From: a virus
Length of the DNA: 64,000 nucleotides
Direction: 5' to 3' (one strand)
IMG/VR virus record: IMGVR_UViG_3300031994_000034
The notes under the pieces were generated by a model. That model was not told where the DNA came from, did no database searches, and saw only the letters and a list, made by a program, of their open reading frames with translations. Shown here in pieces: positions 1 through 64,000 of the stretch. The position numbers and the translations under genes are program-made. Position 1 is the first letter of the stretch. Every line of letters begins with the position of its first letter.

Positions 1-6
1 ACTGTA

Positions 7-357
7 TTGGAACAAAGATTCATGGAGCGGGTGCCAAACCTGCTGGGCGACATCGCAGAGTCGCCGGAAACTATCGCCAAGGCCAAGCAGCCGAAACAGA
101 AAGTATGGGTGTTAACCTATGTCGGGCTGAGTGACAGCGACTATGAAGCCAACGGCTATAGTGAGTGCCATGTGTGCGGCACGTTGGAAGCAGCCAAGGA
201 GAAAATGCGTCAGCTGCGCGACGCGGAGATTGAGAACTGCAAGGTCGAAGGGCGCGACTATGAGATTCTGGAAGACGAGACAACGGAACTGCGCATGTCG
301 TGGTGCTGCCACGGCGAGCAGGTGCGACTGGAAATCCACGAAGAGGAAGTGAAATAA
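7..357 (+). CDS. hypothetical protein (frame open to window start; may begin upstream or at ATG 22)
   Basis: 116-codon ORF in the co-directional + block with no in-frame stop back to position 1. No recognisable motif. Confidence 0.5.
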   Translation: MEQRFMERVPNLLGDIAESPETIAKAKQPKQKVWVLTYVGLSDSDYEANGYSECHVCGTLEAAKEKMRQLRDAEIENCKVEGRDYEILEDETTELRMSWCCHGEQVRLEIHEEEVK

Positions 358-358
358 T

Positions 359-385
359 CTGTGCTATCTGTGCTATCTGTGTGAG
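359..385 (+). repeat. tandem 9-mer array CTGTGCTAT CTGTGCTAT CTGTGTGAG
   Basis: Read directly. The same array recurs at 7323, 14490 and, inverted, at 4082 and 57744. Confidence 0.9.
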
Positions 386-393
386 AAAATAAC

Positions 394-420
394 CACGGAT
401 GGCACGGATGTCACGGAAAA
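394..420 (+). repeat. tandem 9-mer array CACGGATGG CACGGATGT CACGGAAAA
   Basis: Read directly in the intergenic region. Confidence 0.85.
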
Positions 421-429
421 AGAAGTATC

Positions 430-509
430 TTTGACCTGCGGTCGAAGGTACTCACGCTCGGAAAAGCTCAAATAAATTTGGCTTTCCGCTCACTTAATCG
501 TACCTTTGC
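430..509 (+). ncRNA. structured intergenic element, copy A (paralog of 7245..7324)
   Basis: Gap-free 80-nt alignment with copy B. A nested outer stem (443-451/500-508) and a long inner hairpin (459-488) are both kept by compensatory changes. Confidence 0.45.
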
Positions 510-526
510 AAAAACAACTAACGAAT

Positions 527-691
527 ATGAGAGTGATTGTAACTATTAAGGCAGGCAACAAGGCTGCCGAGAGCTTCTGTCAGGAGTTAGAAATGACCTT
601 GCAGGAGTGCGAAAAATTGAAAGACATCGCCCGTAAGGTTAACCAGCGGGCAGGAGAAGAGTGCATAACCGCATACGTGCATCAGATTTGA
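527..691 (+). CDS. hypothetical protein (54 aa)
   Basis: ATG-start ORF inside the track ORF 506..691, whose upstream extension starts at TTG inside the structured element. Confidence 0.5.
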   Translation: MRVIVTIKAGNKAAESFCQELEMTLQECEKLKDIARKVNQRAGEECITAYVHQI

Positions 692-696
692 GAATT

Positions 697-882
697 ATGA
701 GTAAGACTATTAAATTTGAGATTGCACGCGATCATAGTATCGCTACTGCGTGCCCATACGGAATGAGGAACCCAAGAGTGAAGCACTGGCTGATTTTGGT
801 TGGTTCGCTTCCATGTGGTAACTGCCAATACTTCGGGCATGATAACTATCCCGAGCATTCTATCGAATGTAATCATCCCTAA
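697..882 (+). CDS. hypothetical Cys/His-containing small protein
   Basis: ATG at 697 within ORF 661..882. The translation carries a CPYG...CGNC...H...H pattern. Confidence 0.5.
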   Translation: MSKTIKFEIARDHSIATACPYGMRNPRVKHWLILVGSLPCGNCQYFGHDNYPEHSIECNHP

Positions 883-894
883 TAACATTATGTT

Positions 895-1254
895 ATGGAC
901 GAAACATTGAAATACTTTAAGATATCGGGCGGCGATATATCGGTCAATGTGGTGGTGGCCTGCAAGCCCGACGAGGTGGAGCTGCTGCACGAGAAGTATG
1001 CCGGCTATACGCTGGAGGAGACGGAATGCCCCGAGGGTGCTCAGATAGTCTGCGCCTCGCCGCACATCAATCCCGATCCATTCGTGATGCACAACCCGGC
1101 GGCGTACCTCGACGATGTGTATGCCAACGTGAAGAGCGCGAAATATGACGGTCCGAACTGCGGGCGCTGCCAGAACCGCTTCCGCTATTCGGAGTTCTGC
1201 ACCTGCCACTACAGGCAGGCTAAACCATGCTACCGCTTCAAGCTGGAGCGGTAA
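895..1254 (+). CDS. hypothetical Cys-rich protein
   Basis: 119-aa ORF with the motif CGRCQNRFRYSEFCTCH near the C-terminus, followed by a terminator hairpin. Confidence 0.6.
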   Translation: MDETLKYFKISGGDISVNVVVACKPDEVELLHEKYAGYTLEETECPEGAQIVCASPHINPDPFVMHNPAAYLDDVYANVKSAKYDGPNCGRCQNRFRYSEFCTCHYRQAKPCYRFKLER

Positions 1255-1344
1255 ACCTTACAGTCCTGCACGGCCACCGAGCCTACCACTTGACTGGATG
1301 CGGGGCGCAATCATGTTGTACATAACTTTTGAATTTTGAGTGAC

Positions 1345-1379
1345 GGGCTGCTGCGCTGTGAAGCGCGGCAGTCTTTTTT
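1345..1379 (+). terminator. rho-independent-type terminator
   Basis: Imperfect 11-bp GC stem (ggctgctgcgc / gcgcggcagtc) followed by a T6 run. Confidence 0.6.
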
Positions 1380-1399
1380 AAGAAGACTATCAACCATCG

Positions 1400-1444
1400 G
1401 AATACTCAGAATGCTCCGAGCAATCAGAGTAATCCGAATAACCA
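1400..1444 (+). repeat. 9-bp periodic array GAATACTCA GAATGCTCC GAGCAATCA GAGTAATCC GAATAACCA
   Basis: Read directly. It sits in the leader just upstream of ATG 1454. Member of the dispersed GAnnAnTCn family. Confidence 0.85.
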
Positions 1445-1453
1445 TAACAGCCT

Positions 1454-1840
1454 ATGACAACGAAAGAACTTATCCCGGCACCGATTGACAACAAGAACCT
1501 GATGGAAGACGCCTTCGAGGATGACGTGTTCCAAGACTTCTATGCAGCACCAGACCACCGCAAGCGCAATATGCGCCACCTCATTGGGATGCACCGCGAG
1601 TGGGGCGGCGAGTTCGGCTGTGCTATCGTAGATGCCAAGTGGCACCATGCCGACAATATCGTCTGCATCAATGTACTGGCCGCGCCCCCTGCGGAGGACT
1701 TCGACATGGTGCGCAAGGAGGTGTATGCCGCCGCCGCAGACACCTTCAAGAGCTGGCAGTGCGAGGATAACCCCGGACTGGTGGTGAAAACGGAGGTACG
1801 CGATGCGACGCTGATTGTGACATTCTATTTCGAGGTGTGA
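1454..1840 (+). CDS. hypothetical protein
   Basis: 128-aa ORF. Its stop overlaps the next start (ATGA at 1837). Confidence 0.65.
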   Translation: MTTKELIPAPIDNKNLMEDAFEDDVFQDFYAAPDHRKRNMRHLIGMHREWGGEFGCAIVDAKWHHADNIVCINVLAAPPAEDFDMVRKEVYAAAADTFKSWQCEDNPGLVVKTEVRDATLIVTFYFEV

Positions 1841-2031
1841 TGACAACGAGAGCTATCAACGCAGCACTGCTCGCCGGAAAGGTGGTGGTGCTCAGGGACG
1901 ACCCGCTGCTGTGTATCGTCCCCGACCTGTGGGGCGAGCTGGTGGTGGTGAGCCGAGGGCAGGAACCCTTCGACACCCGACCGGCTACTCCGAGCGACAA
2001 ACGAAAAGCGGTCATCCTAATCAATTCATAA
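1837..2031 (+). CDS. hypothetical protein
   Basis: 64-aa ORF coupled to the upstream gene through an ATGA overlap. Confidence 0.5.
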   Translation: MMTTRAINAALLAGKVVVLRDDPLLCIVPDLWGELVVVSRGQEPFDTRPATPSDKRKAVILINS

Positions 2032-2078
2032 TTCATAATTCATAATGCACAATTCATAATTCACAATTCATAATTTAC
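2023..2078 (+). repeat. tandem heptamer array (AATTCAT/AATTCAC/AATGCAC) x8
   Basis: Read directly. The last unit, AATTTAC, abuts TATG of the gene at 2080. Confidence 0.9.
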
Positions 2079-2079
2079 T

Positions 2080-3546
2080 ATGACAACAATGAACTACAAC
2101 ATCGTCAAGACTGCTGAGGGCAGCATGACGACGTACCGAGTGGTCGGTGCGGAACAGGCGGACAATCAGGCTATCTGTCAGGCTCTGACGGAGGCGGCCA
2201 AGGATGTGTGGCAGTACCTGACGGCAATGCCCGGTGCCTATACCGCCACCGAGATGAGAAAGACGGACCTTAGCCTGCGCAACGGATTGGAACTCCCCAT
2301 GGAGTTGCACACGCTGCGTGTGGAGTGCGGAAAGTTCAACCTCTGTGTGAAGCCCATCGACGACTATGGGAAGCCAAACTACAGCACTATCTTCCGTGTG
2401 CTGACCGAGTTTGAGAAGTTGGCTCGTGTGAAGCAGGGCGACCGCGCTGTGTTCACGGTGGGCAAGGAACTGGGTGCGCTGGTGTGCGAGGCTCGTGTGG
2501 TGTTGCCAAGCGACATGAAGGCCATCTGCGCCTGCTGCGGTGACGACCCCCTGTACCCTTCGATGAGCTATCCCGCCCTCGACCTCGACCGCCGTTGCAT
2601 CGTGGCTACGGACGCTGTGCTGATGGTGGCGAAGAAAGTCACCGTAGCCTCTATTCACTACGAGGACAAGGTACCCGAGACGTTCTACCTGCCCAAGGAG
2701 GTGGAGCGGATGCAGGGTGAAGTGACGGTCCGGCTGTATGAGCAGGGCTGCACGGTCACGGACCAGAAGGGCACGGAGGTGAGCGTGGAGCATGAGAGGC
2801 CTTATCCCAAGTGGCACACGGTATGGCCGCCGTTGCGCGGTGGCATGACCCTCGTGGACAGCAAGGCATGGACAAAGGTGGTGAAGAGTGCCATGAACGG
2901 GATGCCGCAGAATAGCAAGTTGAAGGACGAGTCGCTGTTGCTGACCCACTATCCCGCATCGGCCAACCTCACGCTGAGGGGCTATGATGGTGCAGAGATG
3001 GTGAACGAACAGTGTATCACGGACTGCGTGGCGACCGACGAGGTACCCTACCGCATAGGAGTGTACGCACCGCGACTGCTGAAAGCCCTGGCCTTGCAGC
3101 CCAAGACGATGTGGATGGGATATTCGGAGTATGACACGCGGCCTACCCGCCTGGTGATGGAGAACGCAGAGGCGGAGATGGTGGTGGAACTCTATCGGTA
3201 TGACGTGGACGACCTGCGCGATGCGCTGATGCCGACGGATGAGGAGTATGTGGTGAGCGACACCCGCCGCCTCTATCACTGCTACGACAAGGACGGCTGG
3301 CTGCTGGAGCGGGTGGAAACGAAATATCCCACCTGTGGAGAGCTGAAGACTCAGAGTAATCTGAGTACTCCGACTACTCAGAGGACTCTGAGGGCTCGGA
3401 GAACTCCGACTACTCAGAGTACTCCGACTACTCCGATTACTCAGAGTACTCCGACTATTCGGACTACTCCGACTACTCAGACCACCGCACCACTATCTCT
3501 CGCTGACCGACTGCGCGAGGCCCTGCGGGCACGACTGGCAGCGTGA
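2080..3546 (+). CDS. hypothetical protein; weak sliding-clamp-like resemblance; C-terminal tail built from a 9-bp repeat
   Basis: 488-aa ORF. The segments 'CIVATDAVLMVAKK' and 'RPYPKWHTVWP' loosely recall DnaN-type motifs (low confidence). The C-terminal S/T/P/Q tail is encoded by the array at 3345-3483. Confidence 0.7.
   Translation: MTTMNYNIVKTAEGSMTTYRVVGAEQADNQAICQALTEAAKDVWQYLTAMPGAYTATEMRKTDLSLRNGLELPMELHTLRVECGKFNLCVKPIDDYGKPNYSTIFRVLTEFEKLARVKQGDRAVFTVGKELGALVCEARVVLPSDMKAICACCGDDPLYPSMSYPALDLDRRCIVATDAVLMVAKKVTVASIHYEDKVPETFYLPKEVERMQGEVTVRLYEQGCTVTDQKGTEVSVEHERPYPKWHTVWPPLRGGMTLVDSKAWTKVVKSAMNGMPQNSKLKDESLLLTHYPASANLTLRGYDGAEMVNEQCITDCVATDEVPYRIGVYAPRLLKALALQPKTMWMGYSEYDTRPTRLVMENAEAEMVVELYRYDVDDLRDALMPTDEEYVVSDTRRLYHCYDKDGWLLERVETKYPTCGELKTQSNLSTPTTQRTLRARRTPTTQSTPTTPITQSTPTIRTTPTTQTTAPLSLADRLREALRARLAA
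3345..3483 (+). repeat. 9-bp periodic array, about 15 units (GAGTACTCC GACTACTCA ...), in-frame inside a CDS
   Basis: Read directly. It translates as TPTTQS-type repeats. Confidence 0.9.
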
Positions 3547-3548
3547 GC

Positions 3549-3618
3549 AATTCATAATGCACAATTCACAATGCACAATTCATAATTCACAATTCATAAT
3601 TCATAATTCATAATTGAC
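3549..3618 (+). repeat. tandem heptamer array AATTCAY x10
   Basis: Read directly. The last unit, AATTGAC, abuts TATG of the gene at 3620. Confidence 0.9.
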
Positions 3619-3619
3619 T

Positions 3620-4081
3620 ATGGCAGACAACAGTTATGCAGTAACGAACCTGCGCACTATCAAAGAAAACATCATGGCCTACGCAAGCCATGCAGAAGGG
3701 TATCAGTATTCACCGCTCTATGAGAAGATAGAGGCGGCACAGATAGCCGTACAGCAGCTTATCGACGCTATTAGCGGCGAACCTGCCGACACGACACCTG
3801 CGGACGACCCGGCGCAGGATGTCTATGCCGAGTACAGCGCGGACATGCGCAAGGCGGTGGCTTATGTCAACGAACAACTGGAGTCGGAGGACAAGGCCAT
3901 TATTTGTGCCAAGGTGGATAAAAACTTCCGGCAACACATGAACCCCTCCTACAACATTGATGACGACAAGATCATCGACCTGCTGGAAGAATACGGTGCG
4001 GACCACGACCTCCCGGAAGGGTGGTGGGAAGAGGAGGCAGACATCGACGACATCGTGCTGCTGATTAACTTCGAGATGTAG
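3620..4081 (+). CDS. hypothetical acidic protein
   Basis: ATG at 3620 within the track ORF 3614..4081. Confidence 0.65.
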   Translation: MADNSYAVTNLRTIKENIMAYASHAEGYQYSPLYEKIEAAQIAVQQLIDAISGEPADTTPADDPAQDVYAEYSADMRKAVAYVNEQLESEDKAIICAKVDKNFRQHMNPSYNIDDDKIIDLLEEYGADHDLPEGWWEEEADIDDIVLLINFEM

Positions 4082-4108
4082 GTCACACAGATAGCACAGA
4101 TAACACGG
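4082..4108 (-). repeat. CTGTGnTAT 9-mer array (inverted orientation), 3 units
   Basis: The reverse complement reads CCGTGTTAT CTGTGCTAT CTGTGTGAC. Confidence 0.85.
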
Positions 4109-4167
4109 AAAGACAATTCATAATTCTTGCGCCGCTACGCTCTGCAAGCGAACAAGTTCGAGCGCAT

Positions 4168-4188
4168 AATTCATAATTCACAATTTAT
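4168..4188 (+). repeat. heptamer array AATTCAT AATTCAC AATTTAT
   Basis: Read directly. It abuts ATG 4189. Two more units lie at 4116-4129. Confidence 0.8.
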
Positions 4189-4590
4189 ATGGAAAAGATG
4201 ACTAAACAACAGGCTATTCAATACATCACGGACCTGATGGCGACCATTCAGGCAGCGTACTTCAAAGGACGAATGGAGGGGCATACGCTGTGGGTGCATG
4301 AGAGAATGGACGACAGTGCGGCTATCAGCATTGACCTCTACAACTTCGGAGGTGACGGCAAGCCGGTGTGCGAAGGTCTGCTGCCTTGCACCGTCACCTA
4401 CGACGACAGCTCGCAGGGTAAAGGTTGGCTCTACTGCATGTGCTACAATCCCGACGATGTGACGCCCCTGACATTCATCTTTGACAGCGATGCCTTCGGC
4501 GACATCAACCTCGACCCGGAGGATGTACACGAAGATGTGCTGCAGAACATCGCCACATGGCTGGAACAGGCTATGCGGCCTATCAACTAA
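4189..4590 (+). CDS. hypothetical protein
   Basis: 133-aa ORF. Confidence 0.65.
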   Translation: MEKMTKQQAIQYITDLMATIQAAYFKGRMEGHTLWVHERMDDSAAISIDLYNFGGDGKPVCEGLLPCTVTYDDSSQGKGWLYCMCYNPDDVTPLTFIFDSDAFGDINLDPEDVHEDVLQNIATWLEQAMRPIN

Positions 4591-4629
4591 ACCACGAATT
4601 TTTCACTATTCACTTTTAACTTTTCATTT

Positions 4630-4887
4630 ATGTTAAACATTGTTATCACAGGCTGTTTTAACAAATCAGCCATCGACGGCTATGGCCGTCAGGCCGTGCG
4701 CTCTATGATAGCGCACTGCGGACACAAGGTTTGCTCTGAGTTGAGCAGCAAGACCGACTATCTGTGCATTGGCACCGCCAACGTGCCGGGCAGGGGAGTG
4801 GGACCGGCCAAGATGCAGAAAGCGAAGGCCCTCGGCATCCCCGTCATCACGCTGGACCAGTTGCAGGCACTGCTCGACGTCGCGTAA
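4630..4887 (+). CDS. stand-alone BRCT-domain protein
   Basis: The pattern 'IVITG...SSKTDYLCIG...G.AKMQKAKALGIPVITLDQLQALL' matches the C-terminal BRCT module of NAD-dependent ligases. Confidence 0.65.
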   Translation: MLNIVITGCFNKSAIDGYGRQAVRSMIAHCGHKVCSELSSKTDYLCIGTANVPGRGVGPAKMQKAKALGIPVITLDQLQALLDVA

Positions 4888-4913
4888 ACTTTAACAATTA
4901 AAACCCGATTACT

Positions 4914-5087
4914 ATGAAGTACAACGTAAGTATCACGAGAATTGGCTATGCCCACACGAACTTCGAGGTGGAAGCCGATAGCGAATTGGAAGCGTGGGAG
5001 AAGGCTACGGATATGGCCGGCGATTGCGACTTCTCGGAGTGCGATGCCGACTATGAATGCGATGGCATTACACCGATGGCAAAGTAG
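4914..5087 (+). CDS. hypothetical small acidic protein (57 aa)
   Basis: ATG ORF below the track length cutoff. It fills the gap and fits the gene spacing better than the N-terminal extension of track ORF 4942..5472. Confidence 0.4.
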   Translation: MKYNVSITRIGYAHTNFEVEADSELEAWEKATDMAGDCDFSECDADYECDGITPMAK

Positions 5088-5160
5088 GGTGGGGGGATTG
5101 CTCCGCCCAGAAATCAAACAAATCTATTCAAATCTAACAAAAACTCAAAAAACGGAAACG

Positions 5161-5472
5161 ATGGAAGCAATCATTCCCCTGCAAGAACTTATTGCTGATT
5201 TGTGTCAGCAACACATCAATGCACAGAAGGAGTGTCCTTGCACCTGGCACAACCAGGAAACAGGTGAGGATATCACGACTTTCCGTGGTAAGACCTATAG
5301 AAACCTTACGTTTCAGCAAGTCTGTGATTTGAAGACGTGCAGAGAATTTGGTATTTACCACAATCTTTGTCAGGCTCTGGATTATCAGGACTGGCTCATC
5401 GGTCATCCCGCCGACCGGAATGCTGAGTATTACCTGCGAGAAATGAGAAAGAACTTGAACTTGCGAAATTAA
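5161..5472 (+). CDS. hypothetical protein
   Basis: Internal ATG (MEAIIPLQ...) of track ORF 4942..5472. The upstream part is Arg/Trp-rich and overlaps ORF 4914..5087. Confidence 0.55.
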   Translation: MEAIIPLQELIADLCQQHINAQKECPCTWHNQETGEDITTFRGKTYRNLTFQQVCDLKTCREFGIYHNLCQALDYQDWLIGHPADRNAEYYLREMRKNLNLRN

Positions 5473-5486
5473 AACTCAAAATCACT

Positions 5487-7211
5487 ATGAACTTATTTAC
5501 GAATAACCCCGATTTCTATCCTACGCCCAAGGAGGTTATCGGGCAGATGATGATGGGCGAAGAAGTGACTGGCAAAATCATTCTGGAACCGAGTGCCGGC
5601 AGCGGAAACATCGTTGACTGGCTGAAGGAGAATGGCGCAGCGGAGGTGATTGCCTGCGAGAACGACCCGCATTGCAGGAAGCTATTGGCTGACAAGTGTC
5701 GGTTGGTGGCAGACGACTTCCTGACGGTGACGAGCGAGCAGGTGAGTCACGTGGATATGATTGTGATGAACCCGCCCTTCTCGAAGGGCGTCGAGCACAT
5801 CCTTCACGCTTTCGAGATTGCGCCTCCGGGATGTACGGTGATTGCGCTTTGCAACGCTGACAGTGTGAGTGAACATCACAGCTACAGCCGCAACCAAATC
5901 CTGTACGAGAACATCCAGCTCTATGGCTACACGGAGTGTCTGGGCAAGGTGTTTGAGACCGCCGAGCGCAAGACGAGCGTGGTGGTGTCGCTGGTGAAGC
6001 TCTATAAGGAGGGCACGGGCGAAGAGGAATGGCAAGACTATATTTTCAGCCAGCAGGACGAGGACGCACTGAACATGAACGAGACAGAGGGACTGGTGCA
6101 GTACAATGTGGTGCGCGAAATGGTGAACCGCTACATGAGTGCCGTGAAGATGTTCGACGAGGTGATGGAGATGACACAGCGCATCAACGAGACGGCACGT
6201 GCTACGGATGGAAAGTATGATGCACCACCTATTGAGTTTCGTGCCGTAGAGTCTCGCGATGGTCGTGCCACTACCGTCACTCGTGAGGAGTACAAGAAGC
6301 AGCTGAAGAAATACTATTGGCGCACTATCTTCCGGATGCTGAAGATGGGGAAGTACGAGACACAATCGCTGCGTGAGCAGATGAACCGCTTTGTGGAGAA
6401 ACAGGTGAACGTGCCTTTCACGATGGGTAACATCTACAGGGTGCTCGACATGATTGTGCAGACGCACGGCCAGCGTATGCACAAGGCACTGGTGGAAGCC
6501 TTCGAGAATATCTGTTCTTTCAGTGCTGAGAACTCCACGGCTGGCGAGAAGTGGAAGACGAATGCGAACTACATGGTTAACCGCAAGTTCATCATCCCCT
6601 ATATGTGCGACGGCTACGACTGGGAATATTCTGGGGAAGCCTGGAGTATGGCCCGCAAGAGGGTAGGGCGCGAGTATGTGGAAGTCAGCGGTTCCAGTGT
6701 AGAGGAGATGTACGATGTCTGCAAGGCGCTGTGCTACATGACTGGGCGCGACTACAACGAGATTCCTTCACTGCCTGGTGGGTATGGTGGCCGGCGTGTC
6801 GCATGGAACACTTGGTTTATCTGGGGCTTCTTTCGCTGCAAGGCGTTCAAGAAGGGCACTATGCACTTCGAGTTCCTGGACGAGGACGTGTGGTATAAGT
6901 TCAATGCCGAAGTTGCCAAGACAAAGGGCTGGACACTGCCCAAGAAGAGCGACGGTTGGCAGCAGTCTCCGTCGAAACTCATTCCCCGCATCGACAAGGG
7001 CGACCTATTCCGCTGCAAGAAGGATGTGAAATACAGTGATGGAACAATGGCGTACCGCAAGGATATGGTGTACCGCTCCGAACGGGAACATGGTTATTCC
7101 TTGGGTTTCATTACCAACGAGAGCGGAAACGCAAACCACGCATGGCCTATCTATCAGGACAAAGGCAAAGGTGTGGACGACTGGCGCGACTGGTTCGAGA
7201 AAGTAGCATGA
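5487..7211 (+). CDS. N6-adenine DNA methyltransferase with a long C-terminal domain
   Basis: SAM-binding motif 'ILEPSAGSGNI' and catalytic motif 'VMNPPFS' in the N-terminal 120 aa. Confidence 0.8.
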   Translation: MNLFTNNPDFYPTPKEVIGQMMMGEEVTGKIILEPSAGSGNIVDWLKENGAAEVIACENDPHCRKLLADKCRLVADDFLTVTSEQVSHVDMIVMNPPFSKGVEHILHAFEIAPPGCTVIALCNADSVSEHHSYSRNQILYENIQLYGYTECLGKVFETAERKTSVVVSLVKLYKEGTGEEEWQDYIFSQQDEDALNMNETEGLVQYNVVREMVNRYMSAVKMFDEVMEMTQRINETARATDGKYDAPPIEFRAVESRDGRATTVTREEYKKQLKKYYWRTIFRMLKMGKYETQSLREQMNRFVEKQVNVPFTMGNIYRVLDMIVQTHGQRMHKALVEAFENICSFSAENSTAGEKWKTNANYMVNRKFIIPYMCDGYDWEYSGEAWSMARKRVGREYVEVSGSSVEEMYDVCKALCYMTGRDYNEIPSLPGGYGGRRVAWNTWFIWGFFRCKAFKKGTMHFEFLDEDVWYKFNAEVAKTKGWTLPKKSDGWQQSPSKLIPRIDKGDLFRCKKDVKYSDGTMAYRKDMVYRSEREHGYSLGFITNESGNANHAWPIYQDKGKGVDDWRDWFEKVA

Positions 7212-7244
7212 TAACCTGTGAGATTTGAATCAGATTTTGTATAA

Positions 7245-7324
7245 TTTGACCTACGGTCGAAGTTCCTTACGCTCGGCAAAGCTCATGCAAGCATGGCTGT
7301 GCGCTTGCTTAATCGGAACTTTCT
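7245..7324 (+). ncRNA. structured intergenic element, copy B
   Basis: Paralog of 430..509 with the same length. Five base pairs differ by double compensatory changes. Confidence 0.45.
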
Positions 7325-7349
7325 GTGCTATCTGTGCTATCTGTGTGAC
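7323..7349 (+). repeat. 9-mer array CTGTGCTAT CTGTGCTAT CTGTGTGAC
   Basis: Read directly. Confidence 0.9.
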
Positions 7350-7368
7350 ATTAAAAACAAGAAAGAAT

Positions 7369-7746
7369 ATGACGAAGTATATTATCAGCTGCAACATTGA
7401 CAAGGATGGTTGGGGTAAATATGTTCCTGGCCAGAAATGCCGTAATGTGTCGCTACACGAACTGACTGCCTACTACTATTGGCCTGACGTAGTGAGAATG
7501 TTTTTCCTCGAAATGTGCGATCATGGGCTGCCCGACTCTATCACCTTCAAGAAGGATGGTGTAAAGATAACGGCCAAGATGACATGGAAGGCAGGGAAAG
7601 AGTGGATAGAATTCCGACCCGTGAGTGAAGAATATGCCAAGCAGGAAGGCTACATCGAAATGCGCGACATAGACTGGATTGAACATCTACGCACCGACCT
7701 GAAGAACAATACCCGTACTTTGTTGAATGGACAGCCTACAAAGTAG
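7369..7746 (+). CDS. hypothetical protein
   Basis: ATG (MTKYIISC...) within track ORF 7225..7746. The upstream part of that ORF runs through the structured element and the repeat array. Confidence 0.6.
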   Translation: MTKYIISCNIDKDGWGKYVPGQKCRNVSLHELTAYYYWPDVVRMFFLEMCDHGLPDSITFKKDGVKITAKMTWKAGKEWIEFRPVSEEYAKQEGYIEMRDIDWIEHLRTDLKNNTRTLLNGQPTK

Positions 7747-7747
7747 T

Positions 7748-7909
7748 ATGACTGGCATCTATGGCCTCACCTTGCGGGCCTCGGACGGACGGGAACGACG
7801 CACGTTGGCGTGGCTCCCCACCGAGGCTATCCGGCAGGACTTCTACGAGAAAGCCCGACGCAACGGGATAAGTATAGTTATCAATTCACAATTCACAATT
7901 CACAATTAA
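7748..7909 (+). CDS. hypothetical protein
   Basis: ATG two nt after the preceding stop. The 3' end runs into a heptamer array. Confidence 0.45.
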   Translation: MTGIYGLTLRASDGRERRTLAWLPTEAIRQDFYEKARRNGISIVINSQFTIHN

Positions 7910-7917
7910 CAATTAAA
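7883..7917 (+). repeat. heptamer array AATTCAC x3, AATTAAC, AATTAAA
   Basis: Read directly. Confidence 0.85.
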
Positions 7918-7922
7918 AGACT

Positions 7923-7982
7923 GTGATAGAGAACTGGTTTATAGCAAATTTGTTGTTACTTTGTTGGTTGAAAGGAAAGTAA
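7923..7982 (+). CDS. 19-codon hydrophobic micro-ORF, copy 1 (GTG start): VIENWFIANLLLLCWLKGK
   Basis: Paralog of 8217..8276 and 10999..11058 with the same length and the same C-terminal LCWLKGK. An in-frame stop lies 2 codons upstream, so GTG is the only available start. Confidence 0.45.
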   Translation: MIENWFIANLLLLCWLKGK

Positions 7983-8010
7983 TCGCCTGCGGCGAAGCGA
8001 AAAGTGAACA

Positions 8011-8220
8011 ATGAAAAGTAAAATCTACACCATCGACGTACAAGTGGACGGCGAATGGAAGGAATGGAACGGCATAGACTATGCCGAATCCGTGCCAGAG
8101 GAAAAGGCGGAGATGTGCAAACAGTTGCGCCTGCTGAAGCGCAACGGCTACAAGGCACGTCGCCGCTATGTGAGAGAGACAATCATGGAGTTTTTAACCG
8201 TTAAAAGAAATAGCCTATGA
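8011..8220 (+). CDS. hypothetical protein
   Basis: 69-aa ORF. Its stop overlaps the start of micro-ORF copy 2 (ATGA). Confidence 0.6.
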   Translation: MKSKIYTIDVQVDGEWKEWNGIDYAESVPEEKAEMCKQLRLLKRNGYKARRRYVRETIMEFLTVKRNSL

Positions 8221-8276
8221 TAGAAAACTGGATTATCGCAATTTTGCTCATCCTTTGTTGGTTAAAAGGCAAATAA
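8217..8276 (+). CDS. 19-codon hydrophobic micro-ORF, copy 2: MIENWIIAILLILCWLKGK
   Basis: ATG overlaps the upstream stop. Against copy 3, 12 codons differ: 10 synonymous and 2 conservative. Confidence 0.55.
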   Translation: MIENWIIAILLILCWLKGK

Positions 8277-8291
8277 AAACGAGAAACGACT

Positions 8292-8570
8292 ATGGGGTTT
8301 GTATATGCAGTGATTAAGGGGGAGCAGGCGCTGAAGGCGTACTGCTCCCGCCGCTGGAAAGGCCAGCGCATACAGTGGACGGGCGTGTTCGGACATATCG
8401 ACGAATGCACCGTGGAGACTATCTGGGCCTTTGAGCCTGACGGCCAGTGTGCCCAATACTTCATCCTCTACCTGCCGCACCCCAAGGGCGAGCACAACGA
8501 CCAGAACGCCGTGCGCCACCAGGTGTATGAGGAAATCAGACAAGGAACCATCAAACTGTTGAACGTATGA
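8292..8570 (+). CDS. hypothetical protein
   Basis: 92-aa ORF with an ATGA overlap to the next gene. Confidence 0.6.
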   Translation: MGFVYAVIKGEQALKAYCSRRWKGQRIQWTGVFGHIDECTVETIWAFEPDGQCAQYFILYLPHPKGEHNDQNAVRHQVYEEIRQGTIKLLNV

Positions 8571-8752
8571 ACATCTACAAATTCATCGACCATCTGCAGG
8601 AACGCGCAGCGGAACTGGAGCCGGAAGCCGAAATCCTCGTGGAAGGCGAGGATGGCACACTCTATGACTTCGAGATTCAGGACACGCCCGAAGCCTTCGA
8701 CGGCTTCGATACGTTCTACCCAGCCGGGCTGAAGATAGTGCTTTGCAAGTGA
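8567..8752 (+). CDS. hypothetical acidic protein
   Basis: 61-aa ORF coupled to the upstream gene. Confidence 0.55.
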   Translation: MNIYKFIDHLQERAAELEPEAEILVEGEDGTLYDFEIQDTPEAFDGFDTFYPAGLKIVLCK

Positions 8753-8831
8753 AAAATCATATTTTTTCTGTAGATAATTTAAAAAAAGCTGTATCTTTGC
8801 AGCAGCTACAACAACTTAAAATCAACCGAAT

Positions 8832-9095
8832 ATGTATAAAGTGTTTTTTCAGACCCCTGGAGAGTTCTCCCAAGCGGTTATTATGCCAGGATTCAAGCCT
8901 GCAGAGTTTTCCACTATTGAAGAAGCCAAGGCCTATATCGCTAACCAAGTGCGCGAAGAAGATAAAGTACAGGATGGAGATAACTCCACTGCCGCCACTA
9001 TCTGCTATGAAGTTTACGATGGCTCGCCCTACGACGAGGAGGGCGAAGTGACAGAGCCCGTCTATATGAGCGACGAATACTACTTTAAGCCCTAA
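8832..9095 (+). CDS. hypothetical protein
   Basis: 87-aa ORF. Confidence 0.6.
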   Translation: MYKVFFQTPGEFSQAVIMPGFKPAEFSTIEEAKAYIANQVREEDKVQDGDNSTAATICYEVYDGSPYDEEGEVTEPVYMSDEYYFKP

Positions 9096-9116
9096 GCGAA
9101 ATGTTGGGAATGTGTT

Positions 9117-9611
9117 ATGGCATACTTGAACAAGGAACAATACGCTTATCGCCGCGAAAGTGCGGCGCGTAGGAATGCCGACAATGAGGCGGTGGCCGTG
9201 GAGCACGGCATGACGGAGGAACAGGCTGGACTCATCTCCGACCTGTGCCGTCTGCGCCACGAACTGCACACAAATATGGACAGAGTGACGCGAAGCGATA
9301 CCGACTTGCGCATCAAGGCGCAACTGGTGGCGGCTAATGCTGCCATCAAGGAAAGCGGACTGACGCCCGTCCCCTGCATCCCGACGGACGAGGGCGACTA
9401 TATCGACATCGACGACATCGACCTGCTGCAGGAGATTGAGGACTGGCCGGAGTCTGGTACCGATGAATGGCAGGAGAAGTGGAATGAGGAATACTCCCGC
9501 ATCTATGATGAACTGGAGCAACTGAACTCGGACATCGAACACTATCTTGCCGATATCGACCGGCAGTATGGTACGGCATGGTGCCCGAGCGGAGCTTTGA
9601 GAATCTTCTGA
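9117..9611 (+). CDS. hypothetical protein
   Basis: 164-aa ORF. Confidence 0.65.
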   Translation: MAYLNKEQYAYRRESAARRNADNEAVAVEHGMTEEQAGLISDLCRLRHELHTNMDRVTRSDTDLRIKAQLVAANAAIKESGLTPVPCIPTDEGDYIDIDDIDLLQEIEDWPESGTDEWQEKWNEEYSRIYDELEQLNSDIEHYLADIDRQYGTAWCPSGALRIF

Positions 9612-9613
9612 CT

Positions 9614-9790
9614 ATGACGTACAAACTGTGTATGCTCTCCGAACTGGCACCGATGTCGGTGGAGAGAACCATAGAGGCGCAGAACGACCAAGAGGCTATT
9701 GCTGAAGCTGAGACTTTTTCCGATGCAGTGCCGGTCCTTGTCTGCATGGACCTCTATGATGAGAATAACAAATTAGTGAAACATTGGTAA
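9614..9790 (+). CDS. hypothetical protein
   Basis: ATG 3 nt after the preceding stop, within track ORF 9578..9790. Confidence 0.5.
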   Translation: MTYKLCMLSELAPMSVERTIEAQNDQEAIAEAETFSDAVPVLVCMDLYDENNKLVKHW

Positions 9791-9819
9791 AACGCATACG
9801 AATATGACAGAGAACCGGA

Positions 9820-9936
9820 TTGTCGCGCAACCACATCTCTCGCATCGAGACGGGTAAGTACAATGTGGGCTTTGACATCCTTGTGAAGGTGGCCAAGGCA
9901 CTGGATATGGAGCTGGATTTTATCAGAACTGATTAA
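9820..9936 (+). pseudogene. remnant of an XRE-family HTH gene (C-terminal part only)
   Basis: The frame reads '(L)SRNHISRIETGKYNVGFDILVKVAKALDMELDFIRTD', which is the recognition-helix-to-end part of an XRE HTH. The N-terminal helices are replaced by a copy of the micro-ORF 5' sequence, and there is no ATG. Confidence 0.5.
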
Positions 9937-9956
9937 CAATTAAAAGCTACACAACT

Positions 9957-10976
9957 ATGGCAACAAAATCAACAATGCAGTTAGAAGCACTGCGCAATAC
10001 CGAGAACAGAAAGCACGCAACGAAAAGCGTATGCGATATGTTGGTGAAGCTGTCGCAAGACGGCTATGTCCGTACAGGACACTATACAGGCAGCGGTCGC
10101 CACACCAAGGCCGTTGACCAGACACTGGAGGTGGTGATGTCCCTGAAGCGCCTGCAGATAAGTCACGCCGAGGGCAACGACGCGCCGCGTGGCGGCGTGG
10201 CCGGCAACTATGTGGTGCTGACCAGCGAGGCACTGATGAAGCTCATAGGCAAGACCGACACCTATAGGCAGCTGCGCAAGCAGGCCGGCGCGGAGTGGAA
10301 GTACATCGTGCAGAAACCCTACACCGACAAAGAACTGCTGGAGCTGGCCCGGCAGAAAGTGGAGTGGGTGACCGACGAATACAAGGACGACCCCGACGGC
10401 CGCTACTGGCTGAACGTATATCATGGAGCCGAGGTCTATGAGCTGATTATCCGGCACGGACGCATCGTAGGCAGCATCTGCGAAGGCTTCCATCCTACCA
10501 TCCCCCGTGCCGACAACCGCATATCGCCGAGCCGTGAGAGGTGGATTGACGCACTGAAGGAGGCAGTCTGCGAACACATCGGCAGCGACTGGCATTTTGC
10601 CAAGGCCGACGGCTCTGGCACGGCCTTCTTCCTGCGCGAAGCCCCGCAGGATAAGGAACTGCAGAAGTACGTCAAGGAGTACATGGTACCCTCTATGGAC
10701 TGGCGCGACGGCGGCTACCATACGAACTACGAGATAAAGGGCACCGAGCAGAAGCCCCGCTATCTGCTGCAGCCCTCTGAGCAGCAGTCCGGCGGCTGGG
10801 TATGCACCGACACGGAGAACGGCATCGTCTGCCGCTTCCAGGCCCACCGCTTCAACGAGACCTCCAAGATGACCTTCCTGGAGGACGTGCCCCAGCCCGA
10901 TGCCCTGCAGATAGCCCGCCTGATGCGGGAGATGGGCGACTGGCTGGCCGAGCATCACGGAGATATTTTGTTTTAA
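9957..10976 (+). CDS. hypothetical protein
   Basis: 339-aa ORF preceded by the AAAGCTACA-type leader. Confidence 0.75.
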   Translation: MATKSTMQLEALRNTENRKHATKSVCDMLVKLSQDGYVRTGHYTGSGRHTKAVDQTLEVVMSLKRLQISHAEGNDAPRGGVAGNYVVLTSEALMKLIGKTDTYRQLRKQAGAEWKYIVQKPYTDKELLELARQKVEWVTDEYKDDPDGRYWLNVYHGAEVYELIIRHGRIVGSICEGFHPTIPRADNRISPSRERWIDALKEAVCEHIGSDWHFAKADGSGTAFFLREAPQDKELQKYVKEYMVPSMDWRDGGYHTNYEIKGTEQKPRYLLQPSEQQSGGWVCTDTENGIVCRFQAHRFNETSKMTFLEDVPQPDALQIARLMREMGDWLAEHHGDILF

Positions 10977-10998
10977 GAAACTAAAAAACGCATACGAA

Positions 10999-11058
10999 TA
11001 TGACAGAGAACTGGATTATCGCCATCCTCCTTTTGCTTTGCTGGCTGAAGGGAAAGTA
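10999..11058 (+). CDS. 19-codon hydrophobic micro-ORF, copy 3: MTENWIIAILLLLCWLKGK
   Basis: See copy 2. It is followed by a terminator hairpin. Confidence 0.55.
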
Positions 11059-11067
11059 AACAGAAAA

Positions 11068-11090
11068 AGCCCCGTGGGTGGCACGGGGCT
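11068..11090 (+). terminator. stem-loop terminator candidate
   Basis: 9-bp stem agccccgtg / cacggggct with a 5-nt loop. The T tract is weak. Confidence 0.45.
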
Positions 11091-11170
11091 TAATCCACAG
11101 CCCAAGGGCTGACGAATGACAATCCATCGGATTGCGCTGCGAAGGTACGACAATCCGCTGGATGTTGCAA

Positions 11171-11210
11171 GAAAATGTCAAAAAAGGAAAGAAAATGTCG
11201 AAAAAGGAAA
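11171..11210 (+). repeat. 20-bp tandem duplication (gaaaatgtcRaaaaaggaaa x2)
   Basis: Read directly. One mismatch. It ends 4 nt before ATG 11215. Confidence 0.85.
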
Positions 11211-11214
11211 GATT

Positions 11215-11490
11215 ATGAAACTAAGTGTACAAGAAACCGAGAAGCGCTTCGGCCATGAGGTAGTCAAGCAACTAACCGACATGCAGGCTGAGCCTACGGG
11301 ACGTCTCATCTATCCCGCATTTGAACCGCAACACAAAGGCATGAGCGAATACGTTGCCTGCCTGTCTGTTGACGGTGGCAGGCTGGATGCGTATTACTTC
11401 CAGCCTGAAGATGCCGACGAATGGGAGTATGGTGAGATGAACGGCATCGAGTATGGCGGCATTGAATACATAGAGTTTGTAGAAGACTGA
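11215..11490 (+). CDS. hypothetical protein
   Basis: ATG (MKLSVQETEK...) within track ORF 11116..11490. Confidence 0.6.
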   Translation: MKLSVQETEKRFGHEVVKQLTDMQAEPTGRLIYPAFEPQHKGMSEYVACLSVDGGRLDAYYFQPEDADEWEYGEMNGIEYGGIEYIEFVED

Positions 11491-11498
11491 AAACTGAT

Positions 11499-11681
11499 AT
11501 GAAGAAAGCAAATAATCGGACCTGCGCCGTATGCGGCAAGGTCATCACCAGCGGCTATGTCTGGGACGGAACGGACACGTTCTGTTCCGACGAGTGCGCC
11601 GCCAAAGTCTTCGACGGCGACGAGGGTTGCGTCGATATCTTGATAGATGACGGGCGAATAGTGTGGGAGGATAAGTTTTGA
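11499..11681 (+). CDS. small zinc-ribbon-like protein
   Basis: CAVCGK...18 aa...CSDEC pattern. Confidence 0.55.
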   Translation: MKKANNRTCAVCGKVITSGYVWDGTDTFCSDECAAKVFDGDEGCVDILIDDGRIVWEDKF

Positions 11682-11791
11682 GGATTCTTGCGACGGAATC
11701 GCAAGACACACTACCTATATATAACGTGCGTGTGCGCGCGTAAATGAACACTATTGTTGCCATAAGCATCATAGTGATTTTGAGTTTTGGG

Positions 11792-11823
11792 CCGCTGCGT
11801 CGGGATGACGCGGCGGTTTTTTT
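11792..11823 (+). terminator. rho-independent terminator
   Basis: 10-bp GC stem (ccgctgcgtc / gacgcggcgg), 5-nt loop, then a T7 run. Confidence 0.75.
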
Positions 11824-11924
11824 GTAAAATTCGATAATTCCTTCAAACATTATTGCGATAAATCAAATTTAATTTATTATATTTGCATCCGCTCTTGCCT
11901 TTTTACAAAATAAATTATAGTGAT

Positions 11925-12221
11925 ATGAAAAAGTTCTATAAAATGACAGACGAAGAACTTAGATTCTTTGCGTTCCGGCAAGCCATCGGAGCGGCAGAAA
12001 CGACACGCTTCCGTACTGCAGATGGCACGCGCGGCATGAATGAAGATGAAATTAAAGAGTACGCCGGGGCGATTCTTTCTTCAATCACGTTCTTCAACAA
12101 GCGCGACCCGCGCTATGCCGAGGAGATGCGCTATCGTGAGCTGTGCCGCCAGCAGAAGGAGGAGCGTGACGCGGCGGACAAACAGCGGCACGCAGAACGG
12201 GCAGAGGTTTATGTCCTCTGA
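11925..12221 (+). CDS. hypothetical protein
   Basis: ATG (MKKFYKMTDEE...) within track ORF 11883..12221. Confidence 0.6.
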   Translation: MKKFYKMTDEELRFFAFRQAIGAAETTRFRTADGTRGMNEDEIKEYAGAILSSITFFNKRDPRYAEEMRYRELCRQQKEERDAADKQRHAERAEVYVL

Positions 12222-12246
12222 CTTCTCGCTGGTGCTATACAGAGAA

Positions 12247-12283
12247 GAACGGCTGCCTTGCTAATCAAGTAGGGCGGCCGTTC
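12247..12283. terminator. bidirectional terminator hairpin between convergent genes
   Basis: 11-bp stem gaacggctgcc / ggcggccgttc with a 15-nt loop, lying between the stops at 12221 (+) and 12297 (-). Confidence 0.55.
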
Positions 12284-12296
12284 CTGCTTCAGTAAT

Positions 12297-12917
12297 TCAC
12301 TTTTTGTTTGATGGTTTCCCATATTCCCCCATTGCTTCGGCGGCGATAGAGAGTTGGGAATCCTGGAAGTGCTCGATATTGACGTTGATGCGGCGGAGCA
12401 GGGTGTTATGCGCCTGCAGGAGGTCGCTGTATTTCTTTGTGAGGTCATCGGCCTGCTGTCGAGTGGCTCGCATGAGCTGGTTGTGGTCGGTTATCTGCTC
12501 GCGGAGGGCTGCAATCAGATCATCTTTGGTAGAGAGTTCACGCTTCAAGGACATGATGGTTTCGTCCTTGGCGGCAAGAGCGGCGTTGATGAGACTGCTC
12601 ATGTCGGGGGTGTCTGTCTCGCCTGTCGTGGTCGTTTGAGACTGATTGCTGCTAATCGGTGCTAAGTCGGCAACGAGCATTATGTCGCTATCACCGCGAA
12701 GCCATGCCGGATTGAAGACGTTGCCAAAGGCTGAGTTCACCTTTCTTAGCGTTTCTTGTTTTACTCTTTTGATTTTGCCATTTAGCGCACGGGAGATGGT
12801 GGCCTCAAATAGGCCTGACTTTCGCGCAACATCTGCCTGGTTGTGAGCTTCGGTGTTGGCGTAAATCCAATCAAGCATCTGCTTGAAGATTTCATTTTCT
12901 TTTGTTTGCATAGCCAT
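12297..12917 (-). CDS. HTH (XRE/CI-like) transcriptional regulator with a C-terminal coiled coil
   Basis: N-terminal 'QADVARKSGLFEATISRALNGK' HTH followed by 'NPAWLRGDSDIML'. This is the only - strand gene in the early block and is divergent from 13171..13365. Confidence 0.7.
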   Translation of the reverse strand: MAMQTKENEIFKQMLDWIYANTEAHNQADVARKSGLFEATISRALNGKIKRVKQETLRKVNSAFGNVFNPAWLRGDSDIMLVADLAPISSNQSQTTTTGETDTPDMSSLINAALAAKDETIMSLKRELSTKDDLIAALREQITDHNQLMRATRQQADDLTKKYSDLLQAHNTLLRRINVNIEHFQDSQLSIAAEAMGEYGKPSNKK

Positions 12918-13050
12918 AAATATATTAAATAATGTTAATACTTGTTTCGGCTTGCACTACATCTCACTTTTTCTTCTTACCTTTGTAGTCCCGAAATAAA
13001 TAAAGTAAGGTTCGTTTAAGTCGGGAACAGGAAGAGCCTGCAGGCGCGTC

Positions 13051-13073
13051 AAAGAGCGTCTTTCAGCGGAAAG
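13051..13073. promoter_or_regulatory. overlapping small palindromes (AAAGA-gcg-TCTTT / CTTTC-agcg-GAAAG), operator candidates
   Basis: Read directly in the divergent intergenic region. A GCCTGCAGGC palindrome lies at 13036-13045. Confidence 0.3.
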
Positions 13074-13170
13074 CGTAGTGCCACCGATGCTAATTATTGA
13101 ACTATCCATTGCAAAGGTAAGACTTTTCCTGCGTTTTTGAATGTAATTGGAGATAATAAATAAAGAAAAA

Positions 13171-13365
13171 ATGCAAGAGAGAGTATCAAGACGGGAACTG
13201 AGGGACATGCGGGTCGGGCAGACGCGCATCTTCACACTGGCAGACAAGAAGAAGATACAGTCGGCCCGCGTGCAGGCGCAGATGTTGAAGAACGAGGAGG
13301 AGATGGGATTCCAAGTGAAGGCGGACTATACATCGGCCAGCGTGAGCATTACACGGACGAAATAA
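13171..13365 (+). CDS. small basic protein, divergent partner of the repressor-like gene
   Basis: ATG within track ORF 13147..13365 (whose start is TTG). The position is Cro-like but there is no clear HTH. Confidence 0.55.
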   Translation: MQERVSRRELRDMRVGQTRIFTLADKKKIQSARVQAQMLKNEEEMGFQVKADYTSASVSITRTK

Positions 13366-13384
13366 CCTATATACATATTATATT

Positions 13385-14017
13385 ATGAAACTAACACGCT
13401 ATCTGACACGCTATCTGAAGAACTTGCTCCGCGCCCTTGCGGGGCACAATCCGTTTTGGTTGGAGTTGGATGAACAACAACGTCTCCATAGGGAGGCCGA
13501 AGCCAAGGTGCAGGCGCAGGATGCAGAACTGCGGGCTGCAAAGGAATCGCAGAAGGCCGCCGAGGAACAGGTGGGGAGCTACCAGAACCTGACGGAGAAC
13601 CTGCGCAAGCGCATCACGGAAAAGGAAATAGAAAATGATCGGCAGCGGCGCGACTATACGCAGGCGGTAAACATCTTGCGCGAACAGCACCGGCTGCAGC
13701 GAGAGGAGTTGGAGCAGAAGAACCAGGAACTGCGCGACGACCTGCAGGCTACACTGGAGCAGCTGCAGCGCGTAAACAAAGATATCGGGCGCGAAATGAT
13801 GAACACCAACCTGCTGTCGAAGACGAACAGTGCGCTCGTTGACCTCTGTCAGGCCATGGCATCGGAGGACACGGAGAAGATGAAGGCGGTGGTGGAGTAT
13901 TTGGAATGGAGCAACCCGCTCTCGCGCATCGCACAGTATCACTTGAATGTGTTGGTGAGAAAGAAAGAGTTGGAAGAAAGAAGAGAGGTGAAGGCTGAAA
14001 CGGATGAAAATGCTTAG
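13385..14017 (+). CDS. coiled-coil protein
   Basis: 210-aa ORF rich in E/Q/R/L heptad-like sequence. Confidence 0.7.
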   Translation: MKLTRYLTRYLKNLLRALAGHNPFWLELDEQQRLHREAEAKVQAQDAELRAAKESQKAAEEQVGSYQNLTENLRKRITEKEIENDRQRRDYTQAVNILREQHRLQREELEQKNQELRDDLQATLEQLQRVNKDIGREMMNTNLLSKTNSALVDLCQAMASEDTEKMKAVVEYLEWSNPLSRIAQYHLNVLVRKKELEERREVKAETDENA

Positions 14018-14126
14018 GCAGCCGGAACCTGTGGCCCGAGAACGCAAAACTGCGCCACTCCCTGTTTTTACGTTCTTGGAATATACGGATTAGACGGATT
14101 TATAATTAACCATAAAAGCTACAACA

Positions 14127-14459
14127 ATGGATGGAACAGACAATTTTACCCCCCCCACCTCCACCCTCGAAAAGCAGGTGTGCAAGTGCTGCGGGCGGGA
14201 ACTGCCGGTCTCGCAATTCGGGCGCGGCGGCTACGGGTTGCACAAGACGTGCAACGAATGTATGGGCAAGAAGAAGTCCGAGGGACGCAAGAAGCGCGAC
14301 GAGATAGCCGACCTGCGCAGACAGGTGGAAGAGGCGCGGCAACTGCGGCTCCGCGACTTTCAGCCACGCGAACTGATGATACGACTGCGCGAGCTGGGCT
14401 ACGAAGGCGTGCTCACCTATACGCAACGGCATGAGATTGACATAGCGAAGGTTGATTGA
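14127..14459 (+). CDS. zinc-finger-like protein
   Basis: CKCCGR...14 aa...CNEC pattern. Preceded by the AAAGCTACAACA leader. Confidence 0.65.
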   Translation: MDGTDNFTPPTSTLEKQVCKCCGRELPVSQFGRGGYGLHKTCNECMGKKKSEGRKKRDEIADLRRQVEEARQLRLRDFQPRELMIRLRELGYEGVLTYTQRHEIDIAKVD

Positions 14460-14620
14460 ACCACAGATTTCGCGAATTGAACGAATTTTCTGTGTTATCT
14501 GTGAGATATTAAACGAGTTAAAGTCAATAACTTGAAGAATATGAAAAAGATTTGTGTAAGACTTGGAGCGGTGGCATCGGTGCTGCTCGCGCTCGTAATT
14601 GTGATAGGAGGGAAGTAGTT

Positions 14621-14905
14621 ATGGGATTCTTCTTGTTCTATATAGCATCTACGTCCTTGGCACTGTTTGTAACTTACCTGTATGCGTTTCGCGGCTACAG
14701 GCACAGTTTTCTCCATAATGATTGGATAAAGATGCTTGACTCCATGCCGCCTGTGACATGGATTCTCTGTCTGATGATAAGTTTTATGCCAGCGCTAAAT
14801 CTTGCAGGCAGCTTTGTCGGCCTTGTGTGGCCTTTGACTGGAGAGCTTGGAGGTGATGAAATTAAGATTGACCATTGGTTGTATCGGACAAGGGAAAAAT
14901 CATAA
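14621..14905 (+). CDS. small integral membrane protein
   Basis: ATG (MGFFLFYIAS...) within track ORF 14552..14905 with about three hydrophobic segments. A 25-codon hydrophobic ORF (14541..14618) precedes it. Confidence 0.55.
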   Translation: MGFFLFYIASTSLALFVTYLYAFRGYRHSFLHNDWIKMLDSMPPVTWILCLMISFMPALNLAGSFVGLVWPLTGELGGDEIKIDHWLYRTREKS

Positions 14906-15009
14906 ATAAGGCTTTGGTATGAAAAAGGAATAGCGTACACGCTACGCCTGTCGTGGAATGGCAGTAGGCTGTGCGTATTGGAATAAGAAACCTTTGCGCA
15001 CAGCCACTT

Positions 15010-15092
15010 GGGAGCGAAAGCCTGTAAATGGTGCAACAGGCATTAGTAAAACTTGCCGGTGAGCGAGGGTTCGAGTCCCTACACTCCCACCA
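15010..15092 (+). other. tRNA-like element (acceptor stem, T-arm and CCA present; no canonical anticodon arm)
   Basis: T-arm GAGGG-TTCGAGT-CCCTA at 15065-15081. The 3' acceptor strand CACTCCC-A-CCA pairs 6/7 with GGGAGCG at 15010-15016. A D-position hairpin gcctgt/acaggc has a GG-containing loop. The 23 nt in the anticodon position do not form a 5-bp stem. Confidence 0.4.
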
Positions 15093-15106
15093 TTGATAAT
15101 AAAATT

Positions 15107-18100
15107 GTGAACAAGAATAATTTCGACATATTAAATGGCCTGAGCCTCGTGGAGGTGATGCGAGGGTGGGGCAGGGTGCCGATGCGCGACGGTGATGCGT
15201 CGGCATCGTTCCTGTGTCCGTGGCATGATGATCATAGACCGTCGCTCATCGTTGACAAGGTGGTGCGGAAGGGTGCGACGGACCTCGGGTTTAAGTGCTT
15301 CGCTTGCCACGAGGAGGGCTTCGGGGCTGTGCAGTTAGCTGCACGGCTGATGGGTCTGCCGTCGGGTAAGGTGCCCGACGCGGACCGTGAGCGTGTGCTG
15401 ACAGAACTGGCTACGCGCTGCAACGTGGAGTTGGAGCAGGAGGAGGGCGAGAAGCAATATTACAACACACTGCGGACACAGATTATCGGTTGGGACGCCT
15501 TTCGCCAGGCCGAGGTGCAGTATGCTGAATGGGATGGCAAGGAACCGCAGTTCGAGCGCGGAGAGTGGACGGAAGAAGGACTGAAGGCACTGGGATTCAA
15601 GGTGGCGCTGACAAGCCGCAAGATGAAGAAATCGGAATACACGGAGTACTCTGGGTATTCCGAGAAGTCTGAGATTCAGCAAGGCGATATGCTGACGCAG
15701 TTCGACCCAGACACGGGCGAGGCGCTTTACTGGTGCTCGTTGGGTGCCGGGTTCTATCGCGGACCGAAGAAGGCAGAGGCACGGACTATCCGGGCCTGGG
15801 GTGCGGAAGTGGAGCGGCTGTTTGGCGTGGAGCCGGTGGCGAGGTTCATCCGTCGGAAGGAGAATGAGAAAAAGGGCGGCTACTACGTAAGCATCGTGAG
15901 AGCCACAAAGAACTATCCTATCTTCATGTTCCGCTATGCGTGGGGCGTGAAGAAGTATGAACCGAAGGACTTCTACGGCACGACGAAGTGGACGTGGTGG
16001 TGTCTCGCGGAAGATGCCGACTTGGAACACCGTTGGTATGCTGATGCCGGGCTGACGGACGCGCTGGAAGGTGCGGTGCCGGAGGTGGACGAGCGGCACC
16101 CCTACGAGAAGCAGAAGGATAAGGACGGAAAGGAAACGGGCAAAGTGAAGTTTGGGCGCGTGGTGCTCTGTAGCGGTCCGAGGGATGCGATGGCGGTGTA
16201 TAGCCATAGCAATGCCCATGTGGTGTGGCTGCACTCTGAGCAGGCGGGCTTTGACAAGAAGAACGGCAACGTGCGGCCTAACCGCTGGCTCCGGGCTTTT
16301 ATCAAGAAGTTGCTGGGCGTGACGAAGGAGGGCGGGCTTTATGTCTGCTACGACGAGGATGCCACGGGGCTGGCGGCAAGCCAGGCTATTGCACTGAATA
16401 ATCCGCAGGTGCGGTGGCTGAGACTGCCGAAGGAGCTGGGGATGATCCTTGCGGGAAAACCGCAAGGCACACTGCAGAAATCGCTGAAGGACGTGACGGA
16501 CTTTGTGACGCGCTTCGCGGAGGTGGAGGGGCTGATGCCCGCCGACGTGCAGCACGACGACCCGGTGGAGTGGTTCGACAATGCGTTGTTCGACACGCCG
16601 ACGTGCCAGTTCTGGCAGTATGAAAGTGAGCGGAAGGACAAGGACGGTTCGCCGCGCAACAGATATAAGTTCGACCTGCGCAATACACCCGTGTTTCTCC
16701 GTGCGAGGGGCATGGTGCGAAAGTATGTGGAGCAGGGCGATGACTCCTATTCGCGCTTTTTCTTGTTGGGCAACGACCATACGTTCTGTGAGTTATTCGC
16801 GGGACAGAAGGGGAGCAACAAACTCGTGGCACAGAGCCGTGACCTCATGGCGGAATGGCTCAGGGCGCACAAAGAATACAACGACGAGAAGGGTGCGCTC
16901 TCACGCGCTATTTTTTCTGCGAAGATGGAGCAGAGCGTGATGGAGAGCATCGAGACGGTGGACTTCGACGACAAGAGTTTTGGCGAGGACTTTGACCACT
17001 TCTTCTTCAAGAATGTGGCAGTAAAGGTGACAGCCGACAAGATAGAGAAGGTACCGTACAGCAGCATGAAGTGGTGGACCAGTGCCGACGCTATCCTTGA
17101 CGGTAAGTTCGAGGTGGTGCCGCAAGCGTGGCGCGTGGAGGTAAATCCATTCTACGAGCCGGAGCGCATCAAGCACGAAGAGATATTGCAGACCGCCAAG
17201 ACCAGCGAGGAACGGGCACAGGAAAATATGCGCTGGGATCAGTGGGAGGCGCTGTGGAAGTACCGTCTCGTGACAGACAAACCCATAGGCGAGATGCCTA
17301 TGCACTTCCGCTTCCTGTATAACACATGCCGCATCTTCTGGGAGAAGGAGCAGTCGCAGGAGCTGACGAAGACGGAGAAGCAGGTGCAGGATATGTACTT
17401 CATCGCCATGCTCCATGCCCTCGGCTCGGCGTTGGTAAGACACCGCTCCGCCAACCGTCAGCAGTTCATCCACATCACCGACAACGGTACACGGCGAGAG
17501 GATTTGGCATCGGGTGGCACGGGTAAGACCGCCATCTTGGAAATGCTCTCGCTCGTGCGTTGTTCCCTCGCCATCGACGGCAAGGCGCTGGAAGGCTCGA
17601 ACATCATCCTGGAACAGGAACTCGGAAAGATTGTACCGGGGCTACACAACGTGGTCTGTCTGGACGAACTGCCAGCCGGGTTCTCTCCCAAGAAGATGTA
17701 TAACATGCCGCTGGGCGTGACCTCACGCGGACTGTATCACGGCTCTGTCCGGCTCACGGGCGACGACCTGCCGAAGTTTGTGGTGGCCAGCAACGAGCAG
17801 TTGGACCTAAGCAGCGACTCTACGAGCCGTCGCATCTATCAGATCCTCGTCGGCGACTGGTATCATCCGCGCAGCATGGACGGTTCGCGTCCGGCACACA
17901 CACCTGCCGACGACTTCCGCAAGGACTACCACGTCAAAGAAGTGTCGCGCAACCTGCCCGCAACTTTGCTCAACGAGGCCAGGAACCTCCTGCTCGGCTG
18001 TGTGCAGCTCTTCTTCCAACTGCCCGACGAGACCCTGCGCCCGCCACGTGACAGCCGTGCCCTGCTGCGTCAGGCACTGGCGGCCAGCAAGGATGAGCAG

Positions 18101-18568
18101 TTCACGCTCTGGATAGCGCAGTACCTCGCTGACAAGCGGCACCTCGGTGCGCCCATCGCCCAGCGCGAACTGGCCATCTCGCTGCTCGACTACTGCGGAA
18201 TCAGCGTAGGCGAGAAGACCCTGAAGGCAGCCTACAAGCGCATCCGCGACAACCTGACCGACTACATCAAGACCAGCATCTACGTCGTGGACCCGCCCGT
18301 GGTGTTGCTGACCCCAACGGACAGAGAACGTGGATTCCGGCAGTGCGCGGCATGGCAATACCCCAAGGCCTCCGACGGCTACAGCATAGCCCTCAACGAC
18401 AAGGGCGAGCGGATGCCGCGCGAACTTCGCAACAGCACAAGGGTATATTACTTCTATGTCAAGAGTCGCATACCGAGGCACTTCTACAGCCCCGACCATG
18501 TGGGCGACAAAGACTATGTGCAGGCGGCGCCGGAGAAGGATCCGGAGGCGGGCGAGCAATCGGAATAA
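15107..18568 (+). CDS. DNA primase (CHC2 zinc finger plus Toprim) fused to a P-loop helicase/NTPase
   Basis: Motifs 'CPWHDDHRPS...CFACHEEG', Toprim-like 'VVLCSGPRDAMA...YVCYDEDATG', Walker A 'GGTGKTA' and Walker B-like 'VVCLDELP'. Start placed at the in-frame GTG 15107, because the track start at 15053 lies inside the tRNA-like element. Confidence 0.85.
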   Translation: MNKNNFDILNGLSLVEVMRGWGRVPMRDGDASASFLCPWHDDHRPSLIVDKVVRKGATDLGFKCFACHEEGFGAVQLAARLMGLPSGKVPDADRERVLTELATRCNVELEQEEGEKQYYNTLRTQIIGWDAFRQAEVQYAEWDGKEPQFERGEWTEEGLKALGFKVALTSRKMKKSEYTEYSGYSEKSEIQQGDMLTQFDPDTGEALYWCSLGAGFYRGPKKAEARTIRAWGAEVERLFGVEPVARFIRRKENEKKGGYYVSIVRATKNYPIFMFRYAWGVKKYEPKDFYGTTKWTWWCLAEDADLEHRWYADAGLTDALEGAVPEVDERHPYEKQKDKDGKETGKVKFGRVVLCSGPRDAMAVYSHSNAHVVWLHSEQAGFDKKNGNVRPNRWLRAFIKKLLGVTKEGGLYVCYDEDATGLAASQAIALNNPQVRWLRLPKELGMILAGKPQGTLQKSLKDVTDFVTRFAEVEGLMPADVQHDDPVEWFDNALFDTPTCQFWQYESERKDKDGSPRNRYKFDLRNTPVFLRARGMVRKYVEQGDDSYSRFFLLGNDHTFCELFAGQKGSNKLVAQSRDLMAEWLRAHKEYNDEKGALSRAIFSAKMEQSVMESIETVDFDDKSFGEDFDHFFFKNVAVKVTADKIEKVPYSSMKWWTSADAILDGKFEVVPQAWRVEVNPFYEPERIKHEEILQTAKTSEERAQENMRWDQWEALWKYRLVTDKPIGEMPMHFRFLYNTCRIFWEKEQSQELTKTEKQVQDMYFIAMLHALGSALVRHRSANRQQFIHITDNGTRREDLASGGTGKTAILEMLSLVRCSLAIDGKALEGSNIILEQELGKIVPGLHNVVCLDELPAGFSPKKMYNMPLGVTSRGLYHGSVRLTGDDLPKFVVASNEQLDLSSDSTSRRIYQILVGDWYHPRSMDGSRPAHTPADDFRKDYHVKEVSRNLPATLLNEARNLLLGCVQLFFQLPDETLRPPRDSRALLRQALAASKDEQFTLWIAQYLADKRHLGAPIAQRELAISLLDYCGISVGEKTLKAAYKRIRDNLTDYIKTSIYVVDPPVVLLTPTDRERGFRQCAAWQYPKASDGYSIALNDKGERMPRELRNSTRVYYFYVKSRIPRHFYSPDHVGDKDYVQAAPEKDPEAGEQSE
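15635..15679 (+). repeat. 9-bp periodic array inside the primase CDS (GAATACACG GAGTACTCT GGGTATTCC GAGAAGTCT GAGATTCAG)
   Basis: Read directly. It translates as EYTEYSGYSEKSEIQ. Confidence 0.8.
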
Positions 18569-18589
18569 TCAGAGTATTCAGAAAATGGA
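18554..18589 (+). repeat. 9-bp periodic array spanning the primase stop and the next start
   Basis: GAGCAATCG GAATAATCA GAGTATTCA GAAAATGGA, read directly. Confidence 0.75.
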
Positions 18590-18959
18590 ACAGGAGAAGC
18601 ATCAGCAGAGAGTCATTGTCATCCGCAAGTCGCGGTTGACCGGACGGGCGATATGGATATACGAAGGCCCTACACGCAGGGCGGCGCATTGGGCCTATTG
18701 GTATGCACGCCGCAAGGAGGTGCAGCGCGTGAACACCTGGTGCGACAGGGCCTTGCGCCGCAAGGCGAACATCCTGCGACTGTTGAACAAGTGCCTGGAG
18801 CACATTCCGCTGGATGCCGTGCTCACGCCGGAGCAGAATGCAGCTGCACGCACGCTCCGAAAGATAAGCGAAGAGGCGTACATGCCGGACATGGAGTTCT
18901 ATAACCAAGTCATAGCTGCACACAAAGTGCAGGCAGTTAATGATTTGAGAAGGAAATAG
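18585..18959 (+). CDS. hypothetical basic protein
   Basis: ATG (MEQEKHQQRV...) within track ORF 18456..18959, whose upstream part overlaps the primase 3' end. Confidence 0.6.
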   Translation: MEQEKHQQRVIVIRKSRLTGRAIWIYEGPTRRAAHWAYWYARRKEVQRVNTWCDRALRRKANILRLLNKCLEHIPLDAVLTPEQNAAARTLRKISEEAYMPDMEFYNQVIAAHKVQAVNDLRRK

Positions 18960-19009
18960 AGGATTTGTCTAACCAGTATTATGTTTAGTTTCTTGTCATT
19001 TAGAGTACT

Positions 19010-19342
19010 ATGAACTACCATGTAAAAGAAAAATGGGTCTCCAAACCGTGTAATTGCAGAAATGAGTTTGCGACGCCACGCGACCATCATCAGTATGGAT
19101 ATGAGACTGAACATGATTTTTCAGCTGCTCTCCATAGACTGCACAGCCGATGGTCGGGCTGGACGGGTACGGAGATCGGCAGGCGCAACGGCTTCATCCG
19201 TCTGCGCTTCGTGGGCGTCTATGGCGACGTGAGCAACGTGTGGCTCCCGGACTTCATGCTGGAGCGCGTGCCGGAGCCGATGGGCGACACGAGTGGCGAC
19301 AGCACGGAGGAGCTGCTTGACGAGATATTCAAGTTCGACTAA
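19010..19342 (+). CDS. hypothetical protein
   Basis: 110-aa ORF. Confidence 0.65.
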
Positions 19343-19356
19343 ATACACCAATCACC

Positions 19357-19500
19357 ATGACAAGAGAACAGTATATAGAGCGCATGGCCCGTGCGATGTA
19401 CGGCGAGCGCTGGCAGTGTGCCGAGGCACAAGAGAAGGCCTCCCGCATGGCGGACAAGGCGGCTGCGGTATATCCATTCGACACGGAGGAACAACCATGA
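19357..19500 (+). CDS. hypothetical small protein (47 aa)
   Basis: ATG ORF whose stop overlaps the infA-like start (ATGA). Confidence 0.45.
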
Positions 19501-19724
19501 GCAAGCAAGATTTCATCAAGACTAAGGGCAAAGTGACGGAAGCCCTCGGCGGCGACCGCTTTCGCGTGGAGTTGGAGAATGGTGCCGTCATCCTCGGCAC
19601 ACTCTCGGGCAAGATGCGGCAACGGCATATCCGCGTGATGCCAGGCGATGCGGTGGAAGTGGAAATGTCGCCCTACGACCTTACGCGGGGACGGATAGCA
19701 TACAGGTATAACAAACAACGATAG
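19497..19724 (+). CDS. infA: translation initiation factor IF-1 homolog
   Basis: The 75-aa product '[75 protein letters not shown]' is collinear with bacterial IF-1. The blocks [27 protein letters not shown] are shared. Confidence 0.9.
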
Positions 19725-19733
19725 ACATACGAT
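19624..19733 (+). repeat. 110-bp direct repeat, left copy (infA 3' end plus leader)
   Basis: Aligns gap-free with 20095..20204 with 4 mismatches. Confidence 0.9.
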
Positions 19734-19734
19734 T

Positions 19735-20094
19735 ATGGCAACAATGAATTTCTTCCTCTCTATCTGTGGAGTGATAGCCTACGTGGCGATGGCGTATCTG
19801 GCCATCACGGCCTATGTCCGCTTGCGGCATGTAGGCTCGAAACTGGACGAGCTGCAAGCCACGACGGCAAAATTGTGCGCCCTGGTGTCGGCCTTGAAGC
19901 TGCAGAGCGATTTCGACCACATCAACGACATGAAGGACACCCTTCGGCAGCTCGTAGAGGCCGAGCGGTTTGAAGATGCTGCGAAACTGCAAGCCGTCAT
20001 CGCCGAACAGGAAGAGCTTGCGCTGAAGAACATGAAGGCGCTTCAGGATTCCTACGGTGGCAAGGAACTGGTGGTGCGCATAGGACGTAAGTGA
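19735..20094 (+). CDS. membrane-anchored protein with a UVR-like motif, flanked by the 110-bp repeats
   Basis: N-terminal hydrophobic segment. '[19 protein letters not shown]' resembles the UvrB/UvrC UVR motif. Confidence 0.65.
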
Positions 20095-20204
20095 GGCATA
20101 TCCGCGTGATGCCAGGCGATGCGGTAGAAGTGGAAATGTCGCTCTACGACCTTACGCGTGGACGGATAGCATACAGGTACAACAAACAACGATAGACATA
20201 CGAT
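20095..20204 (+). repeat. 110-bp direct repeat, right copy (infA 3' fragment, non-coding)
   Basis: Duplicate of the last 101 nt of infA plus 9 nt of leader. It lacks the infA start and N-terminus. Confidence 0.9.
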
Positions 20205-20508
20205 GAAGCGAGTATATATCAGCGGTGCCATAGCGCACTATGATTTGAACGAGCGCAGGGCGGCCTTCGGGCGTGCCGCAGCGTTTCTGCGCGGTCAGGG
20301 CTACGACGTGTTCAATCCGTTCGAGAACGGCCTTTCGCAGGACGAGGACTGGCGCAAGCACATGAGGGTGGACATCCGTGCTCTGGTGGACTGCGATACC
20401 ATCTATATGCTCAGGGGGTGGGAATTGTCGAAGGGTGCGAAGTTAGAGCTGGATGTAGCCAGCAGTTGCGGCATACCCGTGTGGTTCCAGAGAGAAGCGG
20501 AGGAGTAA
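20203..20508 (+). CDS. DUF4406 / nucleoside 2-deoxyribosyltransferase-like protein
   Basis: The pattern 'VYISGAI...N...F...A..L...G..VFNP...W..HM..DI..L..CD.IYML.GW..S.GA.LE...A...GIPV' matches that family. Confidence 0.7.
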   Translation: MKRVYISGAIAHYDLNERRAAFGRAAAFLRGQGYDVFNPFENGLSQDEDWRKHMRVDIRALVDCDTIYMLRGWELSKGAKLELDVASSCGIPVWFQREAEE

Positions 20509-20514
20509 ACCGTT

Positions 20515-21639
20515 ATGTCTGCGCCGAAGTCCATAAGCATTTCTCCCCTGCCGGCCCTGCCGAAGTGCTGGAGTGACCTCTCGTGGCAGCAGCTCTGCCA
20601 GTGTTGGGAGGCGAAGATGCGCTACGGCGGCAACCCCGACGTTGCTCGGGCGGCGGCGTTGTTGAAGATGGTCGGGCTGGGGCGGAGTAATCAGAAAGCT
20701 CAGATAGACCCCCTCACCGGCGAGACCAGCCACATTCTCTCCGCTGCCGACGGACGCCTCTTCACCGTCACTCCCCGCGAACTGGCATGGATGGCTCAAA
20801 AGGCACTGCCCTGGTTTGACTATCCCTACGGCGACATGGGCGAGAAGGAGGAACGCGACGAGCAGGGAAAGATTACGAAAGAAGGGCGCGAGGCAGTGAG
20901 CGGTTACGTCAGTGATTTTCGCGACGCGATGATCCTGCCGGAGACGGAGGTGGTTATCGTGGGCGACAGGCTGTTGGCCGGCAGCGAATGGGAGCGCATG
21001 AGCGATAAGGAAAGAAAACTCTTAACTCTACACTCTAAACTCTCCACTCTCCACTTCTCCCTTCCCCAGATGGCGTGCAATAACATCACATGGCAGCAGT
21101 ATCGCTCCATGCAGGCACTGGCCCCGCAACTCTTCCACGAAGGGAACAGCGAGGAGGAAGCCCTCGACCTGCAGGCGCAGTTCTTGGCCTACTGCCTTGT
21201 GCCAGCCAAGGAGGATACCGCCACCGACGACCGATTTCGTCCGCGCCGCATCTACCGTTACGAAGCGGAACGTGCCGAGCAGACCATCCCGTTCTGGCGG
21301 GAGCGGTTAACCCGGATCAGCCAGAATACTCAGAGTAATCAGGACACTCAGACCGTTCTCCCCCTCTTCCACATCTGCTTCCAGGCCTATCACACCGCCG
21401 TTCTCTACTACGAGAAGGCCTATCCTCTCCTGTTCACTGATATCGGTAAGAGCCAGGAGTTCCGCGACGCCCTGCAAGGCGAAGTCGGCACCGTCAACTC
21501 CGTAATGAAATACCAGGGCTACTCAGATCCTCAACAGGTCTATGATGCCAATCTCCCCATCATCCTCGATACGCTCAACACGATGGCAAAAGAGGCTAAG
21601 GAGATAGAGAAAATGAACGCTAAAATTAAGAAGAAATAA
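20515..21639 (+). CDS. hypothetical protein
   Basis: 374-aa ORF. It contains a short 9-bp array (21324-21350, QNTQSNQDTQ) and a CT-rich low-complexity tract. Confidence 0.75.
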   Translation: MSAPKSISISPLPALPKCWSDLSWQQLCQCWEAKMRYGGNPDVARAAALLKMVGLGRSNQKAQIDPLTGETSHILSAADGRLFTVTPRELAWMAQKALPWFDYPYGDMGEKEERDEQGKITKEGREAVSGYVSDFRDAMILPETEVVIVGDRLLAGSEWERMSDKERKLLTLHSKLSTLHFSLPQMACNNITWQQYRSMQALAPQLFHEGNSEEEALDLQAQFLAYCLVPAKEDTATDDRFRPRRIYRYEAERAEQTIPFWRERLTRISQNTQSNQDTQTVLPLFHICFQAYHTAVLYYEKAYPLLFTDIGKSQEFRDALQGEVGTVNSVMKYQGYSDPQQVYDANLPIILDTLNTMAKEAKEIEKMNAKIKKK

Positions 21640-21643
21640 AATT

Positions 21644-21844
21644 ATGGCAAGAGGTGCAATAAAAAACTCTGTACTGCTGCAGGAGGCGGCAAAAATGATT
21701 GCTGAATATCTTGAATCGGAGGTGTGCGACTTAATGGCCGACGAATACGACGGCGCTACTTATTGTCCGCCGGACTGCCCCAAAACCGTGGATGACGGAT
21801 GCGTGTTGCATCTTCTTAGGCTAAAGTGCATGAAAAAGCGATAA
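21644..21844 (+). CDS. hypothetical Cys-containing small protein
   Basis: 66-aa ORF. Confidence 0.5.
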   Translation: MARGAIKNSVLLQEAAKMIAEYLESEVCDLMADEYDGATYCPPDCPKTVDDGCVLHLLRLKCMKKR

Positions 21845-21877
21845 ACACGAAGTTATAACCAATTATAAAGCTACAAC

Positions 21878-23677
21878 ATGGAACAAATAACCCTACTTTA
21901 CATCGACCTCTTCTGTGGCGCGGGCGGCACCAGCAGCGGCGTGGAGTATGCCCGCGTGGACGGCAGAAAGTGCGCCAAGGTCATTGCCTGTGTCAACCAC
22001 GACAAGAATGCTATCCTCTCGCACCAGGCCAATCACCCGCACACGCTCCACTTCACCGAGGACATCCGCACGCTGGAACTGTCGCCGATGGTGACACACC
22101 TGCGGAAGATGAAGGCGAGATACCCAAAGGCTCGTGTGGTACTATGGGCCTCACTGGAGTGTACGAACTTCTCAAAGGCCAAGGGTGGTCAGCCCCGCGA
22201 TGCCGACAGCCGCACACTGGCAGATCACCTGTTCCGCTACATTGAGGCACTCGACGTTGACTACATCCAGATAGAGAACGTGGAGGAGTTTATGTGCTGG
22301 GGAGCGCTCGATGAGAACGGTAAACCCGTGAGCAAGGACCAGGGCAGCGACTACCTGCGGTGGGTGCGCAAGGTGCAGGAATATGGCTACGACTTCGACT
22401 GGCGCATCCTGAATGCTGCCGACTTCGGAGCATACACCTCGCGCAAACGCTACTTCGGGCAGTTTGCCCGCCGTGGGCTGCCCATTGTCTTCCCCGAACA
22501 GACCTACGCGAAGAATGGCGACGAGGGAGGTCTCTTCAAAATGTACCACAAGTGGCGTGCCGTCCGCGACGTGCTCGACCTCGACGACGACGGCGAGAGC
22601 ATCTTCACCCGCAAGAAGCCACTCTGCGAGAAGACGCTGGAACGCATCTACGCCGGCCTGGTGAAATTTGTGGCAGGAGGAAAGAAACAGTGCGAGGCGT
22701 GGATTCTGAAATACAACTCCATGAACCAGCAGAACCACCACAACGCACCCTCCCTCGATGAGCCGTGCCCCACGGTGGCGTGCCAGAACCGCCTCGGACT
22801 GGTGAAGTGTCAGTTCCTCTCGAAGCAGTTTAGCGGCGACCCTGACAGCAAGAACATCGACATCGAGCAGCCTGCCGGCACCGTGACCACCATCGACCAT
22901 CATGCACTGGTGTCATCAAGGTTCCTTACGGAGTATTTTGGTGGTGCTGACCACAACCATAGCATCGAGGAACCTGCGACCACTGTGACGACCAAGGAAC
23001 GTCACGCCTTTGTGACGGCATACTACGGGAACGGCTACAACTCGTCGATTGACAGTCCTGCACCCACCGTGACCACGAAGGACAGGATTTCTCTCGTGAG
23101 CACGAAGTTCATCGCCAACGAATACAGCGGCGGCGGTCAGCTCTCCAGCATTGAACAGCCGAACCCCGCCGTTCTCACTACGCCCAAGCAGAAAATTGTT
23201 ACCTGCAAGCCGTGGTTGATGAGCACCGACTTCAATAATGTCGGAAGTTCTGTTGATGGGCCGGCACCAGTTATAACAGCATGTCACAAATATCATTACC
23301 TGATGAATCCCTATTCATTCAAGAGCGACGGCGGCAGCATCGAGAAACCTTGCTTTACGCTGATAGCGAGGATGGATAAGATGCCGCCCTACCTCATTAC
23401 CACCAAGGAGGGCGAGGTGGGCATCGCCATCTACGAGAGCGACAGCCTCTGGACGCGAAAGGTGAAGGAGTTTATGGCTGCTTATGGCATCATCGACATT
23501 TGTATGCGTATGCTGAACATCGGCGAACTGAAACGCATCATGGGCTTCCCCACCGACTACGTTCTCGTAGGTACCCAAGCCGAGCAAAAGAAATACATCG
23601 GCAACGCCGTGGAGGTGAACATGAGCCGCGTGCTCTGCGAGGCACTGGCCCGGAAACTTGAAAGTATTAACAAATAA
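21878..23677 (+). CDS. DNA (cytosine-5) methyltransferase with an expanded, internally repeated variable region
   Basis: Motif I 'DLFCGAGG', catalytic Cys motif 'SLECTNFS', 'QIENV', 'TSRKRYF' and motif X 'IGNAVEV'. Seven tandem modules of the type S-I-E/D-x-P-x-P-T-V-T-T lie between motif VIII and the C-terminal motifs. Confidence 0.85.
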   Translation: MEQITLLYIDLFCGAGGTSSGVEYARVDGRKCAKVIACVNHDKNAILSHQANHPHTLHFTEDIRTLELSPMVTHLRKMKARYPKARVVLWASLECTNFSKAKGGQPRDADSRTLADHLFRYIEALDVDYIQIENVEEFMCWGALDENGKPVSKDQGSDYLRWVRKVQEYGYDFDWRILNAADFGAYTSRKRYFGQFARRGLPIVFPEQTYAKNGDEGGLFKMYHKWRAVRDVLDLDDDGESIFTRKKPLCEKTLERIYAGLVKFVAGGKKQCEAWILKYNSMNQQNHHNAPSLDEPCPTVACQNRLGLVKCQFLSKQFSGDPDSKNIDIEQPAGTVTTIDHHALVSSRFLTEYFGGADHNHSIEEPATTVTTKERHAFVTAYYGNGYNSSIDSPAPTVTTKDRISLVSTKFIANEYSGGGQLSSIEQPNPAVLTTPKQKIVTCKPWLMSTDFNNVGSSVDGPAPVITACHKYHYLMNPYSFKSDGGSIEKPCFTLIARMDKMPPYLITTKEGEVGIAIYESDSLWTRKVKEFMAAYGIIDICMRMLNIGELKRIMGFPTDYVLVGTQAEQKKYIGNAVEVNMSRVLCEALARKLESINK

Positions 23678-23689
23678 AAAGCTACAACA

Positions 23690-24145
23690 ATGATGAAACC
23701 AACAGAACTAATGAACGGCGACTATGTCCGCGTGAATAGACCGGGACTTTGCATCAAGGAGGGTACCGTAGTGCAAATTTTGTCAGTTGACAGCGCGGAT
23801 AGCCTCGTGAATTTCAATTTGAAGGGCTCAGCAGTGTGCAAGCCTATCAATGACGATGACTATGAGGGAGGCATCTGGCTCAATTATCTTGACCCTATCC
23901 CTCTCACCAAGGAAATTCTGAAGAAGAACGGGTGGGAGTACAACGACGAAGAAGCAAAATTCTTCCCCAAAACATGGGTCGGCGGCGGACTGATGCTCCA
24001 GGAGCGTGACGAAGGATTTATGATTGTTGTCACTTCAGACTACGACGACGAAGACACCAATGACACCCCGTTCGTTTTGCTTTACGTCCACGAATTGCAG
24101 CACGCCCTGCGGCTAAGAAGAATTGAAAAGGAGATAGAAGTATGA
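23690..24145 (+). CDS. hypothetical protein
   Basis: 151-aa ORF preceded by the AAAGCTACAACA leader, with an ATGA overlap to the next gene. Confidence 0.7.
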   Translation: MMKPTELMNGDYVRVNRPGLCIKEGTVVQILSVDSADSLVNFNLKGSAVCKPINDDDYEGGIWLNYLDPIPLTKEILKKNGWEYNDEEAKFFPKTWVGGGLMLQERDEGFMIVVTSDYDDEDTNDTPFVLLYVHELQHALRLRRIEKEIEV

Positions 24146-25038
24146 AAACTTCTCTTACAGAACAGACGATACAACGGGTGCTGTCGGGATTCTTTGCGAC
24201 GAACAGCGTGCGGTACAACATCGACGGGCTGTATGTGTTCGCATGGGAAAGCGACAAGCTGCTGAAGACTAAAGCGGGCTACTATTATGAGTTTGAGATT
24301 AAGATTTGCCGCTCAGACTTCAAGCATGATTTCACCAAGGTGGATAAGCACGCCATTCTTCGAGGTGATAAGTACATGCCAAAGTTCTGGGAGTACTTCG
24401 AGTTGAACAAACATCACTACCCCACGTTGGAGCTGTGGGAAGCTGATTGCAGGAAACACAGCCAGCACTATTTTTGCGACCACTTCAAGCGCCCAAATTA
24501 CTTCTACTACGCCGTGCCGAAAGATATGGTGAGCGTTGATGAAGTGCCGGAGTATGCCGGGCTGATATATATCGAGGAGGAAGCCGACAAATGGGACTGC
24601 CACCGCTACACAATCGAGAAGAAAGCGCCATGCCTACACAAGGAGAAATACACCGACGATGCACTGGGTCTGGGCGAGAAGTTCTACTACAATATGACTC
24701 GTTGGCGCGACACGGCTCATAACTTCCAGCGTGACTATAATGAGAAATGCAAGGAGCTGAAGGACGAACTGGCATCCCATGGCCACGAGAAGACCTACGA
24801 GCAACTACAGCGCGAACTGACCTACGCCCTGCAACGTGAGGACGCACTGCGTGAGGAAGTCCGCGAGAAGACGCGACAGATGTTGCAACGCAGCTACGAC
24901 CTGAAATACGACGACATTGAACGGCACTTATTCATGGACGAACTGGAAAGGCTGGGCGTGGATGTGAAGCAATGCTACGCCGAAATCCGCGAGAAAGCCA
25001 CTGCGAAATACAAAGAAAGATACCCATATAACAATTAA
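24142..25038 (+). CDS. PD-(D/E)XK-type nuclease-like protein (MmcB-like) with a coiled-coil tail
   Basis: 'WESD...YYYEFEIKICRSDFKHD' fits a D...ExK nuclease core. Family assignment is from memory only. Confidence 0.5.
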   Translation: MKTSLTEQTIQRVLSGFFATNSVRYNIDGLYVFAWESDKLLKTKAGYYYEFEIKICRSDFKHDFTKVDKHAILRGDKYMPKFWEYFELNKHHYPTLELWEADCRKHSQHYFCDHFKRPNYFYYAVPKDMVSVDEVPEYAGLIYIEEEADKWDCHRYTIEKKAPCLHKEKYTDDALGLGEKFYYNMTRWRDTAHNFQRDYNEKCKELKDELASHGHEKTYEQLQRELTYALQREDALREEVREKTRQMLQRSYDLKYDDIERHLFMDELERLGVDVKQCYAEIREKATAKYKERYPYNN

Positions 25039-25050
25039 AAAGCTACAACA

Positions 25051-25776
25051 ATGAAACTGAAACACATCACCTTCACGGGCATCGACGCCCGAACCGACCT
25101 GCAGGAACTGCAGGACATACAACGGCAGTACCCACTGGCGGAGTTTGGTGTGCTGACAAGCTACCACTGGTATGAGAACACGCAGCGCTACCTCAATCCG
25201 CAGTTCCTGCCCAACCTCTATGGACGTGGGCTGAACCTCGCCCTGCACATCTGCGGCTCGGCGGCCCACGACGCTATAGACGGGTTTTGGAACCGCATCA
25301 ACCGCCACACCGTAGCGTATCTCTACAGGTGTATGTTCCAGCGCGTGCAGCTCAACGTGGCCAACCGCAGCGACAACCCCGACCGTCTGGCCAGTATGCC
25401 GCCCAACTGCTGCGCCGATGTCATCATCCAGCAGCGCCCCGGCGATGCAGCGCTCTTTGAGCGCAGCCTGTGGGTAGGCCGCGTGAACCCCCGGCTCAGG
25501 ACTGTATCAATGCTGATAGACGGCAGCGGCGGGCTGGGCATCGACACGCCCATCAGTATTTACCAATCAGCAGAAAAGATCGGCTATGCCGGCGGCATCT
25601 CGCCCGACAACGTGGCCGGCAAACTGACGTACCTCTTCGAGAACGTCCGCGACGGCGAGTTCTGGATTGACATGGAGAGCGGCGTAAGGACAGACGACTG
25701 GTTCGACCTCGACAAGGTGCGCCGCGTGCTGGAGACGTGCCAGCCGATTATTAAGGAATATAGCAGGGAGGACTGA
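25051..25776 (+). CDS. phosphoribosylanthranilate-isomerase-like (TrpF-like) TIM-barrel protein
   Basis: 'ITFTGID', 'LALHICG', 'DGSGGLG', 'GYAGGISPDNV' and 'WIDMESGVR' are collinear with the phosphate-binding blocks of TrpF. Confidence 0.5.
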   Translation: MKLKHITFTGIDARTDLQELQDIQRQYPLAEFGVLTSYHWYENTQRYLNPQFLPNLYGRGLNLALHICGSAAHDAIDGFWNRINRHTVAYLYRCMFQRVQLNVANRSDNPDRLASMPPNCCADVIIQQRPGDAALFERSLWVGRVNPRLRTVSMLIDGSGGLGIDTPISIYQSAEKIGYAGGISPDNVAGKLTYLFENVRDGEFWIDMESGVRTDDWFDLDKVRRVLETCQPIIKEYSRED

Positions 25777-25779
25777 GCG

Positions 25780-25917
25780 ATGGCAGCATTCCAGTGTTTC
25801 TTCTGTGCGAAGTTCGCCAAGTGCGACGACCACAGGGCAGACTGCCAGGCGTGGGAGGCCAAGCCGACAGAGACCGTCCGCAAGCGCGGCGGGAAAATGG
25901 AAGTAAAATTCAAATGA
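25780..25917 (+). CDS. hypothetical Cys-rich micro-protein (45 aa)
   Basis: ATG ORF filling the gap, below the track cutoff. Contains CFFC...C...C. Confidence 0.35.
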   Translation: MAAFQCFFCAKFAKCDDHRADCQAWEAKPTETVRKRGGKMEVKFK

Positions 25918-25976
25918 CAACAGGCATTATGAGTACACAACCGACTTGTATTGTAAAGCCGGAGGGGAACTGATTT

Positions 25977-26207
25977 ATGGCTCAAGAAGTAATTTCCTAC
26001 ACCCTCCGCTCAGACAGCAGCCAAACACCCTGTCCTCATGGCATGAAGGCTACATGCCTCAACTGCGGTATAAAGGAACCACGCCTGGTGCATGTCGGTT
26101 CATGGATGGAGCGCGACTGTCCTTTCTTTGTCGAAGACAAAGGCGGGCGGAATGGCGTCGTATGCGACTTTATACCTGACACATTCACCATTTATAATTC
26201 GAGATAG
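25977..26207 (+). CDS. hypothetical Cys-containing protein
   Basis: 76-aa ORF. Confidence 0.5.
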   Translation: MAQEVISYTLRSDSSQTPCPHGMKATCLNCGIKEPRLVHVGSWMERDCPFFVEDKGGRNGVVCDFIPDTFTIYNSR

Positions 26208-26209
26208 CT

Positions 26210-26557
26210 ATGCCCTACGGAATATGTAAAGTATGTGGATGCACGGACAACGATCCGTGCTTCAACCCAAAACACGGCAACTGCTGGTGGGCTGATGATA
26301 CGCACGAACTGTGCAGTCATTGCGCCGATCCAGCGATTGCCAACGACCCAGAGACCGTTCACTGCATCAACTCACACGACCCATATAAGCAATCCATAGC
26401 TGAAAGGCTAATATGCCTTCACTGTCGGCATTGGCACAAAGACAAGGATAGCGGCGATATTGAGGATGAAGATGCTTGGGGCGAATGCGACGTCAATGAA
26501 TGGCGTGCGTATGGCAGTGACCCCATGTGTGTGGATTTTGACGAAAAGGAGGACTAA
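26210..26557 (+). CDS. Cys/His-rich protein (probable metal binding)
   Basis: 115-aa ORF with more than 10 Cys, including CKVCGC and CSHC. Confidence 0.6.
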   Translation: MPYGICKVCGCTDNDPCFNPKHGNCWWADDTHELCSHCADPAIANDPETVHCINSHDPYKQSIAERLICLHCRHWHKDKDSGDIEDEDAWGECDVNEWRAYGSDPMCVDFDEKED

Positions 26558-26560
26558 ACA

Positions 26561-27163
26561 ATGTCGAGAAACTTCATACACAGGATTGACTTGCACCTAA
26601 AGGCAGGCAAGAGCGGACGATGGGAGGTCAGGCCGTTCACCGTCAGCGAACAGGACACGAAATGGTCTAAAGTGCGCTGCATCATCAACGGGTGCAGCGA
26701 GAGGGCGCTCGAAGCTGGCGACTACTGGATGCTGACAAAGGACGGCTTGCTGTATATGTCGAATACACCAGCCGAGGTGTGCGACCATGCCGACTTTATC
26801 GGAATGGCATCTGGCAGCGTGCTCATTGCGGGACTGGGACTGGGCATGGTGGTGCAGGCATTGCTCGACCGTGGGCAGTGCCGGCGCATCGTAGTGGTAG
26901 AGAAATCGCAAGACGTAATCAACCTTGTGGCACCGTGCTATCAGGACCCGCGCGTGGAGATTGTCTGCGAAGACATTTTTCTGTACCGCCCGACGGAGCA
27001 TTTCGACTATGCGTGGTTCGACATCTGGCCAGACATCAGCGGCGACAACTATCCCGAGATGAAGCGTCTGCACCGTCGTTTTGCCCGCAGCGTGACGTTC
27101 CGATTCAGTTGGTGCCGCAAGGAGGCTCGCAAGCGGTACAATAGCGATATGCACGAGGCATAA
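26561..27163 (+). CDS. class I SAM-dependent methyltransferase-like protein
   Basis: Rossmann motif 'VLIAGLGLGMV' followed by 'VVVEKS' and 'CEDIF'. Substrate unknown. Confidence 0.55.
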   Translation: MSRNFIHRIDLHLKAGKSGRWEVRPFTVSEQDTKWSKVRCIINGCSERALEAGDYWMLTKDGLLYMSNTPAEVCDHADFIGMASGSVLIAGLGLGMVVQALLDRGQCRRIVVVEKSQDVINLVAPCYQDPRVEIVCEDIFLYRPTEHFDYAWFDIWPDISGDNYPEMKRLHRRFARSVTFRFSWCRKEARKRYNSDMHEA

Positions 27164-27233
27164 CTGAATAATTTTTGAATGTAATTTTGAATAATTTCCC
27201 TGCGACAGCAGGATAAGAACAAAGAAGCGAATT

Positions 27234-27764
27234 ATGGACGAACAAAAGATCGTAACGCTAAACCACCTGAAGAATTGGGTGGATGATTGGGTGAGAACCT
27301 GCCACAAGAATAATGTGAACCCCAGTGACGTGCCCTTCCTTATTGAGAACGACAGACGCCAATACAGGCCATTCTCGGGCAGTATCGGTTTCGGCAGCCG
27401 TGGCGTAACGGTGGCCATCGAATACTTCAATAGCGACATCGTGCGCTACGAGCCCAAGGACAAGCGGCCCGAAGGCGGTGGCGAGTATTGGAAGAGCCGT
27501 GGAGCCAGTTCGGATGATGTCAGTGGCTTTGTGGAATCGAAGCCTGCAGGTGAGCGTTTGCTGCGCATGGTGAAGTACGTCCTCGAAACGGACGAACCGA
27601 AGACGCGGCTCGACTACCGCGAGTTTGAACCGAACTGGATTCAGTTCAAGTTCTCTGCCGAGGAATTTGACGTGGAGAAACTCGACCAGATGGCCCGCGA
27701 CAACGGCAACGTACTGACCGAGGCTATCGTCAGGAAGTGCGTGAAAGAACTGAAGGAGGAGTGA
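27234..27764 (+). CDS. hypothetical protein
   Basis: 176-aa ORF. Confidence 0.7.
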   Translation: MDEQKIVTLNHLKNWVDDWVRTCHKNNVNPSDVPFLIENDRRQYRPFSGSIGFGSRGVTVAIEYFNSDIVRYEPKDKRPEGGGEYWKSRGASSDDVSGFVESKPAGERLLRMVKYVLETDEPKTRLDYREFEPNWIQFKFSAEEFDVEKLDQMARDNGNVLTEAIVRKCVKELKEE

Positions 27765-27767
27765 GCG

Positions 27768-27977
27768 ATGACCGACCGTATGAAGATAGAACGCGGCAAG
27801 ACTTATGTCTGCCTGAAGAGCCTGCACAGCAACGTGGGACCTGACCACATGGCTTTCACCGAGGGCAGCGAGTACACCGCCGACCATGACAATGCCCTCT
27901 ACGGCGACGATAACCTGAGTTACGCCCTGCCCGCCCACTGGCGGCTGGCCGACTGGTTTAAACTGAAGGAGGAGTGA
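27768..27977 (+). CDS. hypothetical protein
   Basis: 69-aa ORF, tightly packed with its neighbours. Confidence 0.55.
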   Translation: MTDRMKIERGKTYVCLKSLHSNVGPDHMAFTEGSEYTADHDNALYGDDNLSYALPAHWRLADWFKLKEE

Positions 27978-27980
27978 GCG

Positions 27981-28445
27981 ATGGAAAGAGAGCAGATAAC
28001 CATCAACGGCATGGAGTTCCGCGCCGAGCAGCTGATGCCCAATTACCAGGGCAAGTACGACTGCATCTGCGAGAACTGTATCTTCAATGCCGACTGGGTG
28101 GACTTCGGAGAGGACTTCCCATGCATGAAGGTGAAGTGCATGATAAACGACGGGCGTAACGGCAACCGCAACGTGTGGACCGCCGTTGGCGACCGCGATC
28201 TGTTAAAGCGAAAGCCAGTCACCTGGTGGGTGTCGTTCACCTACAACTACGAGTACCTTGAATGCGACGGCATCTGGGAGAGCGACAGCAGCAGCGACGC
28301 ACGCAGATTCCTGTGCCGCGAGGAGAATATAGAGAAGAAGGTTATGGAATACGTCAAGGAAGAGCTCGCCTACGACAACGGCGATATCCGCAACATCAAG
28401 ATTGAGATAGAAGACCACTACATCACAACCGACAACGAAGTGTGA
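27981..28445 (+). CDS. hypothetical protein
   Basis: 154-aa ORF. Confidence 0.65.
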   Translation: MEREQITINGMEFRAEQLMPNYQGKYDCICENCIFNADWVDFGEDFPCMKVKCMINDGRNGNRNVWTAVGDRDLLKRKPVTWWVSFTYNYEYLECDGIWESDSSSDARRFLCREENIEKKVMEYVKEELAYDNGDIRNIKIEIEDHYITTDNEV

Positions 28446-28492
28446 CCGACAGCTTCAAATTATGAACACAACGAATAAACGAGAAACGAATT

Positions 28493-28957
28493 ATGAAGTA
28501 CATCAACGCAGATAAAATCAAGGCCGAGATAAAACGGCGAATGTCCGAAGAAGTGGCATTGTTCGAAGAACAGTGCCAGGGCGGGCGGGAGCCGAGCCCG
28601 AGCAGCGCCGTCGTACACATGAGATACCAGCAGCTGCTGAAGTTTATCGACCAGATGCAGCAGGAGGAGCCACTGCCTCCAGGCATTGAGAATGAGAGCC
28701 GGAAGAAGGAGATTCGACCAGGAAGGCGTAAAGGAAATCATCAGCAAGGAGGACCCGCAGCCATGAGACTACTGCTACGATGGATATTCTACATTGCTTG
28801 CGTCACGGCGGCGTACTTCCTGCTCGACATCGGCTTCGGCCAGTATTGGCAGGCTTCGCGCCTGGTGGGCTTCATCAGCAGGAACGCGGGCGTATGCCTG
28901 CTGCTGATTACGGGAGCCTACCTCCAGAGGCAGATAATAGATCGAGAAATGGAATAA
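28493..28957 (+). CDS. hypothetical protein with C-terminal transmembrane segments
   Basis: 154-aa ORF. The C-terminal 'LLLRWIFYIACVTAAYFLL' and 'AGVCLLLITGAYL' are hydrophobic. Confidence 0.6.
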   Translation: MKYINADKIKAEIKRRMSEEVALFEEQCQGGREPSPSSAVVHMRYQQLLKFIDQMQQEEPLPPGIENESRKKEIRPGRRKGNHQQGGPAAMRLLLRWIFYIACVTAAYFLLDIGFGQYWQASRLVGFISRNAGVCLLLITGAYLQRQIIDREME

Positions 28958-28975
28958 TGGAAAAGACAACGGATT

Positions 28976-29320
28976 ATGACGAAAATCAGCGAGCTACGCA
29001 AGCAACTCGGCTTAGACAGCCGTATGGGCAAGGTGAAATGCAAGGTGTGCGGCAAGGAGCTGGAAGTACCAAATATGTATTCGGAGCGCGACCGCAATGC
29101 TGTGCTCAAGCCCTACTGCTGCACCACTACGGTGCTCCACGTGCAGTGGCTCATCCACCACGGGTGGCACGTCAGCAACTACGATGCCGACCCCGCCGGG
29201 GCGTTCTACTGTCCAGACTGCTTCCCCAAGGGCACGCCTGAGTTCAGCAGCAGTGCGGCAGGCAAGGACTGGTGCGAGCAGGCCGAGCGGTGGATGAGAG
29301 AGAACGACGGCAAACAATAA
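28976..29320 (+). CDS. hypothetical zinc-ribbon-like protein
   Basis: CKVCGK ... CPDC pattern. Confidence 0.6.
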   Translation: MTKISELRKQLGLDSRMGKVKCKVCGKELEVPNMYSERDRNAVLKPYCCTTTVLHVQWLIHHGWHVSNYDADPAGAFYCPDCFPKGTPEFSSSAAGKDWCEQAERWMRENDGKQ

Positions 29321-29356
29321 ATATTAGAAACAATAATCATTTAAACGACAACGACA

Positions 29357-30085
29357 ATGAAGAAAAGAAACTACAAGCGCATCTTCCGCCCCGGAACGCT
29401 ATTCCGTGTGGCGGGCACAAACGCCGTGTTCATGTCGCTCGGACTGAACCCGAAGGACAACCGGCAGATTCTCTCATTCAACGGTATGGACATCGTGCGC
29501 CGCTGTGTCGTGAAGCGTGCCGATGGACGCGCCGTGCCCGTCACAAGGCGCGAGCAGCAGACCTACTGGGCCGTGATGCGCGAGGTGATAGCACAGCGCG
29601 AGGAAGCACCGAAATTCTCGCCGGGCGACTGGATTACTGAAATCAGCACCGGACGCTACGACCTGGTTGAGAGATACAGCAACGGCTACTACGCCTGCGA
29701 GAACTGCGGATTCCCGAAGCACTACCAAGTAGGCTACCGTCGCTGGAACATCAACGATGCCCGCCCCGGCAACATCCTCTTCTATCACCCCACGAAGATG
29801 GCCTTCATTTTTAAGGGTTTCGAGGGTGACGACCGCAAGCTGAAGCTCTTCTGCAGCTGCAACATCGAGGCACCCGACCAGCCAGGATTCTTCCAGCTCT
29901 ACGACGAGGACGAGTATTTTGGACGAGCCGACGACCCCAACATCATCCTCGGCGTCATCCCTGCCAACAACAAGCAGGGCCGGACGATGTTCGCCAAGAT
30001 GCAAAGCGAGGGCTACGACCTGAAGACGTGTCGGGACGGTCGGCTCGTACTGGTGAAGACACGGAACGAGCAAAAGGAGGACTGA
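29357..30085 (+). CDS. hypothetical protein
   Basis: 242-aa ORF. Confidence 0.7.
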   Translation: MKKRNYKRIFRPGTLFRVAGTNAVFMSLGLNPKDNRQILSFNGMDIVRRCVVKRADGRAVPVTRREQQTYWAVMREVIAQREEAPKFSPGDWITEISTGRYDLVERYSNGYYACENCGFPKHYQVGYRRWNINDARPGNILFYHPTKMAFIFKGFEGDDRKLKLFCSCNIEAPDQPGFFQLYDEDEYFGRADDPNIILGVIPANNKQGRTMFAKMQSEGYDLKTCRDGRLVLVKTRNEQKED

Positions 30086-30088
30086 CCG

Positions 30089-30289
30089 ATGGACAGCCGA
30101 ATGGGAATTTATGTGTCGTTTGGCAAGGAGGACATCATCCTCGACTGCAAGTACTGTAGCAAGACCGATAAGAAAGGTTTTGGCCTTCATCACGCCTATG
30201 GTCATGAGTGCTTGCTGAAGCCAGAGAAGCGCCGGTGCAACCGCTGTCGATGGTGCTACTTTGGCCCGCATCACACTCACGGATACTGA
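30089..30289 (+). CDS. hypothetical Cys-rich small protein
   Basis: 66-aa ORF. Confidence 0.5.
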   Translation: MDSRMGIYVSFGKEDIILDCKYCSKTDKKGFGLHHAYGHECLLKPEKRRCNRCRWCYFGPHHTHGY

Positions 30290-30351
30290 ATATTTTTTAA
30301 CTGATTTTTAGCCAATTTCTGCCAAAAAGGGCATCACAACGAAAGAGCAAT

Positions 30352-30666
30352 ATGACACTGGACGAGGCAATCAATCACTGCGACGAGCGGGCGTGCGGCG
30401 ACACGGCGTGCGCCTTGGAGCACCGCCAGCTGAAGGCATGGCTGGAGGAACTGAAGAGAATCGGCGAATGCACATGGCACCAGCCCGGCGACGACCCGCG
30501 ACGAGAGAAGGACTACAAAGGGCGCGACCGCCATATCCTCGTGCTCGAAAAGGACGGCACGCTGCGCAAGACGTGGCCCATCCTCTACCGTGCGGAAGAC
30601 ACCCTGCGCTGGGCCTACGTCGCCGACCTGATGCCCAAAGACATCGACTATGAGAGAATGTATTAA
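30352..30666 (+). CDS. hypothetical protein
   Basis: 104-aa ORF. Confidence 0.6.
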   Translation: MTLDEAINHCDERACGDTACALEHRQLKAWLEELKRIGECTWHQPGDDPRREKDYKGRDRHILVLEKDGTLRKTWPILYRAEDTLRWAYVADLMPKDIDYERMY

Positions 30667-30683
30667 CAATTAAAGCTACAACA

Positions 30684-31235
30684 ATGACAACATCAGAACC
30701 GAAGAAAGGCTTGGAATCGCTGACCGCCGAATACTATCGTTGTTTGGAGCGCGAGCCTGGGCGAAAGGAAGAATGGCGGCAGAAGTACGAATGGGCACTG
30801 GCTCGCGCACAGCAGTATGCCGACCGCCTTGGCACTGACCGTGAGACAGTGCTGGCAGCATGGGAGGAAGACCGTGACTACTGGTACGTGAACTACTATC
30901 AGGAGAGCAACCAACCCGACCTTGCCGGCAAAATCGGTGCCGTGACGCTCGCCGAATGGCGGGCCGAGGGTGAACAACTCTACGGCAAAGAACAGCTCGA
31001 CTGGCGTTTCCGCTGCCCCGCCTGCGGACATGTGCAAACCATGCGGCAATTCAAGGAGGCTGGGCTGAACCTGCAACTGGCCTACCTCAACTGTGCCTCG
31101 CGCCACAATCTCGGCGGCAAGGCAGACTGTAAGTGGACCATCGGCGGACTGCTCCGTGTTGGAGGCCGCTACGTCATCGACGCCAAGTTTCGCCCACGTT
31201 TGATATTTGAGTTTGCTGACAGAGAAACAAAGTAA
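30684..31235 (+). CDS. hypothetical protein with a CxxC motif
   Basis: 183-aa ORF preceded by the AAAGCTACAACA leader. Contains 'RCPACGHV'. Confidence 0.7.
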   Translation: MTTSEPKKGLESLTAEYYRCLEREPGRKEEWRQKYEWALARAQQYADRLGTDRETVLAAWEEDRDYWYVNYYQESNQPDLAGKIGAVTLAEWRAEGEQLYGKEQLDWRFRCPACGHVQTMRQFKEAGLNLQLAYLNCASRHNLGGKADCKWTIGGLLRVGGRYVIDAKFRPRLIFEFADRETK

Positions 31236-31237
31236 TA

Positions 31238-31525
31238 ATGAAACCTATGGAAAAGAAAACAATCAAATGGCATTCGGCAACGGAAAGCCCCGGCAAGAAA
31301 AGATTCGTCGGCGCCTTCATCAAGAAAGGGCGCAGCGAGGATCAACTGACGTTCAAAGTCATTCGCTACTTCACAGACGGCGTTGTGCCATGTGAAAGTT
31401 GCGAGGAAGGAGGCGATGAGCTGTGTGTGGCATGGACTGACTACAAGGAACTAATCAAAGGCATCACGCCCACGATGATTGCCAATGCCAAGCGCGGCGC
31501 GTGGGGCTGGTGGAAGGAGGAATGA
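31238..31525 (+). CDS. hypothetical protein
   Basis: 95-aa ORF. Confidence 0.6.
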   Translation: MKPMEKKTIKWHSATESPGKKRFVGAFIKKGRSEDQLTFKVIRYFTDGVVPCESCEEGGDELCVAWTDYKELIKGITPTMIANAKRGAWGWWKEE

Positions 31526-31528
31526 CCT

Positions 31529-31684
31529 ATGGACAGACAAGAATTTGAATGGCGGATAGATCAACTTCTAAGAGAATACATTCTCAACAACGATAATGAG
31601 GACATCAACATCCGCAACAAGATATCGTGGGCGGGTGAGTCTCGCAAATGGTTAGTTGATATATCTGTAAGAAAAATAATATGA
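31529..31684 (+). CDS. hypothetical small protein (51 aa)
   Basis: ATG ORF below the track cutoff, starting 3 nt after the previous stop. Confidence 0.4.
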   Translation: MDRQEFEWRIDQLLREYILNNDNEDINIRNKISWAGESRKWLVDISVRKII

Positions 31685-31728
31685 TTAAGAACCATCCATA
31701 TTGGTGCAAACAGTAAAAGCTACAACAA

Positions 31729-32058
31729 ATGAAACTTATCAATTTTATCAAAGGACTAAGGCTACGCCGCGAAGCAAAGCGCGAAGGCGTGCCATTCAGA
31801 GAGTGTATGTGGTATAATTGCCGGGCCATGCTGCCAAAAGACATCCTTGCCGAAAAATCCTTCATCGAAATCTTCGATGCGGACGGTCGTTATATCGACT
31901 GTCCCGGCATCGGAGGCGAAGTCGTCTATAACGCCCACGGCAGACGCTACAGCTACCGCGTCGTTGGGTTCAAGAACGATTCGCCCAACCGTGACTGGCT
32001 TTATGATACCGACTACATCAACCCCGTGGTGGAATACGTAGGGAAAGTAAAAGAGTAA
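31729..32058 (+). CDS. hypothetical protein
   Basis: 109-aa ORF preceded by the AAAGCTACAACAA leader. Confidence 0.65.
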   Translation: MKLINFIKGLRLRREAKREGVPFRECMWYNCRAMLPKDILAEKSFIEIFDADGRYIDCPGIGGEVVYNAHGRRYSYRVVGFKNDSPNRDWLYDTDYINPVVEYVGKVKE

Positions 32059-32071
32059 AAAGATTATCACC

Positions 32072-32704
32072 ATGTCACTCGACCTCTACATCTACTCCCG
32101 CCGCCCTGTGCGGCACCAAGGCACTGGCGTATTCGTCCGCGACAACGGGCAGACACGCGAACTGAAAACCATCGACGAGGTGCGGCAGCACTTCCCCGAC
32201 GCCGATCTCTCGGACATCCACGTCACCGACTACGAGGACAACGAACTGTTCCACATGAACCTCACCCACAACCTCACGGACATGGCCTCGCACGTCCCCA
32301 TCGCGGGCACCGACGGATACCTCACGCTGCCACAAGACTACGAGCGCGACAAACCCGACTTCACGCCCAAACCACTCTCGGCCTACAACCTGCTGTGGCA
32401 CCCCGAGACTAATCCGCTGCTGGAGCAGACCACCATCCACCGCAAGGACACGGCGGATGGCGGTGAGAAGGTCGGCGAGGTGTTGGAACAGCCCGTGACG
32501 CGCATCACGCCCGAGCTGGTCCGTCAGGTTATGGCTGTGTCATTCTATATTACGCATCACCGCGACGAACTCACGCCCTACAATTCAGACAACGGCTGGG
32601 GTACCTACGAACAGCTCCGTGACCGTACCCGCAATCTCCTCCTCTGTCTGCTCGAAATCCCCGCAGAAGAGTACGACCAATACTGTCTGTACTGCTGGAC
32701 ATGA
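32072..32704 (+). CDS. hypothetical protein
   Basis: 210-aa ORF. Confidence 0.7.
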   Translation: MSLDLYIYSRRPVRHQGTGVFVRDNGQTRELKTIDEVRQHFPDADLSDIHVTDYEDNELFHMNLTHNLTDMASHVPIAGTDGYLTLPQDYERDKPDFTPKPLSAYNLLWHPETNPLLEQTTIHRKDTADGGEKVGEVLEQPVTRITPELVRQVMAVSFYITHHRDELTPYNSDNGWGTYEQLRDRTRNLLLCLLEIPAEEYDQYCLYCWT

Positions 32705-32743
32705 TTTTTCTAAACAACTAATTAACATAAAACCAAACAAACA

Positions 32744-33304
32744 ATGACAACAAAGACATCCCAATGGTTCGAGTGCAAAGTGCGCTACGACCAGATGCAG
32801 GAAAATGGCCTGCTGAAGAAAGTGACAGAACAGTATGTAGTAGAAGCTCTCAGTTATACCGAGGCAGAAGCTGCCATCATCAAGCAGATTGCTCCCTACA
32901 TCAGCGGCGACTTCGAGATTACCGGCATCAAGCCCGCCGCCTACCGCGACGTGATATTCATGTCGGAAGCTGCGAAGAAGTTCCATAATGAGGTGGACGA
33001 AATGACACGTGCCTTGCAGAAAGGCGATGGTCAGAAAGCAGATGAAGTATTTCATCGTCCACTGGAGCAACAGAACAACACCGACACGTTGTTCTTTAAG
33101 GCCAAAATCCAATTCATCACCCTCGACGAGAAGAGCGGCAAGGAGAAGCGCACTCCAATGACCTATCTTGTGCAGGCTACTTCGCTCGACAATGCCGTGC
33201 AAAATATCGGCGTAGCCATGCAAGGCACGATGATTGACTACGCCAAGTCGAGCGTCGCCGAGACCAAAATCCTTGATGTCTTCGAGCATTGTGCAGCAGA
33301 ATAA
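32744..33304 (+). CDS. DUF4494-like protein
   Basis: The N-terminus 'WFECKVRYDQMQENGLLKKVTEQYVVEALSYTEAEAAIIKQIAPYISGDFEI' matches my recollection of the Bacteroidota DUF4494 family. Confidence 0.6.
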   Translation: MTTKTSQWFECKVRYDQMQENGLLKKVTEQYVVEALSYTEAEAAIIKQIAPYISGDFEITGIKPAAYRDVIFMSEAAKKFHNEVDEMTRALQKGDGQKADEVFHRPLEQQNNTDTLFFKAKIQFITLDEKSGKEKRTPMTYLVQATSLDNAVQNIGVAMQGTMIDYAKSSVAETKILDVFEHCAAE

Positions 33305-33344
33305 ATCGTAAATCGGTGGCAACGAACTGCCATTCTAACCGACT

Positions 33345-33848
33345 ATGGATACAAGACAACAACGTAATCCAAGTGTGTCCTCGTATGAGTGGTACACCCC
33401 GAAGTGGATTATCGACGAGTTGGGACCCTTTGACCTCGACCAATGCGCACCGTTGCCGCATCTCCGTCCCTATGATATCGCACCAGCGTGTTATACAGAG
33501 CAAGATGATGGCCTGAAACAGGAATGGCGTGGTGTCGTGTGGCTTAACCCGCCGTACTCGCGCAAGTTACTCACTCTATTCGTAATGAAGCTGGCTGAGC
33601 ACAACAACGGTATTGCCTTGCTGGTTAATAGAACGGACAACGTACTCTTTCAGGATGTTATCTTTCAGAAGGCCGCTTCGCTGCTGTTTATGCGCAACAG
33701 GGTGAAGTTCATGCGCCCCGACGGTACCACGGGCAACCCCTTCTTCGGTTCGGTGCTTGTTGCCTTCGGATCTGAATGTGACCGACGATTGCGCCGATGT
33801 TCGATTGAAGGGAAATATGTAATACTCAATCCACAAGACAGTAAATAA
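33345..33848 (+). CDS. phage-type DNA N6-adenine methyltransferase (Dam family)
   Basis: 'YEWYTPKWIIDELGPFDLDQCAP' and 'WRGVVWLNPPYS' motifs. Confidence 0.8.
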   Translation: MDTRQQRNPSVSSYEWYTPKWIIDELGPFDLDQCAPLPHLRPYDIAPACYTEQDDGLKQEWRGVVWLNPPYSRKLLTLFVMKLAEHNNGIALLVNRTDNVLFQDVIFQKAASLLFMRNRVKFMRPDGTTGNPFFGSVLVAFGSECDRRLRRCSIEGKYVILNPQDSK

Positions 33849-33852
33849 ATCT

Positions 33853-34239
33853 ATGAGCAAACGAAAATCCCTGCAGCCCTGGCTCGAATACTTCGACATG
33901 CTGCACACCTACGAGCAGAAAGGCTACTTGGAGGTGAAGCCCGAGAAGCACGAGGCGTACATCACCCGTGCGGCGCTCTGCACCCTAAGCCCCACCCCGG
34001 ACCTCCCCGAAGGAGAGGGGGGCGCTGCCGACACCCGCGTCCTCGACACGGCCCGCCGTCTGTGCACCTACGCCGCCTACCGCTCCGCCTCCGACGCAGA
34101 CTACGACAAGTATGCCTTCGCCCTCCACGTCGTGAAGGAGGAACCGCCCCATGATGTTCTTTGCACCCTCCTCCTTACCCGCAAAAGGAACTGGCTCGGC
34201 ATCAGACTGGAGCGAGTGGAAGTCATCAACTACGAGTAG
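33853..34239 (+). CDS. hypothetical protein
   Basis: 128-aa ORF. Confidence 0.6.
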   Translation: MSKRKSLQPWLEYFDMLHTYEQKGYLEVKPEKHEAYITRAALCTLSPTPDLPEGEGGAADTRVLDTARRLCTYAAYRSASDADYDKYAFALHVVKEEPPHDVLCTLLLTRKRNWLGIRLERVEVINYE

Positions 34240-34248
34240 AGGTGAACA

Positions 34249-34971
34249 ATGGACAAGCAAGAATGGATAGACGAGGCCTGCGAATGGCTGAGGAATAATC
34301 TGCCATACAGCTCTAAGCCGCCTCTGCAACTCATCGCGGAGTTTCGTGAAGCTATGACCGCCGGGCAGTCGGATGGCGACTCGTCCGACCCTGTCGGTTT
34401 CGAGACATTCTGGCGCGAATACGATAAGAAGGTAGAACGCCGCAAGGCCGAAGCCCTATGGAAGCGACTCTCCAAGCGTGATCGCACGGCGGCAATGGCA
34501 TACCTCCCTCTGTACAAGCAGGCAAAGCCCGACAAGCAGTTCCGCAAGAATCCCGCCGTCTTCCTGCGCAACCACACGTGGGAGGACGAACTCATCGGCC
34601 TGCCGCAGGAAACTGCGAAAGCGGACAAACAACAGCAGGATGCTCCACCACCTACGCACGACGAGTTTGGCACACGCATCAATGCCGGCATCACGCCCGG
34701 AGAGCATCAGGCATTTGCCCTGCTGAAGGAAGACCTGTTAAGGGCCTGGTCGCGCCACAAGGATGAGCAGAACGGCCAATCGTTACGGCAGTTGCTTGGC
34801 GACTTGGAGCTGACAGCCATCAGCGACCAGACACGCTGCGTCTGTCTTGGCAGCCGGAACTTCTCTTTCACAAGAGAGAACACCGTGCCGTGGTTCTGGG
34901 TGCCCGACGCATTCGACCGTATCGTTGCCTTGCGCTTCAATGGCTATGGCTGGACTGTTAAAAACCCTTAA
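34249..34971 (+). CDS. hypothetical conserved phage protein
   Basis: 240-aa ORF and the last gene of the + strand early block. Confidence 0.7.
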   Translation: MDKQEWIDEACEWLRNNLPYSSKPPLQLIAEFREAMTAGQSDGDSSDPVGFETFWREYDKKVERRKAEALWKRLSKRDRTAAMAYLPLYKQAKPDKQFRKNPAVFLRNHTWEDELIGLPQETAKADKQQQDAPPPTHDEFGTRINAGITPGEHQAFALLKEDLLRAWSRHKDEQNGQSLRQLLGDLELTAISDQTRCVCLGSRNFSFTRENTVPWFWVPDAFDRIVALRFNGYGWTVKNP

Positions 34972-34990
34972 AACATGTTGGAAAAATGAC

Positions 34991-35026
34991 AAAAAAAGCC
35001 GCTATCCTCACGGGTGGCGGCTTTTC
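34991..35026. terminator. bidirectional terminator between convergent blocks
   Basis: A7 run, a 10-bp stem (gccgctatcc / gggtggcggc with G-U pairs), a 4-nt loop, then a T4 run. Confidence 0.75.
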
Positions 35027-35061
35027 TGCAACATTACTAACATAAAATTGCTATGAAGAAC

Positions 35062-35328
35062 TCACTCTTTGTCATCTTGCTGCTTGCGTATGAAGTCGGC
35101 CAGCTCCTGCTTTGTCCGGTGCTCAAACTCGCCAAGGCGAGTCTTGAAATATATACTTACTCCGAAGATGCCTCCGGCATAAATCAGAGCCTGGCTAATG
35201 TACCACAACACACCATCGGCGATGTCGTAGTTGTTGAGAAAGAACGAGAGGAAAGCCAGCACAATTCCGCTCACCACCATTGCCACGGCTGTGCCGTACT
35301 GAATCCATTCTTTTGTGTTTGATTCCAT
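35062..35328 (-). CDS. small two-TM membrane protein (holin candidate)
   Basis: ATG (MESNTKEW...) within track ORF 35062..35373, with two hydrophobic helices and a charged C-terminus. The holin role is inferred from topology only. Confidence 0.55.
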   Translation of the reverse strand: MESNTKEWIQYGTAVAMVVSGIVLAFLSFFLNNYDIADGVLWYISQALIYAGGIFGVSIYFKTRLGEFEHRTKQELADFIRKQQDDKE

Positions 35329-35395
35329 TGTTTCTGAGTTTGCGTTTCGTTTACTGGAAATATAGATATTCAATGTGCGAAAATCAAGGGCGACT

Positions 35396-35423
35396 CATAA
35401 TTGTGAATTGCGAATTATGAATT
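35396..35423 (-). repeat. heptamer array (AATTCAT AATTCGC AATTCAC AATTATG on the - strand)
   Basis: Read directly. Same orientation as the - strand genes. Confidence 0.85.
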
Positions 35424-35427
35424 AGCT

Positions 35428-36507
35428 TCATCCTTCCAGTGCCAGCGTCACTGTGAACTCCACACTTGCCATCGTCTGTTTCGCGCGATCATAGATGCCT
35501 GTCTGCTTCTTGGCCGGCGCCACCACCACGGGCACAAACTTACCCTGGTACCGCATCCACCACTGCCGGGCCATCAGAAACTCCGCTGTCCACCATTCGG
35601 CCCACTCGCGTGTCTGAAGTCCGCTCGACATGGCCCAACTCCTCCTCCCACCGCTGGCTACAGCCATCAGCGACCGCGACGGGCGGAATGTCGGACGTTC
35701 CACCCTTGCATATTGTGTGGTGTCCACTTCTATGCCCATCGACTCCTTCATCAGTGCGCTACACGTCTCCACGGCTCCGCGCCGGTTTACAAACAGAAAG
35801 TCGGTGTAGTTCTGCGTGTCGCGCACCACCAGCGGCGCGTGGGGCCTGGGCGAATCGCTGTTTCCGCTACCGCCGCTGAACGTGGCTGGGTAGAACGTGC
35901 TTTGTGTATATCCCTGCTGCAGGTCGGTCCACGACGTGATACTGTCCCGTCCCACCCGCTCCGGCGTGCTCGTCGGTTTCGTGCTGGCGTCGCCGTTGCG
36001 CAGGTTCGTCTCGTTCCAGTAGGAAACGTCGGCATCCTCCTCCTCCGGGATATTGCTCCGCTCCCACTCCGTCAGCCGACCGATGCAGCACTGTCCGCCG
36101 GCGAATGTTCCGCAGTCGGCGGTTGTGTATTTTCCATCCTTACTGTCAAGATATTCGGTATAGACGGTTAGCGAATAGCTGCGGTATAAGCGCCCGTAAG
36201 CGCTGGCCGATGTGGCAGTCAATGTCTGAGTGGCTGCCGCCACTTCATGCTCGAACTTGAAGCCCGACCAGATGGCCCGCAGCGCCGAGCTGATGTCGAA
36301 ACTGATTTCCGTCTGTCCGCCTGTGTCGAAGCAAAACTCGCCCACCACGCTGCCCGCATACTTCACCTGCACGCGCACCACGGTGAACGGGCTCGTCACC
36401 GTCTCGCCCCAGTACAAGCCACTGATTTTTATTACCACGGGAGAGTCGGCGAAGTAGGTGTGTCCCTCGCCAAACATCCCGGAAATTGTTACCGTATTCG
36501 ATGCCAT
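35428..36507 (-). CDS. virion structural protein (function unknown)
   Basis: ATG (MASNTVTISG...) within track ORF 35428..36582. It lies downstream of the 1215-aa structural gene. Confidence 0.65.
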   Translation of the reverse strand: MASNTVTISGMFGEGHTYFADSPVVIKISGLYWGETVTSPFTVVRVQVKYAGSVVGEFCFDTGGQTEISFDISSALRAIWSGFKFEHEVAAATQTLTATSASAYGRLYRSYSLTVYTEYLDSKDGKYTTADCGTFAGGQCCIGRLTEWERSNIPEEEDADVSYWNETNLRNGDASTKPTSTPERVGRDSITSWTDLQQGYTQSTFYPATFSGGSGNSDSPRPHAPLVVRDTQNYTDFLFVNRRGAVETCSALMKESMGIEVDTTQYARVERPTFRPSRSLMAVASGGRRSWAMSSGLQTREWAEWWTAEFLMARQWWMRYQGKFVPVVVAPAKKQTGIYDRAKQTMASVEFTVTLALEG

Positions 36508-36600
36508 ACGCCAGTCTTTTTGTAGGGAAAATAAGTCCATCCCGAGCAAAAAGCAAGGGCAGACGGGCCGTGTCTGTCCCACCGTCTCATGTCACTTCCG

Positions 36601-36683
36601 GAAGATGTGAGTATTACTTCGGCAACATTCGAGTATTGCATGGTGTAACATTCGAGTATTGCGCCGACAATACTCACATCTTC
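36601..36683. repeat. 15-bp perfect inverted repeat (GAAGATGTGAGTATT / AATACTCACATCTTC) enclosing two 16-bp direct repeats (AACATTCGAGTATTGC)
   Basis: Read directly. It is intergenic, between two - strand structural genes. Confidence 0.85.
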
Positions 36684-36703
36684 TAAGAGCAACATGAGAT
36701 GGC

Positions 36704-39700
36704 TTAGATATACATAATCTCCATCGTCACCAGTCCTAATCCCGATTGGTTGCTCACCTGATATTCCATCTTGCGGATAAAGCCAGTAATGTCGCCCACA
36801 CGGACACGTTTCGTCTTGTCGATGCTGAGCAACTGCGCCAACTCCATGCGCACGGTCATCCTGGCGATGCGGGCATTGCGCACCCAGTAGGAATACTCCT
36901 TGTAGAACTGGTCCATCAGGCCCCTGCCCCGCAGGTTCGGGTTGGTGATTTCCAGATAGCGACGGTTGATAGCGCTGATGTTTACAGGTTCCACTTCTTC
37001 TCCTTCTGCAGCATAATAGACAGCCTGAAGTTGGTGCAGAATTTCCGCACGCTCTTCTGTGGTGTCAATGTCGAGAATAAGATGCTGTGTGTCATGCGCA
37101 ATGATTTTAGAACTTGCCAACCCTTCAAACGTATTCACATAACTTTGCAGTTGTTCAGGAGAAAACACCGTGCCATCTTCGCATATTGGAGTCCATAGTA
37201 TCTCATGCACTTTCCCGTCGCTGTACTCTACGCCCTTTCCGATGCTGTATATAGTGGCATAGTCACCCGCTTCGGCGCTCCATCCTGCGGCCCTCATAGT
37301 GGCCCCGCTAACAATCGGACGTGCGAGCAGGTTGGTATTGGCCGTCTTGTAAAGGCTCTGCATTGCTTTTGCAGCTTCGGTTTTGGTTTTTATCACACCG
37401 CCAAGTGTCGGGTCAAAGTCGGGATTGGGCTTCTCGGAGCGGAGCTTCAAGGACACAGCTCCACTTGTGGAAGTCTCGTCGTCGTAGTCGTAACAGGCGA
37501 TGGCGTTACCTTCATTATAGTAAGTCGCGACGTTTTTCAGGACGTCGCTTGGCTTTGTCGGATTTATTCCGATGATCATATTACTGGCATAAATGCCTTG
37601 CCAGGTATGTCCAGCTGCATCCCTTGCGAGTATGGTGTCGATGTCTGTGGGGGGAGTGTCGTCGGTTCCGTTCTGCAAATAAGAGATGTATTCCTGCATG
37701 AAATCGTATCGCATCAGTGCGTTGTTGCCGTTGACGCAGCACAGCCAGATGGTATATGTATCCCCGTCGGCGCTCATTATGGTGTCTGCCGTTGCATAAT
37801 ACCCCTCGTTTGACAGGAGTAGAAGTCTCGGCCTGTCAGATATGTAGTAAGTGTCTATAATGTTATATATATCGGGGCGGCGTGGATGAGGACCCTTTCT
37901 GGTTTTGAGGTCACATTGGTTTGTACACCCAGCCTCTGCGAGCAGCTTATCTCCATACTCATAACCTGTAAACGGTTGCATGGTACTCCGTAACCATAGT
38001 TCGCCCATGTCATTGCAAATATCAGGGTTTGCAGAGGCTGAATCACCTGGCATGGTAATCCAATAGTCATTCCCCTCGCCCTCTTCCGTGTCAGACTCAT
38101 ATATTGTGCGGCCCGCGTAGAGAGAAGAGGTGCTTCCGCGCAAAATGCCCAAAGACAATCCCCAATCCATATCTTCCAGTGGCGACAGCATTTCGTCGGT
38201 AATCTTGAAGTTGTCGTCCAGATATAGTCGATAGCCTTCGCGGATCCACCCCGTCAGCTTATAAGTGAACGTCCGTCCATTTTTCGTGAAAGAGATTGTC
38301 TCGTTTCCATTTTCGTCGGTGGCCTTGAAGGAGACCGGAGTGGCAACTTCGAGAAGGCCGCTCCTATACTTAGGCTCTTCCTTTGTGTTTGTATAGCCCC
38401 CATTGCTATATATGAGGCTATCTTTCATCTTTTCCAGAAATTCGGATGGTGTGGTATCAATAGCTCTTTTATAGTTATTTGACTGCCCAAGATATTGGGC
38501 GGCTGCGTCGGCGTTTTTGTATGGCACGCCCATCTCTTTGCTTATGAAGAATGCGTAGTTCATGCCGACGCGGCTGTAATCTATAAGTGACGTGTCAGTA
38601 CTGGAGGCTCCAGACGGTTCTTCAACGGCAGACATGATGGCTGGGGTGAAGTTGATGTGAACCTCCTCGATCGTTTCGTCCTCTCCAGTGCAGTTGCCAT
38701 CCTCTGCATCCATATACTGTGCGCATTCAAAAAGCGAGGGGAACGGATCGTTGCTGGCATCCTTGAAATCCTCGTCAATCTTTACGACGTAGGAATTACC
38801 CGTATTCATTGCCACGTAGCATGTCGGGCTTAGGCACTTAGCGTTGTTTAATATGGGCGTATAGTTTTCGTAGAACTCAAACTTTGTATAATCGTGTGCC
38901 TCGGGTGGAAGTTCCCAGTTGCCTTCGTTTTTTTTCTTTGCAAGCAAGAATCCCTTATAGTTGTATGCCGTATTATCCTCGCCTCCGCCGTAGGTGAGGC
39001 GAAAGCCGCGAACACAATTATCTCTTTTTTCTGCAGAAATAATGGTTCCTTGTATCTCGTGAATGTCCTGTGAGCGGAATATATTCCTCAGTAGAAGAAC
39101 TCGGACCAGTGTGTAGTCCTTGTTAAATGCGAGGCGAACGCCGAAGCCTGATTCCAGCCCATTGATCACTTCTTGAATGTCCACGTCGGGAAAGTTGCCG
39201 CTCGTGGCATAGGCAGGCTGCCAAGTTACATCCTCTACGCCAACGCCAACGTTGGTTATCACTGCTTCGTCTATATCAAACGCCTCATAAAAATTTTTTT
39301 CCCATGCCGGCTCGGCTTTTATCGACCATGAGGGCTCTTCAGTAGATGGCTGCGGAACAAATGGAGTTGATTTCCCGAATGGCATATAGTCGCCTCTGTA
39401 AGTCTTGTCGTCTTTTGTTTTGTATGCGCACTTGGTATTGACAAAGAACAGACGGCACAAATCTTCGACGTTCAGCATCTGATTTTCCTCTATGGTAATC
39501 CCGAGGTGTTTCATTAAAAGTTTGAACCAGTACAGTACGTAGAAGTTGGGAGCCGGGTTGATGCGGCGTGGCGAACTCACGTGGTAGCCTCTGATGGCAT
39601 TTTCCTCCATGCTGGAACCGTTGCTTTTGTATTCGCGGTCCTGATAGCATATCGTCACATTGCAATATGGGTGTCCATCGTCATAGGCAATGTCTGTATT

Positions 39701-40351
39701 GATGGTGTCGGCTACGCTTAGCGTGTATTCGTCATCAGTGTCGGATTCCTTCCATGTTCCGTCTGGCCTGACAAATTTCGGAAATATCTGCGACTTAAAA
39801 TCCTTGCTTACTAATCGCGCATTATTAAGCAATAAGTATGTGGGTGGGTAGCCAAATGTACGATCAATATTGCTTAGGTGTGAAACTCTGATTTCGACAT
39901 TGGTTCTGAGAAGTTCCCTTTCTCTGTCCACCGCCATACCGATGAGTATGTCGTCTGATATAGGAACCTGATTGGCCTTTGCCCCTTCTATCATTTCCTC
40001 AAACGTTTTCTGGCCAGACTCAAAAGTGACATCCACGTTTCCGTCCTTGTCCACCTCCACCTCGTCGGCCAGGCGCAGGTAGCCCAGGAAGAGAGGCAGC
40101 CCCTCCACCCACAGCCGGGCCTTGCGCTTGTCAATCTGTTCGTGCAGGCGCGAGCCGTGCATCTCTCCGGCAGTACCGAATATGTGTGCGTTAGCGGGTA
40201 TATTCAGCTGGAAGTCGTGACTCCACAAGTTACCCTTGTCGAATATCTCCGACGTGTCCGTGATGCTGATAGACGCATTCTCAGGCAGCCACGCATATTG
40301 CGATGCCCCGTTTTTCTCTCTCGACAGTATTTCCAGTGCCAGATGTTCCAT
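36704..40351 (-). CDS. large virion structural protein (tail/baseplate or fibre candidate), 1215 aa
   Basis: Long uninterrupted ORF adjacent to the fibre/DGR module. No catalytic motif recognised. Confidence 0.8.
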   Translation of the reverse strand: MEHLALEILSREKNGASQYAWLPENASISITDTSEIFDKGNLWSHDFQLNIPANAHIFGTAGEMHGSRLHEQIDKRKARLWVEGLPLFLGYLRLADEVEVDKDGNVDVTFESGQKTFEEMIEGAKANQVPISDDILIGMAVDRERELLRTNVEIRVSHLSNIDRTFGYPPTYLLLNNARLVSKDFKSQIFPKFVRPDGTWKESDTDDEYTLSVADTINTDIAYDDGHPYCNVTICYQDREYKSNGSSMEENAIRGYHVSSPRRINPAPNFYVLYWFKLLMKHLGITIEENQMLNVEDLCRLFFVNTKCAYKTKDDKTYRGDYMPFGKSTPFVPQPSTEEPSWSIKAEPAWEKNFYEAFDIDEAVITNVGVGVEDVTWQPAYATSGNFPDVDIQEVINGLESGFGVRLAFNKDYTLVRVLLLRNIFRSQDIHEIQGTIISAEKRDNCVRGFRLTYGGGEDNTAYNYKGFLLAKKKNEGNWELPPEAHDYTKFEFYENYTPILNNAKCLSPTCYVAMNTGNSYVVKIDEDFKDASNDPFPSLFECAQYMDAEDGNCTGEDETIEEVHINFTPAIMSAVEEPSGASSTDTSLIDYSRVGMNYAFFISKEMGVPYKNADAAAQYLGQSNNYKRAIDTTPSEFLEKMKDSLIYSNGGYTNTKEEPKYRSGLLEVATPVSFKATDENGNETISFTKNGRTFTYKLTGWIREGYRLYLDDNFKITDEMLSPLEDMDWGLSLGILRGSTSSLYAGRTIYESDTEEGEGNDYWITMPGDSASANPDICNDMGELWLRSTMQPFTGYEYGDKLLAEAGCTNQCDLKTRKGPHPRRPDIYNIIDTYYISDRPRLLLLSNEGYYATADTIMSADGDTYTIWLCCVNGNNALMRYDFMQEYISYLQNGTDDTPPTDIDTILARDAAGHTWQGIYASNMIIGINPTKPSDVLKNVATYYNEGNAIACYDYDDETSTSGAVSLKLRSEKPNPDFDPTLGGVIKTKTEAAKAMQSLYKTANTNLLARPIVSGATMRAAGWSAEAGDYATIYSIGKGVEYSDGKVHEILWTPICEDGTVFSPEQLQSYVNTFEGLASSKIIAHDTQHLILDIDTTEERAEILHQLQAVYYAAEGEEVEPVNISAINRRYLEITNPNLRGRGLMDQFYKEYSYWVRNARIARMTVRMELAQLLSIDKTKRVRVGDITGFIRKMEYQVSNQSGLGLVTMEIMYI

Positions 40352-40358
40352 AGCAAGT

Positions 40359-40386
40359 CTTATTACTCTGATGCTCGGATTACTTC
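40359..40386 (-). repeat. 9-bp-type array in the 5' leader of the 1215-aa gene
   Basis: The - strand reads GAAGTAATCC GAGCATCA GAGTAATAA between the ATTGCAG box and the ATG. Confidence 0.7.
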
Positions 40387-40395
40387 AATTTCCGA

Positions 40396-40434
40396 CTGCA
40401 ATATCGCCAAATCCCTTACCGAAATCAAGGGCAG
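40396..40434 (-). promoter_or_regulatory. late promoter-like motif P1 (CTGCCCTTGAT-N21-ATTGCAG)
   Basis: One of six copies of the CTTGCCCTTGAY ... ATTGCRG pattern, 45 nt upstream of start 40351. Confidence 0.5.
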
Positions 40435-40438
40435 AGTC

Positions 40439-40475
40439 CTTGCCCTTGACGCACGAGGGAGGTTGCGGTATTTTT
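40439..40475 (+). promoter_or_regulatory. late promoter-like motif P2 (CTTGCCCTTGACG-N17-TATTTTTA)
   Basis: Back-to-back with P1. Their upstream boxes form the palindrome TCAAGGGCA-gagtcc-TTGCCCTTGA. Confidence 0.45.
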
Positions 40476-40649
40476 ATGGCAGATAACTTTAACGCAACTA
40501 TCATGGCAAACGACACAGCGACCATCGACCCCCGCTACCTCACCTACAACAAGAACGAGGTGCAGGCGTTGCTCGACAAGGTGAACGCCGAGACCGTGGC
40601 AACGGAAGAAAGTGTAAGAAACATCGTGACGAACTATCCAACAGAGTGA
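40476..40649 (+). CDS. small protein upstream of the DGR target (57 aa)
   Basis: ATG (MADNFNAT...) within track ORF 40236..40649. The C-terminal 'ESVRNIVTNY' is shared with the next ORF. Confidence 0.5.
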   Translation: MADNFNATIMANDTATIDPRYLTYNKNEVQALLDKVNAETVATEESVRNIVTNYPTE

Positions 40650-40653
40650 GAAA

Positions 40654-40989
40654 ATGGCTAAGCAACCAGACCTGACCGGGCTCACACACATCGTGGCCCA
40701 GCAGCTGCACCTCTACTACGAGCTGCAGCCCGACGGGACGAAAGTCCTGCGACACATCCGAGTGAACAACCACAGTCTCAACGTGCCGGAAGGTATCACC
40801 ATCGACGACCTGCCCGCCGACATCATCGGCAAAGAGCAGATGAAACAGAACAGCGTGGGTTCGTCGGAGATTGAGGACGATACCGTCGGCCTGGACGACC
40901 TGAATCCGAGCGTCCGCGAAGCTATCGAAGCTGCGGAGCCTGTGGCATCGGAGACCGACGTGCGTGACATTATCAAGAATTATCAATAA
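40654..40989 (+). CDS. hypothetical protein (fibre-associated?)
   Basis: 111-aa ORF. The C-terminal 'TDVRDIIKNY' parallels the preceding ORF. Confidence 0.6.
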   Translation: MAKQPDLTGLTHIVAQQLHLYYELQPDGTKVLRHIRVNNHSLNVPEGITIDDLPADIIGKEQMKQNSVGSSEIEDDTVGLDDLNPSVREAIEAAEPVASETDVRDIIKNYQ

Positions 40990-41006
40990 CAAACACAGAC
41001 AGAATT

Positions 41007-43940
41007 ATGACAAGCACAGACAGAATCACACTGGCCAGACTCGCAGCCTTCCACGACGAACTGCGCAAGGGCCTCAAGAAGGGCGACATCGACGTCAACG
41101 CCAAGAACCTCACATCCTGGGACGAGCGCGACGCGCTGGCCGTGCAGAGCTCGTTCGCAACACTCGTCCGTACCACCGCAGGCGAAGATTCCATCGACAG
41201 CGAGCGCGGAGCACGGCCCGTGAGTCTCGTGGCAATCTCCGACTTCAGCGCCGCCGAACTGCGCGAGACGGGATTCAACCTCCTGCGCAACGCACCCACC
41301 GTGGGAGCGGGCTACTACATGCTGTTGCCCAAAATGGAGTTCGGCTCCTACGGCACCGCAAACAAGGTTAACGGACTGCTCTTCACCGACAAGGACGGCA
41401 ACAACCTCACCCCCACCGTGCGCTTCCGCCCCCTCAGCCAGGGCGCTCCGACGCGCGTCACCGACGGCGACGCCTGCACCTATGTGGACAGCAACGGTCT
41501 CCGATTCTACACCACCCCCGACGTGGGCTACGTCATCGTCAGCGGCATCAACCCCGCACAGGTATGCGCACACCTGGCCTGGAGTCGGCGCTACGATGAG
41601 TATGTCGCCATCGACAGCGAGGCCGACACAGGCTCCACCATCAACCTCTCGGCCATCATCACGGCCTGCCACGACTTCGGGCTCCTGCTCGTGGCCACGC
41701 AGAACGGCATCACCGTGGCCGACAGCATCACCTTCGGCGACACCGCAGCCACGTGGCACCGTCGCGTGGGGCGCACTCAACCCGCGTGGACCAACACGCA
41801 GCAGGAGAGCGGAGAGTGGCTACACGAAGCCACCATTGCCGATATGAAGGCTGGAGGCGTCGTGGAGTGCGGAGAACTCGCACTGACCAGTGCCGGACAG
41901 ACCGTCAGCTACACCGACCGCAACGAGGATGCCACGACCGCCTACGTCAAGTACGAACTCGCCACCGTGGTCACAGGCACCGTCGCCGTCTCGCCCCTGA
42001 TGAAGGTCGAGGACTGGGGAGTAGAGGTGCTGACGCAGGCCACGGGCACCGCCGAGGTGACTCTCCAGTACGCGCAGAACTACCCCGACGCCGTGGCCGA
42101 GATGGTCAACGGTGGAGTGCAGCGACGCACTGCAGCGCTGGAGGCGCAGATCCTGGCCCTGCAGCAGGCCGTAGGCGGCATCGGAGCCAAGGCCGAAGGA
42201 TACATCCGCGTGGCAGGCTCATCCGACCCCGCACTCAGCTACAAGAGCTACAAGTTCGACGAGACGGGTGGCTTCCAGCGCGACAGCGTGTTCAACATGC
42301 TCTACCCCTGTCTTGTTGGTACCAAGCTCACCGGCGACAATACTCAGGTGGGAAAAATCCTCTACGTCCTGAAAAAACTCGGCGCACGCACAGCCACGGC
42401 TGCCGACGCTGGCTTCACCGAGGGGCAGGCCGTATGGGACGACATCTACGGCACACCCCATGCCATTGACGGCTCCGAGGGCGACGTCATGATTACCAAC
42501 ATCGACCTCTACTACCGCATCAAAGGCAAGTTCCCCGTGCAGGGCACGGAGTATGACGTATATCTCGTCGCACCCACGCCATTCACCTGGCAGGGCTACG
42601 AGGCCGAGGCAGTGACGCGCCGCGGCGTCAGCCCCGACTACTGCGTCAGCCACACCGACACCGACAGCGTGGTGCGTATGCACTCCGTCTATAACCCCGC
42701 GTGGGACGGCTCCTACAACGCGCCCGCAGGCGTGGTGGGTAAGTACATCTACAGCCAGGACGCGCAGACGGGAGTAATCACCGAGCAGTACGACGAAACG
42801 GCTACCTTGCTTGGCGGGGCAGGAGGATGCAGCAGCACCGACCTCGCACTCTACACGGGCGAGCAACACGCCATGAACCACAACCCGGACACCACGAAGA
42901 TGCTGCCCTTCGCCAACCAGACGGCAGCCTCCGTCGAGGACTGGTACGCACTCATGCTTGCCGAGGGCGGCACCTTTGATGCCCACAAGGCAGCACTCAT
43001 GGGCAGCGGATTCTCCAGCAACGACCCCGCCACCTCTGCCGCCGACTGGGAGGAGAGCGCCGCAGGGGCCAAGAACGGCATACGCATCTACGACAAGGAG
43101 GGGGTTCCAAGGTACTACTCGCCATCCGGCAACGCTGAGACCACTATCGGTCTGACGGACAGCGCGGACAAGCTCTTCGGAACCATCGTCAACTCGTACC
43201 GCACGCCCTTCAAGGTGATGGAGGCTCACCGCGCCGTCAGCTACGCCGTCGCCCACGGCATCGGCGAGCTGCAGTGGTTCATCTTCGAGGGCAACAAATA
43301 CAAGTACCGCTCGGTCGATGGCTTTGCCGGACCGCAGCAGGGCGAGATGACTTGCGTGGTGTGGAAGATGCTCTCCACCAAGCTCGGAGCATCATGCTTC
43401 GACCCCACCGACAAGACCACCAGCATCGAAGGCCACCGCATAGATTTCCTCTTCTCGACAGCCCTCTTCCACGGCATCACCACGCAGGTGTCACCGTCGT
43501 GGTGGGTGAGCGGTCTCGTCTTTACCGAGGACGAGAACCAGGCCTACGAGGCATACCTCCAGATCGACCCGTCCAAGCTCGCGCTGACACCCAACGGTGA
43601 GAAGGACGTGGCCGACAGCTGGCCCTTCGAGCAGGACTACGAGCACGCCGCCTCATACGCCTCCGGCAGCGGCTACCGCAAGAACTACGCCCGTCAGTCG
43701 CTCTTCCTCGCACCCGACAATGCCAACAAGAGCGGCGCAGGACTCCACACCTACATCGGTGCGTATAATTACTACTCAGGCACTGCGGCTGCAGCAGGCA
43801 AGAAAGCGGTGCGCGGCTTCCGGCGCGGCGCCCGCGTGATCAACGCGTACCTGTCTCCGCTCTGCGTGGTCGCCGGCAGTGCGCCCTCGTACGCGTACAC
43901 GGGCCTCGCGTTCGGCACCTGTGTGCGCATCGTGGACTGA
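41007..43940 (+). CDS. DGR target protein: 977-aa tail-fibre/receptor-binding candidate with a C-terminal variable region
   Basis: Long late ORF. Its last 45 codons contain the VR that matches the downstream TR except at TR adenines. Confidence 0.9.
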   Translation: MTSTDRITLARLAAFHDELRKGLKKGDIDVNAKNLTSWDERDALAVQSSFATLVRTTAGEDSIDSERGARPVSLVAISDFSAAELRETGFNLLRNAPTVGAGYYMLLPKMEFGSYGTANKVNGLLFTDKDGNNLTPTVRFRPLSQGAPTRVTDGDACTYVDSNGLRFYTTPDVGYVIVSGINPAQVCAHLAWSRRYDEYVAIDSEADTGSTINLSAIITACHDFGLLLVATQNGITVADSITFGDTAATWHRRVGRTQPAWTNTQQESGEWLHEATIADMKAGGVVECGELALTSAGQTVSYTDRNEDATTAYVKYELATVVTGTVAVSPLMKVEDWGVEVLTQATGTAEVTLQYAQNYPDAVAEMVNGGVQRRTAALEAQILALQQAVGGIGAKAEGYIRVAGSSDPALSYKSYKFDETGGFQRDSVFNMLYPCLVGTKLTGDNTQVGKILYVLKKLGARTATAADAGFTEGQAVWDDIYGTPHAIDGSEGDVMITNIDLYYRIKGKFPVQGTEYDVYLVAPTPFTWQGYEAEAVTRRGVSPDYCVSHTDTDSVVRMHSVYNPAWDGSYNAPAGVVGKYIYSQDAQTGVITEQYDETATLLGGAGGCSSTDLALYTGEQHAMNHNPDTTKMLPFANQTAASVEDWYALMLAEGGTFDAHKAALMGSGFSSNDPATSAADWEESAAGAKNGIRIYDKEGVPRYYSPSGNAETTIGLTDSADKLFGTIVNSYRTPFKVMEAHRAVSYAVAHGIGELQWFIFEGNKYKYRSVDGFAGPQQGEMTCVVWKMLSTKLGASCFDPTDKTTSIEGHRIDFLFSTALFHGITTQVSPSWWVSGLVFTEDENQAYEAYLQIDPSKLALTPNGEKDVADSWPFEQDYEHAASYASGSGYRKNYARQSLFLAPDNANKSGAGLHTYIGAYNYYSGTAAAAGKKAVRGFRRGARVINAYLSPLCVVAGSAPSYAYTGLAFGTCVRIVD
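43808..43922 (+). other. DGR variable region (VR)
   Basis: 115-nt gap-free match to 44188..44302. All 18 mismatches lie at TR adenines. Confidence 0.9.
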
Positions 43941-43981
43941 GACGAAGACAGAGGAGCGTAGCGACGACGAAAGCGAAAACC

Positions 43982-44003
43982 GCGCGGCCCGAAAGGGCTG
44001 CGC
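43982..44003 (+). other. GC-rich hairpin with a GAAA tetraloop downstream of VR
   Basis: 9-bp stem (gcgcggccc / gggctgcgc, one G-U pair) with loop GAAA, 42 nt after the target stop. A second 7-bp GC hairpin lies at 44007-44025. Confidence 0.7.
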
Positions 44004-44187
44004 CCCGCCGCCGCCCAGCGGCGGCCAGCTCCCAGGGCAGAGGTGTCGCCTGCCCAACACTGAAATCCATGCCGACGGCCAGCGGCGCAAGCGAATCGGA
44101 GTAGCCGCCGTCGGTGAGGTTGATGCCCGGCAGTGTGCGCGGCGCCCCACGCCGCGACCACAGGGTTACAAGGCAGCTGCACTGTAC

Positions 44188-44302
44188 GGTGCGCGGCTTC
44201 CGGCGCGGCAACCACGTGAACAACACGAACCTGTCTCCGCTCTACGTGAACGCCAACAATGCGCCCTCGAACGCGAACACGAACATCGCGTTCGGCAACT
44301 GT
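44188..44302 (+). other. DGR template repeat (TR)
   Basis: AAC/AAT-rich copy of the VR carrying 27 adenines, located between the target gene and the RT. Confidence 0.9.
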
Positions 44303-44598
44303 AAAGCAAAGCGTCTCGCGGTTTCCCCCGCGATATTCCCAATAAGTCCTCCAGCAGCCCCGACCTGAGCCGCACGGAGGCAGGTGCAGAGCCTGGCTGA
44401 CGAAGAGAGCCGAACAACGCAAAGAAAAGGTGCCAAAACCACCAGCCGACCGGGCACAGTGCCCAGCGGTTTACCCGCTGGAATCACGCATAGCCAAGAC
44501 AGGGTAGGCTGCCGTATAGTCAAAAGCGGCAATCGGCGCACACAGGTCACACAGCGCCCGGAGGTTTCCCCACCGGGACAAAAAAAGAGAAGAAAGCA

Positions 44599-45939
44599 AT
44601 GTCCATATCCACCTGGCACAACACCCTCGCCGCCCTCCCAGCTGCCGTACACGACAGTTACATGGCCAAGACCGCTCGCCAGCGCTCTAAGCGCGAGGTG
44701 CAGCGCGTCATGGCCGATGTGGACACCTTCTGCCGCCAGAAACAAACAGAACTAAAAAACAATACCTACCGCGTAGGCCCCTACCGCCACTTCCGCCTTA
44801 CGGACAAGAAGAAAGAGCGAGACATCAGCGTACTCCCCTACTCCGACCGCTGCGTCCAGAACGCCGTCAAGGATGCCATACAGCCACTGCTCCTCCGACA
44901 GATGACCGATGATATGCTGGGAGGGCTCCCGGAACGCGGTGTTTTAAGCGCAGTGACGAGATATTCTGTCGTGAAAAAAATACGGCGACTGATGAACGAC
45001 AAATCGCTAAGATACTACCTGCAGGGCGACATCCGAAAGTTCTACGACTCCATCGACAACGTAGTGGCCATGAGGCTCATCGAGCAAAAAGTCAAGGACC
45101 AACGGACACGCGCGCTCATCAGGCAGCACATCTTCAACCAGAAGCGGCTGGCCATCGGCGACCCCTTCTCTCACCTCATCGCCAACCTCGTCATGTCCTG
45201 CGTCATCCGTAAGGCAAAAGCCAAGTATGGTCGTCGCATCCACCTCATCAACTTCGCAGACGACTTCATAGCCTTCGCCAAGGACAAAGCCACCCTTACC
45301 GCCCTCCGCAGCGACATGAACCGCTGGGCCAAAACCCTCCGCCTCCACTACAAGCCCCTCTACATCCGCCCCGTCACCCATCCCCACTGTGCCTGGCGGT
45401 TTTCCCGCCCGGCCCCCATCACCTTCTGCGGCTACCGCTTCGGCCCCGCCTACGTCCACCTCACCCGCCGCACCAAGCTCCGCTACATCCGCACCCGTCA
45501 TCGCCGCCGCTCCCTCGCCAGCTACCAAGGCATCCTCGCCGTGGCCGACACACGCCACCTCCGTCACCTCATCCAGTACAACGACAATCACCATATGACA
45601 GAGAAAATACGTCGCCCCTTCGCGGGGCGCCCCATGAAGATTGAAACACTCGAAGGCATACCACACACCATCGTCAATGTCGTCGAGAAACCGTCGCGAC
45701 AGCGCGACAGCGAAACCTACATGCACGTTCAGGCTATCGCCGACGGACTCGGACTCATCGTCTATTCCACCGCAGCATCCAAGATATGCGCCTACCTCCG
45801 TGCTGCATACCGGCCAGGAATGCCGATGCCAGACATGCGCATCGTCCACGACTGGAGCGGATTCTACTACGAAGGCACCGTCTATACCGACGCCGAGGAA
45901 GAAGAAATGATACGCAAGCAATACAACATACCCAAGTAA
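44599..45939 (+). CDS. DGR reverse transcriptase
   Basis: RT motifs 'ERDISVLPYSDRCVQNAV', 'YYLQGDIRKFYDSID', 'LAIGDPFSHLIANL' (the DGR-type [ILV]GxxxSQ block, here ending in SH), the catalytic 'INFADDFIAF', and 'FCGYRF'. Confidence 0.9.
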   Translation: MSISTWHNTLAALPAAVHDSYMAKTARQRSKREVQRVMADVDTFCRQKQTELKNNTYRVGPYRHFRLTDKKKERDISVLPYSDRCVQNAVKDAIQPLLLRQMTDDMLGGLPERGVLSAVTRYSVVKKIRRLMNDKSLRYYLQGDIRKFYDSIDNVVAMRLIEQKVKDQRTRALIRQHIFNQKRLAIGDPFSHLIANLVMSCVIRKAKAKYGRRIHLINFADDFIAFAKDKATLTALRSDMNRWAKTLRLHYKPLYIRPVTHPHCAWRFSRPAPITFCGYRFGPAYVHLTRRTKLRYIRTRHRRRSLASYQGILAVADTRHLRHLIQYNDNHHMTEKIRRPFAGRPMKIETLEGIPHTIVNVVEKPSRQRDSETYMHVQAIADGLGLIVYSTAASKICAYLRAAYRPGMPMPDMRIVHDWSGFYYEGTVYTDAEEEEMIRKQYNIPK

Positions 45940-45946
45940 CACAACT

Positions 45947-46282
45947 ATGTACACCGAACGTTTTACCGAACCGCACAAGCAAGGCCTGGAGCGGTTTACC
46001 AACAGCAACGCAGGGCGCTTCTTCACCAGCGAGCGCACCGAGCAAGTCACAGACCCCGAGACACAGGAAAAGCACACCGAGTACGTCTATGACGTCTATG
46101 AGGTGGCAGACTGCCGCGACCCCCACAAGGTCAAGAACGGTGTCATCACCGACGTACACCCATTCGGCGACGAGACCAAGATCCTGCGCAAGACCCTCCG
46201 CAAGATGCTAAGCGAGGCAAAGTACAACAGCGATGACTTCGCTGAGTTCCGAACCTACAACGAGTTCTGCGAGAGTGTATAA
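45947..46282 (+). CDS. hypothetical protein
   Basis: 111-aa ORF immediately after the RT. It is not Avd-like (acidic, no helical-bundle character that I can see). Confidence 0.6.
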   Translation: MYTERFTEPHKQGLERFTNSNAGRFFTSERTEQVTDPETQEKHTEYVYDVYEVADCRDPHKVKNGVITDVHPFGDETKILRKTLRKMLSEAKYNSDDFAEFRTYNEFCESV

Positions 46283-46315
46283 ACCCAAGTATCACCTTAA
46301 ACACGCAAACAAATC

Positions 46316-46672
46316 ATGGCTACATTCTACAAGGGCGACGAGATTAAGTTCGCCATCAACCTCGAAGCTCCAGGCTTCGACATGAATACGGACGACTTCG
46401 ACATTGAGGTCAAGTCTGGCAATACCAGTGTAAAAGGTTACAAGACACCGCCTGCAGGCACGACGACCCCTGCCCTTGTCATCTTCAAAGAGACACAGGA
46501 AGGTGAGGGGGGCGAGGCTACAAGTCAATGGTACGCCATTGCCGATACGGCAACCTTGGCTACAGGCACTATGCGAGTTATTGCAACCGCATACATCGTC
46601 GATGTCAACGCAAACGACGGCATACGCAAGAACATTGCAGTGCAGTCGCTCGGGCAACTTAAAGATGCTTAA
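46316..46672 (+). CDS. hypothetical protein
   Basis: 118-aa ORF. Confidence 0.65.
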   Translation: MATFYKGDEIKFAINLEAPGFDMNTDDFDIEVKSGNTSVKGYKTPPAGTTTPALVIFKETQEGEGGEATSQWYAIADTATLATGTMRVIATAYIVDVNANDGIRKNIAVQSLGQLKDA

Positions 46673-46677
46673 CCGCT

Positions 46678-46989
46678 ATGACCTGCCTTGACTTTGCAAT
46701 CGCGCCCGCTCGGCAGGCATCCCTCCTTGTCGCCGTCACCGCCGCCAGCCTCTCCATTGAGACGGCGGCGATGGCGCAGGTGGATGTGACGCCTGCAGCT
46801 CAGGCTTCTGCTTCGGTGGTTCCAACTCCTGATGTGAAAATCACGGTCGCTCCTAACCCGCAGGTGCGGCTCAGCATCGGCGAGGTGTGTACCATATCCA
46901 GAGGTACGCTTGTGGTGCTCGCCGCAAGCGACGGGCCGCTACGCACTCGCGATGGAGGATTCTTCCTCCTGAATCCTGCTACGAACTAA
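46678..46989 (+). CDS. hypothetical protein
   Basis: 103-aa Ala/Val/Pro-rich ORF. Confidence 0.5.
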   Translation: MTCLDFAIAPARQASLLVAVTAASLSIETAAMAQVDVTPAAQASASVVPTPDVKITVAPNPQVRLSIGEVCTISRGTLVVLAASDGPLRTRDGGFFLLNPATN

Positions 46990-47068
46990 GATTCTCTTCG
47001 GGGATAGAAAAAAAAAAAAGTCCCCGACCTCTGCACTAATAAGCTCTCTTACCCTCTTATTGCACGAC

Positions 47069-47137
47069 ACCACCACTCTGGCGGAAAGGCCGGGGACCCT
47101 AAGTCCTCACTTTCCCAGAGTGGTGGTTGTTTTTTTC
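47069..47137 (+). terminator. long hairpin terminator
   Basis: 13-bp outer stem accaccactctgg / ccagagtggtggt, further inner pairing, then a T7 run. It is preceded by the hairpin cgggga-A12 loop-tccccg at 46999-47027. Confidence 0.75.
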
Positions 47138-47191
47138 GCCGCATGAAGGTAAGAGTTTGCAAATGTATAAATAAATTTTGAAATACAACGT

Positions 47192-47419
47192 ATGATACGT
47201 GCAGAAATTATCGAATTTAACAAAGAATTGCTTCAAAAGTTGAAAGAAGCAGGCGTAAAACTGGAAGATTACCGCTATTGCGACCTCTACCGAGACTATA
47301 TGGAAATGTCGCACACAGAGCGCAACCGCAAGGTGGTGTTCCTCACGCTGGCCCAAAGATATGGTATCAGCGACCGTCAGGTTTACAACATCGTTAACCA
47401 CATGAAATCTGTTGTTTGA
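47192..47419 (+). CDS. small HTH protein, Mor-like late-activator candidate
   Basis: The C-terminal 'LAQRYGISDRQVYNIVNH' is HTH-like. It stands alone between strong terminators and late genes. AT-rich upstream sequence with TTTG / TAAATTTTG boxes. Confidence 0.45.
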   Translation: MIRAEIIEFNKELLQKLKEAGVKLEDYRYCDLYRDYMEMSHTERNRKVVFLTLAQRYGISDRQVYNIVNHMKSVV

Positions 47420-47585
47420 CAATCGCTTGAAACAGCTGCTTCGGGGATGAAGCGCAGACTTCGGGTGCTTTCATGTAATTGTCTTTGTGTAAGGCAGATA
47501 AGCAGGTAATTTTGCCGTCGGGTTCTTCCTGTAAGACCCGCGAGACTATTTACCTTTTTATCCACACACAAAACACATTTTCATT

Positions 47586-48671
47586 ATGTCAGACATGAAA
47601 GTATTTTCCATCCCTGACGCGAATGGCGGCAGTGGCAATGCGCTTGCCAACGGCATCGTGCCCTTCATACTCGGTGCGGGTATGAGCGGCGGCATGGGCT
47701 TCGGCGGCTTCGGCGGTGGCTATGGCGGCTGGAACGCGCTGAACATGAACAACATCACTGAGTTGTTCGCAATGGGTATCCTTGCCAGCATGTTCGGCTG
47801 GAACGGCAACGGAGGCTTCGGCGGCATGGGCGGTGCCAACGGCGTCGGTTTCCTCGCCAACCAGTTGAACAACGACAACGGCCGCGACCTGATTATGCAG
47901 GCAGTGACCAGTCAGGGTGAGCAGAGCCGCACGGCTACACAGACCCTCTCCACGATGCTGGGTCAGGACTTCAACCTTGTCAACAGCGGCATCCAGCTCA
48001 TCCAGTCTTCACTGGCAAACATCGCCGCACAGCAGGGCATGACTCCGCTGCAAATCATCAACAGCATCCAGAGTGGCAACGCTGCCCTCAGTCAGCAACT
48101 GTGTCAGTGCTGCTGCGACAACAAGTTCGCCATTGCACAGCAGACCAGCGAACTTCAGCAGGGCATGAACGCTGGTTTCAACGGCGTGCAGATGGGACTC
48201 AACCAAGGTTTCAACGGCGTGGAACGCGGACTTGGCGGCATTCAGACGCAGATGGCACTGAACGCTGGAAAGGACGAACTGGCAACTTGTCAGCAGACCT
48301 ACACGCTCACCGACGGTGCCAACCGCAACACGCAGGCTGTCCTCGCCAAACTCGATGCTATGCAGACCCAGGCTCTGCAGGACAAGCTCGATGCTGCCCG
48401 CGAGAAGAACACGCAGTTGACCAGCGAAATCAGCCAGCTGAACCAGAACCAGTACATCGCTGGTGTGGTAGGTCAGACGATGGCTCCGGTCAACGCCCAG
48501 CTCGCCGCCCTCAACAAGGAGGTCGATGACATCAAGTGCAAGCTGCCCAACACCGTCAACGTACAGTACCCGAACCTCGTGGCTGTCAATGCTACACCAT
48601 ACGTTAGCGGAGGCATCTACCCTAACGGCATATTCGGCGGTGGTTACAACTACGGCAACTACGGTTTCTAA
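47586..48671 (+). CDS. Gly/aromatic-rich and Gln/Asn-rich late protein
   Basis: 361-aa ORF. The N-terminal 'GGMGFGGFGGGYGGWN' and C-terminal 'GGGYNYGNYGF' low-complexity ends flank a Q/N-rich coiled region. Confidence 0.75.
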   Translation: MSDMKVFSIPDANGGSGNALANGIVPFILGAGMSGGMGFGGFGGGYGGWNALNMNNITELFAMGILASMFGWNGNGGFGGMGGANGVGFLANQLNNDNGRDLIMQAVTSQGEQSRTATQTLSTMLGQDFNLVNSGIQLIQSSLANIAAQQGMTPLQIINSIQSGNAALSQQLCQCCCDNKFAIAQQTSELQQGMNAGFNGVQMGLNQGFNGVERGLGGIQTQMALNAGKDELATCQQTYTLTDGANRNTQAVLAKLDAMQTQALQDKLDAAREKNTQLTSEISQLNQNQYIAGVVGQTMAPVNAQLAALNKEVDDIKCKLPNTVNVQYPNLVAVNATPYVSGGIYPNGIFGGGYNYGNYGF

Positions 48672-48686
48672 GGAAGGAGGTGAATC

Positions 48687-49031
48687 ATGGGATGCTATGC
48701 AAACATGCCTACTAACATCAACGGGATTCCCTATCTGCGCTCGACCAACACGACCGTAGGCACCACCACCGTGGACCTTGCCCTCGGCTCTTACCGTCGT
48801 CCGCTTCCTCCCGTTGGATACTTCACGGTGCGGATTGCCGATGCCATCCCGACGGGCACGACAACGACGCTGCCTGTCACTCTGACCCGCAACGGACAAA
48901 CCCGCGCCCTCACCCTCTTCGACGGCACACCCGTCACCGTGGCCGACCTCATCGGTGGCACTGGCGTTTTCCTCGTCTTCAACGACGAAGAGAGCGGTAT
49001 TCTGCAACTGATGACACGCACCGTCGTCTAA
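48687..49031 (+). CDS. hypothetical late protein
   Basis: 114-aa ORF. Confidence 0.65.
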   Translation: MGCYANMPTNINGIPYLRSTNTTVGTTTVDLALGSYRRPLPPVGYFTVRIADAIPTGTTTTLPVTLTRNGQTRALTLFDGTPVTVADLIGGTGVFLVFNDEESGILQLMTRTVV

Positions 49032-49099
49032 CCTCTTTCACGGCAGACGGCGGTTCTGCTGCCGCCTGTCATTATTAAACACCAAAAAGTATCAACCAA

Positions 49100-49651
49100 A
49101 TGGATTTCCAAAGTTTACGTCCAGGCAGTGCTATATACATCCTGCACCGCGAAACAACGCCACAGCTCATCGTGGCAACCGTCCAGAACAAACCCGAGCC
49201 AAAGCCTCGCTACATGACGCAGACTCCGGCAGCCACTCCAGCCGCCTACGCCGGCACAAACATGATGGCGCCCGTGGTCGAAGTCGTAGCCCGCTGCGGC
49301 ACCGAAGATGTACCCTTCAGTAACCTCACCCCCACCGACACCTCTGCCACCTATAACAACGGTCAAACATTCATCACCACCACGCCAGACGCTATGCTGC
49401 CTGCCGTTGATGCGATGATTCAGGAGAGCCGCAAGGCGCTCGAAAAGGTGGATTTCCACAAGACGGTTCTCGTAGAAGGTGAGAAGATGCTCGAAACCCT
49501 TAATCCGCGATACCGCGAGGAGAAGGAGCAGAAACAGGACATTGCCAACCTGAAGGGACAGATGGGCGACATCGTGAACACCATGAACACCATGATGACC
49601 ATGATGCAGGACCTGAAGAAAGGCATCTCGTCTGCGGCAAAGAGCAAGTAG
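49100..49651 (+). CDS. hypothetical late protein
   Basis: 183-aa ORF. Confidence 0.7.
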   Translation: MDFQSLRPGSAIYILHRETTPQLIVATVQNKPEPKPRYMTQTPAATPAAYAGTNMMAPVVEVVARCGTEDVPFSNLTPTDTSATYNNGQTFITTTPDAMLPAVDAMIQESRKALEKVDFHKTVLVEGEKMLETLNPRYREEKEQKQDIANLKGQMGDIVNTMNTMMTMMQDLKKGISSAAKSK

Positions 49652-49674
49652 AAATCCCTAACCTCATTACGACT

Positions 49675-49989
49675 ATGATTTTCGGAATAGAGTTTCGCGA
49701 CGAGCACGATAAGCAGGAGCTCGTCGAAAAGGCACAGGCTGCCAAGGAAGCCGTCTGTGATCTTTGGGAGAAGATGGCACAGCACATGCCGGAACTCCAG
49801 CAAGTCCAGGAGCGCAATGCCCGCTATCGCAGCGGCATGATGGGCAACCCCGGTGGCTGGAACGGCAACGTAGGCTACCGCAACTACGGTGGCGGTTATA
49901 ACATGACTGGAGGCCCCTCAATGGGTGGCTACCCCATGTACCGCGAGAACCCGGCCTACACCGGCTACGGCGACCGCCCCGGTTACTAA
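49675..49989 (+). CDS. late protein with a G/Y/N/P-rich C-terminal tail
   Basis: 104-aa ORF ending 'GGWNGNVGYRNYGGGYNMTGGPSMGGYPMY...'. Confidence 0.6.
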   Translation: MIFGIEFRDEHDKQELVEKAQAAKEAVCDLWEKMAQHMPELQQVQERNARYRSGMMGNPGGWNGNVGYRNYGGGYNMTGGPSMGGYPMYRENPAYTGYGDRPGY

Positions 49990-50042
49990 GCCATTCTTGC
50001 GCCCTGCGGTTTTCCCGCAGAGCCTCCCTCCCTTTCCCGAGT

Positions 50043-50065
50043 GGGCGGCGGTTCAGCCGCCGCCC
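50043..50065 (+). terminator. GC hairpin terminator
   Basis: 9-bp stem gggcggcgg / ccgccgccc with a 5-nt loop and a T-rich tail. A second hairpin, ctgcgg-ttttc-ccgcag, lies at 50004-50020. Confidence 0.6.
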
Positions 50066-50130
50066 CTCATTTCCCTTTTTCTCTGTCACGTATGTTGCGA
50101 TTTTATCGCAACCCTAAAATTAAAAAAACA

Positions 50131-50550
50131 ATGCAAGACCTCCGTCAATTCGATATTCTTCCCAGTGGCCTTCGCGCCTACCTTGCCCAGTACGGCCACC
50201 ACTTTTCCAAGCCTCTCTGCGACTACGCCGTATCGCTCATGCAGAAAGCAGGTCCAGACGGCAAACCTGTCGCCATCACACCCATGTCCCGCGAGGAAGT
50301 CGATACCCTCCTCAAGACCCACGGTGTAGAGTTGAAGAACAACGTCCTCTACGACCATGTGTTCGTCGCCAACATGGTCAAGTCCGACCAGCTCGGATCT
50401 TCCATCGTCGATGCCAAGCACCACGCACTCGCCATCAAGGACTACATTGATGACGTTGACAAGGCCGAAGGCTACCTCTTTGATCGCTGGATGTCCGACC
50501 TCTGTGGTCTCGGCCCAAAGTACATCCCCTACTGGGAAGATATGATTTAA
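50131..50550 (+). CDS. hypothetical late protein
   Basis: ATG (MQDLRQFD...) within track ORF 50041..50550, whose upstream part covers the terminators. Confidence 0.65.
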   Translation: MQDLRQFDILPSGLRAYLAQYGHHFSKPLCDYAVSLMQKAGPDGKPVAITPMSREEVDTLLKTHGVELKNNVLYDHVFVANMVKSDQLGSSIVDAKHHALAIKDYIDDVDKAEGYLFDRWMSDLCGLGPKYIPYWEDMI

Positions 50551-50590
50551 CCTGTTATGTGCCGTGCCACTCTGTGACACGGAATAGCCT

Positions 50591-50986
50591 ATGCTTCGCG
50601 ATTATCTCGACATTAATCGTCACTGGGGCATCCTCGCATACTACGATGCCCTCCCATCCGACTTCGCCCAACTCGCGCCTATCCTGCGTGAGTTCGGGTG
50701 CCCTGAGTCTGAAATCGGACGTGCCTACAGCACCATCCACCGCACTAACAAAGCCTTTGTCTTCACCGCACCCTGGGCACGTATGTCCGTCATGGTCGTG
50801 GGTCGCGTCACCCATCCATCACAGTTCCTCAACTCCCTTCTCCATGAGTTCGACCATCTGCAGGACGCCATCCTCCAATACTACCAGGTTGAGCACGGCA
50901 CTGAGGACGCAGCCTATCTCCAGGGCTATCTTGGACAAATTGCCTACGAAGGCATCCTTCCCCTCCTCTGTCCCGCCTGCTCTTAG
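50591..50986 (+). CDS. putative zinc metallopeptidase-like protein (HExxH)
   Basis: 131-aa ORF with 'LLHEFDHLQD'. No further family evidence. Confidence 0.45.
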   Translation: MLRDYLDINRHWGILAYYDALPSDFAQLAPILREFGCPESEIGRAYSTIHRTNKAFVFTAPWARMSVMVVGRVTHPSQFLNSLLHEFDHLQDAILQYYQVEHGTEDAAYLQGYLGQIAYEGILPLLCPACS

Positions 50987-51013
50987 TGCGCCATGCGGTT
51001 TCCCGCATGGATG

Positions 51014-51053
51014 CTTGCCCTTGATTCCCGTCCCGTATTTTGCGATATTGTCG
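51014..51053 (+). promoter_or_regulatory. late promoter-like motif P6 (CTTGCCCTTGAT-N-ATATTGTCG)
   Basis: It follows the hairpin 50991-51010 and precedes ATG 51064. The downstream box lies in the palindrome TTGCGAtattgTCGCAA. Confidence 0.45.
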
Positions 51054-51063
51054 CAAAAAGAGT

Positions 51064-51558
51064 ATGACCAACTGCAAAGAATTTGTCCTGGACGACGTGA
51101 TGGCCGTCACAGCCATCCCTCTTGCCAACATCTCGGCGAGCAACATCACCTCGCCCGTCAACCAACTCTCCCCCACCCTTCCCTCGTCCACCATCGTTCC
51201 CTCCATGCTATCCGGCTCCATCACCATTGGCTTGCAGCCCGCTGTCCTTGGTGGCACACTCATCCACATCATGCGAAAGTCGGGCAAAGCCAAAGACGAC
51301 GAGAACGACAGCGTAGCCGGACGGCTCCACACCGTCACCGTCACCTGCGAAGCCGACGACCGCGACCCCGACGTGTGGAATCACCTCCTCACCTTGGAGC
51401 GCACTCCCTCCCATCTTCTGCTCACCTTCCGCGACAACACCCGTGCCTTCGTCTCTGCGACAGAAGATACATACCTCTGTAACGTTGAGCGTGACGGAAG
51501 CAAAACCTCCATCACGCTCAGGGTCCAGAATCTCATGGGCATCCAGCTCCTCGTGTAG
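51064..51558 (+). CDS. hypothetical late protein
   Basis: ATG (MTNCKEFV...) within track ORF 51040..51558. Confidence 0.65.
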   Translation: MTNCKEFVLDDVMAVTAIPLANISASNITSPVNQLSPTLPSSTIVPSMLSGSITIGLQPAVLGGTLIHIMRKSGKAKDDENDSVAGRLHTVTVTCEADDRDPDVWNHLLTLERTPSHLLLTFRDNTRAFVSATEDTYLCNVERDGSKTSITLRVQNLMGIQLLV

Positions 51559-51562
51559 TGCG

Positions 51563-51583
51563 CCGTGCGGTTCTCACGCACGG
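51563..51583. terminator. bidirectional hairpin between convergent genes
   Basis: 7-bp stem ccgtgcg / cgcacgg between the stops at 51558 (+) and 51594 (-). Confidence 0.55.
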
Positions 51584-51593
51584 GCTCTCTCCC

Positions 51594-52106
51594 TCACAGC
51601 TTCTCATACATCTCACGCAAGGTCGCTATTGTCCTTGCGTTTTTTGTTGCCATCGCCGCGAAGTGACCGCCATACGTCAGGTTGATTGGCCCACACAGGG
51701 CGATGTCGGGCAGCAGGATGGCCGTGTCGTTTTGCTGCACATTCCGCAGCGTCAGGCGGTCGGGGAAAGGATTCTCCTTTGCCCACGCCGATGCAAGCGG
51801 CGACTTGTTCTCCCGCAGGTCGGCGATGAGCATTAGGTGCCCGATGACGTACACCTTACCGCTGCCGTCGATTTTCGGCCATTGCTTGCGCATCCACGTT
51901 GCAAGCAACTCCGTTACCGTGTCGGGCAGTGCGGGCACCACAAGAAGCAAGTCTGCCTTGCCGCTATAGTGCATAAGAATGACGGGCAGTATCTCCGTCA
52001 GCGACAGGTCGCCGTAGCCGTGGAAGAAGTCGGTGCCGTCCTCGCCCAGTGCCTTGCGCAGCCGGGCGATGTGTTTCTGTGTGCAACAGGGTTCTATCAG
52101 GTGCAT
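51594..52106 (-). CDS. hypothetical protein (last gene of the morphogenesis operon)
   Basis: 170-aa ORF. Confidence 0.7.
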   Translation of the reverse strand: MHLIEPCCTQKHIARLRKALGEDGTDFFHGYGDLSLTEILPVILMHYSGKADLLLVVPALPDTVTELLATWMRKQWPKIDGSGKVYVIGHLMLIADLRENKSPLASAWAKENPFPDRLTLRNVQQNDTAILLPDIALCGPINLTYGGHFAAMATKNARTIATLREMYEKL

Positions 52107-52183
52107 AGTGATGGGTTGTTATAACAAGGCCCGGACTGTCTGGTAGCCCGGGCCTTGGTGATTAAGCAGTGAGGCAATGATGC

Positions 52184-52777
52184 TTATGCAGCATCGGCCT
52201 GGCTAATCTCGCCGTAGTATTTCACGGTGTCATATACCTGGAAATCGCAGGAAACACTGAAGGTGGTTCCGTGGTCGTCACCTCGCGCAGCACCCGTATC
52301 AGTGGTGCGGCTCCAGGTGATGTCGCCCTGCGGGTTGCCCACCACCAGCCACTCTGTGACTGGACTGCTGCCGCCGGCGGGGTCCTTCTTGACGCCCGTG
52401 GGGAAGAACACGAGGAAGTTGCCGTCGAGGTTGCTCAACGTGCGACTCAGTACGGCCATCTCGTCGATGCCGATCTCCACACGGCCCGTACCCGTCACGG
52501 TGTTTCCCTTGCCGGGTCCGTTGTCCTCCGAACTAACCTGCCCTGTTTGACCTTTGAAGTCGATGCGATAGCCCTTCAGGACTGTGCCACCGCCGGTAGG
52601 AGTGATGACGTATCGGTTCTTGCCCTCGTCAACCTCCACTTCGTCGATGAAGCCTTCCTCAGCCTCCAGTTCAACAGCGTTGGCAAAGGGCACGACCATG
52701 CAGTAGCTTGACACGCCTGCAGGATTCTCCTTACAAGTGTTTGCGGCCTTGAGGACCGAATTAAAATTGCAAGCCAT
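52184..52777 (-). CDS. virion structural protein (tail-tube or head-accessory candidate)
   Basis: 197-aa ORF immediately downstream of the capsid gene. The role is inferred from position only. Confidence 0.65.
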   Translation of the reverse strand: MACNFNSVLKAANTCKENPAGVSSYCMVVPFANAVELEAEEGFIDEVEVDEGKNRYVITPTGGGTVLKGYRIDFKGQTGQVSSEDNGPGKGNTVTGTGRVEIGIDEMAVLSRTLSNLDGNFLVFFPTGVKKDPAGGSSPVTEWLVVGNPQGDITWSRTTDTGAARGDDHGTTFSVSCDFQVYDTVKYYGEISQADAA

Positions 52778-52885
52778 AATCTATTCTGTGTTTGTTTGTG
52801 TGACTAATTGATCATTTCAGAAAAATCAGAGGGCGGCGGCCAGGCGGCGATATGGACCCAGCCGCCGCAGCACCTCCGATAGCGT

Positions 52886-54310
52886 TTAGCCCTTCACGTA
52901 GTAGGTCTTGCCAGACTCTACCTCGGTGTCCTCAGTCAGAGAATACACATCGCCGCTCTTCTCATACCAGCCCTGCGCAGCGGGGTTGCCAGAGGGGTTC
53001 TCTACGGCTGTGTAGGTGGGAGTCTCGTCGCCGCCACCGCCGTTGCCGTTCTCAGGAATCTCCTCGGTGAAGCGGGCCTGCAGGTCAACTACGCCACCCT
53101 TGAAGGTGTAAGCGTAAGTAGCCGCTGTGCCACCGTCCGACCAGCCGATGAAGACGTAGCCTGTCTTCGGAGTAGCCTTCACGGTGATGACGTCGCCCTC
53201 CTTGTAGAGGTCCTGAGGAGACTGGATGGCAACCGTACCCATCTTCTCGTTGTTGCTGGACACGGTGAAGATGTCTGCGATGTAGTCGCCTACAGGCAGG
53301 TCGCTGTGTGTGTTCACGGCATCGTTGGTGGCGAACACCTCCGGACCGAAGTCGCGGATGCGTGCCGTGGCACGACCGTTGGCCTGGTAGTCGAACACGC
53401 GGAGGTCGGTGTTCACCTGACCAATCGAGATGAGTGCCTGGTTCTCGCGGTTGTCGCAGATGAACTCGAGGTTGCCCTCTACGCTTGCGATGAGCTGGCC
53501 ACCCTTACCCATAGCGGAGCTGGTCTTCAGCACCACGTTAGGCATTTCGGCAAATTTCCAGCCGGCCGTCAACACGGTGGGAGCAATCTGAGGATAGGTG
53601 AGCATGTAGCCCTTCACGGCCTTGCGGCAGAACTCGTCGCTGGCGTAGATGTAGAGCGTCTGCTCGGGCTTCTTCATGGCAGCGGAGAGGCCGCCGTAGA
53701 AGGTGGTGAGCAGTTCGTACACCTGGTCAGCCTCCAGGCCGGTGATGTCACCGGTCTCAATGAGGTTGCCGTTCTGCTTCGAGATGGTGCCGTCGGTGCG
53801 GCGTTTGGCGATGATGGTGTAGATACCATCGTAGAGGGACAAGCCCTTCTTCACCTTGTTCTCGTTGCTGTCCTCGGCGAGGGCGCGGTTGGCGATGTTG
53901 CCGAAGAAGAAGTTAGCACGGATATCCTCTGCGAAGCGACCCGAAAGCTCGTTCAGCAGGAAGGTGGTGTGCGGTGCGCTCTCAGCGACGTTAGTCACCT
54001 CGAACGGACCCTTCTCTTTGTAGCGCTCAATACTGTCAGCGGTGTGGAGCACGATGGGTTCAACCTTTGCGGGGTTGTCCACAAACTTGCCCAGTTCGCT
54101 CGACTTCACGTTGCCGACTACGTAGGGACGTGCCTGCAGACCCTTGCGGTTGAAGATGTAGCAGGTGTCGATATTCTCGACATCCGTAGTCACCTTCACG
54201 CCCAGGTCTTCAAACATGCTGTCGGTGAGCAGGTAAGCCTTGGCTACCAACTCAGGGTGGATCGTCTCTTTGACGGTCTGAATCTGTGCAATGCTAAGTG
54301 CGTAAGCCAT
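52886..54310 (-). CDS. major capsid protein candidate with a C-terminal Ig-like repeat domain
   Basis: 474-aa ORF directly downstream of the protease/scaffold gene. The C-terminal 'YKEGDVITVKATPKTGYVFIGWSDGG' resembles the Listeria-Bacteroides repeat domain. Confidence 0.6.
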   Translation of the reverse strand: MAYALSIAQIQTVKETIHPELVAKAYLLTDSMFEDLGVKVTTDVENIDTCYIFNRKGLQARPYVVGNVKSSELGKFVDNPAKVEPIVLHTADSIERYKEKGPFEVTNVAESAPHTTFLLNELSGRFAEDIRANFFFGNIANRALAEDSNENKVKKGLSLYDGIYTIIAKRRTDGTISKQNGNLIETGDITGLEADQVYELLTTFYGGLSAAMKKPEQTLYIYASDEFCRKAVKGYMLTYPQIAPTVLTAGWKFAEMPNVVLKTSSAMGKGGQLIASVEGNLEFICDNRENQALISIGQVNTDLRVFDYQANGRATARIRDFGPEVFATNDAVNTHSDLPVGDYIADIFTVSSNNEKMGTVAIQSPQDLYKEGDVITVKATPKTGYVFIGWSDGGTAATYAYTFKGGVVDLQARFTEEIPENGNGGGGDETPTYTAVENPSGNPAAQGWYEKSGDVYSLTEDTEVESGKTYYVKG

Positions 54311-54364
54311 AATGTGTTTGTGTTGGTGGGTTGATAATTGTTTTGTGTTCTCTTGTGTTCTTTT

Positions 54365-54390
54365 CTCTGATTACTCGGGATGCTCCGATA
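54365..54390 (-). repeat. 9-bp-type array in the capsid gene leader
   Basis: The - strand reads TATCG GAGCATCCC GAGTAATCA GAG directly after the ATTGCAG box. Confidence 0.7.
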
Positions 54391-54431
54391 CTGCAATAAT
54401 AGCGGATGCTGGCCTTTGGGTCAAGGGCAAG
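54391..54431 (-). promoter_or_regulatory. late promoter-like motif P3 (CTTGCCCTTGACC-N-TATTATTGCAG)
   Basis: It follows the terminator hairpin 54437-54455 and lies about 80 nt upstream of capsid start 54310. Confidence 0.5.
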
Positions 54432-54459
54432 TGCGCCTTGCGGTTTTCCCGCAAGAGCC

Positions 54460-56220
54460 TTATGCCTTTCCCACCTTTTTCAAGGCGCGTATTTCCTCGT
54501 AGGTCATGCCGGCCTTCACGCGCTGGTGCTGGTTCGCCTTCGGAGCCTCGCCAGTACCGTTGCCGGCTGGCACACCAGCGCCGGCGTTGGTCATCGGAGC
54601 GGGCTTCTCGCTGAGTTCCTTTACCTCGGCCTGCAGGTCGGCCACCTTCTTCTGAAGGGCCTCGATGCTGGCATCCTTCTCCGTGAGGGCTGCATCCTTG
54701 GCAGCGATGGTGGCAACGTGTTCGGCAATCGTCTTGTCGCGCTCTGCGATGACGGCCTGTGCTTCGTTGAAGTTCTTCTGCGCTTCGGCGACATTGGCTT
54801 GTGCCTCGTCGCGCTCCTCGGCAATGCCATTCAGCGTGGCAAGGCTCTCCTTCAGCTCGGCAATCTCCTTGTCCTTCTCGGCAATCATCGCCTCTGCTGT
54901 GGCAAGTGCCTCTGCCTGTTCTGCGGCATCCTCATTAGCGGGTTGCTCTTCGGCGGACTGCTCCTGTGCAGTGGCTTCCTCGGCAGCTGGTTTCTCCGTG
55001 GCAGGTGCTTCCTCGGCAGCAGGTGCTTCAGTGGTTCCGAGCTGTTTGGTCAGCTCGTCAATCTTTGCTTGCAGACCTGCGACCTCGCTGGCCTTCGTCT
55101 GCATCTCCGTCAGTTTCTCGTTCAGCGTGTCGAGAAGAGGTGCATTGAGGAAGGTGCCTTCCTCGGTCACGTTCAGCTCTTCCACACCAAGAACCTGAGC
55201 GATGTTCTGATACTTCTTAGTCATGTTCGTACTATTAGTGGGTGAAACATTGTGTCGTCTGCTCTCAGTGGGCACGTCGGCAGGTCGGCCTACGTTCCGG
55301 CTTGCCGTTCGCTCAATAGGCTCCTCGCTGCCGTCGGCCACGGCAAAGGCGCGACCTATCAACTCGCCCAGCAGCATCTGTCCGTCGCACAGGACGCCCA
55401 TCACCTCGTCGGCATAGAACACCTTTCCGTCCAGATGCTCGTCGGTGGCGTTGGTGAACGATGCCTGCATGTCGGTGCGGAACTCGTCTTCCAACTTGTC
55501 CAGCTCGGCGATGAGCAGCGTGGCATCGTTGTCGTTGGCGATGTCGCGTATCTCCTTGTTCTTGTTGATGCTCTTCGTGGCGTAGTATTCGTGGTAGGTC
55601 TCGTTGGTATAAATCTTCTCGCCGTCGCCCAGCGTGAAGAACGATGCCATCACGCCCACGCAGCCCAGTTGGTCTTTCAGGTTGACCACATACACCTCGT
55701 CGCAGAACGAGGCGAGGTACATGCCAGCCGAAGCACACAGCCCGTCGATGAGTGCATAGACGCGCTGACCGCGCTCGTGGGCATAGTCGATGGCCTGTTT
55801 GAAATCATTCTTGGCCCAGGCTGAACCGCCCGGCGTGTTGATGACGATGACGTGGGCACGGCAATACCTGTTATCGGCAGCCTCCATCATCCAGTCGCGG
55901 ATATCCTTCGAACCGTAGGTGCAGGCATCGCCGTTGCGCGTGATGGGACCGCTCACGGGCATCACGTTCACGAAAGGCACGCTCATCTTCGACAGCAGGT
56001 TCTCGCCCCATCCGTCGTAGCGGGGCACAGCCGCGCCGTCCTCCGTTACCTGTACCTCGCGGATGAAGTCACCACCTGCCACGGCCAGCATCGGGCGTTT
56101 CTTCTCTACGGTGGCCAGCGCCACGTGGTTGTTGGCGTTGTACATCAGCGTGGGCAGTATGCCGTGGACGAACGCCGGCAGTATCATCCAGTGCTTCGTA
56201 GTGAATAATTCGTAGTTCAT
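54460..56220 (-). CDS. S49/ClpP-family prohead serine protease fused to an acidic coiled-coil scaffold-like domain
   Basis: 'VIVINTPGGS' and 'GLCASAGMYLA' peptidase blocks in the N-terminal half. The C-terminal half is rich in A/E/K coiled coil. Confidence 0.8.
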   Translation of the reverse strand: MNYELFTTKHWMILPAFVHGILPTLMYNANNHVALATVEKKRPMLAVAGGDFIREVQVTEDGAAVPRYDGWGENLLSKMSVPFVNVMPVSGPITRNGDACTYGSKDIRDWMMEAADNRYCRAHVIVINTPGGSAWAKNDFKQAIDYAHERGQRVYALIDGLCASAGMYLASFCDEVYVVNLKDQLGCVGVMASFFTLGDGEKIYTNETYHEYYATKSINKNKEIRDIANDNDATLLIAELDKLEDEFRTDMQASFTNATDEHLDGKVFYADEVMGVLCDGQMLLGELIGRAFAVADGSEEPIERTASRNVGRPADVPTESRRHNVSPTNSTNMTKKYQNIAQVLGVEELNVTEEGTFLNAPLLDTLNEKLTEMQTKASEVAGLQAKIDELTKQLGTTEAPAAEEAPATEKPAAEEATAQEQSAEEQPANEDAAEQAEALATAEAMIAEKDKEIAELKESLATLNGIAEERDEAQANVAEAQKNFNEAQAVIAERDKTIAEHVATIAAKDAALTEKDASIEALQKKVADLQAEVKELSEKPAPMTNAGAGVPAGNGTGEAPKANQHQRVKAGMTYEEIRALKKVGKA

Positions 56221-56243
56221 TGTCGTCGTTTTTATGTGTTTGT

Positions 56244-56283
56244 CCGCAATTTACGTTATCCCGTCCCGTAGGTCAAGGGCAAG
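56244..56283 (-). promoter_or_regulatory. late promoter-like motif P4 (CTTGCCCTTGACC-N-TAAATTGCGG)
   Basis: Same pattern, about 25 nt upstream of start 56220. Confidence 0.5.
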
Positions 56284-56406
56284 TGCGAAAGCAAAGACTG
56301 AGTGTCTTTGGTTTTGCGCTTGGGTGCAGCCGTCGGCTCGTGCAAGGCCGTGAGTGGAATGAGCGACCGCCACAGGAGACGCTAACGGCAAGGGGGGGGC
56401 AGCGCA

Positions 56407-57648
56407 TCACTTTTGCTCCGTAGTTCTGTGCGTCATCGGGAATGCCGTGAACAACTTTCTGTGCTGCTGTTCGCAAGCCTCCTTTCTCCGTCGTGCCTCT
56501 GCCGCGCAAGCACAAGCCTTGTCCTTCGCCTCCTGTTCCTCACGCGCGCGCACGTTATTATATATAGGTGTACCCACGACGGCATCGCCCAGTGCGTCCA
56601 GGTTCTCCTCGATGAACTGGCACGCCATCGCCATCGCCTGCTGTGCGTCCGTCATGCTGTCACGCCGGGCCAGTTTCGCATCCTTCTGAGAACTGGCCGT
56701 GGCGTAAGTCCCGGAACCCGAGAGCAGGGTGGTCTGCGTGATGGTCGTCCGTCGGCCCTCTACATAGAAAGCCAGGGCGGTGCGCAGTAGGCTCAGAAGT
56801 TCAGAGTACTCTGGGTTTTCCGAATACTCTGAATACTCCGAATCGCCATTGGCTACACCCACCACCGTCTTCAGTAACTTCGCCCCAATCCTCGGCTTTA
56901 GGTACGTGTTCTGACAGAACCGTATATCGCGCACCAAGGCCACGTATGCCATCCGTTCCCCTTTGATGTCCAAGTATTCATTCAGTGCCCGTGCCGTCTG
57001 GAACAAGAGGTCCTTATGCAGGTAGAACGCATCTGCCTCTGCCCACTTCTCTGCAAACCGTTTGTCGCCCTTCGCGTCGGCTTCGAGGAACAGCAGCAAC
57101 GAGTCGATGGATCTGCCAGCACTCATGTAGGCATCCTTCACCACGCGCTCCATGCGCTTCTCGTCCGTCGGCTCGTAGCCGTCGGCGGTCACGATGTTCA
57201 TGCCGCCGCCTTCGTTGAACGACACCGTGAGCAGTCCCGCCTTATGCGACAGCATCTTGTAGAACTCTATCTGCTGGCAGATACGGATGAGCCGTATCGT
57301 CGCCAAGTCCTCCTCCGACACCTCCATGTCGCCATCGGCAGCACCCTCGTAAGTCTCGCGGTAGTTGCCCTGCTGAATCTGGTCCAGCCGCTCCGTCACG
57401 TCGGCGTGAGCCAACTGCGCATCCTGCCGTGCCTTCCCCGTCGGGCGCACCGTCGTAGCGGTTATATCGACATACGTCTCACGCAGTCGGTCGTACTCCC
57501 CGAGCAGCCACTGGTACAGGCTGTTGCCCAGCAGCGGTTCTAAGGCCACCGCTTCCTCCTCTTCCAGATATCCGAAGAGTTGCTGCGGGCGGTCCCACCG
57601 TGCCGTGGGCATCATAGAGATTATTTCATTCTGTGTGGTAATAAGCAT
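56407..57648 (-). CDS. hypothetical morphogenesis protein (413 aa)
   Basis: Long ORF between the tape-measure-like and protease genes. It contains an in-frame 9-bp array (56804-56848, SEYSEYSENPEYSE). Confidence 0.75.
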   Translation of the reverse strand: MLITTQNEIISMMPTARWDRPQQLFGYLEEEEAVALEPLLGNSLYQWLLGEYDRLRETYVDITATTVRPTGKARQDAQLAHADVTERLDQIQQGNYRETYEGAADGDMEVSEEDLATIRLIRICQQIEFYKMLSHKAGLLTVSFNEGGGMNIVTADGYEPTDEKRMERVVKDAYMSAGRSIDSLLLFLEADAKGDKRFAEKWAEADAFYLHKDLLFQTARALNEYLDIKGERMAYVALVRDIRFCQNTYLKPRIGAKLLKTVVGVANGDSEYSEYSENPEYSELLSLLRTALAFYVEGRRTTITQTTLLSGSGTYATASSQKDAKLARRDSMTDAQQAMAMACQFIEENLDALGDAVVGTPIYNNVRAREEQEAKDKACACAAEARRRKEACEQQHRKLFTAFPMTHRTTEQK

Positions 57649-57654
57649 AGTCCT

Positions 57655-57699
57655 GAGTATTCCGAATAGTCCGAGTAATCGGAGTTATCTGATTCTGTC
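57655..57699 (-). repeat. 9-bp periodic array in the 5' leader of 56407..57648
   Basis: The + strand reads GAGTATTCC GAATAGTCC GAGTAATCG GAGTTATCT GATTCTGTC. Confidence 0.8.
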
Positions 57700-57738
57700 T
57701 GCAATATCGGCATTCCACCATGCGCGGTCAAGGGCAAG
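57699..57738 (-). promoter_or_regulatory. late promoter-like motif P5 (CTTGCCCTTGACC-N-GATATTGCAG)
   Basis: Same pattern, about 50 nt upstream of start 57648. Confidence 0.5.
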
Positions 57739-57743
57739 GAGAG

Positions 57744-57761
57744 TTCACACAGATACCACAG
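57744..57761 (-). repeat. CTGTGGTAT CTGTGTGAA 9-mer pair (- strand)
   Basis: Read directly, between the heptamer array and P5. Confidence 0.8.
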
Positions 57762-57795
57762 ATAATTGTGCATTGTGAATTATGAATTGTGAATT
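57762..57795 (-). repeat. heptamer array (AATTCAC AATTCAT AATTCAC AATGCAC AATTAT on the - strand)
   Basis: Read directly. It begins 4 nt after the stop of the tape-measure-like gene. Confidence 0.85.
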
Positions 57796-57798
57796 GAA

Positions 57799-60700
57799 TC
57801 AATATCTCTGCCCGTACCTGTTCAGTGTTTTCTTTCCGCTGTCGTAGGAATCTACCAGGCCTCCTTTGCCATAGACATCAAAGGTGGCTTTGATGCCGTT
57901 GATGCGCAAGTCCTCCAGGAGGTCGCTCTGACGATCGATGCTGGCTTGCAGGGAGGCTGCCTGTTCGGCGCTCATGCCGGCGGCAGCGCTTTCCGAATAC
58001 TCCGAGTAATCCGAGAACTCAGAGAGATTGCCGTCGGCGAAGGCCGCCACTCCCCTGCCCCTGCGACGCAAGGCGCTGATACGTCCGCCGCCGCTGAGGG
58101 TCTGTATGGCGTGCCAGATTTCGCCTTCGTTCATCGTGATTTGGCGGGTGGTGCCTGCGTCGATGATCATCTCGCGGCCTCGCTCGCCGCTCAGGTGGAA
58201 CTCTGGGCCGTTGGTGAGGTGGGTCTTCGGGCTGCGCCCCATGTAGCGGGCGCGGTAGGTCTTGCCGTCGGCGGCATCCACGTTGTATTGCCGTCCTTCG
58301 CGCAGGGTGGATGGGTCGGTAAACTCGTTCACGTTACCCTCGGCATAGGTAAGCATACCAGTAGTCAGGCGACCTGAAGCGACAGAAGATACGCCCGTGG
58401 CCTGTGCGATTTCAGATTTTGACTTGGCAATCTTGCTGGCAGCAAGGCCCATCAAGCCGCCGAGTAGCCCAGTAAAAATGGCAAAAACGGGAATAGCACC
58501 CCAGCCCAGTTGTGACCACAGCTTAGACAGGACGGAAGGCGTTTCAGCGGCCACTTGTCCCGTGGTTTGGGAGAGGTTGGTGGTCAGTGCCGTGATGGCT
58601 GCGTTACCAGCAGCCTGCACGGCAATCATACCGAACTTCTGCGAGGCCGACATATTCTCATTCGACATAGCCTGGTAGGCGATGCCGTAGAGGTTGGCGG
58701 CGACGGTCATCTTGGCGAAGGCCGACTGTGTGCTCTTCTGTATCTTCGTGTCGGTCTGAACCTGCCCCTGCGCAATGTCCTGTTGGTTCTGTAGGATGGT
58801 CTCTTTGGCGGCGGTACTGCCTTCGGCATAGGCCTGCCATGGCGATATAATTGTTTCGGCGGCGGGCGTATCGCTGGTGGGCTGCAGGGGTGAGATGCCG
58901 TCCACGCCGAAGCCGGCCCCGGCAGCTGAATCGTCGCCCGCCCCGCCTCCGGCCATTGTCGCTGCCAGTCGCAGTATGGCCTTCGTGTTGGTATCCAGTG
59001 CATCCGTGTTCGCGTCGATGCTGACGTTCTGCAGCATCGCGTTCAGCTGGTCGGTGATGGTCTCCGACATCTTCATGTTCAGGTCGTCCATCAGTTTCTT
59101 CCATGCGTCGGCCATTGCGTTGCGCTGCTCGATGTCCAGCACCTCCTGGTCGCTGAGTGTCTGGTACGATGCCTCGGCGTCCTTCGTGCCGGCGTTCTCC
59201 ACGACGATGTACTGGCCGCTGGTCGATGCGCCCGTCAGCCGCTTCTTGGCCTGCTCGGTGTAGAAGTCGGCCTGTCCCGTGTTCGATGCCTCGAAGACAC
59301 CTTGCAGTGAAGAAGCAACCAGGTCGCCCCATTCGCGCAGCGCTGTATAGAGGCGGTTCTGGCTCTCCTCCATCTGATTGGCGATGGCCACGCGCTGCTC
59401 CTCCAGCTTCTTCAGTTCCTCCGTCTTGGCCAGGTTCAGAGAGCGGCGCAGGTGCTCGGCATCCTCCAACCGGCCTTCGGCTTTCAGCTGCGCAATGCGC
59501 TCCTCGCCTATCTGACGCATACGGTTGTAGTAGGTCGTCTGCATGGCCAGTCGCACCTGCATCTGTTTGATGGCCAACTTGTCGGCCACGCGCTCGCTGG
59601 CCTGTCCTGCGCCGATGAGCGAGTTGGCCCGCTTCACCTGATCCTCGGCCAGTCCCAGTCGGCTCAGCGCCTTCTCGAAGCCGTCGCGGCGGCTCTGCGT
59701 CTGTCCCTCTGCGATGTCGGCCCACCAGATGTCGGTCTGCTTCTTGATGAGCGACGCCTCCTTCTTGATGGCATTCTGTATCTCGTCGTAGGCCGTGCGC
59801 AGCTGCGCCATGAGTGCCTGCTGCATCTGGGTGTCCCCGCGTATGGCGTCGGCCCAGGCTTGCATGCCCTGCTCGCCCATGTGGCGCATCACCTCCTCGA
59901 TGGTTGTCGAATAAGCATTCTCTGCCTCGCCCAGCATGAAGGCCGTGCGCTTCATCTCCTCGGTAGCCTGCCGGCTGTTGAAGTCGCTCATGTCGGCATT
60001 CTCGCGCATCAGGCGGTTGCGCTCGGCGGTCATGTCAGCCGTCAGTATGCCCATCGTCACCAGGTTCTCGCGCAGGTTGCTCGTGATGCCGTCGTAGGGC
60101 CGTTCCTTCTCGATGATGTCGCGGATGGCCTTCATCTGTGCGGTCACGGCCTGCTGCTGTTTCAGGAGGTCGCGCTCGATGCCTTTGTCCAGTTTGCCGA
60201 AGATGGTGCGCTGCTCCGCCTCGCTCTTCTGTCCGATGTCGTAGATGAACTTCACCGTCTTGCCGATGGTCTTCTGAATGAAGTCGGCGGTGTCGCCCGT
60301 GCGTTCGCTGAGGATGTCGAAGATGGCTTGCTGCTCCTCTTCCGTTACCTCGGTACTTTTCTTGGCGTAGAGCTTCTGCAGTTCCGCCCTGCGCTGGTGC
60401 CATTCCATTTCGTTGGCCAGCGTGCGGTTCTTCATCTCGGCCTCCGTGATACCCTCCTCCGTGGCTGCCTCCTGAATGCGCGTCTTGCGCTCCGTGTAGT
60501 AGGCATCCAGTTCATTGAGGTACGCACTCCACTCGTCCTTGATGACCTTGGCGCGAGCCTTCTGTTTGGTCGGGTCCATCCAGTCGCCCGTGTTCGTCAG
60601 ATGCTTCTCGTGCAGGGCATCCTGTATCTTCAGTCGCTCGGTATTGTACCACTCGATCGCCTGCTTCGTGTCCTTGATATTCTTGCGTGTGGCCTCGGTG

Positions 60701-63700
60701 ATGAACTTGGCATCCTCCGAGAGAACCGCCTGCACTTCAGCACCATTTGCCAACGCACGTACACGCTCCAGCATCTCCTTGCGGCGCGAGACGAGGGCAT
60801 CGGCATCCCAATCCTGATAGGGCGAGGTGACGCGGTTGTAGGAGCCGTAGGGGTTTGTAGTGGGTGTGGGAGTGGGTTCGGGGTTTTCGTCTGTGCCCGT
60901 AGGTGTGTTAATCTTCAACTCTTTTACTCTTCCTTGCAGACGTTCTATTCCCTTATCAACAAGAGCAATATCTGCTTCAAGACTTTTAATGGCAGAATCC
61001 TCCTTCTTTACGTCTGCCTTTGCCTTTTGCAGGTTTTGGCTTTCACGTGACATGCCTGTAGCCATCGCCCGCATACCCGACGTGCCAAGCTGCTGATTGG
61101 CTTGTGCGCCTACAAGACTTGTCCTTAGACTTTCCTTCGATACTCTTCCCTGTGCCTCCTTGCGTCGTTCCTCTGCTTCTTCCTTTTCAAGTTCCAACTC
61201 CATCCTTTTCTGCTGCAACTCCTTCGCCTTCTCCTCGTAGGCACGGGCACGGGCAGTTTCCATGATGGATGCAGCCAGCTCGTCATACGCACTGGCGGCG
61301 GCTTTGGCAAAATCGCTTTCGGAAGCAAGGTTCTCGTAGTATTGCTTATACTTCTCGTCGCCCACCATATCCTTCAGGGCCTTTTTCCGCTCGTCCAGCG
61401 ATTTTGTCTGGTCTTGTGTTGCCTTGTATAGTTTCTCAAGTTCGATGCGCTGTTCGATGCTTTCTTTCTTCGCGTTCTTCTCTGCGTCCTCAGCCGCGTT
61501 CAGTGTCTTCGCTGCTTCCGAAACTTTCTTCTTGAATGCTCCCATAGCGTCAGCCGCGAGTAATATAGCACCTGCGGCAGCCGTGAAGATGTTGCCCCAT
61601 TGCAATGCCGTCATTTCCCCCTTTACAAATCCCAACAGCACTCCAATGTTTTTCAGCCCGTTCCCCAACGATACCAAAGCGCCTTTTGCAATGCTTAGCA
61701 CTTCTACTCTAACCAAGGTCAAATAAGCGATAATGGAACGCAGGGCAACGCTGATGCCGCTGTTGCCCGTCAAAAGGTCAACCACTTCCCGTAGTCTGTC
61801 GATAATCCAACCAAGCCGTCTTTGCGCACTATCCCCCACAAACGCTTCCTCAAATTGGTTCTTCAACCTCTCCCACTTCGCAGCGGCGGTTTCGTTCATG
61901 TTCGCAAACTCGTTAGCCAGAGCCGTGTTTTTCTCGTAGGCTTCGCTGGCGATGCCGAGTTGCTTCTCCAGTTCGTCCACGTTCTGCGAGAGCAGACCGA
62001 AGACGATACCGGCGCGGGCACCCTGCTGTTCGAGGTCTTTCATCACCTCGCGCATGGTGGCGTTCCGTCCCAGCATACCCTCGATGGTCTGCGCCATCTG
62101 CTCCTGTCCCTGCTCGGTGCTGGTGTCGATGTGCTGGATGTTGTCGCGCATCTTCTGGAAGATGAGCACCATTTGCTCCATCGGTGCCAGGCTCTTCAGG
62201 TACGATTCCGTCACATTGATACTGTTGGCGATGGCAAAGGAGTTGTTCTTAATGGCAGGAATCATACGCGAGAGAGCCGTAGCCGACATCTCGACGCGAC
62301 CGCCCAGCGCGTCAATGGTAGAACCGAGGGCGGCAATCTGGTCGATTGAGATACCAGCCTGAGCACCCACGGCACCCACACGGCTCACGAAGTCGGTAAT
62401 TGGTCCGGCGGCAGAAGCCGAGTTGGCACGCAGAGCGATGATGGTAGAGCCCACCTTCTCCAGCGTCTCGCGCACGTTGCCACCATTCTTCTCCAAGTCG
62501 CCCGTGGCATTGGCTATCTTGATGATGGTGCGCGCACTCTCGTTACCCAGTTCCGGCAGGGCGACAATCAGCTGGTCGGCAGCCTCAGTGAAGCCCTGCA
62601 CCTGCTCCTGCGTCTTCAAACCGACAGAACCTGCTAACGAACTCAGCTCCATGAGTTGCGTCAGCGAAGTTCTGGTGTCCAACTTCGCCAGGTTATTGCT
62701 CAGCCGTCCCACCTCGTCGGCGGTGAAGCCCGTGGTTTTACGCACCTCACCCATCTTGTCCGAAAGCGTCAGCAAGTCACCCATCGCCTGAGAAAGTTTC
62801 TGCATCGCTACGGCAGCACCCACGTACAGCCCGACGTAAGTCTTCAGTCGCGACCACGCCTTGTCGAAGGCCGAAGCAGTGCCTTTGCTGGAGTTGCCGA
62901 GTTGCTTCATCTCGAAGTCGGCAGCCTTTATCTTCGCCGCCAGTTCCTCGAAGCGTTTCTGCCCCTCCTCGGTGCTGCGGTCCATCGCGTTCAGTGCCAA
63001 ACGTCCCTGCTCCACCGCCTGTTTCAGCGCATTGAACGACTTACCCTTGGGTTGGTCGAGCACGGCCTGGACTTCTTTCGTGAGTTCGCCAGTCTTGGAA
63101 AGTTCGAGGTCAATCTTGTTAATGGCGTCCTGCAGTTCGGTGAAACGAGCTGTGCCGCGTCCTGCTGCGTTCTGTGCATCTTCAAGCGCTTTCTTGGCGA
63201 GTTTCAGTTTGTCGGTGCTGGCAGAGAATCCTTGCGTCCCGAGTTGTCCGGCAAGAGCTTCGGCATCGGCAAACGCCATCACTTCCCCTGCTGCCACCTT
63301 CGCTGCCGCTCCTGTCTTCTCGATGTAATTGTTTATCTCTGCAATAACGGAGGCTTCGGTCTGACGTGGTAAGGAGTCGCGATAGGCGATGAGCGCTTTT
63401 TGCTGCTCCTGAATCTGTGACGCACTGGCATTGCTGGTGTCGCCACGGAAGAAGTTGAGGGCATCCTGTCCTTTTGTGCGGACACCGACCGCCGCCATTT
63501 GCTCTTGCAAATCCTTTACCTGTTGTAGGTTGTTCTTATATTGCTGTATGCTTTGGGCTGCTGTCTTCGGGTCGTCAATAAGTCGCTGCCAATAACTCTC
63601 CTGTGCTTTAAGTGCCGATTGCGACAAGGCTGTTCCTTGCTGCAACTGTGTCTGCATGAGCTGATTTTGCTTGGTTCTTTCCTGCGCGGCTTTCTGTTCG

Positions 63701-64000
63701 GCATTGATTTCTTTCTGCGCCGTCCGTTCTGCCTCCAGACCAAATTTGCGAAGATGTTCCTCTGCCTTGACAATTTGCTGCGATAGAGTTCGATACATGC
63801 TTTCCGTCGGAGCGAAAGTCTGCTGATACTCCCGTGCCGCTGCAATCGCCTTGCGCAGGTCTGCCTCTGATAGCGTAACATATCGGTTGCCGATGAGTTT
63901 GTCAGCCCACTCTACATTCTGAGTCCTTGTCAGCTGCTCTTGCAACTGATGAACGGTAGCGAGGTTGTCTTTGTATGTCTGCAAGTTGGCGGCTGCTGTC
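57799..64000 (-). CDS. tape-measure-like giant protein (more than 2060 aa, N-terminus beyond the window)
   Basis: The frame is open to position 64000. It is largely coiled coil, with a central segment (…GLYVGAAVAMQKL…LAGSVGLKT…) that resembles tape-measure core regions and hydrophobic segments near the C-terminus. An in-frame 9-bp array at 57995-58021 encodes EFSDYSEYSE. Confidence 0.7.
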   Translation of the reverse strand, partial: TAAANLQTYKDNLATVHQLQEQLTRTQNVEWADKLIGNRYVTLSEADLRKAIAAAREYQQTFAPTESMYRTLSQQIVKAEEHLRKFGLEAERTAQKEINAEQKAAQERTKQNQLMQTQLQQGTALSQSALKAQESYWQRLIDDPKTAAQSIQQYKNNLQQVKDLQEQMAAVGVRTKGQDALNFFRGDTSNASASQIQEQQKALIAYRDSLPRQTEASVIAEINNYIEKTGAAAKVAAGEVMAFADAEALAGQLGTQGFSASTDKLKLAKKALEDAQNAAGRGTARFTELQDAINKIDLELSKTGELTKEVQAVLDQPKGKSFNALKQAVEQGRLALNAMDRSTEEGQKRFEELAAKIKAADFEMKQLGNSSKGTASAFDKAWSRLKTYVGLYVGAAVAMQKLSQAMGDLLTLSDKMGEVRKTTGFTADEVGRLSNNLAKLDTRTSLTQLMELSSLAGSVGLKTQEQVQGFTEAADQLIVALPELGNESARTIIKIANATGDLEKNGGNVRETLEKVGSTIIALRANSASAAGPITDFVSRVGAVGAQAGISIDQIAALGSTIDALGGRVEMSATALSRMIPAIKNNSFAIANSINVTESYLKSLAPMEQMVLIFQKMRDNIQHIDTSTEQGQEQMAQTIEGMLGRNATMREVMKDLEQQGARAGIVFGLLSQNVDELEKQLGIASEAYEKNTALANEFANMNETAAAKWERLKNQFEEAFVGDSAQRRLGWIIDRLREVVDLLTGNSGISVALRSIIAYLTLVRVEVLSIAKGALVSLGNGLKNIGVLLGFVKGEMTALQWGNIFTAAAGAILLAADAMGAFKKKVSEAAKTLNAAEDAEKNAKKESIEQRIELEKLYKATQDQTKSLDERKKALKDMVGDEKYKQYYENLASESDFAKAAASAYDELAASIMETARARAYEEKAKELQQKRMELELEKEEAEERRKEAQGRVSKESLRTSLVGAQANQQLGTSGMRAMATGMSRESQNLQKAKADVKKEDSAIKSLEADIALVDKGIERLQGRVKELKINTPTGTDENPEPTPTPTTNPYGSYNRVTSPYQDWDADALVSRRKEMLERVRALANGAEVQAVLSEDAKFITEATRKNIKDTKQAIEWYNTERLKIQDALHEKHLTNTGDWMDPTKQKARAKVIKDEWSAYLNELDAYYTERKTRIQEAATEEGITEAEMKNRTLANEMEWHQRRAELQKLYAKKSTEVTEEEQQAIFDILSERTGDTADFIQKTIGKTVKFIYDIGQKSEAEQRTIFGKLDKGIERDLLKQQQAVTAQMKAIRDIIEKERPYDGITSNLRENLVTMGILTADMTAERNRLMRENADMSDFNSRQATEEMKRTAFMLGEAENAYSTTIEEVMRHMGEQGMQAWADAIRGDTQMQQALMAQLRTAYDEIQNAIKKEASLIKKQTDIWWADIAEGQTQSRRDGFEKALSRLGLAEDQVKRANSLIGAGQASERVADKLAIKQMQVRLAMQTTYYNRMRQIGEERIAQLKAEGRLEDAEHLRRSLNLAKTEELKKLEEQRVAIANQMEESQNRLYTALREWGDLVASSLQGVFEASNTGQADFYTEQAKKRLTGASTSGQYIVVENAGTKDAEASYQTLSDQEVLDIEQRNAMADAWKKLMDDLNMKMSETITDQLNAMLQNVSIDANTDALDTNTKAILRLAATMAGGGAGDDSAAGAGFGVDGISPLQPTSDTPAAETIISPWQAYAEGSTAAKETILQNQQDIAQGQVQTDTKIQKSTQSAFAKMTVAANLYGIAYQAMSNENMSASQKFGMIAVQAAGNAAITALTTNLSQTTGQVAAETPSVLSKLWSQLGWGAIPVFAIFTGLLGGLMGLAASKIAKSKSEIAQATGVSSVASGRLTTGMLTYAEGNVNEFTDPSTLREGRQYNVDAADGKTYRARYMGRSPKTHLTNGPEFHLSGERGREMIIDAGTTRQITMNEGEIWHAIQTLSGGGRISALRRRGRGVAAFADGNLSEFSDYSEYSESAAAGMSAEQAASLQASIDRQSDLLEDLRINGIKATFDVYGKGGLVDSYDSGKKTLNRYGQRY

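Follow-up and report, generated by a model that had tools for sequence, protein, structure and literature searches.

A diversity-generating retroelement with an orphan reverse transcriptase domain and no separate accessory gene in an uncultured Bacteroidales/Prevotella-type phage

The prototype diversity-generating retroelement (DGR), that of phage BPP-1, is arranged as mtd-avd-TR-brt, and its Avd is essential; in tail proteins diversified by such elements, the VR usually sits at the very C-terminal end of the large protein concerned. The survey by Wu et al. 2018 (PMC5758913) states that 29% of catalogued DGRs are without an accessory gene and that no distal avd was found for avd-less cassettes, from which an Avd-independent mechanism was concluded. 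Viral DGRs were catalogued automatically by Roux et al. 2021 (PMC8144416), and their targets are annotated mostly as tail structures. Here, we analyzed a 64,000-nt stretch of the IMG/VR virus record IMGVR_UViG_3300031994_000034 (hereafter, the window), whose source is an uncultured Bacteroidales/Prevotella-type phage. Our analysis indicates, with a probability of roughly 93%, that the window carries an active DGR arranged as target(VR)-TR-RT, without an additional accessory gene. The known system is genuinely represented here, and for the most part in ordinary form; the only unusual features are the missing Avd and an extra orphan domain of the reverse transcriptase (RT). As in BPP-1, the target, TR, and RT follow one another on one strand, the VR takes up the final ~40 codons for a large phage protein, and the repeats show A-specific differences and AAC codons in the TR. 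By its description in the survey of Wu et al., Architecture A1 (target / TR-RT) with the avd-less Lineage 3 is similar, having a core of TR then RT and no avd, HRDC, MSL, or recognizable accessory. The viral DGRs of Roux et al. resemble ours in being virus-encoded, in coming from host-associated (rumen and gut) samples, and in having a target that is unannotated outside the VR and taken to be a tail protein; the relatives described below are IMG/VR contigs of the kind screened in that study.

The repeat pair is defined by an ungapped 115-nt alignment between nt 43808-43922 and nt 44188-44302, in direct orientation and 380 nt apart (VR-TR gap, 247 nt). All 18 mismatches fall at adenines in the downstream repeat, which contains 27 of them, with none at C, G, or T (hypergeometric P = 9.9e-15 for 18 mismatches all within 27 of 115 positions), and realignment confirmed this pattern as reported in the initial annotation. 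The repeat can be extended by 2 nt upstream (43806/44186), which adds one A-to-G mismatch and gives 117 nt with differences at 19 of 28 adenines. Alignment, pattern search, and codon analysis place the VR at 43806..43922 (+), 2 nt longer than first annotated (43808-43922), and repeat alignment and codon analysis place the TR at 44186..44302 (+). The VR lies within the last ~40-45 codons of the 977-aa target, the rewritten part being the final ~30 codons, and the alleles of 14 full-length copies delimit a stochastically mutagenised core at 43830-43905 (+). Retranslation reproduced the previously quoted amino acid strings and the 14 codons that differ between VR and TR. The TR codons are of the AAC type, with adenines at codon position 1 (14) or 2 (13) and never at position 3; a stop codon is unreachable through changes at these adenines, and the 16 variable codons allow ~9e15 possible proteins. 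An 84-aa ORF covering the TR (44114-44368) is not kept in relatives. The window holds a single VR: a pattern search with N at the A positions found no third VR/TR copy in it (0 expected; 100 shuffles), and a relaxed 60-nt scan of the window again found no further copy. Two direct copies at this distance could also be produced by ordinary duplication, or by a gene-conversion cassette working without reverse transcription, but neither would put 18 of 18 differences at one base of one copy (P ~1e-14), keep adenines off codon position 3, or repeat the pattern in 16 other related loci beside the same RT, and this explanation is effectively refuted.

The RT ORF (44599-45939, +; 446 aa) begins 297 nt past the last TR base, leaving a 296-nt spacer (144 nt between TR and brt in BPP-1), and contains GDIRKFYDSID, IGDPFSHLIAN, and NFADD, all as initially described. 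Pfam, PHROG, and PDB matches define residues 1-334 (44599..45600, +), including the thumb motif SYxG..ADT, as a Brt-like RT proper. The RT matched Pfam RVT_1 at 1.2e-16 and phrog_1423 at 9e-50, and its closest PDB match was the BPP-1 DGR RT (8ub7; phmmer E = 1.4e-15), which was also the best Foldseek match of the predicted fold (E = 7e-15, TM = 0.73). Identity to the BPP-1 RT is ~22-28%, and hhalign gave a probability of 98.5% over Brt 48-321, a homologous stretch that includes the thumb motif. The catalytic FADD is intact and aligns with the YMDD of Brt. R74, I186, F219, A220, and D221 do not vary among 45 RT homologues, and D222 hardly does; R74 and I186 are the counterparts of bRT R74 and I181, two residues that favor mutagenesis at adenines (PMC7826257). 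The DGR RT signature [I/V/L]GxxxSQ, which reads IGxxxSQ in BPP-1, is represented here by IGDPFSH (IGxxxSH, with SH for SQ). The next-best RT matches, in both sequence and structure, were group II intron RTs/maturases (TIGR04416, 2.9e-22, far below its cutoff; 6ar3, E = 6e-13), from which this system differs in having no intron RNA, maturase, or endonuclease domain, in bearing IGxxxS(H) rather than QGxxxSP (PMC7826257), and in the association of its RT with a TR/VR pair.

The same VR-type repeat end was found in 26 related loci. A VR/TR pair in the same architecture is present in each of the 15 IMG/VR relatives whose upstream sequence is long enough; mismatches are confined to adenines in 13 of them, with one non-A mismatch each in L009 and L020, and a relative with a split RT (L026) shows 10 mismatches, all at A. 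In the genome L021, which is 96.4% identical to the window genome, 17 of the 115 VR nucleotides (15%) differ, comprising 15 TR-A positions and two T-to-C differences at non-A positions, against 6 differences in the 800 nt before the VR and 1 of 115 nt in the TR. Four near-identical backbones bear four different VRs. Across the 14 full-length target copies, which come from the window and 13 cluster members and share at least 90% identity, 11 VR alleles occur; pairs of copies differ by 27% over the final 45 aa and by 0.8% in the rest, and all 14 sites with at least four alleles fall at residues 942-967. Such numerous VR alleles on near-identical backbones across samples indicate natural activity of the element. 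A DGR that has decayed or is now inactive, its TR/VR differences being fossils of past activity, would accord with the indirect nature of this evidence, the departure from the canonical SQ, and the missing Avd, but is very improbable in view of the allele diversity, the divergence of the L021 VR beside a nearly unchanged TR, and the intact RT ORF with its invariant catalytic and fidelity residues. The A-specific mismatches, TR codons, BPP-1-like RT, relatives, and VR hypervariability together support the original proposal of a complete DGR that directs mutagenic retrohoming to the 3' end of ORF 41007-43940. None of the contrary signs named with that proposal was found: non-A mismatches in the window number zero, the RT catalytic site is intact, and the VR varies among relatives.

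The target gene (41007..43940, +; 977 aa), recognized from the ORF list and the VR at its 3' end, lies within a block of unannotated plus-strand genes with no recognizable tail genes adjoining. Homologues are plentiful in metagenomes but unnamed, and the C-terminal 310 aa are conserved, the VR excepted (alignment A2). The protein had no sequence match in Pfam, PHROG, NCBIfam, or PDB and no homologue by tblastn among 50,697 GenBank phage records; its C-terminal model, of low confidence across the VR, had no PDB structural match, and its profile failed to match Mtd, so that, as a difference from BPP-1, the target is without detectable sequence similarity to that protein. These observations, together with the distance from recognizable tail genes, lend some weight to a possible, if less probable, reading in which the DGR is real and works, and the 977-aa protein is not a receptor-binding fibre but another exposed virion protein or a binder of something besides the primary receptor. 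Against it stand the VR at the extreme C-terminus, which is standard for DGR tail proteins, and the prevalence of tail structures among viral targets. In BFVD, the top structural match (E = 1e-14, 27% identity) is a "Receptor binding complex (Fragment)", a name given to a virome protein by an automated pipeline, and a weak BFVD match (E = 0.02) carries the name of the Treponema variable protein. By eye, the target end ..APSxAxxxxAFGTCVRIVD also resembles the Mtd end ..GPSFSFAFFGARGVCDHLILE. We infer a role in host recognition for the diversified protein, as part of the virion. For the fibre-like, receptor-binding tip proposed in the initial annotation, sequence searches supplied no match, and the one supporting result was the BFVD "Receptor binding complex"; the C-type-lectin fold suggested for the target end remains putative.

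None of the 84 ORFs in the window matches the Avd Pfam or any four-helix-bundle family, and no Avd gene is detectable there, a feature that the initial annotation passed over. In BPP-1, bbp7/avd lies directly 5' of the TR, whereas here ~95 nt of covarying non-coding RNA stands in its place; in 15 relatives the interval from VR to RT has no conserved ORF, nor has the 247-nt VR-TR gap in any relative. The RT is 446 aa long, compared with 328 aa in BPP-1, owing to an orphan C-terminal domain (residues 335-446, 112 aa; 45601..45939, +) delimited by conservation and predicted structure. This domain is predicted to be beta-rich (pLDDT about 75-85; pI 7.1) and is highly conserved in the RT homologue alignment; sequence searches of Pfam and PDB gave no match to it, it shows no resemblance to Avd, and it is represented by only 20 clusters among 1.84e9 representative proteins. 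In the sister lineages L025, L026/L027, and L028, it forms a separate small ORF overlapping the end of a 324-333 aa RT, and in all lineages examined it is strictly linked to the RT, either as a fusion or as a downstream ORF that overlaps it. It resembles the C-terminal extensions, up to ~150 aa long and free of identifiable motifs, that Wu et al. (PMC5758913) attribute to ~20% of DGR RTs; in the sections consulted, that survey does not describe an extension as a discrete domain that forms a separate overlapping ORF in sister lineages. The CH1 accessory protein described in it is 160-169 aa long, has a pI of 4.7, and is confined to avd-less DGRs. The orphan domain and the 5' RNA element may take over the part played by Avd in the Bordetella phage. 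An accessory, Avd-like or other, might instead be encoded outside the 64-kb window, in phage or host, with the RT C-terminal domain irrelevant to retrohoming, since the window is part of a >100-kb phage genome (related contigs reach 126-178 kb) and, according to the same survey, Avd genes are poorly conserved and can be missed by profile searches. We consider this unlikely given the lack of Avd matches in 64 kb and of a conserved VR-RT ORF in relatives, the parallel lack of distal avd in the avd-less cassettes of Wu et al., and the linkage of the domain to the RT in each lineage.

As in BPP-1, the TR lies between two stretches of structured RNA. The 5' element (44030..44123, +) comprises a hairpin (44037-44052) and a long helix (44067-44119) enclosing the invariant GCAAGCGAATCGGAGTAGCC; its 15 pairs, 6 of them covarying, are paired in 97% of cells (alignments A4 and A6), the covariation score was reached in 0 of 500 shuffles, slid controls paired 21-56% of cells, and no ORF is conserved across this region in any locus. 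Directly 5' of the TR, a nearly invariant box, AAGGCAGCTGCACTG (44170..44184, +), occurs in the window and in all 21 related loci searched (alignment A4). Judging from sequence complementarity, its CTGCAC may pair with GTGCAG in the loop of a spacer hairpin (44388-44393); just two one-sided changes exist, both still wobble-compatible. The spacer between TR and RT (44340..44548, +) contains a covarying hairpin (44346-44381) with an invariant GACCTG (44362-44367) in its loop, four more helices downstream, and CAGGTC, the invariant complement of GACCTG, at 44543-44548. Its 32 pairs, 8 covarying, are paired in 100% of cells (alignment A5), with the score reached in 0 of 500 shuffles and slid controls pairing 22-37%, and constrained folds of 18 sequences gave at least five different inner-stem sequences around GACCTG. 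No Rfam family matches the spacer RNA, and the TR-flanking structured RNA is absent from Rfam. The covarying helices around the TR agree with the need of the BPP-1 DGR for RNA segments upstream and downstream, as stated in the abstract of 10.1101/2023.10.23.563531.

Under the DGR reading, a non-coding transcript of ~44030-44550 would carry the TR between the structured 5' element and the structured 3' spacer, and the RT would bind this RNA and copy the TR into cDNA, faithfully opposite U, C, and G and near-randomly opposite A. Through presumed priming and integration steps, the cDNA would replace target-gene nt ~43830-43905. At residues ~942-967, it would thereby recode as many as 15-16 Asn/His/Thr/Tyr/Ile-templated codons, with stops impossible. 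The last mismatch, TR A44298 against VR C43918, is a fixed VR/TR difference rather than a stochastic one: all 27 VR copies (window plus related loci) read TTCGGCACCTG, and the matching TRs read TTCGGCAACTG, TTCGGCACATG, or similar, with AACTG, ACATG, AAATA, or AACTA at that site. By analogy with BPP-1, this fixed difference probably marks the IMH, for which the invariant GC-rich 3' block of the VR, TCGCGTTCGGCACCTGT (43906..43922, +), is the candidate; the block (TTCGGCACCTG, opposed to AACTG in the TR) may mark the VR and not the TR as recipient. Downstream of the VR, as in BPP-1, the DNA fold revealed a GC-rich inverted repeat with a 9-bp stem and a GAAA loop (GCGCGGCCC GAAA GGGCTGCGC; 43982..44004, +), a candidate target-site hairpin or cruciform that would probably assist the replacement. 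Its form fits the hairpins described for phage DGRs, which have a 7-10 bp GC stem, a 4-nt GRNA loop, and a distance of 4-34 bp from the VR (PMC3240598), whereas its own distance is 59 nt. Relatives carry GC hairpins at the same place, with loops that differ and are not conserved.

Realignment returned a 115-nt ungapped match between the variable repeat (VR, 43808-43922), which lies within the final 45 codons of the 977-aa target ORF (41007-43940), and the template repeat (TR, 44188-44302). All 18 mismatches fell opposite adenines of the TR, as the initial annotation had claimed from reading the window; it was also correct on the amino acid strings, on the number of differing codons (14), on the position of the following ORF 297 nt further on and on the three reverse transcriptase (RT) motifs it had listed there. 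The TR comprises 27 A, 41 C, 30 G and 17 T, and the probability of 18 of 18 mismatches hitting the 27 adenines by chance is ~1e-14. The repeat reaches 2 bases further upstream (43806/44186), adding one A-to-G difference. In the frame of the target ORF, the TR adenines occupy the first (14) and second (13) codon positions and never the third, AAC and AAT account for 12 codons, a stop codon cannot arise from any change of a TR adenine, and the 16 variable codons allow ~9e15 possible proteins. A pattern permitting any base at the template adenines matched two sites only (0 expected), leaving no third copy in the 64 kb, and a looser 60-nt sliding comparison revealed no second, remote VR in the window. 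An 84-aa ORF over the TR (44114-44368) was rejected as a real gene, being unconserved in relatives and merely the TR read in frame.

Scanning IMG/VR with the RT recovered 20 loci at 61-68% identity. In all 15 with sufficient upstream sequence, a VR ended the upstream gene and a TR lay ~240 nt 5' of the RT, with 6-20 TR/VR mismatches each; these were confined to adenines in 13 loci, and two loci (L009 and L020) carried one non-adenine mismatch each. An exact-pattern TR scan of IMG/VR gave 0 matches because the pattern was too specific. A near-identical genome, the ENA scaffold L021, shares 96.4% identity with the window over 17 kb, and its VR differs from that of the window at 17 of 115 positions, 15 of them opposite TR adenines, against 6 differences in the 800 nt preceding the VR and 1 in the TR. 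Compared with its own TR, the L021 VR has two T-to-C differences at non-adenine positions (equivalent to window 43867 and 43906), which probably arose by ordinary point mutation or as rare errors of the RT. Four different VRs were found on four near-identical backbones. Clustering at 90% identity groups 14 proteins around the target, including one identical to the protein of the window, and alleles were compared among 14 full-length copies, namely the window protein and 13 cluster members of 977 aa. Mean pairwise difference was 27% in the final 45 residues versus 0.8% in the other 932, and all 14 sites with at least four alleles fell at residues 942-967. Invariance of the VR across relatives, which the initial annotation had named as evidence against its reading, was thus absent, with 11 VR alleles among the 14 copies while the TR was stable relative to L021. 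Judging from these sequences, the allele pattern is what continuing mutagenic retrohoming would predict, and a fossil element would be hard to reconcile with it. Two target homologues in alignment A2, P0138 and P0139, end in the un-mutagenised template sequence ..GNNANNTNLSPLTMNANN.., reflecting either collapse of the VR onto the TR by the assembler or VRs freshly reset to template.

The 446-aa RT (44599-45939) matched Pfam RVT_1 at 1.2e-16 and the PHROG reverse-transcriptase family at 9e-50. The expectation of an adjacent enzyme of the diversity-generating retroelement (DGR) type was borne out, as its top match among solved structures was bRT, the DGR enzyme of Bordetella phage BPP-1 (8ub7), both by sequence (E 1.4e-15) and by fold (E 7e-15, TM 0.73 on the target, from an AlphaFold model with pLDDT 77), and its catalytic site is intact. 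A profile of 45 RT homologues aligned by hhalign to Brt residues 48-321 with 98.5% probability, including the thumb motif SYxG..ADT, and placed FADD on the catalytic YMDD of Brt; F219, A220 and D221 are invariant and D222 nearly so among these homologues. Experiments have shown that R74 and I181 of bRT promote adenine mutagenesis (PMC7826257), and their equivalents in the window RT, R74 and I186, are invariant in the homologues. The DGR RT signature is [I/V/L]GxxxSQ (PMC7826257), whereas the window RT family carries IGDPFSH and so departs from the canonical form; I, G and S are retained and Q is replaced by H, invariantly in the 45 homologues. This is a variant form of the DGR signature, not a loss of it. 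Identity as a group II intron, retron or defence RT was rejected, all such NCBIfam models scoring far under their cutoffs. Among INPHARED phage records, tblastn with the RT found only matches below 32% identity, to assorted RTs annotated as DGR or retron enzymes, and megablast with the DGR cassette found no match.

In BPP-1, the accessory gene avd lies between mtd and the TR, whereas the 247-nt VR-TR gap of the window is without avd. No conserved ORF was found in this gap in 15 relatives (gaps of 216-477 nt), no Avd, HRDC or MutS-like family was matched among the 84 window ORFs (Pfam), and comparison of BPP-1 Avd with the RT family by hhalign was likewise negative. Of DGRs, 74% have avd as accessory gene, and others have HRDC, MSL or CH1. 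An accessory gene is not a universal DGR feature, since PMC5758913 describes 29% of catalogued DGRs as having none ('Architecture A'); it also describes one DGR RT lineage without avd.

Both TR flanks are strongly conserved at the nucleotide level (alignment A4) and are predicted to be structured. A 5' RNA element at ~44030-44123, which occupies the usual place of avd, is predicted to form 15 pairs, of which 6 show compensatory changes; 97% of cells were paired, compared with 21-56% in slid controls, and 0 of 500 shuffles matched the covariation score. The 3' spacer (~44340-44548) has 32 predicted pairs, of which 8 covary, with 100% of cells paired versus 22-37% in slid controls. Here, the inner stem of a further hairpin (44346-44381) occurs in at least five sequence versions, and its loop holds an invariant GACCTG; the perfect complement, CAGGTC, is invariant 180 nt downstream, which suggests that a conformational switch or pseudoknot may form. 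Immediately 5' of the TR, the box AAGGCAGCTGCACTG is nearly invariant and complementary to a spacer hairpin loop, with which it may pair. Rfam searches yielded no family, either over the whole window at the gathering threshold or over 43900-44650 at E<=1. The prototype DGR likewise depends on RNA to either side of its TR (10.1101/2023.10.23.563531).

Beyond its Brt-homologous part, the RT continues into a highly conserved orphan domain of 112 aa (residues 335-446), predicted with fair confidence to be small and mainly beta. Nothing significant was found for it in Pfam, a PDB profile search or PADLOC, and it did not match Avd; its pI is near neutral, at 7.1 for the window domain and 5.6-7.8 for homologues that stand alone, versus 9.55 for Avd. 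Scanning all 1.84 billion representative proteins placed the domain in only 20 clusters, either as the C-terminus of RTs of ~435-445 aa or as a stand-alone protein of 109-180 aa. Stand-alone genes occurred in three contexts (L025, L026/L027 from two different samples, and L028), each with its own ATG and overlapping by 8-26 nt the stop codon of a 324-333 aa, Brt-sized RT. Of these split-RT loci, L026 has a VR/TR pair with 10 mismatches, all at adenines, and L025 carries a TR together with a VR-type end. In L025, target-like genes flank the RT (2-1558 and 3820-4755) and have a common motif, DIYGN..AIDGSEG (a 41-nt near-repeat), which suggests two paralogous targets. The pattern of fusion and fission indicates that the orphan domain is functionally tied to the RT, and makes it a candidate substitute accessory factor. 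That it stands in for Avd is speculation. A fuller and still tentative reading, to which we give roughly three chances in ten, is that the domain is an undescribed DGR accessory module which, with the 5' RNA element, replaces Avd in assembly of the RT-RNA particle and would thereby define a distinct, Avd-independent form of mutagenic retrohoming in Bacteroidales phages. C-terminal extensions without explanation are reported for ~20% of DGR RTs (PMC5758913).

The 977-aa target has many metagenomic homologues, none of them named, and its final 310 residues are conserved except in the VR (alignment A2). It had no match in Pfam, PHROG, NCBIfam, PDB sequences or INPHARED (tblastn), and its profile had no match among PDB sequences and only 0.2% probability against Mtd (hhalign). 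Modelled with AF2, the C-terminal 310 aa reached pLDDT 65, falling below 50 across the VR, and Foldseek with this model, poor as it is across the VR, returned nothing from the PDB under E 0.3. In BFVD, structural comparison did identify a protein from the gut virome that bears the label 'Receptor binding complex (Fragment)' (E 1e-14, 27% identity) and, weakly, a protein named after the Treponema DGR variable protein TvpA (E 0.02), the latter being the one hint of a C-type-lectin (CLec) fold. By eye, the VR ending of the target resembles that of Mtd. Given the BFVD labels and this Mtd-like ending, the likeliest reading of the target is as a putative tail protein that would bind a receptor through a CLec-like tip; among viral DGRs, most targets belong to the tail (PMC8144416).

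The final one of the 18 mismatches, VR C43918 versus TR A44298, is not random. TTCGGCACCTG is present in 27 of 27 VR copies from the window and related loci, and all 27 VRs have CACCTG within a GC-rich 3' block, whereas the TRs read AACTG, ACATG, AAATA or AACTA at the spot equivalent to C43918; the Thr encoded at this fixed VR/TR difference is constant in nearly all homologues. With BPP-1 as the model, we infer that the invariant block at 43906-43922 may be the IMH, the sequence at the VR 3' end, and that the fixed difference may discriminate it from IMH*, its counterpart at the TR 3' end. Downstream of the VR, DNA folding gave a candidate target-site hairpin at 43982-44004, with a 9-bp GC stem and a GAAA loop. 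For target recognition, phage DGRs need a 7-10 bp GC stem capped by a GRNA loop, as a hairpin or cruciform (PMC3240598), a form that the window hairpin fits, although it lies 59 nt from the VR rather than 4-34 bp. Relatives have GC hairpins at the same place but with other loops, so the loop is not conserved, and this, together with the distance, makes the role of the hairpin uncertain. Directly 5' of the GC hairpin in many relatives is a conserved A-rich repeat, CGAAAACGAAAAC (CGAAAGCGAAAAC in the window, 43960-43981; equivalents in L001, L004, L008 and L016), which might belong to the target site or to a promoter that drives the TR RNA.

TR/VR divergence, codon design, RT and VR variability all agree with the complete DGR proposed by the initial annotation, and identification of the element as an Avd-less DGR of TR-RT architecture is well supported. 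The cassette type is already known, because accessory-less DGRs, an avd-less lineage and RT extensions are all described in PMC5758913; the details worth attention are the signature change from SQ to SH, the covarying RNA that flanks the TR on either side and the orphan domain linked to the RT. Current understanding is therefore not overturned, surveys having already recorded Avd-less DGRs and C-terminal RT extensions. What is added is a well-documented DGR, active in nature, from a lineage of uncultured phages of ~100 kb or more, linked to rumen/gut Bacteroidales/Prevotella and without a close relative among GenBank phage records, which continuously redraws ~15 residues of a large virion-type protein, up to ~1e16 variants, presumably to track changes of the host surface. 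The cassette is compact, consisting of structured RNA and a single protein without Avd, and such a minimal system could serve reconstitution and engineered targeted mutagenesis.

Related contigs extend up to 126-178 kb. RT relatives were found in MAGs of rumen Bacteroidales and, at 46% identity, in the isolate assembly Prevotella sp. MGM1, and one homologue carries the label Prevotella sp. The window itself is phage-like, with a PhageMin_Tail (tape-measure-type) match and an S49-type head protease. Genes for DNA modification and nucleotide metabolism are densely packed on its plus strand at 2080-34971; among them are several DNA methyltransferases, at least two of them large (5487-7211 and 21878-23677), a nucleoside 2-deoxyribosyltransferase, a MazG-like pyrophosphatase and DUF4494/DUF4942 proteins. 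On the same strand, 19293-19724 encodes a homologue of translation initiation factor IF-1 (Pfam eIF-1a, 1.1e-23), which matched E. coli InfA at 1.9e-22 over ORF residues 69-139; no tRNA or tmRNA was found in the window. A 1215-aa gene on the opposite strand adjoins the target (36704-40351, minus), and its G+C content, especially at 36967-37408, is 0.47-0.52 versus 0.56-0.63 in the surroundings. Its counterpart in L021 (96% identity) has 1078 aa, and the BLAST alignment breaks at 36967/37408. The G+C dip, the length change and the alignment break together suggest that, in another large virion-type protein, a domain was inserted or exchanged.

Short GC-rich hairpins with a GGTTTnCC-type loop (e.g., CCAGCGG-TTTAC-CCGCTGG) were observed at 44137-44156, 44317-44332, 44463-44481, 44557-44577, 45395-45409 (within the RT ORF) and 50004-50020. 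They were rejected as a genome-wide motif, with 40 loose matches against ~31 expected and only three strict hairpins. In alignment A4, they are insertions particular to the lineage of the window, L021 and L022, with one common to L004 and L005. The RT-internal copy is in frame (encoding ..RFS..) and sits in a length-variable RT loop, in which the homologue P0108 has two RFS-type insertions. These hairpins look like a small mobile palindromic element.
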